Shown: positions 1-64,000 of the stretch, piece by piece
How positions within the stretch are numbered: position 1 is the stretch's first letter
How the letters are laid out: every line of letters starts with the position of its first letter
Assembly: GCA_003153775.1 (NCBI GenBank)
Contig: PMBI01000043.1
Span: forward strand, 33,851 to 97,850
Source: Syntrophaceae bacterium
Lineage (GTDB): Bacteria > Desulfobacterota > Syntrophia > Syntrophales > UBA2185
Reading direction: 5' to 3'
Length of the DNA: 64,000 nucleotides
Made by a program: the position numbers and the translations under genes
The notes under the pieces: model-generated
The model's database searches: none
The model's input: the letters and a program-made list of their open reading frames with translations, nothing else
Told to the model about the DNA's origin: nothing

Positions 1-1
1 T

Positions 2-1156
2 GTCGAGGGGAGGGAATATGTGGATTACGTTTCTTCCTGGGGTCCGATGATCCTGGGGCACAGCCATCCTGCTGTAGTTCGCGCCATTCAAAAGGCGGCG
101 GCAAGAGGAACCAGCTACGGCGCCCCGACAGAACTGGAAACGGAAATGGCAAAATTGATCGTTGATGCCTTTCCGTCTATGGACATGGTGAGGATGGTAA
201 GCTCCGGAACGGAAGCCGCCATGACCGCGATCAGGCTCGCCCGCGGGTACACGGGCCGGGAAAAAATAATCAAATTTGAGGGATGCTATCACGGTCACGC
301 CGATTCACTTCTGGTAAAGGTCGGCTCCGGAGTGGCAACTCTGGGCATCCCGGGAAGTCCCGGCGTTCCGCGAAGCCTTGCCGAACTTACCATCACGCTG
401 CCCTACAATGATATTGAGGCCGTCGTCTCCGCTGTCGAACAACATAAAGACGGCCTGGCCTGCGTCATCGTTGAACCCGTGGCGGGAAACATGGGCGTTG
501 TTCCGCCTCGCAAAGGATTTTTGGAAACCTTAAGAAAGATTACCCGCAGGCACGGAATACTCCTTATCTTTGATGAGGTCATTACAGGCTTCAGGTTGAC
601 CTATGGCGGCTTTCAGAACATCTCCGGGATAGAACCGGACCTGACGTGTCTGGGGAAGATCATCGGAGGCGGCTTACCTGTCGGGGCATTCGGAGGCAAG
701 AAGGCAATCATGGAAAAGCTCGCCCCATCGGGTCCGGTCTACCAGGCCGGCACCCTTTCCGGCAATCCGGTTGCCATGTCGGCGGGACTGGCCACACTTA
801 ATATCTTGAAAAAGAACGCCAAGGCATACTTAAGACTGGACCGCCGGACCGTCCTCCTGTGCGACGAATTGCAGAGGCTCTTCGATCATAAGAAAATTCC
901 TGTCCGTATCAACCGGTGCGGCTCAATGTTTACATTGTTCTTTACCAAAGATGACGTGTTCGATTTTACCTCTGCGGCAAAGAGCGACACATCGCTCTAT
1001 GCCCATTACTTCAGGAAAATGTTGGCAAACAAAATCTACCTTGCGCCTTCGCAGTTTGAGGCTGCGTTCCTCTCTTTCGCACACCGGGATGAAGACATAG
1101 AGAAGACGCTCCATGCCTGTGAAAAAGCGATCAGAACGCTTGCGAAAATATCGTGA
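2..1156 (+). CDS. hemL: glutamate-1-semialdehyde 2,1-aminomutase (5' end cut by window edge)
   Basis: The reading frame is open from base 2, and the listed ORF starts at 20. The translation ([12 protein letters not shown]..., [42 protein letters not shown]) is typical of the HemL class-III aminotransferase family. Confidence 0.93.
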
Positions 1157-1212
1157 ATAACAAAGTCGTCAAGCGGGAAGAAGAAAATTTAAAAATCCAA
1201 AGGCATATAAAA

Positions 1213-2223
1213 ATGAAAAAAATCCTTGTCACCGGCGCCGCCGGTTTTATCGGATTCCATCTGTCGAGACGATTTCTCCATGCCGGCCATTCCGTGATCG
1301 GTGTGGATAATTTGAACGACTACTATGACGTCAATCTGAAGAAGGCCCGTCTCATGCTCCTTGAGGACAACAATGCCTTCCAATTTATCAAAATTGATAT
1401 TGCGGATAGGGAGAACATGGCCTCTCTTTTCAAGAGAGAGGCGCCCGCAATTTGCGTCCACATGGCGGCGCAGGCCGGAGTCAGATACTCACTGGTAAAT
1501 CCTCATGCATATCAGGAGAGCAATCTCGCCGGTTTTTTGAACATACTGGAGGGGTGCAGGCATCACGCATGCGAACATTTAGTTTTCGCCTCGTCGAGCT
1601 CGGTTTACGGGGCCAATACGGAGATGCCGTTTTCCGTGCATCAGAACGTGGATCATCCCGTGAGCCTTTATGCAGCTACAAAGAAGGCCAATGAACTGAT
1701 GGCGCATGCATATGCAAGTCTCTACAGGCTGCCCTGCACGGGGCTCCGGTTCTTTACCGTTTACGGCCCCTGGGGAAGACCGGATATGGCCCTGTTTCTG
1801 TTTACGAAGGCCATCCTGGAAGATAAGCCCATCGATGTTTATAACGCCGGTAAAATGCAGAGAGACTTTACCTACATCGATGACATCGTAGAAGGCGTCT
1901 TCAGAGTGACAAAAAAGATTCCGGAGGCCGACGCCAAATGGCGGAGTGACAAACCGGACCCTGCTACGAGCTTTGCGCCATACAAAATCTATAACATCGG
2001 CAATAACAGGCCTGTGCAGCTCCTTGAGTTCATAAATATGATTGAAAGAGCATTGGGCAAGAAGGCAAGAATGAATCCGCTTCCCATGCAGCCGGGGGAT
2101 GTGCCCAGCACATATGCAGACATTGACGATCTCATGAAAGATGTCTCCTTCAAACCGGCGACATCCGTAGAAGACGGTATCAGGCGCTTTATAGAATGGT
2201 ACAGGGAGTATTATAAGGTCTAA
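1213..2223 (+). CDS. NAD-dependent epimerase/dehydratase (UDP-glucuronate 4-epimerase-like SDR)
   Basis: It has the Rossmann motif [17 protein letters not shown] and the extended-SDR catalytic YAATK (YxxxK). The ATG at 1213 gives the usual N-terminus. The ORF track starts 60 nt earlier, at 1153. Confidence 0.85.
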
Positions 2224-2355
2224 GAACTAAAGATAATAATCAAAGCTACCGATATATCCTGCAGATATATTGAGACCGAGTGCAACGTTCATGAAACATA
2301 TCTTGATCTCCAGACTTATTGACTATCACCACTTGGACCCTATTGGGAGGAAAGC

Positions 2356-3039
2356 ATGATTCCGAAACTGATCGTGGCGGTGGATGGATTGAGTTTCCAT
2401 GATGCCGAGGAAAAGGGGGTATTCAGCAGCCTTTCAGAAGCTATGCTAAAAGGCATAATATGGGGGATTAAAGTCAGTGACATGCTCTACAGCGACGACG
2501 TCGCGAAGATCGTGTCACAGCTGAGAAATGAGTATAAACTGAATGTGATGGCCGATGTCAAGCTGCATGACATCCCCTCCACTATGGAAAACTGCATTAG
2601 TAAATTGGTTGACGCAGGCGCGGATATCGTCACCATCCACTGTTCGTCGAACTTCAGGCCCAAAAATGCAGGCCTCTTGAAGTACATTGCCGGTGTGACG
2701 ATACTTACTTCTTTCACGGATTTGGAAGTGAAGTGGATTTACGAGAGAACGGCTGACGATATTGTGAGGGCATTCTCAAATATAGCCCTGATGAATAATT
2801 ACGAATATATCTTTTGCTCCGTCAAGGACATCAACTACATCACGGACAACCCGTTGAAGAAAATTTGCTCGGGCATAAGGCCCCCATGGTATCGGGACAG
2901 GCATGACCAGGTTAAAATCTCTTCCTTGAAGGAAGCGGTCAGAATGGAAACGGATTTCATCGCCATTGGAAGACCCATCACGCAATCAGACAATATCATC
3001 GAGGCAATAGAAAAAATATATCAAGAGATCAGCCAGTAG
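2356..3039 (+). CDS. pyrF: orotidine 5'-phosphate decarboxylase family protein
   Basis: The motifs LIVAVDG, DVKLHDIPST (the DxKxxDIPxT signature) and a C-terminal GIRP...IAIGRPI match the PyrF fold. A GGAGG RBS sits upstream of the ATG. The sequence is fairly divergent, so the exact substrate is less certain. Confidence 0.6.
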   Translation: MIPKLIVAVDGLSFHDAEEKGVFSSLSEAMLKGIIWGIKVSDMLYSDDVAKIVSQLRNEYKLNVMADVKLHDIPSTMENCISKLVDAGADIVTIHCSSNFRPKNAGLLKYIAGVTILTSFTDLEVKWIYERTADDIVRAFSNIALMNNYEYIFCSVKDINYITDNPLKKICSGIRPPWYRDRHDQVKISSLKEAVRMETDFIAIGRPITQSDNIIEAIEKIYQEISQ

Positions 3040-3079
3040 TATCGGCCCATGAGGATGCTGATTCGGCGGGAATGGCCGG

Positions 3080-4609
3080 CTACCTGAGCTCTACTCCATA
3101 ATAGTAGTGTCTCAGAATGTCGCCGTATGAGAATCCTTCGCGGGCCATGATGTAAGCGCCCCACTGACTCATGCCGACACCGTGGCCGCTTCCCTTCCCC
3201 TCAAGGTGGATCTCATCTCCTTCATTCGTCATCGTAAAAAGAGTGCTCTTGACCTGGGTGGGATCGGTCTTCAACCTGAAATCATTGCCGGTCAGCACGC
3301 TCTCCCTGCCGCCATGGAATATCTTGATCTTCGTCACTCTACCGGAGGGGCTGATATCAACAGGCATCACTTTCTCAATCTGACCGACATCAAGGCCCTT
3401 CTTGTTGAGGGCTGTCCTGATCTTATCGATGTTCAGGGAAAGCTTCCACGCACAGCCCGGCGCTTTGGCGCTGTAATCGTCACGGACCGCCTTCAGATAG
3501 GGGACGTCCGCGCTCCACACGCGGCTTGCCTCTTCCGTCATACCGCCGCTGTTGGCATGAAAATATGTAAGCGCCAGTTGACCGTCATAGAGGAGCACCA
3601 TACCCGTTGTCTCATCCACTGCCTGATTGGACGTGGCCGCCTCTGCCCCCGCTCCACCATAGACCTGGGATGCTGTCGTAGCAATTACGTCGTATTCTTT
3701 GTCCTTGCTTTTATCCTTCTGGTACAGGGCATAGGTTCTTGCGGCAATCGCCTGGGCCTTGAGAGCCTCAAGAGGCCATCGGGGGGACATCTCCTTCGGG
3801 ACGACACCATAGAGATAGGACTCCACATCGAGAACATTAATCACATCTATATCACCCCTGACGCTCTTCTCTATCCTGAGCTCGCCCCTGTAGGGTGTAC
3901 CGTTCAGATTCAACCATCGGTCCTCCAACGGCACGATCACCAGCTTATCCCGGGAAAGACTATTGCCATCGAGCCTTATATTGCCTCCTGAGATCGTAAG
4001 CGCGGCGCTTCGGACCCTGCCGGACATATCTTTTCCATAGCCGTCCCTCACTTGAAATGTGGAGGTTGAATCCACGCGGAGGGCATGAATACCAGTCACC
4101 ACGAGAACCCTGACATTCTCTTCTTTCGCTTTTTTAAAGGATGGTTTTTCTTCCTTTACGGCAGGAGGCGGTCGCGAACACGTTTCTATCATAAACTCCG
4201 CCGTGTCTCTCCTGTCGCCGCGGGGGTATCTTTTCAGGTATGTCTTGAATTCATTAAGCGCCTCTTTGTACCTGTTCTTCTCATACAGAATCATCCCGGA
4301 GTTGAAATGGGCGTTTGCTGCATACATGCTGCTTTCATATTTCTTTATGACGACGCTGTATTTTTCCAGCGCCTTCTCGTTATTGTTTAGAAAGTAGCTG
4401 TAAATATCACCTATCCTGAGTGTTGCCCTGGCTTTCATCTCCGGGTCGGGGGAGACGTCTGCAATATCCTGATAGGCCCCCACTGCCTCAAGGTACTGCC
4501 CGCTTCTCAAGAACGCATCTGCATCTTCCATGGCCTGATTGGCATTATAGGCAAGACATGGACAAGCTCCGCCCAGGACGAAAATGATAAGCAGGACATA
4601 ATATATCAT
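3080..4609 (-). CDS. SpoIID/LytB domain protein with N-terminal signal peptide and TPR repeats
   Basis: The C-terminal two thirds carry SpoIID hallmarks (LKAQAIAARTYAL, YHANSGGMTE, GHGVGMSQWGA). The N-terminus has a hydrophobic signal sequence and TPR-like repeats. Confidence 0.85.
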   Translation of the reverse strand: MIYYVLLIIFVLGGACPCLAYNANQAMEDADAFLRSGQYLEAVGAYQDIADVSPDPEMKARATLRIGDIYSYFLNNNEKALEKYSVVIKKYESSMYAANAHFNSGMILYEKNRYKEALNEFKTYLKRYPRGDRRDTAEFMIETCSRPPPAVKEEKPSFKKAKEENVRVLVVTGIHALRVDSTSTFQVRDGYGKDMSGRVRSAALTISGGNIRLDGNSLSRDKLVIVPLEDRWLNLNGTPYRGELRIEKSVRGDIDVINVLDVESYLYGVVPKEMSPRWPLEALKAQAIAARTYALYQKDKSKDKEYDVIATTASQVYGGAGAEAATSNQAVDETTGMVLLYDGQLALTYFHANSGGMTEEASRVWSADVPYLKAVRDDYSAKAPGCAWKLSLNIDKIRTALNKKGLDVGQIEKVMPVDISPSGRVTKIKIFHGGRESVLTGNDFRLKTDPTQVKSTLFTMTNEGDEIHLEGKGSGHGVGMSQWGAYIMAREGFSYGDILRHYYYGVELR

Positions 4610-4639
4610 GTGATTAACTGGCCAATGATATTTAATCGG

Positions 4640-5012
4640 TGTCAGACCAGATCATAAGCCGAGTTCTGTCCCGCCTTTCCGTCACCGGAAAGACGGTGAT
4701 GATCATCAATCTGGGACAGCAGTTGCCTGCTGCCTCAAGCGACACTACCCGAGAACGTCAAGCGGGCCACTTTTATTGTTCTCCTATTTGGTCTTGCTCC
4801 GGATGGGGTTTACCAAGCTTTCCCGGTCACCCGGGAAACTGGTGAGCTCTTACCTCGCCTTTTCACCCTTACCTGCCAATGACAGGCGGTATATTTTCTG
4901 TGGCACTTTCCTTAGGGTCGCCCCCAGTCGCCGTTAGCGACCATCCTGCCCTGCGGAGCTCGGACTTTCCTCCAGCCCGGAAGACCGGGCCAGCGATCAT
5001 CTGATCTGCTCC
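4640..5012 (-). ncRNA. rnpB: RNase P RNA, bacterial type A
   Basis: The reverse complement contains the universally conserved blocks GGAGGAAAGTCCGAGCTCC, GGTAAGGGTGAAAAGG, GGTAAACCCCATCCGGAGCAAGACCAAATAGG and ACAGAACTCGGCTTA. A P1 helix can form between CAGATCA near the 5' end and TGATCTG near the 3' end. The ends are approximate, +/-5 nt. Confidence 0.9.
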
Positions 5013-5261
5013 AACACCTTTATCTTTTTTTACTATAGTCAATTTCACCGCAAAAGAGAAGTTATTATATGAAGATCATCACTGAGGGGGCCGCTGGCAA
5101 CTATGAGGATGCAAGCAGTCTGTGAACTGCCACGATGGCGCAGCATCAACGATATGCGGGAACTGTTAGAGAGTTATTTGGAATTCGGCAGCGAGCATTC
5201 CCCGCGGCTTGCTGCGGAGAGCTTCAATTTAGAAACTGAGATTCCAGATTGGAACGAGGGA

Positions 5262-5681
5262 TCAGACGGCTTCGTCTATGGCTTCATTGGCCAATTTGTC
5301 GGCCATGTGATTCAGGCTTCTATCGATATGCGCCACTTTATAACCGTCAAAATACGACAGTAATTTTCTCACTTCGGACATCAGGGTTTTCAGATTTTCG
5401 TTTTTCACCTTATATGAGCCTTTTATCTGATTGACCAGGAGCTCTGAATCAAGAAATATGTTGAGTCGTCCGTATCGCTTTTTTAAGGCCTCCTCCAAAC
5501 CAAAAATCAGGGCTTTGTATTCGGCGATATTATTTGTGCAATGTCCGAGTGAACGTCTCACGGTCGCGACGATTTCTCCTCTTTCATCCACCAGGACAGC
5601 TCCGGCGCCGCCCTGCCCGGGATTTCCCCTGCATGCCCCATCGGTGTAAAGATTCACAGCCGGTCTATCCATTATTCTCAC
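5262..5681 (-). CDS. rnhA: ribonuclease HI family protein
   Basis: The sequences YTDGACRGNPGQGGAGAVL, NNIAEYKALIFGLEEAL and DSELLVNQI are RNase H-fold catalytic-site motifs. The gene overlaps the stop of the upstream gene by 17 nt. Confidence 0.85.
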   Translation of the reverse strand: MRIMDRPAVNLYTDGACRGNPGQGGAGAVLVDERGEIVATVRRSLGHCTNNIAEYKALIFGLEEALKKRYGRLNIFLDSELLVNQIKGSYKVKNENLKTLMSEVRKLLSYFDGYKVAHIDRSLNHMADKLANEAIDEAV

Positions 5682-6387
5682 CCTGACTATGCCAGTAGAT
5701 GATACGGTTACAGTTCGGACAGGTTAAGAGATCCACAGACGTTTGCAGTTCATTATACATCTGAGGAGGTATGTTCATGTGGCAACCGCCGCAGACTTCC
5801 TTCCATACCAATGCCACGGCCACGCCATTTCTTCTGCCTTTAATTCTCTCATACCTTTTGAGAAGTTCGTCACGAATCTGTTTCCTGAGCGCAGCGGTTC
5901 TCTGCTCCGCTTCCTGAAGATCGTGGTCAAGCTGAGCTATCTCTTTCTCCAGCTTTTCCTTTTCCCTTTCATACTGCGACCTGTGAGTCGAAAAATCTTT
6001 CACTTTTGTCTTCACCTCGGTCCTCATACGGTCAATCTCTTCCAAACCGGAGATGATTTCATCTTCGATCTCGCTGTTCTTGTTCTCTATGGTCTCAATT
6101 TCCTTCAACATGGCCTGATATTCCTTGTTTGTCTTTACCTCCAACAGGCGATCTTTTGTCTTTTTCAGGGTATCGATGCCTTTTCTTAACTTGTCTTCCT
6201 TCTCACCCTGCAGTTCATTCAATTCCTCAAACTTTTTCTTGCTTTCCTCCACGCTTTTCGCGGAGTCCGCGAATCCTTCATCCATCCGCAAAATTTTATC
6301 GGGCAGTTCGCCTTTCTTCCCGATTATTTTACCTACGATCAAATCGAGTTTCTGGAGCTCAATTAAGAATGATAACTGTTCTTTCAA
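5665..6387 (-). CDS. coiled-coil protein with C-terminal C4 zinc ribbon (COG1579/DUF164-like)
   Basis: It has a long heptad-rich coiled coil followed by CGGCHMNIPPQ...CPNCNRI. As far as I recall, this family commonly neighbours rnhA. Confidence 0.7.
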   Translation of the reverse strand: MKEQLSFLIELQKLDLIVGKIIGKKGELPDKILRMDEGFADSAKSVEESKKKFEELNELQGEKEDKLRKGIDTLKKTKDRLLEVKTNKEYQAMLKEIETIENKNSEIEDEIISGLEEIDRMRTEVKTKVKDFSTHRSQYEREKEKLEKEIAQLDHDLQEAEQRTAALRKQIRDELLKRYERIKGRRNGVAVALVWKEVCGGCHMNIPPQMYNELQTSVDLLTCPNCNRIIYWHSQGENNG

Positions 6388-6470
6388 AAGAATCCCCTTT
6401 CATCTTCATTTATCAACCGGGGCGCCGTATCCATTAATGCATCCTTGAAGTCAAGATCTGTCATCGGTGC

Positions 6471-6500
6471 AAAAAAAAAGTGCACCAACATGTGGTGCAC
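6471..6500 (-). terminator. intrinsic terminator downstream of the rpoD-tRNA unit
   Basis: On the minus strand the stem is GTGCACC (6500-6494), a 7-nt loop and GGTGCAC (6486-6480). A run of nine T follows (6479-6471). Confidence 0.8.
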
Positions 6501-6662
6501 TTGATTCTTCAGGATATTTCTCCCCTGATGCTTTGTTGAAATGCCTGCTGATATCTTTCCCGGACACATATAGATATTACTCTCACTACAGATGCAGCTG
6601 TGCATATAATCATATGCCTTACACGCAGTACAAAATTGCAGCACCTGGCTTTTCAATTATCG

Positions 6663-6738
6663 TGGTGGGCCCACCTGGGTTCGAACCAGGGACCTACCGG
6701 TTATGAGCCGGTGGCTCTTCCAATTGAGCTATGGGCCC
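6663..6738 (-). tRNA. tRNA with CAU anticodon (elongator Met or lysidine-modified Ile2; not initiator), CCA encoded
   Basis: A 76-nt cloverleaf was folded by hand: acceptor GGGCCCA/TGGGCCC, D arm GCTC..GAGC, anticodon stem ACCGG/CCGGT with loop CTCATAA, and T arm CCTGG-TTCGAAC-CCAGG. The G1-C72 pair and the lack of a 3xGC anticodon stem argue against fMet. Confidence 0.92.
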
Positions 6739-6815
6739 GTCATTACTTCTTGCGAAAGATCCTGCCTCAGTTGCAAACTGTTTATTTATACTTCTTGCTT
6801 TATGCTTGTCAATCT

Positions 6816-8564
6816 TTATTTCGCTGCCGGTCGGAAGACCTTCCTTCTCGACGGGTTTCTCAATTTTCTGACCGTATTTGCCTCTAACTGTTTGTTCCGC
6901 TCCCTGTTAATCTCCAAGTGACTCTTTTCCCTCTCCGACGAGTAATCGCTCCTTTCGCTGATTCCAAATCGCATCCTCAACACTTTTTCTTCTCTCGGCG
7001 TCAATGTCGATAATATCTTTCTTGTTTGTTCCGCGAGATTCATGCTTATCGTAGCTTCTGAAGGCGACATAATCTTCTTATCAACGATAAAATCACCAAG
7101 ATGACTATCTTCTTCCTCGCCTATAGGCGTCTCGAGAGATATGGGCTCTTTGGCTATTTTTAAAACTTTTCTCACCTTTTCCAAGGGATACTCCATCTTA
7201 TTCGCAATTTCCTCAGGATTTGGCTCTCTGCCCAATTCCTGCACCAGGTAACGTGATGTGCGAATCAGCTTATTTATCGTCTCAATCATATGGACGGGAA
7301 TTCTTATGGTCCTTGCCTGATCGGCAATCGCCCGAGTTATCGCCTGCCTGATCCACCATGTGGCATAAGTGGAAAATTTATATCCTCGTTGATATTCGAA
7401 CTTATCAACTGCTTTCATCAAACCGATATTCCCCTCCTGGATAAGATCCAGAAATTGCAATCCTCGACTTGTATACTTTTTCGCTATGCTTACAACCAGG
7501 CGCAGGTTTGCTTCCACCAGTTTTCTCTTGGCTCTCTCGGCTTTTCTCTCTCCCCTCTCGATGACGGTAACAATCTTTTTCAAAGCAGATATAGAGATCC
7601 CTATTTCCTGTGCGATTGCCGCTGTTGTCTTCTTCGCTTCCCCTACGAGAGCTTCGCATTCTTTCAACTTTTGAATTGATATCCTCGTCTCTTTATCGAT
7701 TACGCGACCGGCCGGCAACTTTTTTACGCGTTTCCATGCCTTCTCCATCTCATTGAGGGACAGTCCCGTTGTTTCCTTGCATCTGCGAAGGTCCCGCTCC
7801 GCCTTTTCTCCTGCGGTCACATAGCCCTTCAGCTTCGAGGCCATTCTTTCTATCTGTCTCTTGCTGAATTTGACTTTTCTGCAGAGACGAATGATGTTCC
7901 TGATATTTTTTTCAAGTTCCTCTTCGGCAACGCTTCTCTCTTTCTTGCGCAGGCTCTTTAGTTTAAGCTTTTTCTTAAGGGTGTCATTCTTCCTGTCTAA
8001 GGCAGTTATCCTGTCAATCAGTTTCACTACCCTTTCCTTATGCATATCCTCTTCAACAAAACCGTCTTCATCCTCAAGATTTGCTACTATACTCTTTATG
8101 CGGATATCACCGCTCTTGATTTTCTTGCCTATATCCACGACATCCTTCACCAGGGCCGTTACACCAAAGATGGAGTCCATGACTTCCTTCTCTCCCTCTT
8201 CGATCTTCTTTGCTATCTCAACTTCTCCTTCTCTCGAGAGTAAGGACACAAGCCCCATTTCGCGAAGGTACATCTTGACAGGATCGCCGGTCTTTCCCAC
8301 GGTAGCCATGAGATCAAGAATGTCTTCCTCTTTGACCTCAGCCCTTTCATCGGCGACCTTTTTCACAACCAGTTTTTCGCCTTTGTCAGTATCGATGATG
8401 TCTATATTTTTCTCACCAAAGAGCATGATGATATCATCTATCTGGTCCGAAGATATGACGTCGGATGGCAGCAAATCGTTAACATCATCATAGGTCAGGA
8501 AACCTTTCGACTCGCCCAATGATATTAACTTCTTAAATTCTTCCGATTCCATTTCTTTTCCCAT
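6816..8564 (-). CDS. rpoD: RNA polymerase primary sigma factor (sigma-70)
   Basis: Regions 1.1, 2 ([53 protein letters not shown]), 3 and 4.1 are canonical. Region 4.2 is unusually diverged (see findings). The gene sits in the classical dnaG-rpoD arrangement. Confidence 0.93.
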
Positions 8565-8617
8565 ATTGGTTTCTCCCGGTGCTTTTTATTCAAAAAACAA
8601 ATTTAAACACGTTGTTT

Positions 8618-10399
8618 TCACAACGACGTCTTTTCTTCTTTCTGCAATGTTTGCAGCTCTTCCAAGAGCCTTGCCCACAGCTCTTGATTATCGTTCTCCT
8701 CGGCCTTCTTTATTTTCGTCTTCAAGACCCGGCATCTTTCCTTGTACCACTTCCGTTTAATCTGTTTCATCGCATCCGCAGTCACGCGGTCAATTAGCTT
8801 TTCATCGTAAGGATTCTCGTCTATCATCATGCGAAGAAGCTTCTTCTTTATAAACTCGTTATCAATCGCCTGTATGAACTGTGATGCATCAAAGCCTTTT
8901 GCTCCTTCCTTTGCATAATAATCCGTTAGCTTCAGGGCGAGAGATTTCAGATTCACGCTCATAAAGCAATCAAAGATATTTTTTTTGGCAATTTCAGGAA
9001 CCATGGAAGGAAATTCGAGCATGATGTGGATAATACTCAGCTCCACCGCGTCGATTTCCATCTCAGGTTCTCTTGAAACATCTGCCTTCTTTGGAGGAGC
9101 AGCCTTCAGGACTATATTGACCTCTTTTGTCAGAAGCTCTTGATCCAGACCTATTTTCTCCGATACCCTTTTTATGAATAGATCCCTCTCTCTTGTATTA
9201 TCGATATGGATAATAAAAGACACGGCTTCCTTCAGGGCATCTCTCTTTTCTTCATAGGTCGCGACTCTCCCGATAACATTCTCGATATAGTAATCTACCA
9301 GGGACCCGGCTTTATCGATGATTTCCATAAATGCTTCTTTTCCGTGCGTCCTCAAATATTGATCAGGATCATAGCCATCCGGAAGTACAACGCCCTTTGC
9401 ATGCATATTCCCGGAAAGAAATAATTCTATGCTCCTCGTCAGTGCCTTCTTCCCGGCTTCATCAGGATCAAACACTACCGCGACGTGCGAAGTATAGCGC
9501 CGTATTAGATCGACATGATCTCGCGTCAGAGCGGTCCCGAGTGTGGCGATAACATTCCTGACGCCGGAAGCCCACAAGGTGATTAAATCAAAATATCCTT
9601 CTACGAGGATGGCATAACCTTCCTTGCGGATGTCTTCTTTCGTACGGTTGAGGCCGTAGAGATTCCTTCCCTTGATGTATACGGGCGATTCCGAAGTATT
9701 CAGATACTTCGGTTCCCCGCTACCTATAATCCTGCCGCCGAAGGCAATGACACTGTCGCCGATGTCCTGTATGGGGAACATTAACCTCCCCCTGAACCGG
9801 TCGTAAAAAGATCCACCCCCGTTCGCCTTTGGAATGACCAGTCCCGACTGTTCAACAAGCTTCAAGGGTATGCCCGCCTTTTCGAAATGGTCCCTCAGAT
9901 GCCTCCATCCATCAAGGGCATATCCAAGGCCGAATTCCTTGATTACGTCATCCTGTATCCCCCTTTTTCTCAGGTAGTCTCGCGCCTCTTTGCCCGCCTG
10001 CGAAAATAGGTTCTTGGAGAAATACGCCGCCGCCATCTTGTTGACACGGCCGACATCGTTCCTGACGCTAAATGACTCCTTCTCTTCGCGGGTCAACACC
10101 CTCTCAGGGATGATAACCCCCGTCTTACCCGCCAGATGCCTTACCGCCTCAGGAAAAGACATATCACTCATCTTCATCAGAAATGTCAGAACATTGCCTC
10201 CCTCACCGCATCCGAAACAGTAGAATATCTGCTTGTCCCGATTCACCGTAAAGGAAGGCGTTTTCTCCTTGTGAAAAGGGCAGAGTCCGAGAAAGTTTTT
10301 CCCTCCCTTTTTGAGCGTGACATATTCGGAAACCAGATCAACGATATCCGCCCTTCTTTTTACCTCTTCTATTTTATCCGGAGGAATATGTCCTTTCAC
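8618..10399 (-). CDS. dnaG: DNA primase
   Basis: It has the zinc-binding motif CPFHKEKTPSFTV...YCFGCGEGGN and the Toprim motifs EGYFD and DPDEAG. The length is 593 aa. Confidence 0.93.
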   Translation of the reverse strand: MKGHIPPDKIEEVKRRADIVDLVSEYVTLKKGGKNFLGLCPFHKEKTPSFTVNRDKQIFYCFGCGEGGNVLTFLMKMSDMSFPEAVRHLAGKTGVIIPERVLTREEKESFSVRNDVGRVNKMAAAYFSKNLFSQAGKEARDYLRKRGIQDDVIKEFGLGYALDGWRHLRDHFEKAGIPLKLVEQSGLVIPKANGGGSFYDRFRGRLMFPIQDIGDSVIAFGGRIIGSGEPKYLNTSESPVYIKGRNLYGLNRTKEDIRKEGYAILVEGYFDLITLWASGVRNVIATLGTALTRDHVDLIRRYTSHVAVVFDPDEAGKKALTRSIELFLSGNMHAKGVVLPDGYDPDQYLRTHGKEAFMEIIDKAGSLVDYYIENVIGRVATYEEKRDALKEAVSFIIHIDNTRERDLFIKRVSEKIGLDQELLTKEVNIVLKAAPPKKADVSREPEMEIDAVELSIIHIMLEFPSMVPEIAKKNIFDCFMSVNLKSLALKLTDYYAKEGAKGFDASQFIQAIDNEFIKKKLLRMMIDENPYDEKLIDRVTADAMKQIKRKWYKERCRVLKTKIKKAEENDNQELWARLLEELQTLQKEEKTSL

Positions 10400-10724
10400 T
10401 GCCTCCTGCCTCTATCCTTTCAGGACAAGAACATAGACGCCGATAAATCGCCAAAAGGGGCGGAGGTATCAGGTCTTCTTACAAGAAGTTCCGAGTGGCA
10501 AATCATAGGCCGGGAGCACTTCCAATGGGTCTGCCCGTACGGCGGGAGAAAGGGCGCAATGCAGAATAATTTCTACCTTGCCCGGGAGTTCATCTATCTT
10601 CAATTTTCTCGATGACTGATATGAATTCAGCCCCTTATCCCCCTATACTGAAAAGGGAGGGGTACTTATCGTAGCACTAACCTCTATGCAGAGACCTTCC
10701 CAAATTCATAAAATATATGTCCGA

Positions 10725-11174
10725 CTAAGACGATAATTTTTCCTTGACCTTTTCGCCGACCAGCTTGCCATCTGCCTTACCTGTTAATCTCTGCATGAGG
10801 ACCTTCATAACCTTCCCCATGTCTTTGATACCGATGGCGCCGACTTCTTTGATTGCCGTCTCAATTTCGCGGGCTACATCTTCTTCCGACATCTGCTGTG
10901 GCATGAATGCCTGTATGACTTTGAGCTCCGCCTCTTCCTTGTTGACCAGATCCTCTCTTCCGCCTTTTCTGAACTGGTCGATCGAGTCCTTTCTCTGCTT
11001 CACCATGGATGATAAGAGCTGCAGGAATTCCACCTCGCTTAATTTCCTCTTCAGGTCTATTTCCCTGTTATGCATAGCTGCCTTCACCATCCGTATGGCA
11101 GACAACCTTACCTGATCCTTTGCCTTCGCAGCCGCGATCATCTCACTGTTAACTTTCTCATCAATATTCATCAT
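10725..11174 (-). CDS. GatB/YqeY domain-containing protein
   Basis: This 149-aa protein has the typical YqeY pattern (MIAAAKAKD, RLSAIRMVKAA, KQRKDSIDQFRKGGREDLV, EAELKVIQAFMP). It sits upstream of dnaG, as in many genomes. Confidence 0.8.
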   Translation of the reverse strand: MMNIDEKVNSEMIAAAKAKDQVRLSAIRMVKAAMHNREIDLKRKLSEVEFLQLLSSMVKQRKDSIDQFRKGGREDLVNKEEAELKVIQAFMPQQMSEEDVAREIETAIKEVGAIGIKDMGKVMKVLMQRLTGKADGKLVGEKVKEKLSS

Positions 11175-11240
11175 GCCACCTGTATAACCTTAAACGTCAA
11201 TAATTTATGTCACATTGGCTGTTTGTCAAGATGTCTTCAA

Positions 11241-11585
11241 TCAGGCCAGCCCGTCCTTCAGCTTTTTCCCTCCCAAGACGTGCATGTGCAGGTGAAAAAT
11301 GACCTGCCCCCCATCTTCATTGCAGTTTATGACGACGCGAAATCCTCTTTCATCTATGCCTTTGATACGCGCCACCTCTTGCGCGGCAATGAACATGGAT
11401 CCTATGGAGTTCATATCTGCCTTCCTCACATCCATTAAGGCCGGGATATGGTTCCTGGGAATTATGACAACGTGAACAGGGGCCATAGGATGGATGTCGT
11501 CAAAGGCAACTGTATCCTCGTCTTCGTAAACCTTTTTGCTGGGTATCGTGCCATTTGCTATTTTGCAAAAAATGCAATCTTCCAT
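11241..11585 (-). CDS. HIT family (histidine triad) nucleotide-binding protein
   Basis: CIFCKI and the histidine triad HLHMHVLGG are present. The start is set at the ATG at 11585 (MEDCIFCKI), because the listed longer ORF would overlap hisA. Confidence 0.85.
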   Translation of the reverse strand: MEDCIFCKIANGTIPSKKVYEDEDTVAFDDIHPMAPVHVVIIPRNHIPALMDVRKADMNSIGSMFIAAQEVARIKGIDERGFRVVINCNEDGGQVIFHLHMHVLGGKKLKDGLA

Positions 11586-11686
11586 GACGTCATCCTTTCT
11601 CTTTGAATTGAACCTACCCGCCTGAACGGCGGGACTTTGAGAATGAAGATTCTGCAAATAGTCAAAAAGCGTCAGTTCCGCAGATA

Positions 11687-12412
11687 TCAATACTTTGAAA
11701 GGCTTATAGCTTCCTCAAGCGAAACGGCACCTGAATACAATGCTCGACCGATAATAACACCCATAACGCCGAACTTTTCTATTTCATGGAGTCTGTGGAT
11801 ATCTTCAACGCTTGAAACGCCTCCAGAGGCGATTACGGGTATACCGACTGACTGGGCGAGATCTCTGGTAGCCTCTATATTGACGCCCGTTCCCATGCCA
11901 TCCCTTTTGATGTCCGTATAGACAATTGCAGCCAGCCCATAGCCCTCATAACCTTTCGCTATATCAACCGCAGATTCTGAAGTCCGCTCCGTCCACCCCC
12001 GGATTGCCGCCTTCCCGTCATTCGCATCTATGCCGAGGATGATTCCGCCTTTATAAGCGTCACATGCCTCTCTGACGAAATCCTTATCCCGGAGAGCCAT
12101 CGTACCCAGGATCACCCACTTTACGCCCATACTTATATAGGCCTCGATGGTCTTCATGTCTCTTATGCCACCGCCGACCTCAATTGGCAAGCCGCATTCC
12201 TCGACGATGTCCCGGATCACGTCCGCATTCTTTGGTGAACCGGAAACTGAACCGTCAAGATCTACCACATGGATGCGCTCGGCGCCGTTCCCCCGCCATT
12301 TCTTGGCTATACCGACAGGGTCGTCGGAATATACGGTCACACGCCTGAAATCTCCCTGCTCAAGCCGCACACACCGGCCATCTTTCAAATCGATCGCCGG
12401 TATTATGATCAC
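11687..12412 (-). CDS. hisA: 1-(5-phosphoribosyl)-5-[(5-phosphoribosylamino)methylideneamino]imidazole-4-carboxamide isomerase
   Basis: MIIIPAIDLKDGRCVRLEQGDF, VVDLDG, GGGIR and GVIIGRALY are HisA TIM-barrel motifs. Confidence 0.9.
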   Translation of the reverse strand: MIIIPAIDLKDGRCVRLEQGDFRRVTVYSDDPVGIAKKWRGNGAERIHVVDLDGSVSGSPKNADVIRDIVEECGLPIEVGGGIRDMKTIEAYISMGVKWVILGTMALRDKDFVREACDAYKGGIILGIDANDGKAAIRGWTERTSESAVDIAKGYEGYGLAAIVYTDIKRDGMGTGVNIEATRDLAQSVGIPVIASGGVSSVEDIHRLHEIEKFGVMGVIIGRALYSGAVSLEEAISLSKY

Positions 12413-12500
12413 TTGCCTACTCCCAACCCGAATCTCTTAAACTTCCCGCCGTGAAAACTACCGCTGTATGCTTCCACACGAGATTCTCTATGAGTTTCCG

Positions 12501-13241
12501 TCATTCGTGCCGAACTCCGGGAAAATCCTTGAAAACCTCATCCATGCCCTCGGCAGCCAACTCTTTGGCCGTAACCCATTTTCCACCCTCTTTTATAAAA
12601 GAAGCTATTTGAAGAAGATTCTCCATAAGCGAGGCTTGTGTCTTATCAAAGATGCCTTTCCAGACGATGGTGCCGTCGCTCACCCTGATCAGGTGGATTT
12701 CAAAGGCCACGGATGCCGGCTTTTCAGCGGAATACGGGTATCCCTTCCTTTCCTTAAAACGGTATACGTAACCTAATATAATTCCATCCGCTTCCAATTC
12801 CGTGCCGACTTTTTTCAAGACAGCGAGGAGGTCCGCCTTAAAAAGGGCTCCCGCGACCCCTTCATAAACTCCTCCTACTCTGTCCGGCGGGATAATAGCA
12901 AACGCCTTCTCCTCTTTGAGGCGATCAAGAAACAGGCCTTCGACAACGGTCTCTGAACCCTTGGCATAGCTTTCCGTCCTGAACACCAGTCCGCACACAG
13001 GACATCGCACCGTATTAACATCCGCATCTTCCTGGCGGATTGCCTGGAAAGGGACGACAGCGATGCGCTTAAAGACAACCTTCCCGTCATCTTTAAGAGT
13101 AGTGGATACGCCGCTCGCTCGCTGGCAGCCGCAAAGGATGCAAAGAATGAAAAATAAAAGGAGAAACCGGGCAAACCGAACTAAAATATTGAACGAATCT
13201 CTGTGGATGTTACCACCTCCTCTGCGGAGACTGTTGATCAC
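12501..13241 (-). CDS. hypothetical lipoprotein embedded in the his cluster
   Basis: It has a signal peptide with the lipobox LCGC. I recognise no catalytic family. Its ATG overlaps the hisB stop (ATGA at 13238-13241), which suggests co-translation with the his genes. Confidence 0.6.
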   Translation of the reverse strand: MINSLRRGGGNIHRDSFNILVRFARFLLLFFILCILCGCQRASGVSTTLKDDGKVVFKRIAVVPFQAIRQEDADVNTVRCPVCGLVFRTESYAKGSETVVEGLFLDRLKEEKAFAIIPPDRVGGVYEGVAGALFKADLLAVLKKVGTELEADGIILGYVYRFKERKGYPYSAEKPASVAFEIHLIRVSDGTIVWKGIFDKTQASLMENLLQIASFIKEGGKWVTAKELAAEGMDEVFKDFPGVRHE

Positions 13242-13843
13242 AGACTTCCTTTAGTGGATAAGATGCCTTCTATGCGGCCGTGAATGGTCGCTGCTTTTCT
13301 CAAGGCGAGGGCAAAGGCTTTGAAAATCGCCTCGGCTATATGGTGGTTATTCCTACCATAAAGAAGGTTAATATGCAAGGTTATTCCGCTATGATCCGAA
13401 AAGGACTTAAAAAATTCCCTTAATAGCGAGTAGTCGAACTTGTCACTCTTCTTGCCCTTGAATTCCACATTATAAATCAAATAGGGCCTTCCGGAAATAT
13501 CCATGACCACACTGCACAAACTCTCATCCATGGGAATCATGGCTGATCCGTAACGTTGTATGCCCTTCTTGTCACCCAGAGCTTTCTTCACGGCATCACC
13601 GAGGCAAATACCTATGTCCTCAACTAAATGATGATCATCAACTTGCGTATCGCCGCGGCCCCTGATGGTGAGATGGATGAGGCCGTGCCGGGCGAAGAGG
13701 TTGAGCATGTGATCCATAAACGCCACAGTCGTCGATATCTTTCCTTCTCCTGTACCGTCGAGATTGATCTCTATTGTTACTTCCGTCTCCGTTGTTTTCC
13801 TGTAAATTTTAGCCTTGCGTGCCATATCAATTGTACCTTTCAA
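13238..13843 (-). CDS. hisB: imidazoleglycerol-phosphate dehydratase
   Basis: RKTTETEVTIEINLDGTG, DHHLVEDIGICLG and NNHHIAEAIFKAFA are IGPD metal-binding motifs. An alternative start at MARKAK lies 18 nt downstream. Confidence 0.92.
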   Translation of the reverse strand: MKGTIDMARKAKIYRKTTETEVTIEINLDGTGEGKISTTVAFMDHMLNLFARHGLIHLTIRGRGDTQVDDHHLVEDIGICLGDAVKKALGDKKGIQRYGSAMIPMDESLCSVVMDISGRPYLIYNVEFKGKKSDKFDYSLLREFFKSFSDHSGITLHINLLYGRNNHHIAEAIFKAFALALRKAATIHGRIEGILSTKGSL

Positions 13844-14712
13844 ACAACCTTATTCAAGGGATATTCAATGATGCCTTCGGCCCCGGCTTCTTTAAGCAGG
13901 GGAATCAATTCCCGGACTACATTCCCGTCCACTATTGTTTCCACAGCATACCAGTCATTCGAGTACAGTCCTGATATGGTGGGCGCCTTCAGCGCGGGGA
14001 GCAGGAGAACAACCCTCCCGAGATTCTCCTTGGATACATTCAGCTTCAAGCCCACCTTCCCCATCGCCAAGAGTGAGCCGTTCAGCAGCGTCCTTATTTG
14101 CTCTATCTTCTTGCGCTTCCAGGGATCCTCCCATGCGGCAGGATTGGCAATGAGCTTCGTATTGGTTTTCATCAGCTCATGCACGATCCTCAACTTGTTA
14201 GCCTTAAGCGTCGTTCCCGTTTCAGTTACCTCCACGATGGCATCTACGAGGCCTTCAACACATTTCGCCTCCGTTGCGCCCCAGGAAAACTCGACATGAA
14301 CATTGACGTTCTTCTCCCTGAAATACCTTTCCGTGAACCGTACCAATTCCGTCGAGATTTTTTTTCCTTCCATGTCCCCGATGGTCTGCACAAGAGAATC
14401 ATCTCTCACTACCAGAACCCACCTCGCCTGCCTTGCCGATGCCTTCGAATATATCAGATCCTGCACCTCGATGACATTCGATTCATTTTCGATGATCCAG
14501 TCCTTGCCGGTCAACCCGAGATCCAGAGTTCCATCCTCGACGTATCTTGACATCTCCTGCGCCCTCACGAGTGTGCAGGAGATGTCGTCGTCGTCTATCT
14601 CCGGGAAATAACTCCTCTCATCATATGTAATGCGCCAGCCTGCCATTTTAAAGAGGTCTATAGTCTTGACCTCCAGGCTTCCTTTCGGTATCCCCAGTTT
14701 TAATTTCTTCAT
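13840..14712 (-). CDS. hisG: ATP phosphoribosyltransferase, long form
   Basis: [19 protein letters not shown] and [13 protein letters not shown] are present, plus a C-terminal regulatory domain. At 290 aa it is the long form and needs no HisZ. Confidence 0.9.
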
Positions 14713-15083
14713 TTATAGACATCCTCCGGTTTGAATATCCGTTCCCCGATAACCTCCGTTTTTCCATCAACGACTCTTCTGAAAAAGCACGATCTGTAGC
14801 CCGTATGACAGGCGGCGCCGCCTGCTTGTCTGACTTTCAGAAGAACCGTATCAGAATCACAGTCAACAAAAACTTCTTCGACATGCTGAATATGCCCGGA
14901 TGTCTCACCTTTGACCCAGAGTTCATTTCTCGACCTGCTCCAGTATGTCGCCTTGCCCGTTTCACGCGTTTTAAGCCAGGCGTCCCGATTCATGTAGGCG
15001 AGCATGAGAACCTCTCCTGTTTCAGCGTCCTGAACTACCACAGGTACAAGTCCGCTCCCTTTTTCAAAATCAATTTCGATCAC
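14709..15083 (-). CDS. hisI: phosphoribosyl-AMP cyclohydrolase
   Basis: [28 protein letters not shown] and DCD.D..L..V...G.ACHTG are HisI motifs. The start is GTG with a GGAG RBS. Confidence 0.9.
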
Positions 15084-15530
15084 TGGTCAATCTCCGTTTC
15101 CGCCAGTCTACATGCGGATTACGCGTAGAGAGGCGTTAGGCAATTATTCTGAAAACCCTACCCTTTATATCCCTTCTCCGCTCCGTGAAAAAGTCTTTGC
15201 TCGCAGCTCCCGCCGAGGCCGAGGCCTGACCTCACGATGATGAGGCATAAATTTGCAATGGTCCCTATGCATAACTTTTTTAATTAATTGAAGAATTTAT
15301 TTTAATCAAGCATTATTTTCCCGTCCATCCGGCCGAGGACCGACATTATACTCTGCCTTGTGGAGCGAAAAGGCGCAAAAGAGACACATTAATTACCCTG
15401 CAGGCCCCCGGCAGGACGGCGTATGCACGCGCTGCAAATTGGAAAAGGGGAAAACCGACATTGCTATTGTATAGTCGCGATTCCCGACTGAGGGAGGCGG
15501 GAAAAAGCCATTTTGAGCAGCGACTCGCCC

Positions 15531-15559
15531 TTGACATATAACACCCTTTCTCTTATACT
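15531..15559 (+). promoter_or_regulatory. sigma70-type promoter for the MinD-like operon
   Basis: The -35 is TTGACA (15531-15536), the spacer is 17 nt, and the -10 is TATACT (15554-15559). It lies ~35 nt upstream of the first start codon. Confidence 0.55.
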
Positions 15560-15592
15560 TCGGCCATCTGACGAAGATTGCTGAGAAAAACT

Positions 15593-16519
15593 ATGCCTAA
15601 CATATGGTCTATAGGAGGTGGGAAGGGAGGCTCCGGCAAGAGTTTTATTACCGGCAATCTCGGTATTCTGCTTGCGAAGGGAGGTTATAAAACCCTTCTG
15701 GTTGATCTTGACCTCGGGGCAGCCAATCTCCACACCATTATCGGTCTTCCCCTGCCTGAAAAAAGCATCTCTGATTTCTTAAACAAGAAGGTAGGCACCC
15801 TTCAGGAGACAGTCGAGCCCACGCCTGTTCCAAACCTCTATCTCATCAGCGGCGCCATGAATAATCTGGACATCGCCAATCTTGCCCACGAACAAAAATT
15901 GAAGATCATTCGAAACATTCCCAAGCTCCCTTATGACTACATCCTCCTGGATCTCGGCGCGGGAACCTCTTTTAACACTATCGATTTCTTTATGATCTCT
16001 GCCTTGGGCATCTTTGTGACGACGCCCGAACCGACCTCCATAGAAAATATTTACCGTCTGATTCGGTCCGTTTATTTTCGGAAAATACGTCAAGTCCTGA
16101 GCAGCCATAATTTCCGGACACTGGCCGAGGAAGCCCAGGAGCGGGACGCGAGGGCCACGGTAAGCAACCCGGACATTCTACTCTACATCATGAAAGAACT
16201 GGACCCCGAGAAGGGTGAAATCCTGGAAAACGAATTGCGGACTTTCAATTTCAAGCTGGCCCTCAATCAGTTAAGAAAGCAGGATAACCCGAATATTGGA
16301 GCATTGATCTGCAAAATTATCCAAAGACACCTCGCCCTGAAGATGCATTTTCTCGGAAACATCAGCTTTGATGAACGGGTTCACAACGCCGTCTGCAAGA
16401 AGATGCCTTTCCTCGATCTCTACCCCTATACTCAGACGACTCTTGATCTCAGAACTTGCCACAAGAACCTCCTGACTATAGATGAAGCAGAACCGATCCT
16501 GCAAAATGCCGTTGATTAG
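15593..16519 (+). CDS. MinD/ParA-family P-loop ATPase
   Basis: The deviant Walker A GGGKGGSGKS and the motif LLVDLDLGAANLH are present. The ATG is at 15593, and the ORF track starts at a TTG at 15578. Confidence 0.8.
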   Translation: MPNIWSIGGGKGGSGKSFITGNLGILLAKGGYKTLLVDLDLGAANLHTIIGLPLPEKSISDFLNKKVGTLQETVEPTPVPNLYLISGAMNNLDIANLAHEQKLKIIRNIPKLPYDYILLDLGAGTSFNTIDFFMISALGIFVTTPEPTSIENIYRLIRSVYFRKIRQVLSSHNFRTLAEEAQERDARATVSNPDILLYIMKELDPEKGEILENELRTFNFKLALNQLRKQDNPNIGALICKIIQRHLALKMHFLGNISFDERVHNAVCKKMPFLDLYPYTQTTLDLRTCHKNLLTIDEAEPILQNAVD

Positions 16520-16535
16520 AAATTTTTAGAGGATC

Positions 16536-17198
16536 GTGCAAGGTAAAATGAAACCATTCCGCGAACAGAATTACTATGAGCTCCTGGAAATCCTTCCCGA
16601 TGCATCGCCGTTGGAGATACGGCGCGCTTACAAGAGGGTGTTTGAACTTTATCAGGACGAATCTATTGTAAGTTACTCTTTTTTTTCAAAGGAGGAAAGG
16701 GAAGAGATTCTTTCACTCTTGGAAAAGGCGTATCTGGCCCTGATTGACCTTGAATCCAGGGTACAGTATGATCGCCGGCTCATTGAACTCGGATTGATGG
16801 ATAGGGATGGGCAATACAGCAACAAAATGAAAGAGCCGATACCCATATATGATTTCAAGAAAGTCCATTTTGACGTGTTTGAACCTGACAGAAGACTTGA
16901 TGATCTGAAAGAACGGGTTTCACAAAACGCGATTATACAAGGAATCCTGGCCCAGGATATACTTACCGGGGCGGACCTCCACAAGATAAGAACGGAATTG
17001 GACATTCCTCTTGAGGAAATTGCGGATAGCACTAAAGTGCAAATAGGCATGCTTCGGGCAATAGAAGAGGACAACCTGGAAAATTTCCCTCCTGCGGTTT
17101 ACCTGAAAGGTTTCCTTAAATCATATGCGCGGTATCTGCAGATTGATGAGAGCGTCGTCGTCAATGGTTTTATCAAACGCATAGGAGAGGGGAAATAA
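16536..17198 (+). CDS. J-like domain (no HPD) + RodZ-type helix-turn-helix protein
   Basis: The N-terminus, NYYELLEI..ASPLEIRRAYKRVFELYQDES, resembles a J domain, but HPD is replaced by QDE. The C-terminus, LHKIRTELDIPLEEIADSTKVQIGMLRAIEEDN...YLKGFLKSYARYL, resembles the RodZ N-terminal HTH. An alternative ATG is at 16548. Confidence 0.6.
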   Translation: MQGKMKPFREQNYYELLEILPDASPLEIRRAYKRVFELYQDESIVSYSFFSKEEREEILSLLEKAYLALIDLESRVQYDRRLIELGLMDRDGQYSNKMKEPIPIYDFKKVHFDVFEPDRRLDDLKERVSQNAIIQGILAQDILTGADLHKIRTELDIPLEEIADSTKVQIGMLRAIEEDNLENFPPAVYLKGFLKSYARYLQIDESVVVNGFIKRIGEGK

Positions 17199-17202
17199 TT
17201 TT

Positions 17203-17988
17203 TTGGAAAAAGGGGACCAGAAAGAGGTTGAACTCGAAGAAGAACTGGACGTCCTTTATCGGAAGGTCTCAAGTCGCGATCAATCGGAGGAGGTCTCTTA
17301 TGCTCCGCAACAAGTGAAAACTGAAGCGATGGCGACTGAAGAACCAGGACTTCACTCGGGGGCTGGAAAATGGACCATGCAGAGGAGCGAGGAGCGCAGC
17401 TTTCGCCCTTTCCGCATCGCCTTCACATTGTTGCCTGTTCTCATTCTCGGCCTGATTACCGTCTTTTACTGGCCGGTAATTTACCATTACGATGCACTGA
17501 CCTTTGAAGGGAAGGCCTATCCGCTCAGGATTAACAGGCTCACGGGAGAAGCAGCATATTTTGATGGAGCCGAATGGTTGCGGCCCCCTATTCCGGCGGA
17601 GGTAAAAAGCGCCGTCCCGGAAACACAGATAGCCCAATTACCGGCAGTATTACCCCCTGAGATAATTCAGGACAAACCCCATACTGATGTCCCACCAGCC
17701 GCACCTGCACCGTCAAACACTCGCAGTGAACTGAAATACGCGATTCAGATAAAGGCCTTTCCTGAAAATAAGAAAGACGCGGCAGCGGGATTCGTGGACG
17801 ATATAAAAAAGGAGCTGCCCGATGTTCGTATGGAGACAGTCCATATCCCGGGGCGGGGAACTTGGCACAGGATATTGCTTGGAAATTTTTCGACCATGGA
17901 AGAGGCTGCGCGCTACATGAAGGAAACCAGGATTCCCCGTGCATTCCGTGATAGCTTTGTCCAGAAGAAATCTGCGGGTGAATCCTGA
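17203..17988 (+). CDS. membrane-anchored SPOR domain protein
   Basis: It has a single TM segment (FRIAFTLLPVLILGLITVFYW), a Pro-rich linker and a C-terminal SPOR-like domain (YAIQIKAFPENKKDAAAGFV...WHRILLGNFSTMEEAARY). The start codon is TTG. Confidence 0.7.
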   Translation: MEKGDQKEVELEEELDVLYRKVSSRDQSEEVSYAPQQVKTEAMATEEPGLHSGAGKWTMQRSEERSFRPFRIAFTLLPVLILGLITVFYWPVIYHYDALTFEGKAYPLRINRLTGEAAYFDGAEWLRPPIPAEVKSAVPETQIAQLPAVLPPEIIQDKPHTDVPPAAPAPSNTRSELKYAIQIKAFPENKKDAAAGFVDDIKKELPDVRMETVHIPGRGTWHRILLGNFSTMEEAARYMKETRIPRAFRDSFVQKKSAGES

Positions 17989-18003
17989 TCTATCGCGTCA
18001 CGC

Positions 18004-18783
18004 TCAGACGCATTTTAAAAAAGAGGCGTGCTTCTCAATCATATCTACGATCCCAGCGCTGTTTCCCTGACAGATCATGCTTTTCAGTTGAGCTACGTTT
18101 CGTTCGTATGCATCTACATGCCGATGAATATCGGGATTCATGGTTAAGATGTCGGCATAGAGTCCGGGATTTTGACAAAACACCCTTACCATGATTTCCA
18201 TCTTCTCCCGGAAGATCGGAGTGGAGAACGTCATTAACTCTGGAAGGCTCACCCCGGCCTCGCTCAAGATCAGACCCATCATGATTGTATTGAAATGATT
18301 GAGCCCCTGGACGACGGCCATCATTTGGTCATGCTTCTCCGGCGTCGCTTCCACCACCAGGGCGCCTTTCTTCTGAAAGACGTCCGTGAGCCAGGGAAGC
18401 CACTTCCCTGCCCTCGCGGGACAGAGAACAACATGCTGCCCTGTGATGGAATCAACCCCCGGGCCGAAGAGGGGATGGCATCCGATCACTGCGGAAGCGG
18501 ATGTTTCCAACATGGACCTGACGGAATCCCGCTTCAGAGACGTGAGATCCATGAGAAGAGAAGCCGCGGGCATATGCGGACCGACCTTTGCAATAACATT
18601 GCCGGTCGTCCCCATGGGAACACTCACGACTACCACGTCACATATATCGGCCATTTCTGCGATGTCCGCTTTAAGCACATTACTTCCGCACACACTTACG
18701 GTATATCCCTCCTTCTCGAGGAAGCGGGCAAACCAATGGCCCATACCGCGGGTACCGCCGATGATACCTATCCTGGTCTTCAT
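18004..18783 (-). CDS. tyrA: prephenate dehydrogenase
   Basis: The N-terminal Rossmann fold is IGIIGGTRGMGHWFARFL. HPLFGP and the C-terminal helical domain are typical of the family. It is the last gene of the aro operon. Confidence 0.8.
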   Translation of the reverse strand: MKTRIGIIGGTRGMGHWFARFLEKEGYTVSVCGSNVLKADIAEMADICDVVVVSVPMGTTGNVIAKVGPHMPAASLLMDLTSLKRDSVRSMLETSASAVIGCHPLFGPGVDSITGQHVVLCPARAGKWLPWLTDVFQKKGALVVEATPEKHDQMMAVVQGLNHFNTIMMGLILSEAGVSLPELMTFSTPIFREKMEIMVRVFCQNPGLYADILTMNPDIHRHVDAYERNVAQLKSMICQGNSAGIVDMIEKHASFLKCV

Positions 18784-19853
18784 CGAATCGCCTTATGCCT
18801 CAATAAATGATCCGCCAACACAATCGCCACCATGGCCTCGCACACAGGAATAATCCGGGGTAGTGCCGATACGTCGTGCCTTCCCTTGAGCGACAATTCC
18901 ACGCGATTTCCCCGGACATCGATGGTCTGTTGAACCTTCGCTATCGAAGGGATTGGCTTTGCCGCCACCCGTAAGACTATATCCTGGCCTGTCGTGATGC
19001 CGGCCAGTATGCCGCCCGCATGATTAGAAAGGAAACCATCGGGCGCTATGGGATCATTTGCCTGAGACCCCGTCATCCCGGCAGCCTCAAAGCCGGCTCC
19101 TATCTCCACGCCCTTCACCGTCCCGATACTCATGAGCGCCTTCGCAAGGTCGGCATCCATCTTGTCAAACACCGGTTCTCCCAGACCGGGAGGGCATCCT
19201 CTCACGATTATTTCCACAATGCCGCCTATGGAATCGCCGGAGCGCCGAGCTTCTTCCAGTTTCTCTTCCATAACCCTTGCGACGTCAGGATCAGGGCACA
19301 GCAGGCGATTTACCGCTATATCTTCATGAGAGATTGTTCCGGGTTTATACTTCTTTCGATCTATGACAATCCCTCCCAGCGCCTCTGTATAGGCAATGAT
19401 TGCCACACCCGCCCGTGAAATAATTTTTTGCGCAATTGCCCCTGAAGCCACGCGAGCTGCCGTTTCCCGGCCCGACGCACGTCCGCCGCCCCGGTAGTCG
19501 CGGATCCCGTACTTCTTGAAATAGGTAAAATCACCATGCCCCGGCCTGAAAATGTCCTTTATGTCTTCATAGACGCTGCTGTCAACGTTCATGTTCTCTA
19601 TAATGAGAGAGATGGGCGTGCCCGTGGTTTTTCCCTGAAAAGTCCCGGATAGTATTTTAACTATATCATCTTCCTTTCGCGGCGAACTTGAGGCGATCCT
19701 GCCCGGTCTTCTCCTGTTGAGCCATGTCTGAATGTCTTCTTCCTCAAGGTCGATGCCGGGAGGACATCCTTCCACAACTGCGCCGGTTGCGGGACCGTGT
19801 GATTCACCCCAGGTTGTCACTCTAAAGAGGACGCCTATGGAATTTCCTGACAT
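18780..19853 (-). CDS. aroC: chorismate synthase
   Basis: FRVTTWGESHG, RRPGR, SGRETAARVA and GGILAGITTG are AroC signatures. Confidence 0.93.
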   Translation of the reverse strand: MSGNSIGVLFRVTTWGESHGPATGAVVEGCPPGIDLEEEDIQTWLNRRRPGRIASSSPRKEDDIVKILSGTFQGKTTGTPISLIIENMNVDSSVYEDIKDIFRPGHGDFTYFKKYGIRDYRGGGRASGRETAARVASGAIAQKIISRAGVAIIAYTEALGGIVIDRKKYKPGTISHEDIAVNRLLCPDPDVARVMEEKLEEARRSGDSIGGIVEIIVRGCPPGLGEPVFDKMDADLAKALMSIGTVKGVEIGAGFEAAGMTGSQANDPIAPDGFLSNHAGGILAGITTGQDIVLRVAAKPIPSIAKVQQTIDVRGNRVELSLKGRHDVSALPRIIPVCEAMVAIVLADHLLRHKAIR

Positions 19854-20395
19854 GTTGACTCCTTCTTCACAAATGCGTCTGTGACGTTCAGAAATTCACA
19901 GACAGCGTTGACTGTTTCATCTATGTTCTTACCCGTCGTATCCAATGAAAAATCCGCGATCCCCCTGTATACCGGTATCCGATGTTTGAGGATATCTTCT
20001 GTCTCCCGAACGATATCATCATGCAAAAGGGAAGGCCTCCGTTCTTTGCTTGCGGCATCGTCCCTAATTCTTTCAACCATCGTCATCACATCAGCCCTAA
20101 GCCAGATCAACAAACCATGCCTCTTAAGAATATCGCAATTGCCGTCATCCATGACCGCCCCTCCACCCGTCGCTACAACGCCTCTTTGCAAAAGAACCAG
20201 TTTCCGGACAATCTCACTCTCCCTCTTCCGGAAATATGCCCAGCCTTTTTCCGCCACCATATCCCGGATCGAGATCCCCGTCTCTCGTTCGACAAGCTCA
20301 TCAGTATCATAGAACGGCAGACGCAGCTTATCAGCGAGCCTTTTTCCCACGGCCGATTTACCCGCTCCACGGTATCCAATCAATACGATGTGCAT
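19835..20395 (-). CDS. aroK: shikimate kinase
   Basis: It has the Walker A motif LIGYRGAGKSAVG, then FYDTD and VATGGG. Confidence 0.9.
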   Translation of the reverse strand: MHIVLIGYRGAGKSAVGKRLADKLRLPFYDTDELVERETGISIRDMVAEKGWAYFRKRESEIVRKLVLLQRGVVATGGGAVMDDGNCDILKRHGLLIWLRADVMTMVERIRDDAASKERRPSLLHDDIVRETEDILKHRIPVYRGIADFSLDTTGKNIDETVNAVCEFLNVTDAFVKKESTCQEIP

Positions 20396-21655
20396 TTAAT
20401 CCTCGTATAATTTTGAGAGCTCATCCCAGAATCCGGGAAAGGATTTCCCCACGCAATGCCTGTCTTGTATCCTGATCCCGGGTACTGCGAGTCCTGCAAT
20501 TGCAAAACTCATGGCAATCCGGTGATCGTTATATGTCTCAATATGGGCGCCATGCGGTTTCCCTCCGACAACAATAAGCCCGTCCGATGTTTCTTCTGCA
20601 GCCACGCCGATATTCTTCAGTTCACTTACCAGCGCCGCGATGCGGTCACTTTCCTTGACGCGCAGATGGGAAACATTTGTGATAATCGTTTGTCCGCGTC
20701 TGAATGAGGCAAGAACCGCCAGGGTGGGCACCATGTCAGGCATGTTTCCCATATCGAAAAGAAAGTCCCCTTCACGTAACGCCCCACCGGCAACCTCGAC
20801 CCAATGATCTCCGCGGACTACGGAGCAGCCTAAGCTTTCCATGATACCCAGGATATTGATGTCTCCCTGAAGACTTGCCGGGTTGATGTTTACGACCCTG
20901 ACCCGTCCATGGCACAAGGCCGCAGCGAGAAAGAAATAGGATGCGCTCGACACATCTCCCTCTATGATGTACCTCTGTCCCCTGTAATGCTGCCCGCAAC
21001 TCACATTGAATATCTTCCTTTCTCTCGTGCTCACTTCCGCGCCAAAGCGCCCCATCACGTCCACAGTCATGTCTATGTAGGGCTGTGAAACTGTCCTCCC
21101 GGTGAGAGCAACTTGTATATCACCCGCTGCGTAGGGGGCGCCGATGAGGAGCGACGAAATATACTGGCTGCTCTCCACATCTGCAAAGGCGACGTTGCCG
21201 CCTTTTAAGCCCTCTGCAACGATCTTTACCGGAGGATAGCCGTCCCTGCTTTGAAATTGAACTCCCAGGATTCTCAGGGCGTCGAGAAGCGGCCCCAGTG
21301 GCCTTTCGCGAAGACGGCTGCTGCCGTCGAGAATATATTCACCCTTTCCCAGGGAGGCCACTGTCGTCAGGAACCGGAGCGCTGTCCCATTGTTCCCCAG
21401 CATGATCACCCGTCCCGGATTATGGACATTCCCGCCCGTTCCGGTGACCGTAACATCGCTCCCTGAGATAACGATCTCGGCGCCGAGGAAACGCAACGCC
21501 TCCACGAGATACCTCGTATCCTCCGAAATGAGCGCATTGCTGAGCATGGACCTGCCTTCCGCGAGGCATGCAACGACAAGGGCCCTCTGTGTATAGCTCT
21601 TGGAACCGGGAACCTCGACAGTTGCATTCAAACGACGCACCGGTTTAATTTCCAT
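20396..21655 (-). CDS. aroA: 3-phosphoshikimate 1-carboxyvinyltransferase (EPSP synthase)
   Basis: VPGSKSYTQRALV, LGNNGTALRFL, KESDRI and DHRIAMSFA are EPSPS motifs. Confidence 0.93.
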   Translation of the reverse strand: MEIKPVRRLNATVEVPGSKSYTQRALVVACLAEGRSMLSNALISEDTRYLVEALRFLGAEIVISGSDVTVTGTGGNVHNPGRVIMLGNNGTALRFLTTVASLGKGEYILDGSSRLRERPLGPLLDALRILGVQFQSRDGYPPVKIVAEGLKGGNVAFADVESSQYISSLLIGAPYAAGDIQVALTGRTVSQPYIDMTVDVMGRFGAEVSTRERKIFNVSCGQHYRGQRYIIEGDVSSASYFFLAAALCHGRVRVVNINPASLQGDINILGIMESLGCSVVRGDHWVEVAGGALREGDFLFDMGNMPDMVPTLAVLASFRRGQTIITNVSHLRVKESDRIAALVSELKNIGVAAEETSDGLIVVGGKPHGAHIETYNDHRIAMSFAIAGLAVPGIRIQDRHCVGKSFPGFWDELSKLYED

Positions 21656-23180
21656 ATAAGAGGCGCTCCTTCACAACCTGTTTCATAAACTCTCTCGGGG
21701 CTTCCTGCCCTGTCCAGAGCCTGATCTGTTCCGCCCCTTGATTAACGAACATGCCGAGACCCGGTACAGTTATGCACCCTGCCTTTTCAGAATCCCGCAT
21801 CAGTCTCGTCTTCAGGGGATTATAGACAACATCCACGACCCACGGGTAATTAACAAGAATTGCGCCGTTTACGGGTGATTCATCTGCAGTCTGTTTCATG
21901 CCCACGGGCGTTGTATTGATGAGACAATCCGCCCTGACCCTGCCCACCTCCGAGAGAGTGTAAAAAGAGCATCCCCACTCTTTCGCCAGCTTCTCCCCCC
22001 TTGCAACATTTCTATTGACGATAACGGGAATACCTTCTTCTCTCTCGATGCCGAAAATAGCGGCCCGCGCTGTTCCGCCGGCGCCCAGAATGGCAAACAC
22101 CTTCCCTTTGATATCCGTAACGTCGCTGATGGATTGAATAAGACCGATCCAGTCGGTATTGAAGCCCTTCAGCCTGCCGTTATCATTGACGATCGTATTT
22201 ACAGCGCCGATCTTCCGCGCATCAGCATCTACTTCGTCGAGATGTTCCATGACGGCAACCTTAAAAGGCACAGTGACGCTTGCGCCGCAGATGCCAATTC
22301 CCCTCATGCCTCTCACGGCGGAGCCAATATCCTGTATGCAGAACGGCAAATATTTTGCCGCGATTTCCATCTTCTTGAACGCCGCATCGTGCATAAACGG
22401 CGAGAGACTCTGTTTCACAGGATTTCCGAACAGTCCAAAGATCCGCGCATTAGGGGGCACAGATAATTTTCCTTCACTGCGAACGCCACTACCATAAAGA
22501 TTCATGGCATTCTCCATCTCACCGACGGTAAGCTGACCGGGCGCCGAGGCCATTCCGTCATGGAGCGATGCGAAGCTGAGATAAGAACCGAGGAGGGGCG
22601 CCATTATCCTGCTTTGCCTTCCCTCTTCCCCCATGCAGAACGCGATGATATCATTCTTTCTATCGCGGGCGTAAGGGATCAGTCTGAGAACCGTAAAGTT
22701 ATCCTCAGGACTTCTTGCAAGAGTGACTATTTTGGCAACGCCGGCGCCGCTTTCCATACAGTCTTGGTAAATGTCCTTCAATGTTTCGAATGACGGCGTT
22801 TTGCTGAAATCATGGTGCGAAATTATCACTCTGGTCCGGTTGCCGTGGGAGCTTGCCGCTGCCAGCACATCCAGGCGAAGACGCTCCGCCGTATCAAGTT
22901 CAACGTCGACATAATCCGCGCCAAGGCGGACAGCCTCTTTCAGCAAAGCGATCCTCTCTCCCTCTCCTCTGCTTTCCTCAGACGGCAAAGATCCCTTTCT
23001 TCTGTTCGTGACCAATATCTTGACGGGAATTGGATATGATCTGCACCTCTCCATCAACGTTCTTAAGTCCGCAGTTATCAAATCCATTCTCAACTCCAAG
23101 ACGTGGGCGCGTGACAGACCCATCTCTATCTGGAGCAGAGCCTCTTCCTGTGTGTTTCCTGTGACGGGAATACAGATCAT
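21645..23180 (-). CDS. bifunctional type I 3-dehydroquinate dehydratase / shikimate dehydrogenase
   Basis: The N-terminal half matches AroD type I (ICIPVTG, LELRMD, SHHDF, AKIVT). The C-terminal half matches AroE (GNPVKQSLSPFMHDAAF, LGAGGTARAA). The start is set at the ATG at 23180, which forms an ATGA overlap with the pheA stop. The listed ORF extends to 23255. Confidence 0.88.
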   Translation of the reverse strand: MICIPVTGNTQEEALLQIEMGLSRAHVLELRMDLITADLRTLMERCRSYPIPVKILVTNRRKGSLPSEESRGEGERIALLKEAVRLGADYVDVELDTAERLRLDVLAAASSHGNRTRVIISHHDFSKTPSFETLKDIYQDCMESGAGVAKIVTLARSPEDNFTVLRLIPYARDRKNDIIAFCMGEEGRQSRIMAPLLGSYLSFASLHDGMASAPGQLTVGEMENAMNLYGSGVRSEGKLSVPPNARIFGLFGNPVKQSLSPFMHDAAFKKMEIAAKYLPFCIQDIGSAVRGMRGIGICGASVTVPFKVAVMEHLDEVDADARKIGAVNTIVNDNGRLKGFNTDWIGLIQSISDVTDIKGKVFAILGAGGTARAAIFGIEREEGIPVIVNRNVARGEKLAKEWGCSFYTLSEVGRVRADCLINTTPVGMKQTADESPVNGAILVNYPWVVDVVYNPLKTRLMRDSEKAGCITVPGLGMFVNQGAEQIRLWTGQEAPREFMKQVVKERLLYGN

Positions 23181-24259
23181 CGTGTCTCCTCGCCCCTGGG
23201 ATATGATCCGAGGATCTTCAGGAAATTGGTCTTCCCCCTTACGGCTCTCATACATTTCCTGATTTCCGGGTCATCTGCGTGACCGGAAAAATCAACAAAG
23301 AAGAGATACTCCCATAACCTCTCTCTGAGGGGATATGATTCGATCTTCATCAGGTTAATCCGGCGCAGAACAAATGGCTCCAATGCATGATACAAGGCGC
23401 CCGGTACATGGGGAGTCCCAAAAATGATGGAAGTCTTATCGAGTCCCGTTCTCTTGGTTTCACCTTCTCCTATGACCAGAAATCGCGTCGTATTCGAAGG
23501 ATTGTCTTCGATACCTTCGGAAAGTATATTGAGCCCGTACGTGGTGGCAGCAAGGCGACTCCCTATGGCGGCGCCATATTTATCCTCCCTGACAATCCGG
23601 GCTGCAGCAGCGGTGCTTTCTGCCTCGGCAAGCGCACAGCGGGGAAGATTGGTGCGCAGCCATCCCTGGCACTGCGCCAGCACCTGGGGAACCGAATAGA
23701 CCCGCTTGATCCTGTCCATTCTCCTGCCCGGTGCAAGCAGGCAGTGGCTGATCCTGAGAAAAATCTCCGCCCGGATCTTAAGAGGGGTCAATATCAATCG
23801 ATCGAGGGTCAGGTTAACGGAACCTTCGAGAGAATTTTCCACGGGGACAACCCCCCATTGCACCTTCCCTTTCTCAACTTCGTCAAAGACATGAAAGATC
23901 GATGCCTGAGGGATAAAACCGGTGCTTGTGCCGAAATAGGACTCTGCTGCAAGATGGCTGAATGTCGCATGCGGCCCCAGAAAGGCAACAGTAACGGGCT
24001 TCTGCAAGGCCCGCGAAGCGGAAATGATTTCCCTGAATATTGCCTTCAGGTATTTTTCAGGCAGCGTCCCTTCATTCACCTCTGCCAGGTATTCAAACAG
24101 TTTCGCTTCCTGCGAGGCGTCAAACACATCCAGTCCCTTTTTTGCCTTATCCCTACCTATTTTCATGGACAGCAGTGCCCTCTCATTGAGCAGCTTTACA
24201 ATCCTGCCGTCCGTTTCCTTGAGATCACGCCGGAGGCGCTCAAGTGAGGATAATCTCAT
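23177..24259 (-). CDS. pheA: bifunctional chorismate mutase / prephenate dehydratase (P-protein)
   Basis: It has an N-terminal CM helix (LRRDLKETDGRIVKLLNERALLSMKIGRDK), PDT motifs (VAFLGPHATFSH, VPVENSLEGSV, TRF) and a C-terminal ACT domain. Confidence 0.9.
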   Translation of the reverse strand: MRLSSLERLRRDLKETDGRIVKLLNERALLSMKIGRDKAKKGLDVFDASQEAKLFEYLAEVNEGTLPEKYLKAIFREIISASRALQKPVTVAFLGPHATFSHLAAESYFGTSTGFIPQASIFHVFDEVEKGKVQWGVVPVENSLEGSVNLTLDRLILTPLKIRAEIFLRISHCLLAPGRRMDRIKRVYSVPQVLAQCQGWLRTNLPRCALAEAESTAAAARIVREDKYGAAIGSRLAATTYGLNILSEGIEDNPSNTTRFLVIGEGETKRTGLDKTSIIFGTPHVPGALYHALEPFVLRRINLMKIESYPLRERLWEYLFFVDFSGHADDPEIRKCMRAVRGKTNFLKILGSYPRGEETR

Positions 24260-25350
24260 TTCTTCATTTCCTCCACCGTTTCACGCAGAACCGCTTCCGG
24301 AACGCCTCCGTTTATAAAAGGCATTCCCATCTTCTTAAGCAGGACGAAATGAATCCTGTCACCTTCTTTTTTCTTGTCCGCCCTTAACCTTGTCATGATG
24401 CCGTCCGTTGTTATTGTTTGCGGAATACGGCAGGAGAGGCCCGCACTTTCCAGCAAGTGTTCAATCCTCTCCCTATCCCTGCGTGGAAAATCATGCATGC
24501 CCTCTGATATCCTTGCGGCAGCGACCATGCCTATGGAAACGGCGGCCCCATGGGAAATAGTAAAATTAGACTCAGCTTCGATGGCGTGTCCTATAGTATG
24601 ACCGAAGTTCAGCACACGGCGCATCCCCATCTCCTTTTCGTCTATTTCAACGATACCCTTCTTTATCCTGCAGGCATTTCCAATCATCTCCTCAAGAAGA
24701 TCCCGATCCCTCTCTTTGATTGCCTCAATATTTCTCTCCAAAAAATCAAAGACCTCCACACTATCGATGACACCATATTTGATCGCCTCGGCAAGGCCGC
24801 TGTTCATCTCTTCTTCGGGAAGTGTATCCAGAAACTTCACGTCGATGAACACTCCCTTCGGTTGGTAAAAGGTCCCAAGCAGGTTTTTCCCTTCCGGAAG
24901 ATCTATCGCCGTCTTCCCGCCGATGCTGCTGTCTACCTGGGCCACGAGGGTTGTGGGAATCTGGATATAGGGAATAGATCTCATGAACGTAGACGCGATG
25001 AAACCTGTCACGTCACCGACGACGCCGCCCCCCAGGGCGAGGAGAGCTGATTTTCGGTCAGCTCCGAGTTTTATCAATCTCTCCACTATGGCTACGGTAG
25101 TGCCGATGCTTTTTGCGTCCTCCCCCGCCGGAAACTCGATCATATCCGCCGGGAGCGCCATCTCTCTCAACCTGCCGAGGAGCTTCATTCCATAGATTGC
25201 CGAGACATTGACATCAGTAATGACAATGTAATGAAGGGCCGGCATATGCTTCGCGATGAGCAGTCCTATCCGGTCAAGAACGTCGTATCCGATGCATATG
25301 TCGTACGAGGAGGCTACTCTTTTATCCAGATTGACCTTCATACTCTTCAT
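24256..25350 (-). CDS. aroB: 3-dehydroquinate synthase
   Basis: [26 protein letters not shown] and [11 protein letters not shown] are DHQS motifs. Confidence 0.92.
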
Positions 25351-26375
25351 CGGAGCACCTGCTTCCCTTTCTTCATAACGCCCTCGAGATTTTTTATTTC
25401 TTCCATTAGCTGGTAGAATTTTTCCGGCTTGAGAGATTGACCGCCGTCGGAAACGGCCTTCTCGGGCTCGGGATGAACCTCCACGAGGAGTCCATCAGCT
25501 CCAACGGCCATGGCCGCCCTGCTCAGAGGAATCACATATTTCCAGTTGCCCGCTGCATGACTGGGGTCAACTATGACCGGAAGATGGGTTAATTCTTTCA
25601 AAACCGGAACCGCGCTGATGTCCAGTGTGTTGCGGGTGGCGGTCTCAAAGGTACGAATGCCTCTCTCACAGAGAATGACCTGATTGTTTCCTGAAGAGAG
25701 GATGTATTCCGCTGACATCAGCAGTTCCTCAATCGTGGTCATCATTCCCCGCTTCAACAGAACCGGTTTCTTTGACTGGCCAACTTTCTTGAGAAGGGGG
25801 AAGTTCTGGACATTGCGCGCCCCGACCTGCATTATATCAGCATAAGCCTCAACGAGATCGACGTCTGTCGTATTCATGACTTCCGTAACAACGGGCAAAC
25901 CCGTTTTTTCCCTGGCCTTCGCCAAGAGCTTGAGGCCCTCTTCTTCCATGCCCTGGAAACTGTATGGGGATGTCCTCGGCTTGAATGCTCCGCCCCTGAG
26001 GAGGTGCGCATTCCCCTTCTTTACAATATAGGCGCTTTCCATTACCTGTTCTTCACTCTCCACGGAACAAGGGCCGGCCATGACTATGAAACGGGGACCG
26101 CCGATCTCCACTTCGCCCACCCTGATGATGGTATCCTCTTCCCTGGACTCACGGCTCGCCAGTTTATACGGCTTAAGGATGGATACGACCTTTTCTACCC
26201 CGGCGATTGATTCTGCAGACTTCAGGAAGGCCTTGCCCCGCTCGTCACCGACTGCACCTATGATAGCCCGTTCCACACCCCGTGAAGGATGGGCGTTGTA
26301 GCCCACAGATTCTATCCAGGCAATAACGTTCTCAATCTGTCCTTCGGTTGCGCCTTTCTTCATCACAATAATCAC
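25347..26375 (-). CDS. 3-deoxy-7-phosphoheptulonate (DAHP) synthase, type I-beta with N-terminal ferredoxin-like regulatory domain
   Basis: The catalytic barrel motifs are [23 protein letters not shown] and DPSH. A ~70-aa N-terminal extension resembles the Thermotoga-type allosteric domain. The start is GTG at 26375 with a GGGAG RBS. Confidence 0.88.
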
Positions 26376-26526
26376 GATTCTCCCCTTTCAAAATTAAGTC
26401 TAAGAGTCTCCGCCCGCTTCACTCGCCCGCAGGCAATTAGACTGCGTCCTTCTCTCAAGGCCGTGCTTGACCGGACGCACTTCCTGCAAGTTCCGCTTTG
26501 TATGCGGGGACAGGTCTTATGGAATT

Positions 26527-26560
26527 AAAAAAGGCCATGGAAACATCTCTTCCCATGGCC
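26527..26560 (-). terminator. intrinsic terminator/attenuator hairpin B in the aro leader
   Basis: On the minus strand GGCCATGG (26560-26553), a 12-nt loop and CCATGGCC (26540-26533) are followed by TTTTTT (26532-26527). Confidence 0.7.
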
Positions 26561-26563
26561 TCA

Positions 26564-26608
26564 CAAAATAAAAAGCCATGGGCAGCTTCCCTCAGTCTAC
26601 CCATGGCT
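26564..26608 (-). terminator. intrinsic terminator/attenuator hairpin A in the aro leader
   Basis: On the minus strand AGCCATGGG (26608-26600), a 17-nt loop and CCCATGGCT (26582-26574) are followed by TTTTATTTTG. Confidence 0.7.
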
Positions 26609-26817
26609 CTTATGTCTCATTTAACTGGCGCTAATACCTCCTGAGCAACAGGCAGACCAATAGGTAATAGTAGTTCCAGTAATAAAAGCCTTTGTTCAAC
26701 CCGTTTGTGTTCATTCTGTCCACCACGCTCATTAACAATCGTTGTGCCGAGAAAACCATAAGCGGAAACCATTGTCAAGAAAAAAAATGAGATTCGCACA
26801 TATTGTCTATTGCAAAA

Positions 26818-26826
26818 ATTATATCA
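26818..26826 (-). promoter_or_regulatory. candidate extended -10 promoter (TGATATAAT) for the aro leader transcript
   Basis: The minus strand reads TG-A-TATAAT at 26826-26818. No well-spaced -35 is present (a TTGACT lies 21 nt upstream). I found no sigma70-like promoter between terminator B and the DAHP synthase start. Confidence 0.4.
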
Positions 26827-26892
26827 CCGTGTTTTATTTAACAAAGTCAAGAAGTGGACGGATGATCCTTCTGAAATGAAAGAAGACAGATT

Positions 26893-28332
26893 ATGATAGA
26901 TAGCGTCTGGTCAATGCTGCAGAGCCTGCGGATTCAGGACGTCCTTGACATTGCCATCATATCGATAGCCATTTCCGTACTCCTGATATGGATTAAAGAC
27001 AGGGCATCACGTTTTGTTTTCATCGGCATCAGTCTCCTGGGTTTTATCTATGTCATCGCCAAATTCTTCCAGCTTTACCTTACCACAGTCGTCTTACAGG
27101 GATTTTTTGCCATCCTTCTTTTCGTTCTCGTTGTTATATTTCAGGAAGACCTCCGGAGATTCTTTGAACGTCTTGCGATTCTAGGCATCATCAGGAAAAA
27201 GATTCAAAGGACGACATCACACGGACAGACCTCTGAAATCATAGCACAGACTGTAGCCGATCTTGCCCGTAAGCATATCGGCGCTCTGATCGTTATCCAG
27301 GGAAATGATCCTCTTGACAGACACCTCAGCGGCGGCGTGGAACTGAATGGCAGTCTCAGCGAGCCTCTCTTGGAAAGCATTTTTGATCCTCATTCCGTAG
27401 GCCATGACGGCGCTGTTGTTATCGACGGAAACGTAGTAACTCGTTTTGGATGCCATCTGCCCCTATCTCCGAATGCCAGTCGTTACAAAAATCTTGGTCT
27501 TCGCCACACCGCCGCCCTTGGCCTCTCTGAACGGTCGGATGCCATTTCCATAGTTGTTTCGGAAGAAAGGGGAACCATCTGCATTGCCGAAGGTGAAAGG
27601 ATCAGGGATGTAAACGCGTCGGCCCTCAAGGGTGTCCTGGTAACTTATTATACAAGCAAAGCACCCGTAAAGAAGCCTGGACCTATTGCACGATGGTTAA
27701 AAGAAAATACGAAGGAGAAGGTCATCGCCGTTATCCTTGCCTGTACCCTCTGGATGATTTTCGGATACCAGAGAGAATCAATACAGAAGGATCTTACCAT
27801 ACCTGTCGAATACCTGAACATACCTCCTGAATGGGTAATCGAAGAGCCGAAAATTTCTGAGGCCAGGGTAATGCTTGTTGGTCCTCCGCAGGCCTTTCAG
27901 ATCCTGAATATGGATGCACTCAAGATATCCTTGAATCTGTCACAGATACAGGAAGGCAGACAGGATATAGTACTCACGAAAGACATGATAGATGCTCCTT
28001 CAAACATTACCATAGTAGGGATCAAGCCCAGCCGCATCACCGTCACTGCTTCGCGGTTTGTCCATGTTTCCGTTCCTGTTGAGGTTGTAACTGAAAATGC
28101 GCCGCCTCCGGGAATTGCCGTCCAGAAGATCACAGTAACACCTCCGTCGATTGCGGTTCTGGTACCGGGCAAGCTGCTTCACACTAAAATAAGGATACGG
28201 ACGGCACCGATTGACCTGCGGCCACTGACTTCAACAACTACATTTACACCGAGGCTGATCGTGCCCCCGGAGGTTCAATTCGAGGGCAGAAGAGAGCCAT
28301 CCGTAAAAGTGGTAATCAAGACAAGGAGCTGA
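26893..28332 (+). CDS. diadenylate cyclase (CdaA/DisA_N domain) fused to C-terminal YbbR-like (CdaR) domains
   Basis: There are three N-terminal TM helices. The DAC domain carries HDGAVVI (the DGA motif), GLRHTAALGLSE and VSEERG. A further TM helix is followed by ~200 aa of repeated beta-rich YbbR-like sequence (TIPVEYLNIP..., VSVPVEVV..., VTPPSIAV...). Confidence 0.8.
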   Translation: MIDSVWSMLQSLRIQDVLDIAIISIAISVLLIWIKDRASRFVFIGISLLGFIYVIAKFFQLYLTTVVLQGFFAILLFVLVVIFQEDLRRFFERLAILGIIRKKIQRTTSHGQTSEIIAQTVADLARKHIGALIVIQGNDPLDRHLSGGVELNGSLSEPLLESIFDPHSVGHDGAVVIDGNVVTRFGCHLPLSPNASRYKNLGLRHTAALGLSERSDAISIVVSEERGTICIAEGERIRDVNASALKGVLVTYYTSKAPVKKPGPIARWLKENTKEKVIAVILACTLWMIFGYQRESIQKDLTIPVEYLNIPPEWVIEEPKISEARVMLVGPPQAFQILNMDALKISLNLSQIQEGRQDIVLTKDMIDAPSNITIVGIKPSRITVTASRFVHVSVPVEVVTENAPPPGIAVQKITVTPPSIAVLVPGKLLHTKIRIRTAPIDLRPLTSTTTFTPRLIVPPEVQFEGRREPSVKVVIKTRS

Positions 28333-29405
28333 TGATCATGTCCAGATGGCTCAAGAAGAGATCCGGAAAGACCGGTCTTTCCCCGGGGTCTCTCGTTCAT
28401 ATAGGAGAGCGGTTGACCGAAAGTACAAAAATTACTGTGTTGAACTACGACGAAGCCCACATCGAGGAGAAGGAAGTTAGCACGGCCAGTGAATGCTGGC
28501 AATTCAAGGATCGTCCAACAGTCACCTGGATACATATCAATGGCATTCATGACGTAAAGGCACTCGAAGAGTTGGGAACCATCTTCAGCCTGCATCCCCT
28601 CACCCAGGAAGATATCCTGAATTCCGACCAGCGCCCCAAGATGGAGGATTTCTGTGATTACATCTATATCGTTCTCAAAGCTTTTTACAGCAATGACGGT
28701 CAGGCAAGCGAGGTCCATTCCGAACAGATAAGCATCATCCTCGGCCGGACATTTGTCATATCCTTCCAGGAAAGGGAAACAGACATATTCAGACTCGTCC
28801 GGGAGAGAATCCGCGCCGGCAAAGGACGGCTTAGAAGATCTGGAGCGGATTACCTGGCATATGCCCTCATCGATTCGATAGTCGACAACTATTTTATTAT
28901 TCTCGAACAAGTGGGTGAGCGAATTGAGGTCCTCGAGGAATCACTGATCAAAAGCCCCTCGGCAGAAATACTTCAGGCCATACAAAGCCTGAAACGAGAA
29001 ATGATTTTTTTGAGAAAAACGGTCTGGCCCCTGCGGGAAGCCATCAGCAGTCTTGAACGCACGGGATGCCACCTGGTGAAGGAATCTACGGATGTTTACC
29101 TGAAAGACATTTATGATCATACGATCCAGGTGATAGATACCATAGAGACCTTCCGGGACATGCTTTCCGGCATACTTGACATATATCTCTCAAGCATCAG
29201 TAACAGAATGAATGAAATTATGAAAGTGCTAACCATTATCGCCACAATATTCATGCCACTGACATTCTTAGCCGGCGTATACGGCATGAACTTCAAGTAT
29301 ATGCCGGAACTCGAATGGCACTGGGGATATTTCTCAATCTGGGGCATTATGCTGGCCATCGCCATCTCCATGTTGATGTATTTCAGAAGGAAGAGATGGT
29401 TATGA
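28332..29405 (+). CDS. corA: magnesium/cobalt transporter CorA
   Basis: The C-terminal YGMNF (GMN motif) sits between two TM helices, and the protein is 357 aa. The ATG shares one base with the upstream TGA (TGATG). Confidence 0.9.
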   Translation: MIMSRWLKKRSGKTGLSPGSLVHIGERLTESTKITVLNYDEAHIEEKEVSTASECWQFKDRPTVTWIHINGIHDVKALEELGTIFSLHPLTQEDILNSDQRPKMEDFCDYIYIVLKAFYSNDGQASEVHSEQISIILGRTFVISFQERETDIFRLVRERIRAGKGRLRRSGADYLAYALIDSIVDNYFIILEQVGERIEVLEESLIKSPSAEILQAIQSLKREMIFLRKTVWPLREAISSLERTGCHLVKESTDVYLKDIYDHTIQVIDTIETFRDMLSGILDIYLSSISNRMNEIMKVLTIIATIFMPLTFLAGVYGMNFKYMPELEWHWGYFSIWGIMLAIAISMLMYFRRKRWL

Positions 29406-29463
29406 ATAGGGGTCTTTTATCAGATGCGTATACGACAGTATGTTTGATATGAACCATTTGATG

Positions 29464-30123
29464 TCAATTGGCGGATGTCTTGTTCAACTGTTGCCGTCCC
29501 CGTGGCGTTAATACAAGCTTAAGCTGATTGCCGCTACTTAACTCCTGCGCGACTGCTCCTTTGGCCATGAGCAGAGAGACGGTTTCATCAAAATCCTTTT
29601 GCGATATTTCTGTATTCTCCATAAGGTCTGTCAGAGTCAGTTTTGCATCTTCTGCAACTGCCAGCTCCCGCAAGATTCTTGACTGGTTTTCTGGTTTCTT
29701 TGCCTTGTCAGGGCTCCTTACAGGCGGCGCCTTAAGTACTTGTTCTTCTATTCTGTCAGGCTGAGCGCCGTTCTTATCAACAGCCTGAGCATACTGCCTT
29801 TCATGTTTTAATCTGCTCCCATACATACGCTCAAGAAATCTGGTGGAGAACACCGCACAAATAACGCATAACCCGCTTAGGGTAAAGAGCTTCAGCGGTC
29901 TCGTCTGCCCGGACTCGAGCAAATCACTGGACAGCAGGTTGAGTAACAGCGGGACCATCAATGCAGCGACTACGCCTATCAAGCTGTGTTTGATAATTAA
30001 ACTAAAAAATGGCTGATCGTCTCGCGCGCTCACGAGGGCGCTTACCATACCGCCCAAGGCCCCCGATATGACCATTATCCCGACAATCAGTATTATGTAA
30101 CTTTCTGGTATGAGTTCTGGCAT
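29464..30123 (-). CDS. hypothetical membrane protein with C-terminal winged-helix-like domain
   Basis: There are three or four N-terminal hydrophobic helices. The C-terminus (SRILRELAV...LTLTDLMENTEISQKDFDETVSLLMAKGAV) looks like a wHTH. I recognise no family. Confidence 0.5.
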   Translation of the reverse strand: MPELIPESYIILIVGIMVISGALGGMVSALVSARDDQPFFSLIIKHSLIGVVAALMVPLLLNLLSSDLLESGQTRPLKLFTLSGLCVICAVFSTRFLERMYGSRLKHERQYAQAVDKNGAQPDRIEEQVLKAPPVRSPDKAKKPENQSRILRELAVAEDAKLTLTDLMENTEISQKDFDETVSLLMAKGAVAQELSSGNQLKLVLTPRGRQQLNKTSAN

Positions 30124-30160
30124 TTATCGCTCTGCTTCATTGACCGTCTGACCCCTGGCC

Positions 30161-30853
30161 TCAAAAATGCACCCACATTTCAAGCGATCCTTTTTGCGCC
30201 CGGGGATAACTCTTTCCGAGATACTTGATCTTTAGATTAATCTTATTAGAAGAAATTGAATGTGCGAAAAAATCGTTAAACTGCTTCTGCAGGAACAGCG
30301 CCGCCTGTCTGTCTTCACCATGAAAATACCTGATGTCTCTCCAGTTGTGCTGTATCCTCTCCATGTCAAGGGAGGTATATCCCTGTGTCCGTAAGAAATC
30401 GGAAAATGCCACAGCCATTTCCTTGTCCTCTTGCCTGGCATAGTGGATGTGTACCTTGCTAACCGCGGGGTATGCAGCGATATCCTTTATGGTCTCTACT
30501 CCCTCCGCCTTTCTTTGCGGGGCAATTGATTCCCTCTCAGGAACTGCCGTCTTTTCGGCGTTGCCACCCGGTTTCGCCGCATTCAGGCTGTTCATCACGG
30601 ACCTGAGCTGCTGCAACTCCTGCAAGGTCTCATCCGCCTTTTTCAGCAGTACCTCGGCATTCGGAGCTCTCTTCTGATTCATGTTAGCAAGATTGGCAAT
30701 CAGAAACCCGGCGCCCAAACCAATCAGCAAGCCGGCTATAAACGTCAATATAAAATGTCTCTTATGGATATATTCGACGGACTTCGTCAAAGCTTTAATC
30801 AAAACACGCAATTCGTGTTCGGTGACAATGGGAGCTGATGCATCTTTATCCAT
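30161..30853 (-). CDS. hypothetical single-pass membrane protein (C-terminal LytR_C-like fold?)
   Basis: It has one TM helix (FILTFIAGLLIGLGAGFLIANL), a coiled linker and a C-terminal alpha/beta domain (VHIHYARQEDKEMAVAFSDFLRTQGY...IRYFHGEDRQAALFL). The family assignment is tentative. Confidence 0.45.
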   Translation of the reverse strand: MDKDASAPIVTEHELRVLIKALTKSVEYIHKRHFILTFIAGLLIGLGAGFLIANLANMNQKRAPNAEVLLKKADETLQELQQLRSVMNSLNAAKPGGNAEKTAVPERESIAPQRKAEGVETIKDIAAYPAVSKVHIHYARQEDKEMAVAFSDFLRTQGYTSLDMERIQHNWRDIRYFHGEDRQAALFLQKQFNDFFAHSISSNKINLKIKYLGKSYPRAQKGSLEMWVHF

Positions 30854-31523
30854 TCTTTATTGCACCTGAGGAAAACTGGCCCGCTCCGTAAACCCAGAGT
30901 GCGGAAAAGTCGTCATTTGTAACAGCGAATATCAGCCCGTTCGAGATTATGACAACAGGTCAAATTATATATATGCCAATATAAAGCCGCCAGTAGTCTT
31001 AAATGTTTTTACCGGAGATTACAAGCGCATACTTAATAAGACGCCAAATTACAAAAGGTTCGATACCCCCCACCATTCAATTGTATTTGAACCTATAGAC
31101 TGCTTAGATTGCAGGCGATACAGCCTTTCCTGATTTGCGTATCTAAATAATTTCACAAAGAAAGTCAGACAGCCGACCAAAAGTTCGGGTATCCCCATAA
31201 AAAAGCAGACTGTTAAAACATGTCGTAAAATAGTGCGGTACCGTCCATTTTCTCTAAAGTATACGCCCAAGAGCGCCGATAATCCTGTTCAAGGAACCAT
31301 TAATCTTTCTTTGATTAATTGCGTCAAGAAACTCGTTAAGTATTTTCGCATACTCTATGTATTGCGGCAAATACGTTGTGCCTTAAAGAGTTGATCATTC
31401 TTAAGCAACAAGAATATATTCGTTACGTTGATAACTAATTGATGGCAGCAGCGGCACGAGATTAGGACAACTCATCGTTGGAAAAAATAGGGGATCGCAA
31501 CTATTAAAAAGGGCTGGGACAGG

Positions 31524-33272
31524 ATGGAGCAGCAGGACAATAAATTACAGGCAGAAGGTGTGAAAGACAAACAAACCGTGGAACTGCCTAAGGAGAATGT
31601 TCCTCAAATTCTGGTTGTGGATGATGCCCCGGACATTATCGCGCTGCTTACGGAGACTCTTACCAGACAGGGCTATCGCGTTCGGTCAGCCTCGAGCGGC
31701 GCCGAGGCGCTGAGTTCATTCGCAGCAGAAGTGCCGGACTTGATCCTATTGGACATAAGAATGCCGGATATGGACGGTTATGAGGTCTGCCATCATCTAA
31801 AATCCAACGGACAGGGTCACGGTATGCCGGTAATTTTCATAAGCAGCCTTGATGAGACCATCGATATCGCGAAGGGCTTTCAAGCCGGCGGCATTGACTA
31901 TATCACCAAACCTTTTCACTTGCATGAGGTCTTGGCAAGAGTTGAAACACACATTTCATTGCGCCGTTTGCAGATGCAACTGGAAGAGAAAAATACCCAA
32001 CTTCAGCAGGAAATCGTGGACAGGGAGCGGGCTGAAGGGGAGTTAAAAAAACACAGATCGCACCTGGAAGAAACTGTTTTCCGGCGGACGGCTGACCTCA
32101 GGAGAATTAATGACGAACTGCAACATGAAGTTGTCGAGCGCGAAAAGATGGAAGGTGTGCTGGAGCAGACCAATTACAAACTTCACTCCATGGTATATGA
32201 ATACGGTTTGCGTCAACAGAGGCTCAACTTGTTCAATCAAATGTCGGAGAAACTTCAGCGCTGCATCTCCCTGGAGGAAACGTACCCCGTCATAAGCCAA
32301 TTCGCTCAGGATTTATTTCCTCTTGCGGCCGGATCCCTTTTCATGCTCAGCTCTCCCCAGAATTTATTTGAGGCTGTAACTTCCTGGGGAAAGGCGCTGT
32401 CCGGGGAAAAAACTTTCCCCGCAGAAAATTGTTTCGCTCTTCAGGAAGGAAAAATACACATTACTGCCGATTTCCGCTCGGATTCATGCTGCCGGCATAT
32501 CTTAGGCGGCGGCAGGAAAAGCGGTTTGTGCGTTCCCTTGATGGCACAGGGAGAGACCCTGGGAATGCTTCATTTGCAGCAGAGGATTTCCCCATCAACT
32601 TCCGCCCAGCCTGGATTTGATGAACTTTCGGAAGGATTTAATGACGAGATGCAGCAACTGACCGTAACGGTGGCTGACTATCTGGTTCTGGCGCTCTCAA
32701 ATATAAAGCTTAGAGATACGTTGAAACAACAGGCTATTCATGATCCCCTTACGGGTCTTTTCAATCGCCGCTACATGGAGGAAACTCTAATCCGGGAAAT
32801 AAGTCGAGCCAAGCGTTACGAAACTCCCCTCGGAATTATTATGATAGACCTCGACCACTTCCGACGATTCAACAATACTTTCGGCCATGAGGCAGGCGAC
32901 TTGGTACTCCGTGACCTGGGGAAATTCCTGCAAAGCAACATTCGCAAAGAAGATGTCGCCTGCAGGTACGGCGGTGAAGAATTTACCCTTATATTACCCG
33001 GGGCCCCTATGGATATAACCGAAAAACGCGCCGAGACGTTAAGGACGCTCGTACAGGATTTGGAGATTTACTATAACGGCAGGCCGCTTGACAGCATCAC
33101 GCTTTCCCTGGGAGTCGCCAGCTTTCCGGAGCATGGAGGGACAGGAGAGACAGTTCTCCAGGCCGCCGATGCCGCCCTTTACGCTGCGAAGCGCGCCGGG
33201 CGCAACAAAGTATCAACCGCGGGCAAAGAAGAGCCGGCGCGTACTGCTCAAATCTACTCTTTCAGCAATTAA
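31524..33272 (+). CDS. response regulator receiver - coiled coil - GAF - GGDEF diguanylate cyclase
   Basis: The REC domain has ILVVDD...DLILLDIRMPDMDG...KP. The GGDEF domain has DPLTGLFNRR and RYGGEEF. Confidence 0.88.
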   Translation: MEQQDNKLQAEGVKDKQTVELPKENVPQILVVDDAPDIIALLTETLTRQGYRVRSASSGAEALSSFAAEVPDLILLDIRMPDMDGYEVCHHLKSNGQGHGMPVIFISSLDETIDIAKGFQAGGIDYITKPFHLHEVLARVETHISLRRLQMQLEEKNTQLQQEIVDRERAEGELKKHRSHLEETVFRRTADLRRINDELQHEVVEREKMEGVLEQTNYKLHSMVYEYGLRQQRLNLFNQMSEKLQRCISLEETYPVISQFAQDLFPLAAGSLFMLSSPQNLFEAVTSWGKALSGEKTFPAENCFALQEGKIHITADFRSDSCCRHILGGGRKSGLCVPLMAQGETLGMLHLQQRISPSTSAQPGFDELSEGFNDEMQQLTVTVADYLVLALSNIKLRDTLKQQAIHDPLTGLFNRRYMEETLIREISRAKRYETPLGIIMIDLDHFRRFNNTFGHEAGDLVLRDLGKFLQSNIRKEDVACRYGGEEFTLILPGAPMDITEKRAETLRTLVQDLEIYYNGRPLDSITLSLGVASFPEHGGTGETVLQAADAALYAAKRAGRNKVSTAGKEEPARTAQIYSFSN

Positions 33273-33304
33273 CTTCCCGCCAGGTGTTTTCTCATTCCTG
33301 CTTC

Positions 33305-33334
33305 TTGACTTACTATCCTGTGCTGTCTTATAAT
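33305..33334 (+). promoter_or_regulatory. sigma70-type promoter upstream of the XRE/cupin-OFOR cluster
   Basis: The -35 is TTGACT (33305-33310), the spacer is 18 nt, and the -10 is TATAAT (33329-33334). Confidence 0.55.
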
Positions 33335-33416
33335 CTCGTCCGTAAGAAACGGCAGCCCTGAAATTTACTTTCAAACAGATTGTTTCACCGTAAATGACTT
33401 CCGCCGAGGTGCAGAG

Positions 33417-34022
33417 ATGGCAAGAAATAATGATATGAATAGGTCCGGCGAGGGACTAAAGATCGGACGCGTCGTAAAAGAACTCCGGCACAAGAAACAG
33501 ATCACTCTTCATGATCTCGCAGCGAAGACCGGTATCGCCAAGACCGTTCTGGATGAGATTGAAAATGGCGATGTGGTACCCCCTGTGGCCACACTCCTGA
33601 AACTGGCGAGGGCGTTCAACGTTGGCATGGCCTCTTTCTTCGAGGAGGAAGCGGCTGATACGAAAATATCCGTCACCCGCAGCGGCGAAAGAGTCAAGAT
33701 AAAACGCCGTCCCCACCATCACCATGAAGGTGAGATCGATTATATTTACGAATCCCTTGAAACGCACAAGGGCGACAAGCATATGGAACCTCTCCTGGTG
33801 GAGTTTCAGCCCGTGGATACGGGTGATATGGTGTTTACAAACCACGAAGGTGAAGAATTCTTATTTGTCCTCGAAGGGAGGCTGGAATTCCGGACCGACG
33901 AGCGTGTGGAAAGGCTTGATCCGGGCGACACAATCTACTTTGAATCGGACATAAATCACGGCCTCCGGTCTCTCGGCGGAAAACCGGCCAGGGCAATAGC
34001 TGTGGTATGGAGCAAGGCATAA
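33417..34022 (+). CDS. XRE-family HTH + cupin domain transcriptional regulator
   Basis: The N-terminal HTH_3 region is IGRVVKELRHKKQITLHDLAAKTGIAKTVLDEIENG. The C-terminal cupin is HEGEEFLFVLEGRLEF...GDTIYFES..NH. Confidence 0.85.
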   Translation: MARNNDMNRSGEGLKIGRVVKELRHKKQITLHDLAAKTGIAKTVLDEIENGDVVPPVATLLKLARAFNVGMASFFEEEAADTKISVTRSGERVKIKRRPHHHHEGEIDYIYESLETHKGDKHMEPLLVEFQPVDTGDMVFTNHEGEEFLFVLEGRLEFRTDERVERLDPGDTIYFESDINHGLRSLGGKPARAIAVVWSKA

Positions 34023-34040
34023 ACATGCGGACAGTTGACT

Positions 34041-34643
34041 ATGCTTGAAATCCGCTTTCACGGGCGCGGCGGCCAGGGCACCGTAGTTGCAACAATCCTG
34101 CTGGCCAAGGCTTTCTTCCGCGCCGGCTACCAGGTGCAAAGTTTTCCTTTCTTCGGCGTAGAAAGGCGGGGAGCCCCTGTGGAGGCTTATGTCCGTCTTG
34201 ACAAGGAAAAGATTTTGCTGCGGACAAATGTGAATTACCCTGATCACGTAGTGGTCCAGGATCAGACTCTTCTCCACAGTATTAGCGTTACACGGGGACT
34301 CAAGCCGGGCGGATGGGTGCTTATCAACGGCTCCGCCGCCCCCATCGAACGAAAGCCGTTCGAAGGCTACCGGCTGGCCTTTGCAGATGCAAACCGGATC
34401 GCCTTAAGAAACCAACTGGGTACGAGGACCCATCCTATCGTCAACACAGCCATGATGGGGGCCTTTGCGCGTATGATGGATATGCCTCCCTTGGATGCCA
34501 TCCGCGCCGTCATTGAGGAGGAAATACCCGACACACATAAGCAAAATATTGCGGCTGCAGAAGACGCTTACAGGGAAGTCCAGCTTCTGGGACTCATAGA
34601 ACCTGCTTCCGCACCGGGCCCAGTGACAGCCGGAAATTCATAG
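34041..34643 (+). CDS. 2-oxoacid:ferredoxin oxidoreductase, gamma subunit
   Basis: IRFHGRGGQGTVVATILLAKA...FGVERRGAP is the POR/VOR gamma signature. The ATG is at 34041, and the ORF track starts at a TTG at 34035. Confidence 0.88.
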   Translation: MLEIRFHGRGGQGTVVATILLAKAFFRAGYQVQSFPFFGVERRGAPVEAYVRLDKEKILLRTNVNYPDHVVVQDQTLLHSISVTRGLKPGGWVLINGSAAPIERKPFEGYRLAFADANRIALRNQLGTRTHPIVNTAMMGAFARMMDMPPLDAIRAVIEEEIPDTHKQNIAAAEDAYREVQLLGLIEPASAPGPVTAGNS

Positions 34644-34654
34644 GGGAATGAAAC

Positions 34655-36403
34655 ATGAATGAAGCAGACACCCTTTCTCCTCTATTGATTCCCTGTTCTT
34701 CCCAATCTACGGAAAGCAATAAAACAGGGTCGTGGCGCTTTCTGCGTCCTCAGTTCGATGAGAAAACATCACCGTGCAGCGCGACCTGTCCAGCGGGCGA
34801 AGACATCGCTCGCATCGAAATGCTGAGCGCCCAGGGATCATTCAAGGAGGCCTGGGAAATGATTCTCCAGGAAAACCCGTTCCCCGGCGTCTGTGGGCGT
34901 GTTTGTCCCCATCCCTGCGAGGGGGTATGCAACCGCCGGGAGTTCGACGAAGCCATAGCCATTCACTCCATAGAACGCTTTCTTGCAGAGACCGCCGGCC
35001 GTTATGACCTGAAGCCCATTCTCACGCGACTCGCAGCCAAGAAACAGAGAATAGCAATAGTCGGCGCAGGGCCTGCAGGCCTCTCAGCCGCATATTTCCT
35101 CGCGCTTTTGGGATATTCCTGCGATGTCTTTGAGGCTATGCCTGAGCCTGGCGGGGTATTGCGCTGGGGGATACCCGTCTACCGTCTTCCCCTGGCGGCG
35201 CTGAGAAGCGACATAGCTAACATCGAAGCACAGAACGTCCGTATCCTGACAGGGCAAAAGATTGGAAGCGAATTTTTGCAAGATGCCGCAGGACGTTACG
35301 ATGCGGTCTTCATGGGCTGCGGACATTCCCGCACAGTGAAGCTGGGAGTTCCCGGCGAGAAGACGAATGCGATCGAAAACGGGCTCCAGTTCCTTGGGCA
35401 GCTTCGTCAGGGTAACACGATTCCTCTCCTTGGTGTCTCCGCCGTCATCGGCGGCGGGAACACGGCAATAGACGTGGCGAGGAGCGTCATCCGCTGCGGC
35501 GGGAAGGCCGTCATTTTATACAGACGCCGGCGGCGCGATATGCCGGCCTTTGAGGAAGAGGTACAAATGGGCATCGAGGAGGGCGTGGAACTGAGGGAAC
35601 TGGTCACTCCTTTAGGAATAACAACAGACGGAGCACAATACACTTTAACACTTCAGGAGATGAAAATCTCCGGAGAAGACAGCCGCGGCCGGGCTAACAT
35701 TCTCCCGGATGAAGGAAAGACCCGTGAACTCCGCGTTGAGCGGGTCTTCAAGGCGACCGGCGCGGAACCGGCAGAAGACTGGTACAATCCCCCGGATAAG
35801 ACCAAGGTATCCCTTACGCTCTCCCATACCATTCTGATCTCTCCGGAAAGCGGACCTGCATTGGCTTTCGGAGGAGATCTTACAAATGAAACAAAGAGCG
35901 TCGCCCATGCCGTCGCTTCCGGTAAACAGGCCGCGATGGCCCTCGATATTTTCTTTCACGGCGGTATGGAGGCCATCGTGCCGAAACTCGCGGAATGCCG
36001 GGTGGGACAGGGACCATCACTTTCCATGGAAATGTACATGGAAGGAAGCCGCCGCCTCAGAAATACCCATGTTGTGAGCTACGAAGAAATCAATACCGAC
36101 CATTTCCAGTTCCAGCCCCGGATTACTCGGCCGCGCCTCTTGAAAGAGGAGCGGCGAACTTCCTTCAAGGAGATCGATCTGAAGATTTCCACCAATCTGG
36201 CCATCAGGGAGGCCGAGCGCTGTTTCAACTGCGGAATCTGCAATCAGTGCGATAACTGCTACATGTTCTGCCCTGATATTGCAGTTATCCGGGAAAAGAA
36301 TAACAACGAACGCCACATCAACTACGACTACTGCAAGGGCTGCGGACTCTGTGTGGTGGAGTGCCCGCGTAATGCCATGACCCTCAGGGAGGAAGATATA
36401 TGA
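34655..36403 (+). CDS. GltD-like NAD(P)H flavin oxidoreductase fused to OFOR delta-type 2x[4Fe-4S] ferredoxin domain
   Basis: The N-terminus has Cys-rich clusters (CPAGEDI, CGRVCPHPCEGVC) and the dinucleotide fold IAIVGAGPAGLSAAYFL...GGVLRWGIP, as in glutamate synthase small-subunit-like proteins. The C-terminus, CFNCGICNQCDNCYMFCPD...CKGCGLCVVECP, is a PorD-type domain. Confidence 0.8.
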   Translation: MNEADTLSPLLIPCSSQSTESNKTGSWRFLRPQFDEKTSPCSATCPAGEDIARIEMLSAQGSFKEAWEMILQENPFPGVCGRVCPHPCEGVCNRREFDEAIAIHSIERFLAETAGRYDLKPILTRLAAKKQRIAIVGAGPAGLSAAYFLALLGYSCDVFEAMPEPGGVLRWGIPVYRLPLAALRSDIANIEAQNVRILTGQKIGSEFLQDAAGRYDAVFMGCGHSRTVKLGVPGEKTNAIENGLQFLGQLRQGNTIPLLGVSAVIGGGNTAIDVARSVIRCGGKAVILYRRRRRDMPAFEEEVQMGIEEGVELRELVTPLGITTDGAQYTLTLQEMKISGEDSRGRANILPDEGKTRELRVERVFKATGAEPAEDWYNPPDKTKVSLTLSHTILISPESGPALAFGGDLTNETKSVAHAVASGKQAAMALDIFFHGGMEAIVPKLAECRVGQGPSLSMEMYMEGSRRLRNTHVVSYEEINTDHFQFQPRITRPRLLKEERRTSFKEIDLKISTNLAIREAERCFNCGICNQCDNCYMFCPDIAVIREKNNNERHINYDYCKGCGLCVVECPRNAMTLREEDI

Positions 36404-37548
36404 AACGGGTCATTGAAGGAAGCCATGCTGTTGCCGAGGCAGTGCGTCTGGCGGGGGTTCAGGTGATTTCGGCATATCCCATTACCCCCCAAACGCACAT
36501 CGTTGAGCTTCTCTCGGAATACTGTGCCAGCGGGATCATGGATGCGCGTTTCCTCCGCGTGGAAAGCGAGCATTCCGCCCTGGCGGCGCTGATCGGGGCA
36601 CAGAGCTGCGGGGTGCGGACCTTCACAGCCACATCATCGCAGGGACTTGCCTTGATGCACGAACTCCTGCACTGGACATCGGGTGCACGGCTGCCCATCG
36701 TCATGGCCGAGGTAAACCGTGCTCTTGCCCCTGGTTGGAACATCTGGACAGATCAGACGGACAGCCTCGCCCAGCGCGACACCGGATGGATACAACTCTA
36801 CTGCGAAGACGGCCAGGAAGTCCTGGATTCAATGCTCCAGGCGTATCGGCTGGCGGAGCGTGTATACCTGCCGGTGATGGTGGTTCTTGATGCCTTTTAC
36901 CTCTCCCACACCTACGAGCCTGTCGATGTGCCTGCAGAGGCAGACGTTGACCGTTTCCTTCCCCGGTATGAACCCCGATTTCAGGTCGATACGGAAAATC
37001 CCTGCGCCTTCGGACAGCTTGTACCGCCAGGCTTCTACATGAAAATGCGCCAGAACATCGCCATGGCCATGGACGAGGCCTTGGTTCGCTTCGACCAAAT
37101 CCAGGAAGAATTTTACGGGATATTCCAGCGCCGCTATGGTCCCGTGGAGGCCATATCTTGTAACGATGCAGAAATCATTCTCGTGACCTCGGGAACGGCA
37201 ACCAGTACATGCCGCCTGGTACTGAGGAAACTGAGGGACAGGGGCGAAAAGGTCGGTATTCTGAAAATGAAGTTGTTCCGTCCCTTCCCCGTTGCCATGG
37301 TCAGAAAAGCCACTTCGCGGGCAAAAAAAATTGCTGTCATCGACCGGAACTTTTCCTTCGGGGCCAGCGGCATCTTTGCCCAAGAGCTGCGCGCCGCATT
37401 ATGCAACACCCCCGGACGTCCTCCAGTTTTCGGCTATATCGCGGGAATCGGCGGCCTCGACATAACGATGGAACTGCTCGAAGAAATATACTGGAAGACC
37501 AAGGAGGCAGCATACCCGGAAAATGAAAGCGTGTGGATGGGAGTTTAA
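36400..37548 (+). CDS. 2-oxoacid:ferredoxin oxidoreductase, alpha subunit
   Basis: GSHAVAEAVRLAGVQVISAYPITPQT...ESEHSA is the POR/VOR alpha N-terminal signature. The start overlaps the upstream stop (ATGA). Confidence 0.88.
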   Translation: MKRVIEGSHAVAEAVRLAGVQVISAYPITPQTHIVELLSEYCASGIMDARFLRVESEHSALAALIGAQSCGVRTFTATSSQGLALMHELLHWTSGARLPIVMAEVNRALAPGWNIWTDQTDSLAQRDTGWIQLYCEDGQEVLDSMLQAYRLAERVYLPVMVVLDAFYLSHTYEPVDVPAEADVDRFLPRYEPRFQVDTENPCAFGQLVPPGFYMKMRQNIAMAMDEALVRFDQIQEEFYGIFQRRYGPVEAISCNDAEIILVTSGTATSTCRLVLRKLRDRGEKVGILKMKLFRPFPVAMVRKATSRAKKIAVIDRNFSFGASGIFAQELRAALCNTPGRPPVFGYIAGIGGLDITMELLEEIYWKTKEAAYPENESVWMGV

Positions 37549-37558
37549 GAGGTGATTC

Positions 37559-38440
37559 ATGGAACTCGATACGAAAGATGATGAGTACATGTACTCGGGA
37601 CACGTCGGCTGTCCCGGATGCGGCGCGGCCATCGCCATGCGGTTCACACTGAAGGCCCTCGGGGCAAAGACTATCGTGGTGCTGCCGGCGTGCTGCTGGT
37701 CCATTATTGCCGGCCCTTATCCGCAGTCGACCCTGAAGGTTCCTGTCATCCACTCCGCTTTCGAGACCGGCGGGGCCGTAGCGAGCGGTGTCCGGGCCGC
37801 CCTCGATGTGAAAGGTGATACGGAGACCACCGTCGTCACCTGGGCTGGTGACGGCGGCACTTTCGATATCGGTTTTCAGGCCCTGAGCGGCGCCGTTGAA
37901 AGGAACGAGGATTTCATCTACGTGTGCTACGACAACGAGGCATACATGAATACGGGTGTACAGCGCAGCTCGTCCACGCCTTACGGCGCCTGGACGACAA
38001 CCACACCCGGGCAGGATTGGAAAAAAATGCGCAAGAAGAACATCGTTGAGGCGCTGGTTGCCCACCGTATTCCATATGCCGCTACGGCAAACATCGCCTT
38101 TCCTGAGGATCTCGTCCGCAAAGTTCAGAAGGCCAAGGCCTTGAAGGGTTCCAAGTTCATCCACGTCTATGCAAGCTGTCCCACGGGATGGCGCATCCCC
38201 TCGGAGATGTCCGTCAAAATTGCCCGCATGGCGGTGCAGACGAATATCTTCCCTCTTTATGAAGTCGAAAATGGCAACAAATACACTATCAACTACAAAC
38301 CCAAGGAATACCTCGTGAGAGAGTATTTCAAGCTTCAGGGACGGTTCAGGCATCTGACGGACAGAGACCTGGATCAAATTCAGGAGATGGTGAACGAGGA
38401 CTGGGAAGTCCTCCTTCGCAAGGCCGCCGAGCGCGTCTGA
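37559..38440 (+). CDS. 2-oxoacid:ferredoxin oxidoreductase, beta (TPP-binding) subunit
   Basis: CPGCG, GDGGTFDIG (the TPP GDG motif) and CYDNEAYMNTG are present. The RBS is AAGAGG. Confidence 0.88.
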   Translation: MELDTKDDEYMYSGHVGCPGCGAAIAMRFTLKALGAKTIVVLPACCWSIIAGPYPQSTLKVPVIHSAFETGGAVASGVRAALDVKGDTETTVVTWAGDGGTFDIGFQALSGAVERNEDFIYVCYDNEAYMNTGVQRSSSTPYGAWTTTTPGQDWKKMRKKNIVEALVAHRIPYAATANIAFPEDLVRKVQKAKALKGSKFIHVYASCPTGWRIPSEMSVKIARMAVQTNIFPLYEVENGNKYTINYKPKEYLVREYFKLQGRFRHLTDRDLDQIQEMVNEDWEVLLRKAAERV

Positions 38441-38531
38441 ATTAAACAAATGAGAACAAAACATATGATGGCTCAAGAAATAAGTACCGCAGAAACTCTG
38501 ATAGATATAAACCTCAGAATGGAGGCATTAA

Positions 38532-39806
38532 ATGAAGATCAGGATATTAATGGTAGTAATGACAGCCGTACTGGTGACATCTTTTTCATATGCCGCAGAG
38601 AAGGGCAAGATTTCTCCATCGACAGCCCCTGGAAACATCGATACAGTGTCGATGATTCCGCCGGCTCCGACCAATCTCATGGCCGCGGCTGATACCGCCG
38701 GTCATGTTAAACTTACTTGGTCATACAGCACTGCTGATGCAAAGAACATAAAGAGCTTTATGGTGGAGCGCCGGCCGGAGGCGGGAGGAGACTATGCGCA
38801 GATCGCCGTCTTAGGCACCGGAGGCTATAATGTCTTCACTGACGAAGATCCCCTGTTGAAACCCGGGGCAAGATATTTTTACCGGATGCGTGCCTATAAC
38901 GGCAGCACGTACTCAGGCTATTCCAATGAATATCCGGCAAATATTTGGAGTAACTGGCCCAGTCCACCCAGCATGATGCAAGTGGAATTTGCCAACCTTG
39001 TAAATGGCATCAAATTACGCTGGCAAGACGCCCAGCGCGAGACAAAATATATTTTATACCGCTATGAGCCGGGCAAAGGCAAACAGCAGATCGCTGAGCT
39101 CCCCGCAAATACCACCCAATATATAGATAACAAGGACCTGAAATTCGATGTTAAATACGTCTATACCTTAACGGCCTACAACTCGAGTGGTGAGGCCTCG
39201 GGCCAATGCGAGGCAATCATACCCGGCCCGTCAGCAGCGCCATCAAATTTTCATGCTCATCCTCCGATGGCCACTTCCAGCAGGACGCTGCAGTTGACTT
39301 GGACAGACAATGCCAGTAATGAGGACGGGTTCTGGATTGCCCGGAGACCATCTTATCAAGGTAATTATCCAAGTTCTCCTACGATAAAGCTGGGACCAAA
39401 TGTGACCACATACCTTGATACAGGCCTGGAGCCGGAAACAACCTACTATTACATTATCGCATCCGTCAGGGCGAACAATGTCACTCCATCGCCGGAGGAA
39501 ACCAGTGCCACGACAAATCCTTATCCACCCGAGAATCTGCAAGCCGCAGCCTCATCTTTATCGGAAGTAAAATTGACCTGGGCGAACCGTTCAAAGACTG
39601 CAGATCTCATCATGATCGAGAGAAGAACGGGAAGCGGCAACTTTGAAAAAATATTTCAGAAGCAACCGGTGGATCTTAACACATATACGGATAAGGGACT
39701 CAAGCCGGGTACATCCTATTCATACAGGCTTGTTGTCATGAAACTGCCGTTCAACGCGTCGGACTACACAGCGGCAGTTTCCATAGTGACCCCTACCGGT
39801 CAGTAG
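38532..39806 (+). CDS. secreted protein with four fibronectin type III repeats
   Basis: It has a signal peptide (MKIRILMVVMTAVLVTSFSYAAE). Four repeats of ~90 aa each begin P-x-P/A-P-x-N-L/F and contain L.W......Y.I.R and Y.Y...A.N. The RBS is GGAGG. Confidence 0.8.
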   Translation: MKIRILMVVMTAVLVTSFSYAAEKGKISPSTAPGNIDTVSMIPPAPTNLMAAADTAGHVKLTWSYSTADAKNIKSFMVERRPEAGGDYAQIAVLGTGGYNVFTDEDPLLKPGARYFYRMRAYNGSTYSGYSNEYPANIWSNWPSPPSMMQVEFANLVNGIKLRWQDAQRETKYILYRYEPGKGKQQIAELPANTTQYIDNKDLKFDVKYVYTLTAYNSSGEASGQCEAIIPGPSAAPSNFHAHPPMATSSRTLQLTWTDNASNEDGFWIARRPSYQGNYPSSPTIKLGPNVTTYLDTGLEPETTYYYIIASVRANNVTPSPEETSATTNPYPPENLQAAASSLSEVKLTWANRSKTADLIMIERRTGSGNFEKIFQKQPVDLNTYTDKGLKPGTSYSYRLVVMKLPFNASDYTAAVSIVTPTGQ

Positions 39807-39849
39807 ACACTCAAAGGCGTAAAGATCTCTCGACAAAAGCATTTCGGCA

Positions 39850-39893
39850 AACAGGAAGGAGACCCGGTATTAACGCGGGTCTCTTTCCTGTTT
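39850..39893 (+). terminator. intrinsic terminator after the FN3 gene
   Basis: The long hairpin is AACAGGAAGGAGACCCG ... CGGGTCTCTTTCCTGTT, with one mismatch. Its 3' arm runs into TTTCCTGTTT. Confidence 0.7.
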
Positions 39894-40108
39894 CATCTGA
39901 CTCCTTTTACTTATCGTTGTTGCCTGTATTAGGGTGTAAGTCCCGTCGTACATCGAATGTGTTACAGATGGTTGATATCATTTTCCCGTGACTGATGTTT
40001 ACAAATGCGGCAACCCGGAAAATCCGAGGCATTCACAGCCGGTCATAGTGGAGAAGCAACTTCGCATTAAAGTCAGCGTTCTCCGTTGTACCCCGCAGCC
40101 AAATTATA

Positions 40109-40137
40109 TTGACTTGCGTCGCCGCCTCCCCTATACT
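40109..40137 (+). promoter_or_regulatory. sigma70-type promoter
   Basis: The -35 is TTGACT (40109-40114), the spacer is 17 nt, and the -10 is TATACT (40132-40137). Confidence 0.55.
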
Positions 40138-40199
40138 TCGCTGGCTGATGAAGGATAATTTGTTGATGAAAATATTTGCCGGAACGGTGCCTTCCTGAA

Positions 40200-41318
40200 G
40201 TGAAAATAATCATATTATATTTAACGTGCTTCTCACTATGCTTTGCCGCTCTCCCCGTGCGTGCAGAAACGAAGACATTTATCCGTGAATACACATACGA
40301 AGCCGGCGAAATAGACAGCAAGATATCGTGCCGTGCCATCGCCCTTGAACAGGTAAAGAGGCTGCTTCTCGAGGAGCTGGGCACGTACGTGGAAAGCGTT
40401 ACCGTCGTCAGAGATTACCAGGTTGCCAAAGATGAAATAACGACTCTGGCGGCAGGCGTAGTCGAGACAACTATTCTCGAAGAGAAATGGGATGGAAAGG
40501 AATATAGGCTTAAGGCGAAGATAACTGCCGATCCCGACGAGGTTGCCTCCTCGATAGAAAAACTGCGGAATAATCAGCAACTGGTTAAGGATCTTGCAGA
40601 GGCGAGGGACGAGGCGTCACAAGCGCTCAAACAGATCGACGCTTTGCAGCAGCAACTGGCGGCGGCCGAAGCGACCACAGAGAAGCGGGAAGAGTATAAA
40701 AAAGCAGTTAATACGCTGGTAGCCACGGATTGGTTTGAAAAGGGGCAGTACCAAACGTACGCAGGTAATTACCAGGAGGCCCTGAGGGCATATGACATGG
40801 TTGTCGTATTAAGACCCAATGATGCCAAGGTCTACAGCAATCGCGGGGCGCTGTATGTTCAACTTGGAAGGTATGACAGCGCGATGAAGGACATGAATAA
40901 GGCCGTCGCCTTGAACCCCCAGAATAGAACGACCCTTTATAACAGGAATCTTATTTACAAGAAGCTGCAGGAGACCAGGCCCGTTAAGATGCCGCAGAAG
41001 GAGATCCTTCTCAGGAGGTATGACGAGAGGACACAGCTGAGAGACAGGGAAAGGAAGGAGACCGCCGATCGCCTTAAGGTGGGCCAGGATAGAGATAAGC
41101 AGAGACTCCTCAATAAGCCGCCCGACAGACAGCTCAAGGAACGCGATGAACAATTAAGAAGAGACAGGCAACTTGTCCAAAGAAAGAGATCTGAGGATAA
41201 ATATAAACAGAAGGAGCAACGGGAAGACTTGAGGAAGAAAAGAGAAATGGAGGAGAAGAGGAGAAAGCAGAAAAAGCGCGAGCTGCCCAAACCCAGACCG
41301 GAAGACGAGAAAAAATAG
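40200..41318 (+). CDS. secreted TPR-repeat protein with highly charged Arg/Lys/Glu/Asp-rich C-terminal tail
   Basis: A GTG at 40200 gives the signal peptide VKIIILYLTCFSLCFAALPVRA-E. The ORF track starts at a TTG at 40176. The mid region has TPR motifs (YQEALRAYDMVVVLRPNDAKVYSNRGALYVQLGRYDSAMKDMNKAVALNP). The last ~110 aa are low-complexity R/K/E/D. Confidence 0.65.
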   Translation: MKIIILYLTCFSLCFAALPVRAETKTFIREYTYEAGEIDSKISCRAIALEQVKRLLLEELGTYVESVTVVRDYQVAKDEITTLAAGVVETTILEEKWDGKEYRLKAKITADPDEVASSIEKLRNNQQLVKDLAEARDEASQALKQIDALQQQLAAAEATTEKREEYKKAVNTLVATDWFEKGQYQTYAGNYQEALRAYDMVVVLRPNDAKVYSNRGALYVQLGRYDSAMKDMNKAVALNPQNRTTLYNRNLIYKKLQETRPVKMPQKEILLRRYDERTQLRDRERKETADRLKVGQDRDKQRLLNKPPDRQLKERDEQLRRDRQLVQRKRSEDKYKQKEQREDLRKKREMEEKRRKQKKRELPKPRPEDEKK

Positions 41319-41395
41319 AGATGATTAGAGGAGCGTCAGGTGTAAAAAATGAACGGGGATATGGCAGTCATGAAGACTCACCAAGGAGCTGATGT

Positions 41396-42064
41396 ATGCC
41401 TACTATGGAACTAACGAAAGAAGGAGCCGTTTATGTCCTGACCCTGACCAACGGCGCCAACGCCAATACCCTGACCGAAGACGTGGTCGGCGAGTATCAT
41501 GACATAATGGATGAACTTGAAGCCTCCGCAGAGAACTGTGCCTTGATTTTGACGAGCAGTGATCCGAAATTCTGGTGTAATGGCATCAATCTGGATTGGC
41601 TCCTCAAGCAGCCGCACGATTATTTTCCGAAATTCATAGAGATTCTTGACGAATTATTTCTAAGATTCTCCCTGCTCCCCATGCCTACGATCGGGTGTCT
41701 AACGGGTCATGTCTACGCTGGCGGCGCCATTCTCGCCACAACGCTGGATTTCCGCCTAATGAGGGAAGAAAGGGGTTTCTTTTGCTTTCCTGAAGTGGAC
41801 ATCAAGATTCTCTTCAGCCCGATCATGTATGAAATCCTTCTCTTGCTACCAGACCACTACGCTCTGAATGAACTCGTACTCACGGGCAAGCGAGTAGGGG
41901 GCAAGGAGGCGCTGGCCATGAAGATTGTCTCGGCCGTGTACCCCGAAGAAACGCTTTATGATAAGGCAATGGCACTGGCAACAGAGCTGGCCAAGAAAGA
42001 CCGCAGGACATACGCCCATATCAAACGGGGGTTGAGGCAAGCTCTGGTGAAATACACTCTTTGA
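41396..42064 (+). CDS. enoyl-CoA hydratase/isomerase (crotonase) family protein
   Basis: The crotonase-fold pattern is present (VYVLTLTNG..N.L, FWCNGINL, GHVYAGGAILATTLDFRLM). At 222 aa it is a short member, and its substrate is unknown. Confidence 0.7.
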   Translation: MPTMELTKEGAVYVLTLTNGANANTLTEDVVGEYHDIMDELEASAENCALILTSSDPKFWCNGINLDWLLKQPHDYFPKFIEILDELFLRFSLLPMPTIGCLTGHVYAGGAILATTLDFRLMREERGFFCFPEVDIKILFSPIMYEILLLLPDHYALNELVLTGKRVGGKEALAMKIVSAVYPEETLYDKAMALATELAKKDRRTYAHIKRGLRQALVKYTL

Positions 42065-42209
42065 GGATTTTCTGAGAATGCGAGAAAAGGAAATTGCGAA
42101 TATTGCGCACGTTGAGGATAAGTGCAGCAGTCTCCATCTTACAATATTAGATAGACTGCCGTGATTCTTCGTCCCTCGCAATGACGAGGCGAAGCCTTTA
42201 AAAAGATCG

Positions 42210-43574
42210 TCATTCTTTTAGGCCGTATTTTTTAAGTTTGTAGCGCAGCATGCGCTCGCTGATGCCGAGGATTTCGGCGGCCTTTGTCTGATGATCGCCT
42301 GACTTCTCCATGGCCTCGAGAATCAATTTGCGTTCCATTTCTTCAATTGATCCCCGCAGCAAACCCTCTCCCTTTTTCCCTGCATCTTCAGGATAGATCC
42401 TGTCTTCGTCGAATGGCAGGTCATCTATGGAGATGACCGAATTTCGGGATATCACCACAGCGCGTTCAATGATATTTTCCAGTTCCCTGACATTGCCCGG
42501 ATAATCATATTTCAAAAGCAGGTCCCTCGCTTCGCTGGTTATACCCGTCACGGTTTTGCCGTTGTCCGCGGCAAAGCGTTTGAGGAAGTGATCTATGAGC
42601 GGGGGTACGTCTTCCTTTCTCTCTCTCAGGGGGGGTATGTCCATCACAACCACGTTCAACCTGTAGAATAGGTCTTCCCTGAATGTTCCCTCTTTGACCT
42701 TGGATTCCAGATCGCGATTGGTTGCACTGATAATCCGCACATCGGAGTGGATGGTCTGATTGCCGCCCACACGCTGGAATTCGCGCTCCTGCAAAAAGCG
42801 AAGTAATTTTACCTGGACGGAAGTGGTTATATCGCCAATCTCGTCCAAGAAGAGGGTCCCGCCGTCGGCTTCCTCAAATCTGCCAATCCTTCTCGCCGTT
42901 GCACCTGTGAATGCCCCTTTTTCATGACCGAAGAGCTCGCTCTCCAAGAGGCTCTCCGGGAGTGCGCTGCAGTTTACCACACTGATCAGTTTTGCTGAAC
43001 GGGGGCTGAGATTGTGGATCAACCTGGCCAGCAATTCCTTGCCCGTTCCGCTTTCTCCCTTGATAAGAACAGTGGCGCGGCTCACTGCGATTCTGCTCGC
43101 CATATTGATCAGGACATCCATTTTATGACTCTGATAAATGATCTTGTCCATGGTGACGCCCTTCTCCGAGAGTTCCTGACGGAGAATCTCATTTTCACGG
43201 ATCAGGGTACGCCGCTCTGATACTCGATCCACGTGGATCAGGAGTTCATCGAATTCAACAGGTTTTGTAATATAGTCTATGGCGCCGGCTTTCATGGCGT
43301 CCACTGCCGTTTCTATCGTTCCGTATGCGGTAATGATAATCACGTCGATTTCCGGATTGATTTTCTTCACCTCTTTGAGGACCTGCATGCCATCCATGCC
43401 CGGCATCTTGTAATCCAGGAGGATCATATCAAAATGACCCTTTAAAACGGACTGGATGGCGGTGTCTCCATTCTCAGCCTCCGCTACACTATGTCCTTCT
43501 CTGACGAGAAAATCGCGGAGCATCTCTCGCTGGGACTGGCCATCCTCGACCACGAGTATGTTTAACTTCTTCAT
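42210..43574 (-). CDS. sigma54-dependent response regulator (NtrC family enhancer-binding protein)
   Basis: The REC domain has ILVVEDG...DMILLDYKMPGMDG. The AAA+ domain has GESGTGKE and the sigma54-contact motif GAFTGA. The C-terminal Fis-type HTH is AAEILGISERMLRYKLKKYGL. Confidence 0.92.
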   Translation of the reverse strand: MKKLNILVVEDGQSQREMLRDFLVREGHSVAEAENGDTAIQSVLKGHFDMILLDYKMPGMDGMQVLKEVKKINPEIDVIIITAYGTIETAVDAMKAGAIDYITKPVEFDELLIHVDRVSERRTLIRENEILRQELSEKGVTMDKIIYQSHKMDVLINMASRIAVSRATVLIKGESGTGKELLARLIHNLSPRSAKLISVVNCSALPESLLESELFGHEKGAFTGATARRIGRFEEADGGTLFLDEIGDITTSVQVKLLRFLQEREFQRVGGNQTIHSDVRIISATNRDLESKVKEGTFREDLFYRLNVVVMDIPPLRERKEDVPPLIDHFLKRFAADNGKTVTGITSEARDLLLKYDYPGNVRELENIIERAVVISRNSVISIDDLPFDEDRIYPEDAGKKGEGLLRGSIEEMERKLILEAMEKSGDHQTKAAEILGISERMLRYKLKKYGLKE

Positions 43575-43586
43575 GCCTGAATTCCT

Positions 43587-45374
43587 TTAGACCGTGCCAT
43601 TCTTCTCTCCCACCCTTCCTGCAGGCAGTGATATCTCGAAGGTCGTCCCCGAACCCGGCTGACTTAAAACACGAATCTCTCCCCCGTGACCGCGGATAAT
43701 CTCATGTGCAAGGGGAAGTCCGAGACCCAATCCCTTTTCCTTCGTCGTATATTCAGGATTGAAAATGCGCTCTATCTCTTCAGGGTCCATACCGCATCCA
43801 TCATCGGAAATTTTTATTATGACCCGGTCCTTTCCGCTCGAATCAACGACAATACGGACGGTGCCCTCACCGGAAATGGATTCCATGGCATTCTTTACGA
43901 AATTAAAAATGGCCTGCTGCAGTTTGTCTACGTCCATGGGAATAATTGCATGGTTATCTTTGTACCTGGTATCCAATGTGATCCCTTTTAATTTTGCCTC
44001 TTCCTGAATGAGATTGACAATCTTTTGAAGAACCTCTGCAACAGGATATTCGTGCAGCTCCAAACGCCGGCTCTTTGAGAACGTCAGAAATTCTTCGATA
44101 ATTCCATCCAAACGTCGGATTTCATCACGGATCACACCGGCCAGTGTCTGGAACTCCTTGATCTTGTCCTCATCAGCCGGCATGAACTCCCGCTTCAGTC
44201 TCTGACTGGCCATACTTATGGCATTAAGGGGATTGCGAATCTCATGAGCGACACCTGCGGCGAGCTGCCCAAGGGCAGATAACCTCTCGGCTTTCTCGAG
44301 CTGTCTTTCCATCTCCACAATTCCTGCCAGATGCCTGTTCTGATTGTGATAGAGTATCCACATCGCCAAGAGCGTAATCAAGATTACAGAGGACATAAAG
44401 AAGATCATATTACGCTTGTTCTCAGCAAGGATTTCATCCGTTCCCTCGCGATCAAGACCAAGCCTCGCGACCCCTGCCACCTTGCCGAACAGGTATATGG
44501 GTGCAGCCATCTCCAGAACTTTCTTGTCATGGGAAACAATCTTCCGGCTTTCAAATTTCTTTGTACCGGCAAGGATTTCATCAATACGCATCTTGCCTTG
44601 TTCATCTTTATCAGGTGCCTGCCCCGAACTGCCAAGGATCATGTCACGCTGATCCATGATCTTAATATAGACCAAACCCTGTCCCTGCCCCAATCTCTCC
44701 AGGGCCTTTTCTATGGATACCTTAATGCCCCAATATCTTTGCCCGTCGCGATCCAGAGCGATAATGACTGTCCCGCTCCCATCCGTTCGCCGTAATGCTA
44801 CAAAACCGATCTTCTTGTCCTTGCCAAGCCTTGAGAAAAGATCAATGGTGATGGCGTCTCTTCCCAAAACCCTGTCCGCATCTCCGCCAATGAGGTCCGC
44901 ATGCAGAGCCCTGCTCTGGTAGACGACCTTTCCCCTTCTATCCAAGACGGCCACAAACCATAGACCCTTCTCTTCGGCAAATTTTCCCAGATATTCGTCG
45001 CTCAGGTGATGCGCCTTCCATTGATTATCAATTTCGCGTCCCATATCCACAAGGGCAGCTGTTAGTGACTTCTGCGGTAATAAGGCCTCATCAACAGGGG
45101 GAGCAAAGGTACCGCCGCTATCCCTCTGATAAGCCTGAATCAGCGCATTGAGGTTTTCCTGGGCAAGCCTCTCAACAACCCCGATTATGGCCAGGCCCTG
45201 GCTCTCCATGAAACCCATAAGGCTCCTGTCGCTTCGCCGGATGTCCATGATCCCCATGATCAGAATAAGACAGATGAAGACGGTACAGACAATCGTAACG
45301 GCGATGGGCTGCAAGAAACGCCGGCCATAGTCGGGAGCGCGGTGCTGCCATATAACTTTATTCTGTGCCTTCAT
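43587..45374 (-). CDS. sensor histidine kinase
   Basis: There are two TM segments flanking a ~270-aa sensor domain. The H-box is HEIRNPLNAI, the N-box is NFVKNAMES, and the G-boxes are DDGCGM and GLGLGLPLAHEII. Confidence 0.9.
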   Translation of the reverse strand: MKAQNKVIWQHRAPDYGRRFLQPIAVTIVCTVFICLILIMGIMDIRRSDRSLMGFMESQGLAIIGVVERLAQENLNALIQAYQRDSGGTFAPPVDEALLPQKSLTAALVDMGREIDNQWKAHHLSDEYLGKFAEEKGLWFVAVLDRRGKVVYQSRALHADLIGGDADRVLGRDAITIDLFSRLGKDKKIGFVALRRTDGSGTVIIALDRDGQRYWGIKVSIEKALERLGQGQGLVYIKIMDQRDMILGSSGQAPDKDEQGKMRIDEILAGTKKFESRKIVSHDKKVLEMAAPIYLFGKVAGVARLGLDREGTDEILAENKRNMIFFMSSVILITLLAMWILYHNQNRHLAGIVEMERQLEKAERLSALGQLAAGVAHEIRNPLNAISMASQRLKREFMPADEDKIKEFQTLAGVIRDEIRRLDGIIEEFLTFSKSRRLELHEYPVAEVLQKIVNLIQEEAKLKGITLDTRYKDNHAIIPMDVDKLQQAIFNFVKNAMESISGEGTVRIVVDSSGKDRVIIKISDDGCGMDPEEIERIFNPEYTTKEKGLGLGLPLAHEIIRGHGGEIRVLSQPGSGTTFEISLPAGRVGEKNGTV

Positions 45375-45747
45375 CTACCAATACCCATGCAACTCTTCGT
45401 ATATATTATACTTTATATCTACAACCCCGATTCGTCGCCGCTAAAGGGAAGCAGCGCTTATACTGTCTTTTAGAGGTGTGCCATCATATTTCATCGGCAT
45501 GAAAAGTCAACGAATTCTTTCCCCTAAAATTGCAGAATGGACTGAAAAAATCCGACAATTATGTCGATCCCAAAAACAATTGACGTTCATCTCTTAAGTA
45601 GTTGTTTTTTCAAGCGCTATAACCATTTACCAGCAACCCTCATCGACATTTATTGCCCTTTCCTTTCTTCCGGCGGCCACGCCATTTACCTCAGACATAC
45701 CCCATTAGTTACGTAATATAAATGACTTACACGCATTTGCCGGATCA

Positions 45748-45764
45748 TGGCATGACCTATGCAT
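45748..45764 (+). promoter_or_regulatory. candidate sigma54 (-24/-12) promoter
   Basis: TGGCATGACCTATGCAT has GG at 45749-50 and GC at 45761-62. That is the same spacing as the consensus TGGCACG-N4-TTGCW. Confidence 0.55.
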
Positions 45765-45773
45765 CCTCAAAGC

Positions 45774-45899
45774 ATAACAACAAGTTAATTATCGGTTAAT
45801 AACGGGCATGATTGGCCGGTAGTAAACTCCAAAACTAAGAAGGTAAACACCTTCACTCCTCCTGACCTTGGGGAGACTTCAAGTCTCCCCTTTTTTTTT
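45774..45899 (+). ncRNA. candidate sigma54-dependent small RNA (~125 nt)
   Basis: The predicted start lies ~12 nt after the -12 GC. No RBS-preceded ORF follows. An internal CU-rich anti-SD-like motif CACTCCTCCTGA is at 45854-45865. The element ends in GGGGAGAC-TTCAA-GTCTCCCC (45870-45890) plus T9 (45891-45899). The boundaries are predicted only. Confidence 0.45.
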
Positions 45900-47243
45900 G
45901 CCTTGTTCATGCGCTGACTCTCGCAACTTCCGCCATTTCTCGATTCTATCTTTGATGATCTTCTCATGTCCCCTCGCTGTGGGCCTGTAATAAACCTCTC
46001 CCATGAGTTCGTCCGGCAGATAGTCCTGGGGGACATAGGCATCCTCAAATTCATGGGCGTACTGATAGCCCTTGCCGTAACCAAGATCCTTCATCAAACG
46101 CGTCGGGGCATTCCTTATATGGAGCGGCACGGCGAGGGTGCCGGTTTCGCTTATCCTTTCTTTGACCTTGCCGTAAGCAATATAAAGTGAATTGCTCTTC
46201 GGGGCAGTAGCAAGGTAAACGGCGGCCTGGGCGAGGGCAAGTTCCCCTTCAGGAAGACCGATAAAATGAAATGCCTGCATGGCTGAAACTGAGATTCCGA
46301 GAGCCGCAGGCTCGGCGTTGCCAACATCCTCCGAAGCGAATCTCACCATGCGCCTGGCTATGTAGAGGGGGTCTTCGCCGGCGGCAAGCATGCGGCCCAG
46401 CCAGTAGAGGGCGGCGTCCGGGTCACTGCCACGAAGGCTCTTGTGAAAAGCTGAGATGAGATTGTAGTGTTCCTCACCTCCCTTGTCATACTGCAACGCC
46501 TTCTTCTGGAGGGCTTCCTCCACCACGGCGCGAGTAATTTTTCTTGCGCCCGTCTCCTCTTTTCGCAGGAGAGACGCTGCCGCCTCAAGGCTGTTCAAGG
46601 CCATGCGGGCGTCTCCGTCGGCCGACCAGATTATATGCTCAACCGCGTCCGGTTCTGTCTCGAAAGCAAGGTCTCCTAAGCCCTTTTCTTTGTTATGCAC
46701 GGCCCGGTTGATAATAACCGCCAGTTCGCTGTCTGAATAGGGCTTCAGCAGCATGACCCGCGTCCTGGACAGGAGCGGCGAAATCACTTCAAAGGAGGGA
46801 TTTTCCGTAGTCGCACCAATGAGTGTAATGAGGCCTTTTTCGACATGGGGCAAGAAAGCGTCCTGCTGTGCCTTGTTGAATCTGTGGATTTCATCTACGA
46901 AGAGGATCGTTTTCTTGCGGTGGTAACGCCATTGGGATTGCGCTTCATCAACAACAGCCCGGATCTCTTTGACGCCCGAAAGGACAGCGGAGAAACTCAC
47001 AAAATGGGATTTTGTTTCATGGGCGATGACGCGGGCCAGGGTGGTCTTCCCCGAGCCGGGCGGTCCCCAGAAGATCATCGAAAAAAGCCTGTCTTCTTCA
47101 ATGGCTCGCCGAAGAAGGCTGCCCGGGCCCAAGAGGTGTGACTGCCCGACGAATTCGTTGAGAGCCCGGGGGCGCATCTTATCTGCCAGGGGACTGAGAT
47201 CGATGTCGGTGTCTTTCTGATCAAAGAGATCCATAATAATCAC
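45879..47243 (-). CDS. rarA: replication-associated recombination protein A (AAA+ ATPase RarA/MgsA)
   Basis: FWGPPGSGKTTLA, ILFVDEIHRFNK, LIGATTENPSFE and the C-terminal MgsA domain (YDKGGEEHYNLISAFHKSLRGSD) are present. Confidence 0.92.
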   Translation of the reverse strand: MIIMDLFDQKDTDIDLSPLADKMRPRALNEFVGQSHLLGPGSLLRRAIEEDRLFSMIFWGPPGSGKTTLARVIAHETKSHFVSFSAVLSGVKEIRAVVDEAQSQWRYHRKKTILFVDEIHRFNKAQQDAFLPHVEKGLITLIGATTENPSFEVISPLLSRTRVMLLKPYSDSELAVIINRAVHNKEKGLGDLAFETEPDAVEHIIWSADGDARMALNSLEAAASLLRKEETGARKITRAVVEEALQKKALQYDKGGEEHYNLISAFHKSLRGSDPDAALYWLGRMLAAGEDPLYIARRMVRFASEDVGNAEPAALGISVSAMQAFHFIGLPEGELALAQAAVYLATAPKSNSLYIAYGKVKERISETGTLAVPLHIRNAPTRLMKDLGYGKGYQYAHEFEDAYVPQDYLPDELMGEVYYRPTARGHEKIIKDRIEKWRKLRESAHEQGKKKGET

Positions 47244-47539
47244 TCATCTTTGATTTGAGCACTTTTTTTCGCCGCCTCGACGAGTTCGATAAGCGTTGTG
47301 ATTTTGTCCTTAGGCATCCGACCGATAAAGGCATTCCATGACTCTTCGGTGATGGTTTCTCTCAGGTACTGTTCAATGGGAAAAAAGGGATACCAGCAAC
47401 TGATGATGCGAAGGCACGGCAGGTCTCCGCCCTCCTTCCGGCAGTATGAGAATTTGACTTCACCCCCAAGACGGGAACACCTGAGTTCTAATTGGTCATA
47501 CTTATCCACGATATCAGCTCGCTGCATTAATAATGCCAT
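47240..47539 (-). CDS. hypothetical small protein
   Basis: The ~99-aa ORF starts at the ATG at 47539 (MALLMQRADIV...). Its stop overlaps the rarA start (ATGA). I recognise no family. Confidence 0.4.
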   Translation of the reverse strand: MALLMQRADIVDKYDQLELRCSRLGGEVKFSYCRKEGGDLPCLRIISCWYPFFPIEQYLRETITEESWNAFIGRMPKDKITTLIELVEAAKKSAQIKDE

Positions 47540-47610
47540 TTGAAGCTCTCCGCAGCAAGCTGCGGGCACTGCGTTCGCTACCGAATTCAGGCATGTCTTA
47601 TAACATGTCT

Positions 47611-47659
47611 AAAAACAAATAAGCCGTCAAGGGGAATCTTGTTTTTCCCCTGACGGCTT
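47611..47659 (-). terminator. intrinsic terminator after trpB2
   Basis: The minus-strand hairpin is AAGCCGTCAGGGGAA...TTCCCCTTGACGGCTT (47659-47621). It is followed by ATTTGTTTTT. Confidence 0.75.
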
Positions 47660-47684
47660 AAGCGTTTATGGAAGGCTGATTTAT

Positions 47685-49046
47685 TTATGGCTTCGGTAGT
47701 CCCTCAATGGCCTTCAATGCCCTCCGGATCTCTTCATCCGGCAACTCATAGGCCTCAAGCTTTCCCGATAAATAGGCGTCATAAGCCGCAAGATCAACAA
47801 GGCCGTGGCCGCTCCAATCGAAGAGGATGACCTTCTCCTTGCCTTCTTCTTTCGCCTTCATGGCCACATCCACCACAGCGGCGATGGCGTGATTCGTTTC
47901 CGGCGCCGGTATAAAACATTCGGTCCGGGCCCACTTCACGCCTGCATCAAAGGTCTCCATCTGATTATATGCCCTCGCCTCAACCAGTTTTTCATTGACG
48001 AGGTGGCTGACGATGGGGGCCATGCCGTGATAGCGTAATCCTCCCGCATGGATTGGCGCCGGCACAAAATCATGCCCTAAGGTATGCATGGGAAGGAGGG
48101 GCGTCAATTTGGCGAGGTCACCGAAGTCATAGGCAAATGGTCCTTTGGTCATGGTCGGGCAGGAGGTCGGTTCCGCGGCAATGATCTGGACTTTCTTGCC
48201 ATGAATCTTATCTCTTGCGTACGGAAGAGCTATCCCGGCAAAATTGCTTCCGCCGCCTGCACAGCCTATCACGACATCGGGATATACGCCTATCTTCTCC
48301 ATCTGCTTCTGCGCCTCCAGGCCTATGATGGTCTGGTGCAAGAGGACGTGATTCAACACACTACCGAGGGAATAGCGCGAGTCTTTATGGGTGACGGCAT
48401 CTTCAACAGCTTCACTGATGGCAATGCCAAGGCTGCCAGGCGAATCCGGGTGTTCCGCCAGCACCTGCCTTCCCGCGTTTGTCATGGTGCTCGGACTGGG
48501 GATGCATTCTGCTCCCCAGGTATTCATCATCATGCGACGGTAAGGCTTCTGCTCGTAGCTGACCCTCACCATGTATACCCTGCATTCAAGATCGAATATC
48601 TTGCATGCCATGGCCAGCGCGCTTCCCCATTGGCCTGCCCCGGTTTCCGTAGCGAGCCGCTTAATTCCAAAGACTTTATTATAATAGGCCTGGGCAATGG
48701 CTGTATTCGGCTTATGGGAACCGGCAGGGCTGACACCTTCATTCTTGTAGTATATCTTAACAGGAGCGCCCAAGAGTTTCTCAAAATTAAAGGCCCGGTA
48801 AAGTGGTGTCGGCCGCCATAGGAGATATTTCTCCAGGACAGGTTCGGGAATGTCGATCCAGCGTTGTTGGCTAACTTCCTGTTCTATGAGATTCATGGGA
48901 AAGACAGGGGATAGATCGTCAGGCCCAACAGGCTTCCCTGTTCCCGGATGAAGGGGTGGCTTCATGGGAGTCGGCAAGTCAGCCTGGATGTTGTACCATT
49001 GCTTCGGTATCTCGTTGTCGTTCAATACTACCTTGACCTGTTCCAT
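47685..49046 (-). CDS. TrpB-like PLP-dependent enzyme (tryptophan synthase beta chain 2 type)
   Basis: The long TrpB2-type N-terminus ([13 protein letters not shown]) is present. The PLP lysine context is [14 protein letters not shown], and [11 protein letters not shown] also matches. The start is set at the ATG at 49046, which is preceded by AAAGGAGAA. The listed ORF begins at 49085. Confidence 0.85.
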
Positions 49047-49132
49047 ATCATGTTCTCCTTTGGTATTTATTGAGAGCTTTGCCAAACCCTGCTCTTGTCA
49101 TTATTTCTTATCAAAGCCGGCGACACTCCCAG

Positions 49133-50338
49133 TTATACTTCGAGGTTCGAAAGCAACCCTTTATGCCTTCGATACCATAAGTTGGGAAATATTTTGTACA
49201 GCACCCTCGAGAAGGGCCCGATATACTCTCTCGTTCTTCTGTCGAACTGGCACGCCTGGATGATCTGCTCCTTGATATCCTTTTTATGCCCCACTTCATT
49301 AAATATCTTATAGGCGCAGTGAAAAAGCGGACTGTACATATTTTTCTTTTCAAGATATTTATTTACGTTTCTTATGGTATTAGGCCCTTCCGGTGTGCCG
49401 TCGATCTTCTCAAGCACCTTGATATTCGTTTCAATGGGATTCCCTGTATATAATTCGTAATAAAATTTCCCATACCGGTAATTCTTGCTCGCGACGGATG
49501 ACAAGGTTATATACATATCCCCGACACCCGCCTGGCTGTGAAACGCCTGGAAACCGCCGCCAAGTAATTTTGCGAGCGATCGTATCTCCACGCCAGACCT
49601 GGCAAATATGGTGCCTGGGATTGAATCGCCAAGATCCAAAGAATGCAGGACTCCCATGATATTTGCCACAATGTTCTTAAGAGCGCCGCACGCCTCTACC
49701 CCGACAATATCGAAATTATAGAAAGATGTGAATTCTCTGCGGTTGAACCTGATGATCTCATCCCTTATTATTTTCGCGATACTTTTGTTCCCTGCCACGG
49801 TGACGCACACGGGTTGCCCCAGCATGATATCCATATCAAAGAAGGGGCCGCCGATACACACCACCTCATACTTTTCCTTCAAGTTGAACAGGTTATTATT
49901 AATCAATTGCGACGGCGTGATCAGTTCCTTCGTGATCTCATCGGAAATAAGACCCTTGATAGGAGTGACAAGGCACGTGTCTCCCGCTTTCTTTTCAAGC
50001 ATCGGCTTCAGGTAATCTAGAAACTCCGGAAGCCTGTTCATGGTGATGGTAAGAAAAATGAAATCGTTATCATCAACTACACGCTCCAGGTCATTCGTTG
50101 CATAGACCGTGGGAGATAACCTGGGCACATTATCCATGCCGCCGAGTCTGCGCGCAAGCTCCTTGGTAAGGTGTTTGGGATTGAGGTGATCTGCATTGAT
50201 TGCCCGGCATACGTCGGTATCATGATAATAGAGGGTTACCCTTTTATTATCCCTGCCGAACTTATACGCGAGGGACGTACCGAGCCTCCCCGGCCCGATA
50301 ATGCCTATCCTGCCCGTATCTAAATTTCTTATCCTCAT
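49133..50338 (-). CDS. NAD(P)H-dependent glycerol-3-phosphate dehydrogenase family protein (divergent, with C-terminal extension)
   Basis: The N-terminal Rossmann fold is IGIIGPGRLGTSLA. GALKNIVANIMGV and AGVGDMYITLSS resemble the GpsA C-terminal domain. The 401-aa length is longer than usual. Confidence 0.6.
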   Translation of the reverse strand: MRIRNLDTGRIGIIGPGRLGTSLAYKFGRDNKRVTLYYHDTDVCRAINADHLNPKHLTKELARRLGGMDNVPRLSPTVYATNDLERVVDDNDFIFLTITMNRLPEFLDYLKPMLEKKAGDTCLVTPIKGLISDEITKELITPSQLINNNLFNLKEKYEVVCIGGPFFDMDIMLGQPVCVTVAGNKSIAKIIRDEIIRFNRREFTSFYNFDIVGVEACGALKNIVANIMGVLHSLDLGDSIPGTIFARSGVEIRSLAKLLGGGFQAFHSQAGVGDMYITLSSVASKNYRYGKFYYELYTGNPIETNIKVLEKIDGTPEGPNTIRNVNKYLEKKNMYSPLFHCAYKIFNEVGHKKDIKEQIIQACQFDRRTREYIGPFSRVLYKIFPNLWYRRHKGLLSNLEV

Positions 50339-50710
50339 GATGTATGTTCTTTGAGCCTTATGTTCTTCTACTTAGCGATCGAGCCGCTGTGACTTCTCTA
50401 TTGCAAGACTTCCCCTCTCCTTGAGTAAATGAGGGGCGTTGTAAGATTCCATCCGATCCAGAACGCGGATTATAGGTAAAAGAAGACCCCGATGTCAAAC
50501 ATTAATACGTACAACCCGATTTTCAGTTTATCTCCCTATCCCCTTGCTTTTTTATTCTTGTTACCACAATATACCAGGAGCATAAAGCCCATACCATATT
50601 GATTTCCATTATTAATTGCTTTTCAATTTTTGTTGAAATAAGTTAATATCTGATAAATTTTTTTATCAAAGCTAATTTGGTATTGTTGTCAGTATGAATG
50701 AAAGGAAGCT

Positions 50711-51316
50711 ATGCGTGATGTGAAACCACCCTTCAAATTCGATTTGCGTGATCTACTTGCTCGGGCCAGGCAAAAGATTAATGATCGTGTCTCCGGAGTA
50801 TCGATAAAGATTCCCTTCCTCACCTTCTCAGTTCAGCCCGAAGCAACAGAGACGAGGGTTGCCAAAGAGATAGTCATACGTCTTGCGAACCGTCGAGTTT
50901 TAAACACATTTGAATGCTGCGATGCCTGTATCGACAAAGCCTTGGGGTCTCTCCATGAAATACGTTCCTTGTTGGTCGACAAGCAGGTGGAACTATCAAA
51001 TTTCGCCAACGGGCCTTTGTATCTTATTGTCGAACTCATGTTAGAGGCCATCAGACAATTCTTTACATTCGAAGAACGTCTGCGCAATCATAGGGATTCA
51101 GTGTTTGAATTGCCCGGCCATTTCCGACCATCTGACAGCAGAGAACCATATTTTGCCGCGCTGGAAATGCTCAGGGCACATCTTCACAGATGCTTGTTCC
51201 ATGTATCAATAATTGCAGGAACAGACATACCCAAGATTGCAGATCACATGCAATATGATCAAGCATGGCAACTTGAAGCATATGAAAAACCAGCTATAGA
51301 TGATGGAAAAGCATGA
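50711..51316 (+). CDS. hypothetical protein
   Basis: This 201-aa ORF has a GGAAG RBS. It is preceded by a ~370-bp AT-rich intergenic region. I recognise no domain. Confidence 0.45.
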   Translation: MRDVKPPFKFDLRDLLARARQKINDRVSGVSIKIPFLTFSVQPEATETRVAKEIVIRLANRRVLNTFECCDACIDKALGSLHEIRSLLVDKQVELSNFANGPLYLIVELMLEAIRQFFTFEERLRNHRDSVFELPGHFRPSDSREPYFAALEMLRAHLHRCLFHVSIIAGTDIPKIADHMQYDQAWQLEAYEKPAIDDGKA

Positions 51317-51445
51317 ATTACGGAGAACTGTAAATAAGTCCATGCAGCCAATCACCGATAAAGCCGGCTGCCAGTGACTCCGACGCTTTATTTATTTGAA
51401 TCAGCGTATCAACTTTAACTAAGAATCCTAACTGAGGAGTTTGTT

Positions 51446-51640
51446 ATGGCACTATTGAAGGAAGGTGTGGTTCCCATCGGGCGAACGATGTTTATACCCA
51501 AGGAGGGGGGCTTGACGAAGGACAGCCTGGAGGTTGAATCGAACGGCCAGTATCAGATTGTTGAAAGACCCGACCGTTTCGAGATCAAGAACGCTGAATG
51601 CTGCAGAAGCATCATTATCAAGGTCAAGACAAAAGAATAA
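51446..51640 (+). CDS. hypothetical small protein
   Basis: This 64-aa ORF is preceded by GAGGAG 7 nt upstream. I recognise no family. Confidence 0.4.
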   Translation: MALLKEGVVPIGRTMFIPKEGGLTKDSLEVESNGQYQIVERPDRFEIKNAECCRSIIIKVKTKE

Positions 51641-51722
51641 TTCCCGGCAAGGGGAGCGGAAATATACCCGCGGCCGTGAGGCACTATGATCTATTTATGC
51701 CCTCGTGCGATCAGCGGAAACG

Positions 51723-52289
51723 TTAGGATACAATCTTCAGCATCTTTGGTTCGTTCCTCGGAGAAGGCTCCGGTATGTTCTTCGGGTAGCCGATGATTAT
51801 AGGAGCCACTATCCTGCAACCCTTGGGGATGCCTATTTCCCGCATGAGTTCCGGAGTCCTCACGTTTGTTCCCAAACCTATCCAGCAGGTTCCCAATCCA
51901 CGCGCTGCGGCAGTGAGCATGAAGTAGCAGGCAAAAAGGGAGCAGTCCACATCGAGCGACCGGTAGTCCCGGGGACCAATCACGTAAACCAGGCAGGGGG
52001 CATTGTAGAAGACATTAAATTCCTTGTTTCGCAGAATGTCTTCATACTTCTTGGCTGGAGAGTCTGGATTTTGGGCAATATCGGAAAGGAGATTTTTCTT
52101 GCTCTCATCAGATAGCCTTTTCATGGTCTCCTTCCGGTTGATGACGACAAACTGCCAGGGCTGACCATTGCCTGAACTCGGGGCGAGACATGATTCCCTG
52201 ATGATGTCCGTGACTGTCTCCACCGGAACCTCTTTCTCCTCATAATCACGAATGGACCTTCTATTCTTCAATAGTTCCTGGACTTCCAT
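51723..52289 (-). CDS. nitroreductase family protein
   Basis: RRSIRDY, APSSGNGQPWQF and the rest of the nitroreductase fold are present. The start is set at the ATG at 52289, which is preceded by AAAGGAG. Confidence 0.85.
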   Translation of the reverse strand: MEVQELLKNRRSIRDYEEKEVPVETVTDIIRESCLAPSSGNGQPWQFVVINRKETMKRLSDESKKNLLSDIAQNPDSPAKKYEDILRNKEFNVFYNAPCLVYVIGPRDYRSLDVDCSLFACYFMLTAAARGLGTCWIGLGTNVRTPELMREIGIPKGCRIVAPIIIGYPKNIPEPSPRNEPKMLKIVS

Positions 52290-52326
52290 GATAGTCTCCT
52301 TTCGCATACGCGGCTTACATCCTGCA

Positions 52327-53445
52327 TCACTCGCCTGGGATTGACAATAATTTTTTTCTTATGACGTGAATGGCTGTCGCCTTGAAGGACGCCGTAATAT
52401 CCATGCCCGGGTGCATAGACAGATCTTCGCGGGCATGATTGGTCACGTAGGTAACCAGCGGGAAACCACAATCAAGTTCTACTTTATAGAATGCGCCGGA
52501 AGGGATAATCTTCTTTACCACACTTGAGAATACATTTCGGGCGCTGGTAATTTCGTTCGAGAAACCCGTCGACACAGTCACATTCTCCGGGCGGATACAG
52601 AGAATTACGGACTCGCCGGGGCTTGCATCGCCCACGGCTTCAACCTCCCTGCCTGCGACGGAAACTGAAAATGTTCCTGCATTCCTTCTTATGACTTTCC
52701 CAGTCAGAATCGTCTCCGTCCCGACAAAAGAAGCAACAAATTCATCCACAGGATGGTTCATCACTTCTGCGGGAGGCCCTATCTGCATAATCCTTCCTTC
52801 GCTCATTACGGCGATCTGATCCGACAGCCTCAGGGCCTCCATCTGATCATGGGTCGCCATTATGGTTGTTGTTCTTGTCTCATGGAGAATCAACTCCAGG
52901 TCTCCCATCAGGGATTCACGGGTCGGCGCGTCAAGGGACGAGAAAGGCTCGTCAAGGAAAATTATTTCAGGCCTTATGGCAAAGGCGCGCGCAAGGCTCG
53001 TCCGCTGCGCTTCCCCGCCGGAAAGTTTCCGGGCTGAGCGCTTGGCGAGATGGCCGATGCCGAAACGTTCCAGGTATTCCTCGACGACGCGTTTCACTTC
53101 GTTCTGATTCACGCTGCGAATCTTCAAACCCGCTGCCACATTTTCAAAGACCGTTGTATCAAAGAGAAGGGGTTCCTGAAATACCATGGCAAGATTTCTT
53201 CGATATGCGGAGAGAGAATAATTTGCGCCCACCCTTTTCCCTCGGAAGATAATATCGCCCTGAGATGATTTCAAGAGACACGATAAGGCCAAGAGCAGCG
53301 ACGACTTGCCGGCGCCGTTAGGCCCGATAAGACAGAGGACTTCGCCTTCGGGAACGCCGAGATAGGAAATATCCAGAACCGATACCCCGCCCCTTTTAAC
53401 CTGGAGATTTTTCGCCTCAAGGATGGTGGACTTTTCGGAGTTCAT
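52327..53445 (-). CDS. tupC: tungstate/molybdate ABC transporter ATP-binding protein with C-terminal TOBE-like domain
   Basis: It has Walker A GPNGAGKSS, the signature LSGGEAQR, Walker B IIFLDEP and a C-terminal ~120-aa beta domain. The gene is part of the tup cluster. Confidence 0.8.
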   Translation of the reverse strand: MNSEKSTILEAKNLQVKRGGVSVLDISYLGVPEGEVLCLIGPNGAGKSSLLLALSCLLKSSQGDIIFRGKRVGANYSLSAYRRNLAMVFQEPLLFDTTVFENVAAGLKIRSVNQNEVKRVVEEYLERFGIGHLAKRSARKLSGGEAQRTSLARAFAIRPEIIFLDEPFSSLDAPTRESLMGDLELILHETRTTTIMATHDQMEALRLSDQIAVMSEGRIMQIGPPAEVMNHPVDEFVASFVGTETILTGKVIRRNAGTFSVSVAGREVEAVGDASPGESVILCIRPENVTVSTGFSNEITSARNVFSSVVKKIIPSGAFYKVELDCGFPLVTYVTNHAREDLSMHPGMDITASFKATAIHVIRKKLLSIPGE

Positions 53446-54140
53446 CGCGGCCGCTCTCTCTGCTGTATCTGGGTCAGGATGGCATTGATGAAGAAGGCGA
53501 GGAGCAGCAGGATGATCCCGAGGGCCATGGCGATATCAAAATTGCCTTTGCTTGTTTCCATGACCGTCGCCGTGGTCAGGACGCGCGTGTATCCCTTGAT
53601 ATTTCCACCGACCATGATGGAAGCTCCGACTTCAGAGATGACGCCGCCGAACCCTGCCATGATGGCCGCCAGGAGCGGGAGGCGGGCCTCCTTAATAAGA
53701 ATCCACACCATCTGAAGACGTGTTGCACCGAGGGCTAGGATCTGCAATCTGAGGTTAGCGGGAAGATTCTGTATGGCAGCAAGGCTTATGCCCATCACTA
53801 TGGGTGTAGCAATAACGGCCTGCGCAATGATGATGGCAGTTGGCGTGTAGAGGATCTCGAGAAAACCGAGAGGTCCGTTTCGCCAGAGGAAGATAGTAAC
53901 AAAGAGACCCACCACCACCGGAGGCAGGCCCATCCCCGTATTGATCAGGCTGATGACAATCCTACGCCCGGGAAACTGGGTAAGGGCGATGATGGTCCCT
54001 ACTGATACCCCGATCAGCAGGCTGATAAGCGTCGCTATCCCGGACACCTTAAGGGAAAGCCAAGTAATGCCTATGACTTCAGGATCGAGAGTGAAGAGAA
54101 GAATAAAGGCCTGTTTTATTCCTTCGATAATGATGTCCAT
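53442..54140 (-). CDS. tupB: tungstate ABC transporter permease
   Basis: This 232-aa five- or six-TM permease carries an EAA-like loop (ALGATRLQMVWILIKEARLPLL). Its end overlaps the tupC start. Confidence 0.8.
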   Translation of the reverse strand: MDIIIEGIKQAFILLFTLDPEVIGITWLSLKVSGIATLISLLIGVSVGTIIALTQFPGRRIVISLINTGMGLPPVVVGLFVTIFLWRNGPLGFLEILYTPTAIIIAQAVIATPIVMGISLAAIQNLPANLRLQILALGATRLQMVWILIKEARLPLLAAIMAGFGGVISEVGASIMVGGNIKGYTRVLTTATVMETSKGNFDIAMALGIILLLLAFFINAILTQIQQRERPR

Positions 54141-54185
54141 GAACTATTGCCTATAGAAAAAACTCACATCATGAAAAACGCATTA

Positions 54186-55055
54186 TCATTTGCCGAGAGC
54201 GTCTTCTTTCTTGCCGGCATCCGGGAAGAACAAGGGCGAACCATATTTCTCCACACCGAATTTTCTGATAATATCCTGAGTCTGCCTCCCGACCATGAAA
54301 TCGGAAAATGCTTTTGCACCGGCGCTGTTCACCTTGGGCCATTTGGTAGGATTAACCTCGATGACATGGTAGATATTGAGAAGGACGGCATCCCCTTCCG
54401 CCAGGATATCGAGGCCGAGATTTTTCTTCAAAGCCAGATACGTTCCCCGGTCCGCAAGGGTATATGTTTTTTTCTCGGCGGCGACATTCAGCGTCTGTCC
54501 CATTCCGAGGCCTGTCTGTTGGTACCACTTTTGTCCTTCCGAGTTTATCCCCGCAGCCTTCCAGACGGACTTTTCTTTCGCATGGGTTCCCGAATTGTCT
54601 CCACGTGACATAAAGACGGCATTTGCGGAAGCAATCTTCCTGAAGGCATCAATAGACGACCTTGATCCCTTGATCCCCGCCGGGTCTGACTTCGGTCCCA
54701 AAATAATAAAATCATTATGCATGACGAGCCTTCTATTGACGCCATAACCATCCGCCATGAACTTCTTCTCCGCTTCCTGCGAATGAACCAGGAGCACATC
54801 TGCTTCTCCCTTTTGGCCCATGGCCATCGCCTGGCCGGAGCCCACGGCAATGGTCTTGACAAAATAGCCGGTTGTCTTTTCAAAGATGGGCAAGAGGACA
54901 TCCAGAAGACCCGAGTCCTGGGTGCTCGTGGTTGTTGCAAGAATAATATTTTTCTGCTGAGGCTGCGCAGCAATTGCAGGCAACGCACAGAATACAACGG
55001 ACATGACGGATATGATCAGTGCAATCAAACAAGTGCGATCAAGTCTTTTCATCAT
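54186..55055 (-). CDS. tupA: tungstate ABC transporter substrate-binding protein
   Basis: It has a signal peptide. The TupA anion-binding motif is LATTTSTQDSGLL, followed by GSGQAMAMG and RGDNSGTH. Confidence 0.82.
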   Translation of the reverse strand: MMKRLDRTCLIALIISVMSVVFCALPAIAAQPQQKNIILATTTSTQDSGLLDVLLPIFEKTTGYFVKTIAVGSGQAMAMGQKGEADVLLVHSQEAEKKFMADGYGVNRRLVMHNDFIILGPKSDPAGIKGSRSSIDAFRKIASANAVFMSRGDNSGTHAKEKSVWKAAGINSEGQKWYQQTGLGMGQTLNVAAEKKTYTLADRGTYLALKKNLGLDILAEGDAVLLNIYHVIEVNPTKWPKVNSAGAKAFSDFMVGRQTQDIIRKFGVEKYGSPLFFPDAGKKEDALGK

Positions 55056-55099
55056 TTTACCTCCTGATAAACAACATTATCTTAATACGAACTTTACGG

Positions 55100-55972
55100 C
55101 TATTTTTTCCCCTGCGCTTTCATCCATTCTTTTGAATTCGGAAAAAACAAAGGGGCTCCGAACTTGTCTTTTCCGAAATCACGGATGATCTTCTGGCCTT
55201 TCTCCGGAGAGGTTAACCATGCAACAAAGGTTTGGACATCTTTCTCGTTCACCCTCGGACATTTTTTCACATTAACCGGTATGAGGGAAATATAATTCAG
55301 CAGCGCCTCATCCTTTTCAACAAGAATGATAAGCTTGATTTGATTCTTTATCGATAGATAGGTCGCCCTGTCCATCACCGTATAAGCCCGCTGCTGGTCC
55401 GTGTAACGGAGCGTCGGGACGTTTCCCTCTGCTCCCTTCTCGTAGATCTTGTACCAGGCGCCGGACGGCTTGATCCCCGCTTTCGCCCAGAGCTCCATTT
55501 CCGCCACATGGGTACCCGATTTGTCTCCACGGCTTATGAAGGCAGCGCCGGTCTCAGAAATTTTTCTCAGGGCCTCTGTTGCGACGCTTAAGCCTTTGAT
55601 GCCTGCCGGGTCCTTCTCCGGACCGACTATGACAAAATCGTTGTACATCAGGGGAATTCTCTCCGTTCCGAAACCATCCCTGATGAATTTCTCTTCGAGC
55701 GATTTTGCATGCACCAAAACCAGGTCGACATTCCCCTGCTCTGCGATTTTCAGGGCCGCCCCTGTCCCCGCACCCACATGCCGCACGCGGATTCCCGTCT
55801 CTTTCTCGAATTGATCTTCAAGGACATTTACAATGCCGGCATCAATGGGCCCGATCGTGCTGGCCAGCAGGATGAACTTCCCGGTCTGCGCCATGGATGA
55901 TCCCGGGAAGACCACGGCCAGCAAAAATAAGCAGCAGCATAACCACTTTGTCATTTGAAATTCTCTTTTCAT
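55100..55972 (-). CDS. TupA-like oxyanion-binding periplasmic protein, divergent paralog
   Basis: It aligns along its whole length with the adjacent TupA (RGDKSGTH, VGPEKDPAGIKG), but the TTTST motif is replaced by ASTIGP. It has a signal peptide, and an alternative start at M7. Confidence 0.75.
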   Translation of the reverse strand: MKREFQMTKWLCCCLFLLAVVFPGSSMAQTGKFILLASTIGPIDAGIVNVLEDQFEKETGIRVRHVGAGTGAALKIAEQGNVDLVLVHAKSLEEKFIRDGFGTERIPLMYNDFVIVGPEKDPAGIKGLSVATEALRKISETGAAFISRGDKSGTHVAEMELWAKAGIKPSGAWYKIYEKGAEGNVPTLRYTDQQRAYTVMDRATYLSIKNQIKLIILVEKDEALLNYISLIPVNVKKCPRVNEKDVQTFVAWLTSPEKGQKIIRDFGKDKFGAPLFFPNSKEWMKAQGKK

Positions 55973-55987
55973 GGATAGGTCTCTCTT

Positions 55988-56908
55988 TCAGTCTTGTGTT
56001 GAATACAAGACTTTCCCTGAGTCCTTAAAGTCGTACCCGCCCAGCTTTTCGACGCGCCTCCGAAAATCCCTTGACTTGAGAACCTCCATGAGGGCCTGGA
56101 CGCCCTTGGTAAAAAAAGTCGATTGCTCGAGGATCATATCGAAGTTCTCCCGCGTAATGGGAACAAAAGAAAGACCCAGGAGTTTAGCCACGGGAGCGGT
56201 TGCTATGCCTGCATCAGCTTCCTTTGACAGAACAGCAAGACCCACTTCGAAATGCGTAAAGACCTCCATATCGTAGCCGGAGATATTACGGCTCGAAATA
56301 CCCATATTGTCCATATGGTAATCAAGAAGAACCCGTGTTCCGGATCCCTTCTGCCGGTTCACAATTTTCACCCCTTTTTTCGCGAGATCGGCAAAGCCGC
56401 TGATATGCAAAGGGTTGCCATGAGCCGCGATCAATCCCACCTCTCTGTGGAAGAGGTTGACTACCACGGCTTTTATATTAGGCAGGTACGCAGACAGATA
56501 AGGAATATTGTACCGGCCGCTTTTCGCGTCAAGCAGGTGGGACCAGGCAATGTCGGTAAAACCCATATTGAGGGCCTTAAGTCCCTCTGTGCTGCCTGTA
56601 TTTGCAGAAAAGATATAAAAATCGGGGTGACGCTTTTTTATGTAAGTTTGCAGCATGTCGAGGATGGGATCGTTGCTTCCCGATGCCAGGAGCCCCCCTT
56701 CTATCCGCCTGCTCTTCTTTCTTGCCTGTTTGACCCCTTGCTTCGCATTCACTTCAATCCATTCATCAATTAATCTCTTAGGGAATATCCACTTTCCCGT
56801 GACCCTGGTGGCAGGAATCCTTCCGGATTTGGTGAGGCTGTATACCTGTTTTTCATGAATATCGAGGTAGCGGGCCACCTCCTTGGTGTTCATCACTTCC
56901 TCTGACAT
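55988..56908 (-). CDS. excisionase/MerR-type HTH fused to periplasmic-binding-protein-like domain (TunR-like tungstate/molybdate-responsive regulator)
   Basis: The N-terminus, MNTKEVARYLDIHEKQVYSLTKSGRIPATRVTGKWIFPKRLIDEWI, is an excisionase-family HTH. The rest is PBP-like. As far as I recall, this architecture and genomic context match the TunR family described in sulfate reducers. Confidence 0.65.
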   Translation of the reverse strand: MSEEVMNTKEVARYLDIHEKQVYSLTKSGRIPATRVTGKWIFPKRLIDEWIEVNAKQGVKQARKKSRRIEGGLLASGSNDPILDMLQTYIKKRHPDFYIFSANTGSTEGLKALNMGFTDIAWSHLLDAKSGRYNIPYLSAYLPNIKAVVVNLFHREVGLIAAHGNPLHISGFADLAKKGVKIVNRQKGSGTRVLLDYHMDNMGISSRNISGYDMEVFTHFEVGLAVLSKEADAGIATAPVAKLLGLSFVPITRENFDMILEQSTFFTKGVQALMEVLKSRDFRRRVEKLGGYDFKDSGKVLYSTQD

Positions 56909-56986
56909 ATCTCCCCCTTGATGAAAAAATTGAACATCATATGAAAAGCTAATTCAATCATCCGCGGAGGTCAAGGAAATTTAGGT

Positions 56987-57020
56987 AATAACAAAGAGCC
57001 CCGTTAGTCCACCGGGGCTC
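56987..57020 (-). terminator. intrinsic (bidirectional-looking) terminator after the porin gene
   Basis: The stem is GAGCCCCG (56996-57003) / CGGGGCTC (57013-57020). On the minus strand it is followed by TTTGTTATT, and on the plus strand by TTTT. Confidence 0.7.
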
Positions 57021-57051
57021 TTTTCAGTGTAATGGAACTTATGCAGCCAGA

Positions 57052-58455
57052 TTAGAAACTAAGTGTCATTTTGTGCGTCAAGAGATAGTCGTTATTGATA
57101 GTGGCTGTTGTGCTGGTGCCTTTGAACCAGTCACCTGCCCACAGGTAGGCAAAGCCGACCATGTAGGAGAGGTTGTCATAGATTTTGTAGGTTGCAGTAA
57201 GGTCAAGCTCGCTGCCGATGCTCCTGGACAGCCAATTCTTCGATGAGCCGTCCTTATCCGCCTGCGCGACGGTATAGCTCGCCTTTACATCAAGCTTGGG
57301 TAAGGGCTTGACGCCGGCGAAGATCTGCCCTGCCATGACGTTGTCATTATTATAAGCAGGAGAATTGGTGGACGTCAAACCATTCTGACCCCCCAATAAG
57401 CCGTTCCACCTGCCGAGGTCGTAGTTGAAGAGAATCAGGCAGGGGGTGAAGTCGGTACCAATCTTAACGCCGCCTTCATTCTTGTCGATTGTACCCAAAT
57501 CATCACCCGCCGCAGAGAAGGCCATGGCGCCTACATAGGCCGGTGCGAGGTCAACGCTGGCCATGATATAACCACGCCACCCTTGATATTCTGAATTCTG
57601 GCGGGCTGGAACTGCAGACGGATTTTCAACATTGAACTCTTTATATTTACCCGTGTAGAAACCAAACTCGGTCTCGACATAAACCATACCGAACGTCGCC
57701 CTGGCATACGGTTGGAAGAGCCAGTACTTTCCCTTATACCCTGTATTAGCTGAAGCAGGTCCACCAGCAAAATTGGCATTGCTGGTATCTTGGTAATATG
57801 TAATTTGTATACCGCCGTCACCCTTGCTCCACTTGTAACCGCCGAGGACGGAAAACTTTTCCGAGTCCTGGTCCACCGCGGAAGTGGACCCTGATACGTT
57901 CGCACTTGCCGCGGGGCCGGTGCTGCTATAGTACTTCTTTCCCTCAGTTTTATCCCACCTTGCGCCCCAGAAGAAAGAACCGGTTGTCCAATCCCACTTG
58001 ACCCTCATACCGTAGTCCTGCTCTCCCGTGTCGCCAAATGCCGTGCCCCATGTGCCCTGCGTCATGTATCCTACCCTTAATTCGCCAAAATCGCCGGGAA
58101 CATTTACGGTCACAAATGCATGTGTGAATTTGATGTTTTCGGATTCCTGGTCATTGCCGGCAAGATTGAGTGCGGTTGCCGTTGTGGAACGGGAAGCACC
58201 CCATATCTTTTCCAGGGCATCGAACCTTGTCGTCAGCATCAGGCCTTCCTGAACCTTGAAGTCCGTCTGCACCCTGAGTCTCTGCCAGATATTGGAGACG
58301 GATGCACCGCCATCGCTCTTCAATGAGCGGTTGTTATCATAGTAGCCCTGTGCCACATATGACCCACTGAACTTCACATCCGCCGCAGATACGGGCAAGA
58401 CGAGCGCCATGACCAGACCAATCGATAGTAAAACAATACAGACCTTTCTCATCAT
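57052..58455 (-). CDS. outer-membrane beta-barrel porin
   Basis: It has a signal peptide (…LPVSAADV). The sequence alternates amphipathic beta-strand patterns rich in G/Y/T and ends in a terminal Phe (…KMTLSF). The length is 467 aa. Confidence 0.75.
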   Translation of the reverse strand: MMRKVCIVLLSIGLVMALVLPVSAADVKFSGSYVAQGYYDNNRSLKSDGGASVSNIWQRLRVQTDFKVQEGLMLTTRFDALEKIWGASRSTTATALNLAGNDQESENIKFTHAFVTVNVPGDFGELRVGYMTQGTWGTAFGDTGEQDYGMRVKWDWTTGSFFWGARWDKTEGKKYYSSTGPAASANVSGSTSAVDQDSEKFSVLGGYKWSKGDGGIQITYYQDTSNANFAGGPASANTGYKGKYWLFQPYARATFGMVYVETEFGFYTGKYKEFNVENPSAVPARQNSEYQGWRGYIMASVDLAPAYVGAMAFSAAGDDLGTIDKNEGGVKIGTDFTPCLILFNYDLGRWNGLLGGQNGLTSTNSPAYNNDNVMAGQIFAGVKPLPKLDVKASYTVAQADKDGSSKNWLSRSIGSELDLTATYKIYDNLSYMVGFAYLWAGDWFKGTSTTATINNDYLLTHKMTLSF

Positions 58456-58935
58456 CTCCTCCTTTCCTATTATTTAATGATCTTCCCGGGCATGTTTGTG
58501 GAACGATCATTTATTTTTTACGGTCAGCATACACTCGGAGTGTTACAACTTGATGACAGCACGAATAAGGTTTCGTTAATTGAGCGCGCGTCTTAAAAAA
58601 GCAGCCAGGAAAAGCATCCCACAGGGCTTTCGTAATAATAGTTACGCATTTTCCCTGGCGGAATTAATATATTTTCCTTGTAAAAATCTTCATGTAGCCG
58701 GAAATTATACACAATGAAACCAATATTGCAAGATAAAAAAATTACAAATTATTACTTATTATTACCTTCGTATTTTCAGTATAATATGTATCGTAAGTTT
58801 GTAAAAAGCTGTCGCTTTAGGGCTTGCCACATCATGGCGGGCCAGGTATGTTAGAGGCTATTCTCTCATCTTCGTGGGTAAGGCTCTAAAGAGGATATCG
58901 ATGAAGCCGGACATTAGAATTTTAGAGGCATATTT

Positions 58936-60672
58936 ATGAATAAGATGTCCAGGGTAATTATTCTTCTTTCCCTTTTCACCTTTTCCTTTCCACTGGCCCT
59001 TCTCGCGAAGGAAGCTGTGCCTGTTGATTTGACGATTCTCCATGTCAACGATACGCACGGCCGCATTCTGCCTTACGCTGAAGCAATGTCAGGTGAAAGG
59101 CAGATGGTCGGAGGCGCCGCCTATCTCGCCCCTATGATCGAGGAAGAAAGGTCAAAAAATCCTGACGGCACCTTGCTGCTCTCCGCCGGGGACATGTTCC
59201 AGGGAACGCCCGTCTCCAATCTCTTCAAAGGCCGATCCGTGACGGATGTGATGAACTATCTGAAGTTCGACGGGATGGCAATCGGGAATCACGAATTCGA
59301 TTGGGGAATGGATGTTCTCCGGCAGCTTGCCGCATCTTCCAGATTTCCTTATCTCTCAGCAAATATAAGAGACGAAAGGGGCAGATATCTTCCAGGGGTG
59401 AAGCAATACATTATAGTCGAGAGAAAAAAAGTGAAGATTGCGATTATAGGCATGACCACGCCCGCGGTTCCCCTCATCACTAAACCGGGCCGCTTCAGGC
59501 ACATGTCTGTCAACAGGCCCGAGAAGATTCTTCCGCAGTTAATAAAAAGGGTGAAAGACGAAGGGGCCGTAATCATCATCGTCCTTTCCCACCTCGGATT
59601 AGACGCCGATAGAGACCTGGCTCAGAAAATTCCCGGCATCGATATTATTGTGGGAGGACACAGCCATAAGTCATTGGAGAATCCTGTGGTAGTGGGGAAC
59701 ACAATAATCGTCCAGGCAGGCGCCTACGGATTATATCTGGGCGTCTTAAAACTCAAAATAGATCCCGATACCGGGAAGATCCTTAGCCATACGCAAGAAA
59801 AAGAGCTTGAAAAAGTTATGGCCGGCAAGGACAGGCCATATGATAAGGGGTTGGCAGGAATCGTTCAAGCCTACTATGGCCGGATAGAAAAAGAATACAG
59901 CAAAGTCGTCGGTGAGACTTCTGTTCCTCTGGTAAGGTATCACCAGCGCGAATCCAACATAGGCAATTTTATATGCGACGCCATGCGAAAGAAGACAGGC
60001 GCGGATATGGCCCTCATCAACAGTGGCGCTATCAGGAACAACATCCCCAAAGGAAGAATTACGATGGAGCAGGTCTTCACGCTTCTGCCGTTCGATGACA
60101 ATCTTGTCACCATGACCCTTGCGGGAAAGCAAATTCTCGAAATCCTCGAGCAGAACGCGAAGCTGGAGTATGGCATCCTGCAGGTTTCGGGTATGGAAAT
60201 AAGGTACGATCTATCCGAACCGGCGGGCTCCCGGGTTCGGGAGGTACATATAGGAAGACGATCATTAGATCGTGAAAAGATTTATACGGTAACGACAGTC
60301 GATTACCTTGCCGCCGGCGGAGATGCATTTTCGCCCTTCAAGGAAGGGAAGAATATCCTGTACGGAACGGCTCTAAAAGATATTCTTGTTTCCTATCTCA
60401 AAAAGCATTCCCCCGTCTCCCCCCGCATAGAGGGGAGGATTCTCATGAATGCGCCATTGAGCAATTTAAAATTTTATGACGAGCGGATAGCTTCTTCCTG
60501 TATCGGCCTCTCTGATCTGCAGCCGCAGCTCGACGGCCTTTTTCGATTCGCCCGGGAAGAATATAAACCCCTGCGCAATGTCGCCGGGCATGATGGACCG
60601 ACGTTCGAGGGACCTCTTTTCCAGGTCCGATCTGATTTGTGCCTGAACATCGGTATCACTCATTCCCTTTAA
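58936..60672 (+). CDS. bifunctional metallophosphatase/5'-nucleotidase (UshA-like), with ~70-aa non-homologous C-terminal tail
   Basis: It has a signal peptide, metallophosphatase motifs HVNDTHGR, GDMFQG, GNHEFD and GGHSH, and a 5'-NT C-terminal domain ending near RIEGRI. The frame then stays open into the convergent gene. Confidence 0.85.
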   Translation: MNKMSRVIILLSLFTFSFPLALLAKEAVPVDLTILHVNDTHGRILPYAEAMSGERQMVGGAAYLAPMIEEERSKNPDGTLLLSAGDMFQGTPVSNLFKGRSVTDVMNYLKFDGMAIGNHEFDWGMDVLRQLAASSRFPYLSANIRDERGRYLPGVKQYIIVERKKVKIAIIGMTTPAVPLITKPGRFRHMSVNRPEKILPQLIKRVKDEGAVIIIVLSHLGLDADRDLAQKIPGIDIIVGGHSHKSLENPVVVGNTIIVQAGAYGLYLGVLKLKIDPDTGKILSHTQEKELEKVMAGKDRPYDKGLAGIVQAYYGRIEKEYSKVVGETSVPLVRYHQRESNIGNFICDAMRKKTGADMALINSGAIRNNIPKGRITMEQVFTLLPFDDNLVTMTLAGKQILEILEQNAKLEYGILQVSGMEIRYDLSEPAGSRVREVHIGRRSLDREKIYTVTTVDYLAAGGDAFSPFKEGKNILYGTALKDILVSYLKKHSPVSPRIEGRILMNAPLSNLKFYDERIASSCIGLSDLQPQLDGLFRFAREEYKPLRNVAGHDGPTFEGPLFQVRSDLCLNIGITHSL

Positions 60673-61221
60673 ACCCCCGCCGGTGATTCCTCCTGCCGCG
60701 CCCAAAGCGGCCCCTTTCATTGCCGCATCAGCGACATTATGGCGAGATACAATGCCTATGGCAGCGCCGATGACGCCGCCCGCTATGCCGCCCAGCACCC
60801 CATACTTCCCTGCTTCCGGCGCTACCTTTCCGAACTCTGTTTTCTTCTGTATGCGATCGTACGCCATCCTATCCTCGAGCACGGGCCAGAGGTTATTATC
60901 TACATCTACCAGGAACGTCTGACTGGCCACTATGTCAATCGGGTGCTTCCCTTTGTTATCGAAAATGACCCTCACAGGCATTAAACCCGCGCCCACGATA
61001 TCAAACCCAAAAGCGTCCTCTGCTTCTTTCTTGTCGTTGTAAGCCTGAGCTGCGATGGTTGCCCCTGCGACCTCCTTTGCATTGGGATACGCTGCGGGCA
61101 TTTTAAAGGGCACTACCTTCGATTCGTAGCTTGCACATCCCAGGACAATGGCAAAGGCAGTAACCATGGAAATGATGCCGATGGTTTTCTTAATAAACAT
61201 TGTTGCGCCTCCTAAGTTCAA
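60466..61221 (-). CDS. lipoprotein with glycine-zipper region
   Basis: The lipobox is VLGC, and the likely start is MFIKK at 61200. A Gly-rich segment GVLGGIAGGVIGAAIGIV...GAALGAAGGITGGG is followed by a beta-rich C-terminus ending VIKF. Confidence 0.7.
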   Translation of the reverse strand: MNLGGATMFIKKTIGIISMVTAFAIVLGCASYESKVVPFKMPAAYPNAKEVAGATIAAQAYNDKKEAEDAFGFDIVGAGLMPVRVIFDNKGKHPIDIVASQTFLVDVDNNLWPVLEDRMAYDRIQKKTEFGKVAPEAGKYGVLGGIAGGVIGAAIGIVSRHNVADAAMKGAALGAAGGITGGGLKGMSDTDVQAQIRSDLEKRSLERRSIMPGDIAQGFIFFPGESKKAVELRLQIREADTGRSYPLVIKF

Positions 61222-61293
61222 ATACGTAAAGCATATTTTATAAAAAAGTTGATCTCTTTGTCAACATCGATGAGAGTTGCAATAATTTTCATA

Positions 61294-61322
61294 TTGACAG
61301 AGCGCGGGCACTCCCTGATAAT
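61294..61322 (+). promoter_or_regulatory. sigma70-type promoter upstream of the DUF523 gene
   Basis: The -35 is TTGACA (61294-61299), the spacer is 17 nt, and the -10 is GATAAT (61317-61322). Confidence 0.5.
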
Positions 61323-61399
61323 TCCTGAGTCAAGAAGCCGACAGGAACGGCAGGACTTGTGACCATGATCTTTTTACTAATGAGCGCCCTGTAATTACT

Positions 61400-61933
61400 A
61401 TGAGAAAGCCACGTGTGGGAATAAGCCCCTGCCTCTTGGGAAAGAAAGTGAGATACGATGGGGGACACCGGCACAATCGCTACATCACAGATATCCTCGG
61501 AAAATATTTTGACTGGATACCTGTCTGCCCGGAGGTTGAGTACGGACGCGGAATACCGAGAGAACCCATGCGCCTGATTGGTGCCCCGGCAATGCCGCGC
61601 CTTGTAACGATTTTCACGGGTATCGACCACACCGATGGAATGATGAAGTGGGTGGAAAATAAACTTGTGGGCCTCGAAAAAGAAGACCTCTGCGGATTTA
61701 TATTCAAGAGTAAATCGCCGACCTCGGCCATACGGGGCGTTACAATTCTCTCACCATCAGGCGAAGAGTGCGCTACAGGAGCCGGTATATTCGGGGGCGC
61801 GTTCGTCAAACACTTTTCCCTGATACCCGTAATAGACGATGAACAGCTTGGCGACACCGCCTTGAGAAGAGATTTCCTTGAGAAGGTATTTGCCTTTAAG
61901 AGATTGCGGGACGCAAAGGAGAAGAAGCGATAA
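61400..61933 (+). CDS. DUF523 family protein (2-thiouracil desulfurase TudS-like)
   Basis: The N-terminus VGISPCLLGKKVRYDGGH and the motif PVCPEV match the Cys pattern of DUF523 as I remember it. Confidence 0.7.
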   Translation: MRKPRVGISPCLLGKKVRYDGGHRHNRYITDILGKYFDWIPVCPEVEYGRGIPREPMRLIGAPAMPRLVTIFTGIDHTDGMMKWVENKLVGLEKEDLCGFIFKSKSPTSAIRGVTILSPSGEECATGAGIFGGAFVKHFSLIPVIDDEQLGDTALRRDFLEKVFAFKRLRDAKEKKR

Positions 61934-61939
61934 GAGAGA

Positions 61940-62695
61940 TCATCCTTTGAGAAATTCCCTTTTCAAAACCCCGCCTGTTCTTCCGATGACCACTTTCTCC
62001 AGAGGGATATTCTTGCCGGCTATATTCATCCCTTTGCATATAATTTCCGGAAGCCCCTGGCAGCATGGTACTTCCATGACGAGCACCGTTATGCTCGCGA
62101 TATCTGCCTCCTTGAATATCTGCGCAAATCTGTGCACGTACATATCTGTTTCATCGAATTTCGGGCAGCCCATGAGTACTGCTTTGCCCTTCATGAAATC
62201 ATCGTGCAGACGCGGATAGGCAATAGGCGTACAATCCGCCACCACTAGAAGGTCCGCTTTCTTTAGAAACGGGGCGGTCGGCGGCACAAGCCGGATCTGA
62301 ACCGGCCAGTGGGACAGTGCCGAAGCGACACCTTTATGCGCTACTGTCTTATTTGCTTTCCCGATCGGCTGTAGAGATGCAAAACTCACGATTTGCGAAG
62401 ACGGGCATCCGCAAGCCATGGTCGGCGCTTCCGAAACCAGCCCCGCTTCTTGGGATCTCATATGCTCCTCCACGGCCACTTCGTCAAAGTCATCCGCCTC
62501 ACGTTCAATAATATTCAGGGCGCCCCTGGGACATTCACCCAGACAGGCTCCCAGACCATCGCAATATATCTCTGCCACTAATTTAGCCTTGCCGTCCCTT
62601 ATCTGGATAGCACCCTCTGCGCAGGCAGGAACGCATAAACCGCAGCCGTCACATTTCTTCTCGTCAATCTGGATGATCTGTCTTCGCTTTTTCAT
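61940..62695 (-). CDS. 4Fe-4S dicluster domain protein (FrdX-like ferredoxin-domain protein)
   Basis: The N-terminal cluster motifs are CDGCGLCVPACAEG...CDGLGACLGECP. The C-terminal ~130 aa form a Cys-containing domain (MEVPCCQG). The RBS is GGGAGG. Confidence 0.7.
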   Translation of the reverse strand: MKKRRQIIQIDEKKCDGCGLCVPACAEGAIQIRDGKAKLVAEIYCDGLGACLGECPRGALNIIEREADDFDEVAVEEHMRSQEAGLVSEAPTMACGCPSSQIVSFASLQPIGKANKTVAHKGVASALSHWPVQIRLVPPTAPFLKKADLLVVADCTPIAYPRLHDDFMKGKAVLMGCPKFDETDMYVHRFAQIFKEADIASITVLVMEVPCCQGLPEIICKGMNIAGKNIPLEKVVIGRTGGVLKREFLKG

Positions 62696-62760
62696 AAATT
62701 CCTCCCTATCGTCTAAAATTACAGCTGAACGCCGTTTTCAGTTCTCCCGAATTTTTTCTT

Positions 62761-62802
62761 AATATACTCGTCCTCATTTCTTTCCGCATTGACAAAAGTC
62801 AA
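62761..62802. promoter_or_regulatory. FNR/CRP-family operator TTGACAAAAGTCAA plus class II-positioned -10 box for the 4Fe-4S gene
   Basis: A perfect palindrome TTGAC-N4-GTCAA lies at 62789-62802. On the minus strand a TATATT -10 box spans 62766-62761, and its first base is 29.5 nt from the palindrome centre. That places the site at -41.5. Confidence 0.55.
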
Positions 62803-62858
62803 TTTTCCCACATTTATTTTTTATTTTTTCCTTTTGGGCAACCATTTATTACATTATA

Positions 62859-63605
62859 ATGACCCCAAACTCAAAAGAGTCGCAAGTAAAAAGAGCCTAT
62901 AGGTTTACAACGAGGATTCCCGTGAAGCTGCTCGATCACATTGTCACCATCCCCCTTTTCGCAGGTCTGTCACGGGGACAGCATGAGGCGCTGGCAAGAA
63001 TCACTGTGAGTCGTTCTTACAGGAAAGGCCAGACAATCTTCTCCGAAGGTGATGAAGGCATCGGCTTTTATGCGATCGTTTCCGGCCGGGTGAAGATATT
63101 CAAACTCTCGCCGGAAGGGAAAGAACAGATCCTCCACATGATGAGGCCGGGAGAGATATTTGGCGAGGTGCCGGTTTTTACCGGCCGGGAATATCCGGCG
63201 CACGCGGAGGCCCATAACAATTCCGCTCTCCTATTCTTCCCCAGAAACTCATTCATCGAGCTTGTTAAGAAAGACCCGTCGCTCTCTCTGAACATGCTGG
63301 CCCTCTTGTCCCGGCGTCTGCGAAGATTCGCGGCGCTGATTGAGGACCTCTCCTTGAAGGAGGTGCCGGGGCGCCTGGCGGTTTATCTTCTCTATGCATG
63401 CAAGAAGTCTTCCAACAAAGACGAATTTGATCTCGATATCTCCAAAGGGCAGTTGGCCTCTATCTTAGGCACCATCCCGGAAACGCTGTCCCGAATCCTC
63501 GGCAAAATGGGCAGGCAGGGAATAATTAGATCGGAAGGTTCACGCATGATGATACTGAACCGCACGACCCTCGAAGACATTGCCACAAAAGGGAGAAAGC
63601 TATAA
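62859..63605 (+). CDS. Crp/Fnr family transcriptional regulator
   Basis: The cNMP-binding-like barrel has IPLFAGLS, IFSEGDEG and FGEV. The C-terminal HTH LASILGTIPETLSRILGKM carries the FNR-type E--SR recognition motif. There is no N-terminal Cys cluster. An alternative and perhaps better start is the GTG at 62922, which is preceded by AGGA. Confidence 0.85.
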   Translation: MTPNSKESQVKRAYRFTTRIPVKLLDHIVTIPLFAGLSRGQHEALARITVSRSYRKGQTIFSEGDEGIGFYAIVSGRVKIFKLSPEGKEQILHMMRPGEIFGEVPVFTGREYPAHAEAHNNSALLFFPRNSFIELVKKDPSLSLNMLALLSRRLRRFAALIEDLSLKEVPGRLAVYLLYACKKSSNKDEFDLDISKGQLASILGTIPETLSRILGKMGRQGIIRSEGSRMMILNRTTLEDIATKGRKL

Positions 63606-63741
63606 GACATCTGACGCCAGCGGAAAAGGAGGGACGCGGACAGAAGTCTCCTTGACAGAAAGGCCGTCAAGACATTAAGGTAGCAGATAACAGCATCGGA
63701 ACTGCAAAAAAAATAACCATTCTCTCACATAAGGACTGCAC

Positions 63742-64000
63742 ATGTCGTCTTTTAAGGAAGAAATCAAAAAAGAAGTAGCCTCCGATGAAAAAGGCCAGAT
63801 AAGGGAGAAAAAGTTCACCCTCAATGGAAAATTGGAAGGTGAGTATACCTCCTACTATGGCAACGGAAAGGTCATGGCCCATCTTCACTTCCGTAACGGC
63901 AAGAGAGACGGGGAGGCTGTTTCCTATTACAGGGAAGGCCAGATCAGGGAAAAATGCACATTCAAGGATGACAAGCTGCACGGAGAATATGTCTCTTATC
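63742..64000 (+). CDS. MORN-repeat-variant (YwqK-like) protein, 3'-truncated by window edge
   Basis: The ATG at 63742 opens a frame that runs to the window end. It encodes repeats of G.L.GEY.SYY.NGK / R.GEAVSYYREGQ / KLHGEYVSY. It is missing from the ORF track because there is no stop within the window. Confidence 0.7.
   Translation, partial: MSSFKEEIKKEVASDEKGQIREKKFTLNGKLEGEYTSYYGNGKVMAHLHFRNGKRDGEAVSYYREGQIREKCTFKDDKLHGEYVSY

Follow-up and report, generated by a model that had tools for sequence, protein, structure and literature searches.

The aro operon and its tandem hairpins

The window, that is the whole 64-kb stretch of DNA that was analysed, carries on its minus strand the genes aroF-aroB-pheA-aroDE-aroA-aroK-aroC-tyrA (18004-26375), which according to Pfam encode DAHP synthase (DAHP_synth_1, E=1e-82), DHQ synthase, chorismate mutase-prephenate dehydratase, a DHQase-shikimate dehydrogenase fusion, EPSP synthase, shikimate kinase, chorismate synthase, and prephenate dehydrogenase. 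Since the eight reading frames are contiguous or overlapping on this strand, they are taken to be one operon. The DAHP synthase gene starts with a GTG codon at 26375 and is preceded by the Shine-Dalgarno (SD) sequence GGGGAG (SD and start 26373-26385, minus strand, as read from the sequence); in all relatives the N-terminus MIIVMKKG aligns with this start. A gap of 517 bp (26376-26892, read on the minus strand) separates it from a divergent DAC/YbbR gene, which begins at 26893 (Pfam). The original prediction, made from the sequence alone, had described this gap, an extended -10 element, two hairpins with U tracts, and the complementarity between the 3' arm of the first hairpin and the 5' arm of the second, and all of these were found in place.

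The first hairpin, terminator A (AGCCAUGGGUAG...CUGCCCAUGGCU followed by the U tract UUUUUAUUUU), occupies 26565-26609 of the minus strand, with the hairpin itself at 26609-26573, and is recovered by a repeat finder (as I1), by folding, and by RNAalifold. Terminator B (GGCCAUGGGAA...UUUCCAUGGCC followed by UUUUUU) lies at about 26527-26562 on the same strand and is recovered by the repeat finder (as I3), by RNAalifold, and by a terminator scan, from which A is absent because its loop is longer than the 8-nt limit of the scan. The energies of A and B in the window are -25.6 and -18.2 kcal/mol, respectively. The direct repeats D2 and D3 make the two hairpins alike, and the complementarity of the 3' arm of A to the 5' arm of B was returned by the repeat finder as I4 (11 nt, 91%).

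Both hairpins are part of the minimum free energy fold of the leader, which is more stable than dinucleotide shuffles (z = -3.4 for 296 nt and -3.7 for 440 nt); mainly, it is the conservation among relatives that sets the leader features apart from chance. In particular, most relatives match the intergenic region in BLASTN searches over 26672-26520 only. In an alignment of the homologous aro leaders, RNAalifold (76 sequences) recovers A, with eight core pairs, as well as B, and 12 of the 18 pairs show compensatory changes. The back-to-back terminator hairpins originally proposed are conserved in relatives. The U tract is conserved as well, with a median of 8 T in the 9 nt past the stem of A (76 loci) and of 7 T past that of B (measurable in 71 of the 76 aligned loci). 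B is substituted by an unrelated hairpin devoid of a U tract in three loci (L012, L016, and L030) and is missing in L025. As sequence features, A and B are terminator-like structures located between a leader reading frame and the first structural gene and are predicted to be intrinsic terminators; at least 70 Syntrophales species share the double-terminator element.

A leader reading frame rich in aromatic codons

A short reading frame of 27 codons, from ATG to TAG, precedes terminator A (26631-26714, minus strand; MNTNGLNKGFYYWNYYYLLVCLLLRRY*) and was recognised from the sequence and by comparison with relatives. Its start is ambiguous between the ATG at 26714 and an in-frame GTG at 26723, which aligns with the ATG of the MDR... 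start of the relatives; a GGTGGA located 4 nt upstream of the ORF resembles an SD sequence and is weak as such. Codons 10-17 form the putative regulatory run TTT TAT TAC TGG AAC TAC TAT TAC (F Y Y W N Y Y Y; 26664-26687, minus strand). The ORF contains 7 aromatic codons in 9 and is the only stop-free stretch with at least 7 in 9 in the six frames of the 64 kb. A short translatable frame thus lies in the 5' leader of a biosynthetic operon, and its codons match the operon content, which comprises the common shikimate pathway together with pheA and tyrA. No Pfam or NCBIfam family was matched by the leader peptides. The original prediction, for which no consistent leader-peptide model could be built, had overlooked this frame and pointed instead to a 60-aa ORF (26799-26617); the latter exists, but it is an alternative frame to the true leader ORF and, having no Pfam family, was rejected as a gene.

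Of 80 related Syntrophales/Smithella loci, every one of which represents its own GTDB species, 76 have an equivalent ORF upstream of the DAHP synthase gene, in which a run of 9 codons holds 6-8 aromatic ones. Four loci have no scorable leader: in L024 and L063 the contig is too short, and in L062 and L069 the leader is located about 1.1 kb upstream, past an inserted gene. L042, whose contig truncates the 5' end of the ORF, was omitted from the alignment. The consensus of the relatives is MDRKLNANxNFYGYWFYTYFASVCPSLRRTC*, and 74 of the 76 equivalent ORFs start with ATG. Hairpin A follows the ORF in the 76 loci and hairpin B in almost all of them. The two alternative frames stay open in just 17 and 31 of the 76 relatives.

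The identity of the residues among F, Y, and W varies from leader to leader while the aromatic class is kept, with a mean content of 2.9 F, 3.9 Y, and 1.2 W (W being present in 70 of 76). Counted back from the stop, codons 12-18 encode an aromatic residue in 63-91% of the loci, versus 0-6% for codons 2-10, and the alignment gaps within the aromatic run are of 3 nt. The conserved upstream block therefore evolves as codons, and the ORF at 26714-26631 is most likely a translated leader peptide that senses the supply of Phe, Tyr, and Trp.

The aromatic operons of Firmicutes are controlled by T-boxes, and a long leader that folds better than its shuffles and carries two terminator-like hairpins could also be the expression platform of a metabolite riboswitch or of a tRNA-sensing T-box. 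This explanation is exceedingly improbable, since no Rfam family reaches the gathering score in the leader and the conserved upstream block consists only of the coding run and of the segment complementary to A described below. At the gathering score, cmscan of the whole window returns just RNase P and tRNA, both outside the leader. With E<=10 on 26200-27000, it returns three implausible matches far below the gathering score (a luteovirus BTE, a Streptococcus sRNA, and a yeast snoRNA), and neither the Rfam leader families (Trp_leader, Phe_leader, His_leader, Leu_leader, Thr_leader, and others) nor the T-box model, in a leader whose antiterminator strand sits inside the ORF, give a match. The Rfam search suggested as a check thus yielded no credible known RNA in the leader and agrees with the initial reading that a T-box is lacking. 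That reading had left the choice between an attenuator and an unclassified riboswitch: the attenuator in the aro operon leader is supported, while the riboswitch is not, because there is neither an Rfam match nor a conserved structured domain beyond the ORF and the terminators. Because the ORF is conserved as a cluster of aromatic codons, the sensor would be the translating ribosome rather than a ligand-binding RNA.

Beyond the close relatives, only the short ORF and the hairpins are conserved, and the sequence further upstream is not. The extended -10 element TGATATAAT (26818-26826, minus strand), which was read from the sequence and is absent from the output of the hexamer scan, has no good -35 and recurs at a similar distance from the leader ORF in relatives L001 and L003 only; it is likely the promoter in the source lineage. 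In many relatives, tcTTGACA is followed after 16-19 nt by a -10-like hexamer whose end lies about 15-45 nt (in a few cases up to about 65 nt) before the leader ATG. By sequence comparison, the counterpart of the conserved -35 of most relatives, TTTTTCTTGACA, is a TTGACA behind a T run (26773-26778, minus strand), whose use in the window is doubtful since the matching -10 is poor (TTTTCT).

On the other side of the hairpins, a GC-rich, lineage-specific spacer of 137 nt extends from terminator B to the SD sequence (26390-26526, minus strand); only its 3' 73 nt match L001, and its predicted fold has an energy of -45.7 kcal/mol. A repeat or mobile element was considered for this spacer and rejected, as no second copy was found in the window or in the 80 loci. 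The spacer is the place where a non-consensus promoter could be concealed, as it would have to be if the tandem terminators ended an independent small gene or sRNA and the aro operon had its own downstream promoter; attenuator transcripts can serve as sRNAs, as rnTrpL reportedly does (PMC6614838). Such an arrangement is highly improbable. The consensus scan reported no sigma-70-like site between B and the aroF start on the minus strand, as originally observed, and in most relatives only about 20 nt, occupied by the SD sequence alone, separate the end of hairpin B and its U tract from the start codon of DAHP synthase, which leaves no room for a promoter. Moreover, the peptide sequence itself is not conserved and frameshift variants are tolerated, while the element occurs once per related locus and always upstream of the aro operon.

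No further copies of the element were found elsewhere in the 64-kb window. The pattern GGTCTGCC-N45-75-GCCATGGG was also used against metagenomes, where none of 120 among the matches listed passed a filter for the terminator and the aromatic cluster; the pattern is too unspecific, and the 25 matches inspected are GC-rich, without the other features of the element, and apparently due to chance.

Alternative helices and ribosome position

The 3' end of the leader ORF contains a conserved block, GGUCUGCCCGUCGC, which is complementary to the 5' arm of A and could act as an antiterminator. The predicted 5' strand of this antiterminator is region 2 (UUGGUCUGCCUGUUGC; 26645-26660, minus strand), which appears in the alignment as the near-invariant block GGTCTGCC; its alternative partner, region 3 (AGCCAUGGGUAGACUGA; 26592-26608, minus strand), consists of the 5' arm and the loop edge of A. 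Regions 4 and 5 are the 3' arm of A and the 5' arm of B, respectively. In the window, region 2 is enclosed by hairpin P1 (CUAUUACCU/AGGUAUUAG, with the inner CCUG-UUGCU-CAGG; 26631-26670, minus strand, from sequence and fold), whose 5' arm is formed by the Tyr codons; about one third of the sequences of the relatives have as a counterpart a weaker GGUCU:AGGAC hairpin.

The 2:3 pairing is compatible in 91% of the alignment cells, the 4:5 pairing in 95%, and the pairs of both helices taken together in 92.8% (28-43% in slid controls, both for 2:3 and for the pooled value), the arms being almost invariant and some of these pairings automatic because the GCCATGGC core is palindromic. The 2:3 structure of the window has an energy of -24.0 kcal/mol, and the mean energies in the 76 loci are -25.6 for 2:3, -21.5 for A, -19.2 for 4:5, and -17.4 kcal/mol for B. 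In all four helices native arms beat species-swapped arms, with z = -3.9 (2:3), -8.4, -5.8 (4:5), and -14.8, versus +0.4 for a 3:6 control; the pairing between A and B predicted at the outset is thus supported both by its compatibility and by the swap test. Covariation on both sides of a pair is rare in 2:3 and 4:5, where its 4 pairs and 8 cells do not exceed what column shuffles give, and a single double-sided change is seen in 4:5. In three loci (L056, L061, and L067) a 1-nt frameshift alters the peptide, but the GGTCTGCCCG nucleotides are retained, which points to a constraint on region 2 at the RNA level.

The four GCCATGG-type arms are invariant beyond what a stem requires, and their core is palindromic and repeated (D2 and D3). 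Together with the scarcity of double-sided covariation, these features could suggest that an RNA-binding protein, by a TRAP- or PyrR-like logic, reads GCCAUGG(G/C) repeats and thereby governs termination, with the aromatic ORF secondary or incidental. The invariance of the arms is, however, also expected when each arm has two alternative partners, as a single compensatory change is then insufficient. A protein reader would also give no role to the aromatic cluster and to its fixed spacing to region 2 and the stop codon, and the window offers no linked candidate for a regulator, the neighbouring genes being a cdaA-ybbR fusion, corA, and the aro genes; this explanation is considered very unlikely.

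The distances along the leader fit masking by a ribosome: in the 76 loci the first aromatic codon is located a median of 33 nt before the region 2 core GGUCUGCC, the end of region 2 a median of 11 nt before the stop codon, and the stop codon a median of 21 nt before A. The effect of the ribosome position was modelled by masks in co-transcriptional snapshots, in which the transcript ends at region 3. With the A site on the aromatic codons, P(2:3) is 0.85 (0.96 in the window), while it drops to 0 when the ribosome sits on codons 4-8 before the stop and does not exceed 0.04 for codons 3-10. In the absence of a ribosome, P(2:3) is 0.29 in the window and 0.74 in the relatives. A simple mask at the stop codon still leaves a P(2:3) of 0.62 (0.43 in the window), so the "off" state rests on steric and timing arguments.

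When region 4 is included, A is favoured at equilibrium in every ribosome state, with P(A) = 0.98 in the window, and in the relatives P(A) falls merely from 0.96 to about 0.6. Full-terminator equilibrium folding with masks therefore fails to separate the states of the window, which are separated by the co-transcriptional snapshot alone, and the switch would have to be kinetic, as it is in E. coli trp attenuation. In silico, 2:3 is a predicted antiterminator that excludes A, within the limit that equilibrium folding with region 4 favours A.

Predicted attenuation and its relation to known leaders

The region is best read as a ribosome-mediated, leader-peptide transcription attenuator that would control the eight-gene shikimate/Phe/Tyr operon, with a probability of roughly 85% judged from sequence and comparative evidence. 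Transcription would start upstream of the 27-codon leader ORF. Under starvation, with charged tRNA-Phe, -Tyr, or -Trp in short supply, the ribosome would stall on the aromatic run and open P1, exposing region 2 just downstream of the stalled ribosome; the pairing of region 2 with the emerging region 3 would block terminator A, whose released 3' arm (region 4) could pair with the 5' arm of B (region 5) and block B as well. With both terminators blocked, the RNA polymerase would read through into aroF. When the amino acids are replete, the ribosome would cross region 2 and reach the stop codon, 11 nt past it, masking region 2 during the synthesis of regions 3 and 4, so that A forms and terminates at UUUUUAUUUU; a polymerase escaping A would then encounter B. 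The stalling, the order of folding, the termination, and the response to amino acids are all deduced, here, from the arrangement of these features.

The chain of helices 2:3 and 4:5 versus A and B may represent a relay like that of the his leader; one peptide that senses three amino acids would drive a four-helix domino (2:3, then 4:5) that silences both terminators at once. This coupling is put forward tentatively, at somewhat below even odds, on the basis of the pairing analysis. If true, it would provide a fail-safe or a steeper response than single-terminator attenuators, and the possession of two obligatory partners by every arm would explain why the near-invariant palindromic GCCAUGGC arms are "frozen". 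To our knowledge, no earlier leader-peptide attenuator with two relay-coupled terminators has been described. An additional role for the AUG that always lies within the 3' arm of A, which would be exposed in the read-through state only and would start a short ORF across B (MAFYFVRPWEEMFPWPFLIP* in the window), is unlikely; the counterpart in relatives varies in length (2-48 aa), frame, and end point. As a second aromatic ORF, MAFYFVRPWEEMFPWPFLIP* was rejected, since its Phe and Trp codons coincide with the U tracts and the CCAUGG cores and are judged incidental.

The element resembles the enterobacterial attenuators (trpL, pheL, hisL, leuL, and thrL) in having an ORF with end-product codons, a terminator before the first gene, and, ahead of the terminator, a stretch of sequence that complements its 5' arm, the ribosome position selecting the structure. 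It differs from them in the lack of any sequence or covariance-model similarity, in its host order (Syntrophales, Thermodesulfobacteriota), in the mixture of three amino acids in the leader, with Tyr the most frequent, in its target, which is the whole common pathway with pheA and tyrA instead of one branch, and in the presence of two consecutive U-tract terminators. The closest parallel for the chain of helices is the his leader of Salmonella and E. coli, for which Johnston et al. in 1980 reportedly distinguished six segments pairing as A:B, C:D, and E:F or alternatively as B:C and D:E. In that leader alternating helices pass a 5' change along the RNA, and in the aro element the helices 2:3 and 4:5 versus A and B may do so; in the his leader the last helix alone is the terminator, whereas in the aro element the middle helix, A, also has a U tract, which would give two termination points.

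An attenuator with an F-Y-F leader peptide precedes the DAHP synthase gene aroF in Corynebacterium glutamicum (PMC4046766). This leader shares with the aro element the mixed Phe/Tyr codons before a DAHP synthase gene and differs from it in the number of aromatic codons (three, against 6-8 here), in the single-gene target, in the single terminator as described, and in the unrelated lineage and sequence. The rimP-leader is an attenuator in which two terminators follow each other and an antiterminator may form (PMC2965389), but it has no amino-acid-specific leader peptide, and its genes and sensing mechanism are different from those of the aro element. A literature search of limited coverage found no described aro leader from Syntrophales or deltaproteobacteria. 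The aro element is thus apparently an undescribed family of a textbook mechanism, whose unusual feature is the conserved, possibly relay-coupled double terminator; being absent from Rfam, Pfam, and NCBIfam models, both the ORF and the element will be overlooked by annotation pipelines.

The family extends leader-peptide attenuation, across 76 species, beyond the classical Gamma-, Alpha-, and Betaproteobacteria and Actinobacteria. It also offers a natural case of two terminators that may be coupled via alternative helices, useful for understanding or engineering graded or fail-safe attenuation. In this uncultured, slow-growing lineage of syntrophs, a single RNA element probably controls the whole pathway of aromatic amino-acid biosynthesis, with no linked regulator identified.

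Gene context and the aromatic leader ORF

A gap of 517 bp separates the start of the DAHP synthase gene aroF (GTG at 26375, minus strand) from a divergent gene at 26893. The aro run assigned with Pfam extends from 26375 to 18004 (minus strand) and encodes, in order, DAHP synthase, DHQ synthase, chorismate mutase-prephenate dehydratase, a DHQase-shikimate dehydrogenase fusion, EPSP synthase, shikimate kinase, chorismate synthase, and prephenate dehydrogenase. The divergent gene (26893-28332, plus strand) is a DAC (CdaA)-YbbR fusion, a diadenylate cyclase in which one 479-aa ORF unites CdaA_N, DAC, and YbbR domains (Pfam); YbbR normally belongs to the separate CdaR regulator. Its stop overlaps the start of a CorA Mg2+ transporter gene (28332-29405, plus strand; Pfam), and further on lie a 219-aa ORF that encodes a YLATT domain (PF20303, YEATS-like-associating three-TM; 29464-30123, minus strand) and an adjoining 230-aa ORF (30161-30853) without a Pfam match.

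The hairpin-rich leader with mutually complementary tandem terminators described in the original prediction is confirmed on the minus strand of the gap: the extended -10 TGATATAAT is present at 26826-26818, the hairpin CUAUUACCU...AGGUAUUAG enclosing CCUG-UUGCU-CAGG (P1) at 26670-26631, predicted terminator A at 26609-26573 followed by UUUUUAUUUU, and predicted terminator B at 26560-26533 followed by UUUUUU. A repeat finder recovers both hairpins together with the direct repeats behind their likeness, and the A 3' arm is complementary to the B 5' arm over 11 nt (91%). B is also reported by the terminator scan, and the MFE structures include A and B, with z-scores of -3.4 and -3.7.

When the regions upstream of DAHP synthase were searched for short F/Y/W-rich ORFs, the leader ORF MNTNGLNKGFYYWNYYYLLVCLLLRRY emerged, running from ATG 26714 to TAG 26631 (minus strand); an in-frame GTG at 26723 matches the ATG of the "MDR" start of relatives. 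Across the six frames of the 64-kb window, 7 or more aromatic codons in 9 occur without a stop only at 26690. The 60-aa ORF noted previously is an alternative frame of the same stretch, and of 76 relatives just 17 and 31 keep the two alternative frames open.

With the DAHP synthase as query, a search that took a single genome for each GTDB species gave 80 loci from Syntrophales, Syntrophaceae, Smithella, and related Thermodesulfobacteriota MAGs (74-94% protein identity). An aromatic leader ORF was found in 76 of them, that is, wherever the upstream sequence sufficed; this count leaves out L024 and L063 (upstream sequence too short) and L062 and L069 (an extra gene after the element), and L042, where the contig cuts the 5' end of the ORF, was kept out of the alignment. 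The consensus of relatives reads MDRKLNANxNFYGYWFYTYFASVCPSLRRTC before the stop, with means of 2.9 Phe, 3.9 Tyr, and 1.2 Trp codons per leader and Trp in 70/76. Aromatic residues occur in 63-91% of loci at codons 12-18 before the stop versus 0-6% at codons 2-10, the choice among F, Y, and W varies at each position, and gaps within the run measure 3 nt. This pattern characterizes a regulatory codon run rather than a conserved protein or RNA helix; the peptide has no Pfam or NCBIfam model.

The cmscan of the whole window against Rfam 15 returned only bacterial RNase P RNA class A (4640-5012, minus strand, 321 bits) and a tRNA gene (6666-6738, minus strand), both outside the leader. In the 800 nt around the gap, Rfam at E<=10 gave just three implausible sub-threshold matches, with no known leader family and, as anticipated, no T-box. 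The alternative of an unclassified riboswitch is disfavored, as Rfam holds no known riboswitch matching here and the sensor is an aromatic-codon leader ORF, putatively translated; the attenuator reading was right in kind.

Conservation of the predicted terminators and of their alternative pairings

When the 517-nt gap was compared with the 80 loci by BLASTN, 26672-26520, which holds A and B, was the only stretch kept in most of them, and in those relatives roughly 15-25 nt remain between its end and the DAHP synthase start codon. The stretch from B to the window SD (26526-26390) is matched in L001 alone, in its 3' half only, and no further copy of this spacer was found. It is GC-rich and strongly folding (the 149 nt of 26376-26524, minus strand, give -45.7 kcal/mol) and includes a hairpin AGUCUAA...UUAGACU (26443-26397) directly before UAAUUUU and the SD; other, shorter inserts occupy its position in L005/L006, L066, and L076.

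The aligned leaders share one block order: the aromatic run, the near-invariant GGTCTGCCCGTCGCTGAGGAGG (read as VCPSLRR), the stop codon, a spacer of ~21 nt, hairpin A (AGCCATGGGTAGATCGAAAG..GCTGCCCATGGC) with its T tract, a spacer of ~14 nt, hairpin B (GGCCATGGCGGCAAAA.GCCATGGCC) with its T tract, GGAGG, and the start codon. Consensus folding with RNAalifold yields both hairpins, 12/18 of whose pairs show compensatory changes, and the median T tracts are 8/9 T after A and 7/9 T after B. B is common and not universal, since L012, L016, and L030 have in its place (alignment columns ~180-225) a GC-rich hairpin that is unrelated and lacks a U tract, and it is absent in L025; terminator A and region 2, the block at the 3' end of the leader ORF, are intact in all four. 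In L056, L061, and L067 a 1-nt insertion before the GGTCTGCC block changes the peptide tail to CIGLPVDEED... and leaves the nucleotides unchanged, so this block is constrained as RNA. Starting at an ATG within the A 3' arm, an ORF of 20 codons spans B (26522-26582, minus strand; MAFYFVRPWEEMFPWPFLIP). Of these codons 7/20 are aromatic, and they come from in-frame reading of the U tracts and CCAUGG cores; the length and frame of the ORF are not conserved in relatives, and its stop overlaps the DAHP synthase start in 8 loci.

Region 2 (26660-26645) is complementary to region 3, the A 5' arm plus loop edge (26608-26592), and region 4 (A 3' arm) to region 5 (B 5' arm). The 24 alternative pairs of 2:3 and 4:5 are standard in 92.8% of alignment cells; shifting the partner by 1-3 columns lowers this to 28-43%. 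Mean energies over the 76 loci are -25.6 (2:3), -21.5 (A), -19.2 (4:5), and -17.4 kcal/mol (B); the window values are -24.0, -25.6, -19.3, and -18.2 kcal/mol. Native arms are more stable than between-species swaps for 2:3 (z = -3.9), A (-8.4), 4:5 (-5.8), and B (-14.8), with 0/2000 permutations as low for any of the four helices; the 3:6 control is null (z = +0.4), and the effect for 2:5 is slight (z = -3.0). Covariation was found as compensatory changes in A and B; in 2:3 and 4:5 the variation is mostly one-sided G-U/G-C/A-U exchange and double-sided changes affect 4 pairs, not above column shuffles, because the arms hardly vary. Regions 2, 4, and 6 (B 3' arm) are mutually alike, as are regions 3 and 5, and each internal arm therefore has two partners, which probably explains the near-frozen GCCATGG cores.

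Ribosome position and proposed mechanism

The median distance is 33 nt from the first aromatic codon down to the GGUCUGCC core of region 2, and 11 nt from the end of region 2 to the stop codon that follows. The mean 2:3 pair probability was computed with a 28-nt ribosome footprint masked and the transcript ended at region 3, before region 4 exists. With the A site on aromatic codons it is 0.85 over the 76 loci (window 0.96); with the ribosome on codons 4-8 before the stop it is 0 in both (<=0.04 on codons 3-10); at the stop codon it is 0.62 (window 0.43), and with no ribosome 0.74 (window 0.29). The last window value is low because of P1, which encloses region 2 and has Tyr codons as its 5' arm. 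Once region 4 is included, A is favored at equilibrium in all ribosome states of the window sequence, and in relatives P(A) drops only from 0.96 to ~0.6; with A so favored, the choice between A and 2:3 would have to be kinetic in this model. In E. coli trp the decision is likewise kinetic, 3:4 being the more stable helix.

From the parts, their complementarity, and their conservation, we infer stalling, folding order, termination, and amino-acid response as follows. Upon Phe, Tyr, or Trp starvation the ribosome would stall on codons 10-17, melting P1 and freeing region 2, so that 2:3 would form and block A, 4:5 would form and block B, and the polymerase would read through. With plentiful supply, region 2 would be covered by the ribosome en route to the stop codon, A would form and terminate, and B would catch escapers. 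We consider a leader-peptide attenuator highly likely (roughly 85%), and the relay coupling B to A a tentative proposal with slightly less than even odds. In the Smithella-like L062 (3005-3970) and L069, an HMGL-like gene (aldolase/pyruvate carboxyltransferase family) lies between the attenuator and DAHP synthase and, from its position, would be co-regulated by aromatic amino-acid supply.

Candidate promoters and relation to known attenuators

The extended -10 at 26826 is common to L001 and L003 only; most relatives instead have TTTTTCTTGACA and a -10 ending roughly 15-45 nt (few up to ~65 nt) before the leader ATG. TTTTTCTTGACA consists of TTGACA with a T-rich run ahead of it and resembles a -35 preceded by an UP-element; it occurs at 26773-26790 (minus strand) and at the equivalent position in ~30 related loci. 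The window retains TTGACA (26778-26773) with a poor -10, and its extended -10 lies 48 nt further upstream, which suggests promoter turnover within the leader family. The attenuator model is independent of promoter choice, since either start is upstream of the leader ORF. Between B and aroF the scan found no promoter in the window, as originally stated, and most relatives have no room for one.

In architecture, the closest known system is the his leader with its chain of alternating helices. By target, the aroF leader of C. glutamicum, which carries F-Y-F, comes closest (PMC4046766), and tandem terminators have been noted in the rimP-leader attenuator (PMC2965389). No description of the Syntrophales element was found in the searched literature, whose coverage was incomplete, and an earlier prediction in Syntrophus may exist. 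Most probably a classical leader-peptide attenuator in function, yet outside every Rfam leader family, the element adds a new and well-conserved member to a textbook class. One feature of its architecture is unusual, a conserved double terminator that may be relay-coupled.

What the first reader, a model, noticed from the sequence alone, without database searches (positions are those of the whole stretch)
45553..45899. Candidate sigma54-dependent small RNA divergent from an NtrC-type two-component operon
In the 504-bp gap between the histidine kinase start (45374, minus strand) and the rarA stop, the plus strand carries TGGCATGACCTATGCAT (45748-45764). Its GG and GC dinucleotides have exactly the spacing of the sigma54 consensus TGGCACG-N4-TTGCW. 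No ORF with an RBS follows; the only ATG gives a 4-codon frame.

About 95 nt downstream lies one of the strongest terminators in the window: GGGGAGAC-TTCAA-GTCTCCCC followed by nine T (45870-45899). The predicted ~125-nt RNA contains a small hairpin (AAGGT-AAAC-ACCTT). Just before the terminator it has a single-stranded CU-rich stretch, CACUCCUCCUGA (45854-45865), complementary to Shine-Dalgarno sequences (GGAGG). That is the typical seed of translation-blocking sRNAs.

The adjacent operon encodes a sensor kinase and a sigma54 enhancer-binding response regulator with a GAFTGA motif. A perfect palindrome, CGACAATTATGTCG (45553-45566), lies ~190 bp upstream of the -24/-12 element and is a plausible activator site. 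The layout parallels known EBP-controlled sRNAs such as LuxO-Qrr in Vibrio. The last 21 nt of the RNA are also antisense to the rarA 3' end.
Basis: partly seen in the sequence, partly recalled or inferred. Interest (0 to 1): 0.65.

Follow-up and report, generated by a model that had tools for sequence, protein, structure and literature searches.

The report
Sigma-54 small RNA beside Zra-like kinase
This is very likely a real, previously uncatalogued small regulatory RNA of Syntrophales bacteria, switched on by the neighbouring sensor-kinase/regulator pair through a sigma-54 promoter, and it sits where related bacteria encode a periplasmic stress protein.

Summary
The sigma-54 motif alone is no better than chance in this window (4 matches against 3.4 expected). 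Comparative evidence makes the case.

In 17 non-redundant Syntrophales loci, found through the orthologous histidine kinase (50-97% identity), the same module lies divergent from the kinase-regulator operon:
- a palindrome TCGACA-N4-TGTCGA about 190 nt upstream of the -24 element;
- a weaker second site about 100 nt upstream;
- an IHF-like site;
- TGGCAY-N7-TGC;
- a 105-131 nt non-coding RNA ending in a strong intrinsic terminator.

The RNA has an A-rich 5' end. It also has an optional second hairpin and a single-stranded CCUCCUG. No Rfam family or paper describes it.

In more distant orthologous loci the same palindrome and promoter drive a secreted LTXXQ protein (ZraP/CpxP/Spy family). The RNA therefore occupies the zraP slot of a Zra-like system.

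Transcription, targets and mechanism remain untested. I infer translation block by pairing to Shine-Dalgarno sequences. This is a new member of a known kind, the enhancer-binding-protein-controlled small RNAs.

The parts
45774..45899 (+). Predicted small RNA of about 120-126 nt. The start is inferred 12 nt after the -12 GC, and the end lies in the U-run.
   Evidence: MFE -38.9 kcal/mol, z = -4.5. Homologues occur in 17 Syntrophales loci. The covariance model scores them at 62-127 bits, including held-out L099 and L008. No Rfam family matches.
45774..45782 (+). A-rich single-stranded 5' leader (AUAACAACA), with ARN-like repeats.
   Evidence: Unpaired in the MFE structure. The A-rich composition is kept in all members although the sequence varies. 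A role in Hfq binding is inference only.
45783..45828 (+). Stem-loop 1. The core stem is AUCGGUUAA/UUGGCCGGU. The loop AACGGGCAUG lies at 45801-45810, and GGGCAUG is invariant in it.
   Evidence: Invariant columns G31-G33, C34, U36 and G37. Compensatory changes include AU to GC in 4 sequences at columns 28/48 and in 2 sequences at columns 21/55.
45839..45854 (+). Stem-loop 2 (GAAGGU-AAAC-ACCUUC), an optional module.
   Evidence: Present in the window, L003, L010, L011, L013, L095-98 and L103. Absent in L005, L006, L028, L099 and L102, and replaced in L004. On the minus strand its complement followed by UUAGUUUUGG scores as a weak terminator-like site for rarA.
45854..45865 (+). Single-stranded CU-rich candidate seed CACUCCUCCUGA. 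The core CCUCCUG lies at 45858-45864 and is complementary to Shine-Dalgarno sequences.
   Evidence: Unpaired in the MFE structure. CCUCCUG is exact in 12 of 17 members, and CU-rich variants occur in L007, L010, L011 and L013; the truncated L008 is identical to L013 where it overlaps. In L103 the motif moves to the terminator loop.
45870..45899 (+). Intrinsic terminator GGGGAGAC-UUCAA-GUCUCCCC followed by U9. It overlaps the last 7 codons of rarA on the other strand.
   Evidence: One search finds 9 pairs, 6 of them G-C, with a T9 tail. In the alignment 96.7% of cells are paired and 5 of 8 pairs show changes on both sides. The terminator is retained where rarA is absent or distant.
45748..45763 (+). 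Sigma-54 promoter, -24 TGGCAT and -12 ATGCA.
   Evidence: TGGCAY-N7-TGC[AT] lies at the equivalent place in 16 of 17 small-RNA loci and in the LTXXQ-type loci. It is a fully conserved block in the intergenic alignment.
45717..45729 (.). IHF-like site TATAAATGACTTA (consensus WATCAANNNNTTR) between the activator sites and the promoter.
   Evidence: A partly conserved block in the 9-locus intergenic alignment. L095 and L098 match the consensus exactly. The assignment rests on consensus only.
45643..45657 (.). Proximal activator site, half-palindromic (TCGACATTTATTGCC), about 104 nt upstream of the -24 T.
   Evidence: CGACATT is invariant in the 9-locus alignment. Sites scoring 8-9 of 10 lie 99-103 nt upstream in L025, L028, L095 and L102.
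45551..45568 (.). Distal activator site. It is a perfect palindrome, CGACA-ATTA-TGTCG, within TCCGACAATTATGTCGAT, 195 nt upstream of the -24 T.
   Evidence: Palindromes matching 9-10 of 10 positions lie 188-195 nt upstream in most loci, 167 nt in L009 and L020, and 133-218 nt in distant LTXXQ-type loci. It is the only match with one mismatch or fewer in the window.
45483..45510 (-). Sigma-70-type promoter of the kinase-regulator operon (TTGACT-16-TATGAT).
   Evidence: Matches 10 of 12 positions. Both hexamers fall in conserved blocks of the intergenic alignment.
43587..45374 (-). Sensor histidine kinase, 595 aa. It has an N-terminal transmembrane segment, an extracytoplasmic sCache-like domain, HisKA and HATPase_c.
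   Evidence: The best named relatives are AtoS and ZraS, both below the equivalog cut-offs.
42210..43574 (-). NtrC-type response regulator and sigma-54 activator, 454 aa, with GAFTGA at residue 220 and a C-terminal HTH_8 domain.
   Evidence: The best named relatives are AtoC and ZraR, both below the equivalog cut-offs.
45879..47243 (-). rarA/mgsA, a convergent neighbour. It is not part of the module, but its 3' end overlaps the RNA terminator.

Best explanation
The 504-nt gap holds a stand-alone gene for a small RNA of about 125 nt, written here as the output of the adjacent two-component system.

Proposed mechanism. The membrane kinase (43587-45374) senses an extracytoplasmic signal and phosphorylates the NtrC-type regulator (42210-43574). 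The regulator binds the palindrome TCGACA-N4-TGTCGA about 195 nt upstream of the -24 element and a weaker site about 104 nt upstream. With DNA bending at an IHF-like site, it activates sigma-54 RNA polymerase at TGGCAT-N7-TGCA. Transcription starts near 45774 and stops at the intrinsic terminator (45870-45899). The kinase-regulator operon has its own conserved sigma-70-type promoter.

The RNA has an A-rich 5' end and a conserved, covarying stem-loop that presents GGGCAUG. It also has an optional second hairpin, a single-stranded CCUCCUG and a U-tailed terminator. It most likely acts in trans. It would pair its CCUCCUG stretch, possibly together with the GGGCAUG loop, to ribosome-binding sites of target mRNAs. 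That would block translation.

Context. In more distant relatives the same activator sites and promoter drive a secreted LTXXQ protein of the ZraP/CpxP/Spy family. The RNA is therefore probably the non-coding output of a Zra-like envelope or metal stress response.

Shown here: the conservation, covariation and geometry of the sites, promoter and RNA, the absence of a coding frame, and the identity of the neighbouring proteins.

Inferred only: transcription itself, its dependence on sigma-54 and the regulator, the pairing mechanism, the targets and the physiological signal.
For: Coordinates are verified.

Unbiased sampling. Loci were collected through the kinase protein, not the RNA.
- 17 non-redundant Syntrophales loci carry the module divergent from the kinase.
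- The palindrome lies 188-195 nt upstream of the -24 element in nearly all of them.
- The intergenic alignment shows that only the sigma-70 promoter, both activator sites, the IHF-like block, the -24/-12 element and the RNA are conserved.

Structure.
- RNAalifold finds 9 of 19 pairs with compensatory changes.
- 86% of cells are paired, against 31-50% when the partners are slid.
- 11 pairs change on both sides, against 3-4 in the slid controls, and 0 of 500 shuffles reach the observed values.
- The window RNA folds with z = -4.5.
- The covariance model finds held-out L099 (79 bits), L008 (62 bits) and the diverged L007 (42 bits), with one copy per locus.

Link to rarA. The RNA and its terminator persist without an adjacent rarA.

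Link to LTXXQ proteins. Distant orthologous loci use the same sites and promoter for signal-peptide LTXXQ/Metal_resist proteins.

Precedent. NtrC-type regulators of Desulfovibrio vulgaris have adjacent sigma-54-dependent non-coding RNAs, and a divergent zraP beside zraSR has been mapped there (PMC3333781, PMC4641369).
Against: There are no expression data of any kind.

The promoter motif alone is at chance level in this window, and its -12 element reads ATGCA, not the consensus TTGCA.

Targets could not be predicted specifically. An anti-Shine-Dalgarno seed matches many ribosome-binding sites. The best in-window duplex is with the dnaG start region at -25.9 kcal/mol. It is unvalidated and may be chance.

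The kinase start region has no conserved complementarity to the RNA.

Three members replace CCUCCUG with other CU-rich strings.

The invariant GGGCAUG loop is unexplained. It could be the true seed or a protein-binding site.

The kinase and regulator fall below the equivalog cut-offs for ZraS/ZraR and AtoS/AtoC. The palindrome also differs from the D. vulgaris ZraR site GTATA-N5-TATAC. 'Zra-like' therefore rests on gene arrangement, not on orthology.
Confidence: 0.75

Rival explanations
1. The RNA is what remains of a zraP/cpxP-like gene. An ancestral LTXXQ mRNA carried a CpxQ-like regulatory RNA in its 3' UTR. The coding part was then deleted, which fused the sigma-54 promoter and leader to the last codons and the 3' UTR. 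The RNA is still functional. This concerns origin and complements the main explanation rather than excluding it.
For: The RNA occupies exactly the slot of the LTXXQ gene in distant orthologous loci, with the same sites and promoter.

The only non-family covariance-model hits lie at the last codons plus 3' UTR of sigma-54-driven LTXXQ genes:
- L104 scores 36.5 bits, E = 7e-7.
- L053 scores 23 bits.
- Each reads ...CCGGUGGUAA-(A)CU.AAAC...CCUCCU...GGGAGAGCC hairpin-U-run.

The sequence TGGCC---GGTAGTAAACT--AAAAC of the RNA aligns with the end of the L053 gene, TGGCCCCAGGTGGTAAACTAAAAC, which encodes ...G-P-R-W-stop. The 4-codon frame M-I-G-R-stop would then be the relic of that C-terminus.
Against: A sequence-only profile gives only E = 0.0027 for L104 and 0.042 for L053, and finds nothing once the terminator columns are removed.

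Pairwise scores without the terminator are p about 0.007 for L053 and 0.14 for L104.

L053 and L104 are homologues of each other, so they count as one observation. Other LTXXQ 3' UTRs show no similarity (L014, L016-18, L021, L025, L105-107).

Stem-loop 1 has no counterpart in those genes.
Confidence: 0.25
2. The RNA is real and regulator-dependent but does not act by anti-Shine-Dalgarno pairing. The invariant GGGCAUG loop of stem-loop 1 would be the functional site. It would serve either as a seed for other targets or as a binding site that titrates a protein.
For: GGGCAUG is more strictly conserved than CCUCCUG. It is invariant in 15 of 16 aligned members, whereas CCUCCUG is replaced in L010, L011 and L013. 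Conserved hairpin loops are common seeds.
Against: CCUCCUG is kept single-stranded across changes of context, as in L103. The different RNAs that follow the same promoter in L009 and L020 present a CU-rich CCUG motif (CCUCCUG twice in L009; CCUCCUG and CUCCUG in L020) in two hairpin loops and lack the GGGCAUG loop. There is only one copy of each motif, unlike protein-sponge RNAs.
Confidence: 0.15
3. The transcript acts in cis as an antisense regulator of rarA, or the hairpin is merely the rarA terminator and the promoter match is chance.
For: In the window the last 21 nt of the RNA overlap the rarA 3' end. rarA is the convergent neighbour in most RNA loci. The promoter motif alone is not significant.
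Against: The U-run follows the hairpin only on the plus strand. The overlap is not conserved:
- rarA ends 20-120 nt short of the RNA in L004, L010, L011 and L013.
- It ends about 750 nt away in L006.
- It is absent in L005.

The RNA and its terminator are nevertheless retained in all of these. The promoter, the activator sites and stem-loop 1 are conserved with covariation.
Confidence: 0.03
4. The region is a decaying pseudogene or a leader remnant that is transcribed without function, or it encodes a micro-peptide (M-I-G-R).
For: A short frame starting at the loop AUG exists in all members. It has 4-6 codons in six of the seven members read and is longer in L028 (sequences).
Against: Conservation follows RNA pairing rather than codons, with compensatory stem changes. 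No Shine-Dalgarno sequence lies at a usable distance from the AUG. The peptide length and sequence vary. The element is maintained across kinase divergence down to about 50% identity.
Confidence: 0.03

Closest known systems
Non-coding RNAs linked to NtrC-type regulators in Desulfovibrio vulgaris Hildenborough (DVU0679 with Dv-sRNA2; also DVU0653, DVU1419, DVU2359). Sources: Rajeev et al. 2011, PMC3333781; Kazakov et al. 2015, PMC4641369.
   Same: An NtrC-type two-component regulator in a former deltaproteobacterium has as its target a small RNA next to its own gene. That RNA is driven by a sigma-54 promoter with palindromic sites upstream. One such regulator, DVU1419, is assigned to envelope stress.
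   Different: The binding motifs differ: CGTGCG-N4-CGCACG and TGTGCA-N6-TGCACA there, TCGACA-N4-TGTCGA here. The order (Syntrophales) and the gene neighbourhood also differ.
ZraPSR of Escherichia coli and the mapped zraP/zraSR locus of D. vulgaris (DVU3381-DVU3384)
   Same: A periplasm-sensing kinase and a sigma-54 activator are transcribed divergently from their single main target, with shared palindromic sites between them. In distant orthologues of this kinase the target is a ZraP-like LTXXQ protein. The E. coli arrangement is cited from established knowledge.
   Different: Here the target is a non-coding RNA. The kinase and regulator score below the ZraS/ZraR equivalog cut-offs and score higher with AtoS/AtoC. 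The D. vulgaris ZraR site is GTATA-N5-TATAC. The kinase operon here has a sigma-70-type promoter.
LuxO-Qrr of Vibrio
   Same: An NtrC-type regulator activates sigma-54 transcription of a roughly 100-nt trans-acting RNA encoded next to and divergent from the regulator locus. The RNA has several hairpins and an intrinsic terminator (established knowledge; PMC10162802 appears).
   Different: No Rfam match to Qrr was found. The seed differs, the copy number is one, the sensory input differs, and no Hfq or target information exists.
GlrKR (QseEF)-GlmY of Enterobacteriaceae
   Same: A small RNA gene lies directly upstream of and divergent from a kinase/sigma-54-regulator operon, with activator sites and an IHF site, and is tied to cell-envelope homeostasis (established knowledge; PMC3045617 appears).
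   Different: GlmY is a protein decoy for RapZ, not an anti-Shine-Dalgarno RNA. There is no sequence or structure match.
CpxQ, a small RNA processed from the 3' UTR of cpxP in Salmonella and E. coli
   Same: It is the non-coding arm of an envelope stress two-component system and is physically tied to an LTXXQ-family gene. The 3' UTRs of the L053 and L104 LTXXQ genes carry a CCUCCU-plus-terminator module resembling the 3' half of this RNA. Knowledge of CpxQ itself is from memory, not tested here.
   Different: The window RNA is a primary transcript with its own sigma-54 promoter and no upstream coding region. Homology to the 3' UTR modules is only suggestive. CpxR is an OmpR-type, sigma-70 regulator.
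Alphaproteobacterial anti-Shine-Dalgarno RNAs (SorY RF02651; mmgR/suhB RF00519)
   Same: The 3' module of hairpin, CUCCUCC and terminator gives weak Rfam alignments, 22.7 and 17.5 bits.
   Different: These scores are far below the gathering scores of 111 and 41. The resemblance is confined to the generic seed-plus-terminator layout.

Membership tests
Sigma-54 (RpoN)-dependent promoter with enhancer | GG and GC dinucleotides 12 nt apart, matching TGGCAC-N5-TTGCW | tested here: met
   TGGCATGACCTATGCA at 45748-45763. The motif is conserved as TGGCAY-N7-TGC[AT] in 16 of 17 RNA loci and in LTXXQ-type loci.
Sigma-54 (RpoN)-dependent promoter with enhancer | Binding sites for a cognate enhancer-binding protein about 80-200 nt upstream, and a cognate activator gene | tested here: met
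   Conserved palindromes lie about 190 and about 100 nt upstream of the -24 element. The adjacent regulator has a Sigma54_activat domain, GAFTGA and HTH_8. Actual binding was not tested.
Sigma-54 (RpoN)-dependent promoter with enhancer | Transcription requires RpoN and ATP hydrolysis by the activator | not testable with these tools
   This needs genetics or in vitro transcription.
Trans-acting base-pairing small RNA (Hfq type) | Independent non-coding transcription unit with its own promoter and an intrinsic terminator with a U-tail | tested here: met
   There is no ORF of 30 aa or more, and only a 4-codon frame.
Trans-acting base-pairing small RNA (Hfq type) | Conserved single-stranded seed | tested here: met
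   CCUCCUG is exact in 12 of 17 members and unpaired in every context. The GGGCAUG loop is invariant.
Trans-acting base-pairing small RNA (Hfq type) | Demonstrated target pairing and chaperone dependence | not testable with these tools
   Only a 64-kb window was available. The in-window scan gave no validated target.
Structured RNA family (evolutionary test) | Compensatory base changes that support the helices | tested here: met
   11 of 25 pairs change on both sides, against 3-4 in the slid controls, and 0 of 500 shuffles reach this.
Any Rfam 15 family (Qrr, GlmY/GlmZ, SorY, mmgR and others) | Score at or above the family's gathering threshold | tested here: not met
   The locus has no hit in the window or in 14 related loci. 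The best sub-threshold hit is SorY at 22.7 bits against 111.
ZraPSR envelope stress system | Kinase and regulator orthologous to ZraS and ZraR | tested here: not met
   The ZraR model scores 466 bits against a cut-off of 760, and ZraS scores 211 against 479. AtoC and AtoS score higher but also fall below their cut-offs.
ZraPSR envelope stress system | Divergent sigma-54-dependent target gene that shares the regulator's binding sites | tested here: met
ZraPSR envelope stress system | The target encodes a periplasmic LTXXQ protein of the ZraP family | tested here: not met
   The window has no ORF in that slot. The feature is met only in distant orthologous loci, namely L014-L018, L021 and L025. 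In L099 and L012 an LTXXQ gene lies in the operon with the kinase.
3' UTR-derived small RNA (CpxQ type) | Released from the 3' end of a protein-coding mRNA | tested here: not met
   The window RNA has its own promoter and no upstream coding region. A similar 3' module follows LTXXQ genes in L053 and L104.

The most novel reading that the evidence does not exclude
In one Syntrophales lineage the protein output of a Zra/Cpx-like envelope stress system, an LTXXQ chaperone gene, was converted into an RNA output. Most of the coding region was deleted. That left the sigma-54 promoter and activator sites fused to the last codons and a CpxQ-like 3' UTR regulator, which now functions as a primary small RNA. 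This would be a documented case of a stand-alone small RNA born from a 3' UTR RNA by gene loss. It would also show that Zra-like systems have a conserved anti-Shine-Dalgarno RNA arm.
Probability: 0.2. Interest if true: 0.75.

Novelty: new member of a known kind. Interest (0 to 1): 0.55.

Why it matters
Few sigma-54-dependent small RNAs are known; examples are Qrr, GlmY/GlmZ, NrsZ and a few predicted in Desulfovibrio. None has been described in Syntrophales, the syntrophic fatty-acid and aromatic degraders that are central to methanogenic carbon turnover. The source genome assembly here is GCA_003154275.1, annotated as a Syntrophales metagenome-assembled genome.

This locus offers a complete and directly testable circuit: sensor, activator, binding site, promoter and RNA. 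The binding-site consensus is defined, and a covariance model is available to annotate related genomes.

The same regulatory slot holds a ZraP/CpxP-like chaperone gene in related orders. The locus therefore provides a natural comparison of protein and RNA outputs of one stress pathway. It may also show how a stand-alone small RNA arises from a gene's 3' end.

Tried and rejected
1. Metagenome DNA-pattern scan for promoter plus loop. It returned 12 loci, all chance matches inside GC-rich coding sequence.

2. Feedback on the kinase mRNA. The kinase start regions are poorly conserved and show no complementarity to either candidate seed.

3. Target scan over 58 window ORFs.
- The top seed duplex is the dnaG start region (GTG at 10399; AGGCAGGAGGCAGUGAA; -25.9 kcal/mol).
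- The top loop duplex lies inside a solute-binding-protein gene.
- Neither could be checked for conservation, so both are treated as possible chance.

4. Experimental support for the palindrome from D. vulgaris. The mapped sites of ZraR (GTATA-N5-TATAC) and DVU1419 (TGTGCA-N6-TGCACA) are different motifs, so no experimental result transfers.

5. Homology of the RNA to LTXXQ 3' UTRs. The covariance-model hits are encouraging. Sequence-only profiles lose the signal without the terminator, so the idea is kept as a hypothesis only.

6. Second copies. One copy per locus was found, and none elsewhere in the window.

7. The apparent loss of the palindrome in L003 is an NN assembly gap, not a deletion.

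8. L100 and L101 carry kinases 62% identical to the window kinase, next to a thiolase gene. They have no site, promoter or RNA. They may be paralogues or have their target elsewhere.
Full report
**Observation**

- TGGCATGACCTATGCAT lies at 45748-45764, with GG and GC 12 nt apart.
- The hairpin GGGGAGAC-TTCAA-GTCTCCCC followed by T9 lies at 45870-45899.
- The small hairpin is at 45839-45854.
- CACTCCTCCTGA is at 45854-45865.
- The palindrome CGACAATTATGTCG is at 45553-45566.
- The gap between the kinase start (45374, minus strand) and the rarA stop (45879-45881, in the hairpin loop) is 504 nt.
- No plus-strand ORF of 30 aa or more lies between the promoter and the terminator. The only ATG opens a 4-codon frame.

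Pfam confirms the neighbouring proteins.
- The kinase has sCache_3_2, HisKA and HATPase_c domains.
- The NtrC-type regulator has a Sigma54_activat domain, GAFTGA at residue 220 and an HTH_8 domain.
- The convergent gene is rarA/mgsA.

Taken alone, the promoter motif is at chance level, with 4 window matches against 3.4 expected at one mismatch. The predicted 126-nt RNA folds much better than shuffles, at -38.9 kcal/mol with z = -4.5. The fold has three hairpins.

**Source and relatives**

The kinase sequence is found on a contig of GCA_003154275.1, and its close homologues are annotated as Syntrophales or Syntrophaceae metagenome-assembled genomes. I collected related loci through the kinase protein, so sampling was blind to the non-coding region. 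This comprised a genome-collection scan with a 13-sequence kinase alignment and exact look-ups of nine further homologues.

**Conservation of the module**

In 17 non-redundant Syntrophales loci (kinase 50-97% identical) the same arrangement lies divergent from the kinase. A TGGCAY-N7-TGC[AT] promoter sits 230-375 nt from the kinase start, or 715 nt in L099 where an LTXXQ gene intervenes. It is followed by a 105-131 nt RNA. BLAST had already shown 78-85% identity of the RNA region at kinase identities of only 58-65%.

The palindrome is the sharpest footprint. It matches TCGACA-N4-TGTCGA at 9-10 of 10 positions, 188-195 nt upstream of the -24 T, in nearly all loci. A second, half-degenerate site lies about 100 nt upstream.

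A 9-locus alignment of the whole intergenic region shows that only these blocks are conserved:
- a sigma-70-type promoter for the kinase operon (45483-45510, minus strand);
- the two activator sites;
- an IHF-like WATCAANNNNTTR block (45717-45729);
- the -24/-12 element;
- the RNA.

In the window the palindrome is the only match with one mismatch or fewer.

**Anatomy of the RNA**

The alignment (A2; A3) shows five parts.
- An A-rich 5' leader.
- Stem-loop 1, with an invariant GGGCAUG in the loop.
- An optional stem-loop 2, absent in 5 members.
- A single-stranded CCUCCUG.
- A terminator, GGGGAGAC/GUCUCCCC followed by a U-run.

CCUCCUG is exact in 12 of 17 members, with CU-rich variants in the others. 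In L103 it sits in the terminator loop.

RNAalifold finds 9 of 19 pairs with compensatory changes. Counting on a specified 25-pair structure gives 86% paired cells against 31-50% for slid partners. It also gives 11 pairs with changes on both sides against 3-4, and 0 of 500 shuffles reach the observed values.

A covariance model built from 15 members recovers held-out L099 (79 bits), the truncated L008 (62 bits) and a diverged copy in L007 (42 bits). It finds one copy per locus and none elsewhere in the window.

No Rfam 15 family reaches its threshold in the window or in 14 related loci. The best sub-threshold hits, SorY and mmgR, align only the generic module of hairpin, CUCCUCC and terminator.

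**The hairpin is not just the rarA terminator**

The U-run follows the hairpin on the plus strand only. rarA is absent in L005, ends about 750 nt away in L006, and ends 20-120 nt short of the RNA in L004, L010, L011 and L013. The RNA and its terminator are nevertheless kept in all of them. The antisense overlap with rarA is thus a local feature of some loci.

**What the system is**

The best named relatives of the regulator and kinase are AtoC/ZraR and AtoS/ZraS. All fall below the equivalog cut-offs.

The orthologous kinase is only 31-40% identical in Desulfobacterales and Syntrophobacterales loci. There the same palindrome and a divergent sigma-54 promoter drive a small secreted protein with Metal_resist and LTXXQ domains, the ZraP/CpxP/Spy family (L014-L018, L021, L025).
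- L099 has such a gene in the operon with the kinase and also has the RNA.
- L012 and L015 also have an LTXXQ gene just upstream of the kinase, on the same strand.
- L009 and L020 keep the site and promoter, but a different RNA follows. It presents a CU-rich CCUG motif (CCUCCUG twice in L009; CCUCCUG and CUCCUG in L020) in two hairpin loops.

The RNA therefore occupies the zraP slot of a Zra-like module.

The literature gives precedent for the kind. NtrC-type regulators of Desulfovibrio vulgaris have adjacent sigma-54-dependent non-coding RNAs, and a divergent zraP beside zraSR has been mapped there (PMC3333781, PMC4641369). Their binding motifs differ from the one here. Full-text searches found nothing on this RNA or on small RNAs in Syntrophus or Smithella.

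**Mechanism**

Conservation supports, but does not prove, that the regulator binds the two sites. It would then activate sigma-54 polymerase, with IHF-type bending, to make a primary transcript of about 125 nt.

I infer that the RNA acts in trans by pairing CCUCCUG, and perhaps the GGGCAUG loop, with ribosome-binding regions.

Targets could not be established.
- The kinase start region shows no complementarity.
- The best in-window duplex, with the dnaG start region, may be chance.

**An unexpected lead**

The only covariance-model hits outside the family lie at the last codons plus 3' UTR of sigma-54-driven LTXXQ genes. L053 scores 23 bits. Its homologue L104 scores 36.5 bits (E = 7e-7 in 24 kb). 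Both show ...CCGGUGGUAA..AAAC..CCUCCU..hairpin-U-run.

This suggests the RNA may descend from a CpxQ-like 3' UTR module of a zraP-like gene after loss of the coding region. The evidence is weak, however. Sequence-only profiles give E = 0.003-0.04 and nothing without the terminator columns. Pairwise tests are marginal. Other LTXXQ 3' UTRs show no similarity. I keep it as a hypothesis with probability of about 0.2-0.25.

**Verdict**

This is a new, uncatalogued family of sigma-54-dependent small RNAs controlled by an adjacent regulator. It is a known kind, but new for Syntrophales and for a Zra-like system. Expression, dependence on the regulator, and targets all need experiments.

Noticed in passing
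L053:1585-1695 (+) and L104:3502-3599 (+): The last codons and 3' UTR of sigma-54-driven LTXXQ (Spy/CpxP/ZraP-like) genes carry a single-stranded CCUCCU(CC) stretch directly before a strong terminator. They are the only non-family hits of the RNA covariance model, at 23 and 36.5 bits. They could be CpxQ-like 3' UTR RNAs and possible ancestors of the stand-alone RNA.
   Followed up: partly
L009 (about 3195-3065, minus strand) and L020 (equivalent region): The same palindrome (167 nt upstream) and sigma-54 promoter are followed by a different RNA with a CU-rich CCUG motif (CCUCCUG twice in L009; CCUCCUG and CUCCUG in L020) in two hairpin loops and no clear U-run terminator. In L009 a lipoprotein-like ORF starts 325 nt after the -24 element, so this may be a long 5' UTR and not a small RNA.
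   Followed up: partly
L007:3002-3124 (-): A diverged copy of the RNA scores 41.7 bits. Its -12 element reads TGAA in place of TGC, its loop reads CGGGCAGG, and its upstream palindromes are TGACA-N5/6-TGTCA. It may be a decaying or re-specified member.
   Followed up: partly
L099:1079-1504 (+); L012 and L015, just upstream of the kinase: An LTXXQ/Metal_resist gene lies on the same strand as the kinase, immediately before or overlapping its start. L099 has both this gene and the divergent small RNA.
   Followed up: partly
window 45483-45510 (-): A sigma-70-type promoter (TTGACT-16-TATGAT) for the kinase-regulator operon is conserved across loci. Unlike E. coli zraSR, as I recall it, the operon itself appears not to depend on sigma-54.
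   Followed up: partly
window 10399-10425 (-), start region of dnaG (8618-10399): The ribosome-binding region AGGCAGGAGGCAGUGAA is nearly fully complementary to the RNA stretch UUCACUCCUCCUGACCU (-25.9 kcal/mol). It is the best in-window predicted target, but it was not checked for conservation and may be chance.
   Followed up: no
window 53778-53793 (-): A second sigma-54-like motif with intact GG and GC (GGGCATAAGCCTTGCT) lies near genes for PBP_like_2 and PBP_like/HTH_17 proteins (54186-55055 and 55988-56908, minus strand). It was not examined.
   Followed up: no
window 4640-5012 (-) and 6666-6738 (-): Bacterial RNase P RNA class A (321 bits) and a tRNA gene. These are ordinary housekeeping RNAs.
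   Followed up: no
L003, about 185 nt upstream of the kinase start: An 'NN' assembly gap replaces about 80 nt, including the distal palindrome. The apparent deletion in this 97%-identical relative is an assembly artefact.
   Followed up: yes
L100 and L101: Kinase homologues 62% identical to the window kinase lie directly after a thiolase gene, with a spacer of about 120-145 nt and no palindrome, sigma-54 promoter or RNA. They are either paralogues or systems whose target lies elsewhere.
   Followed up: no
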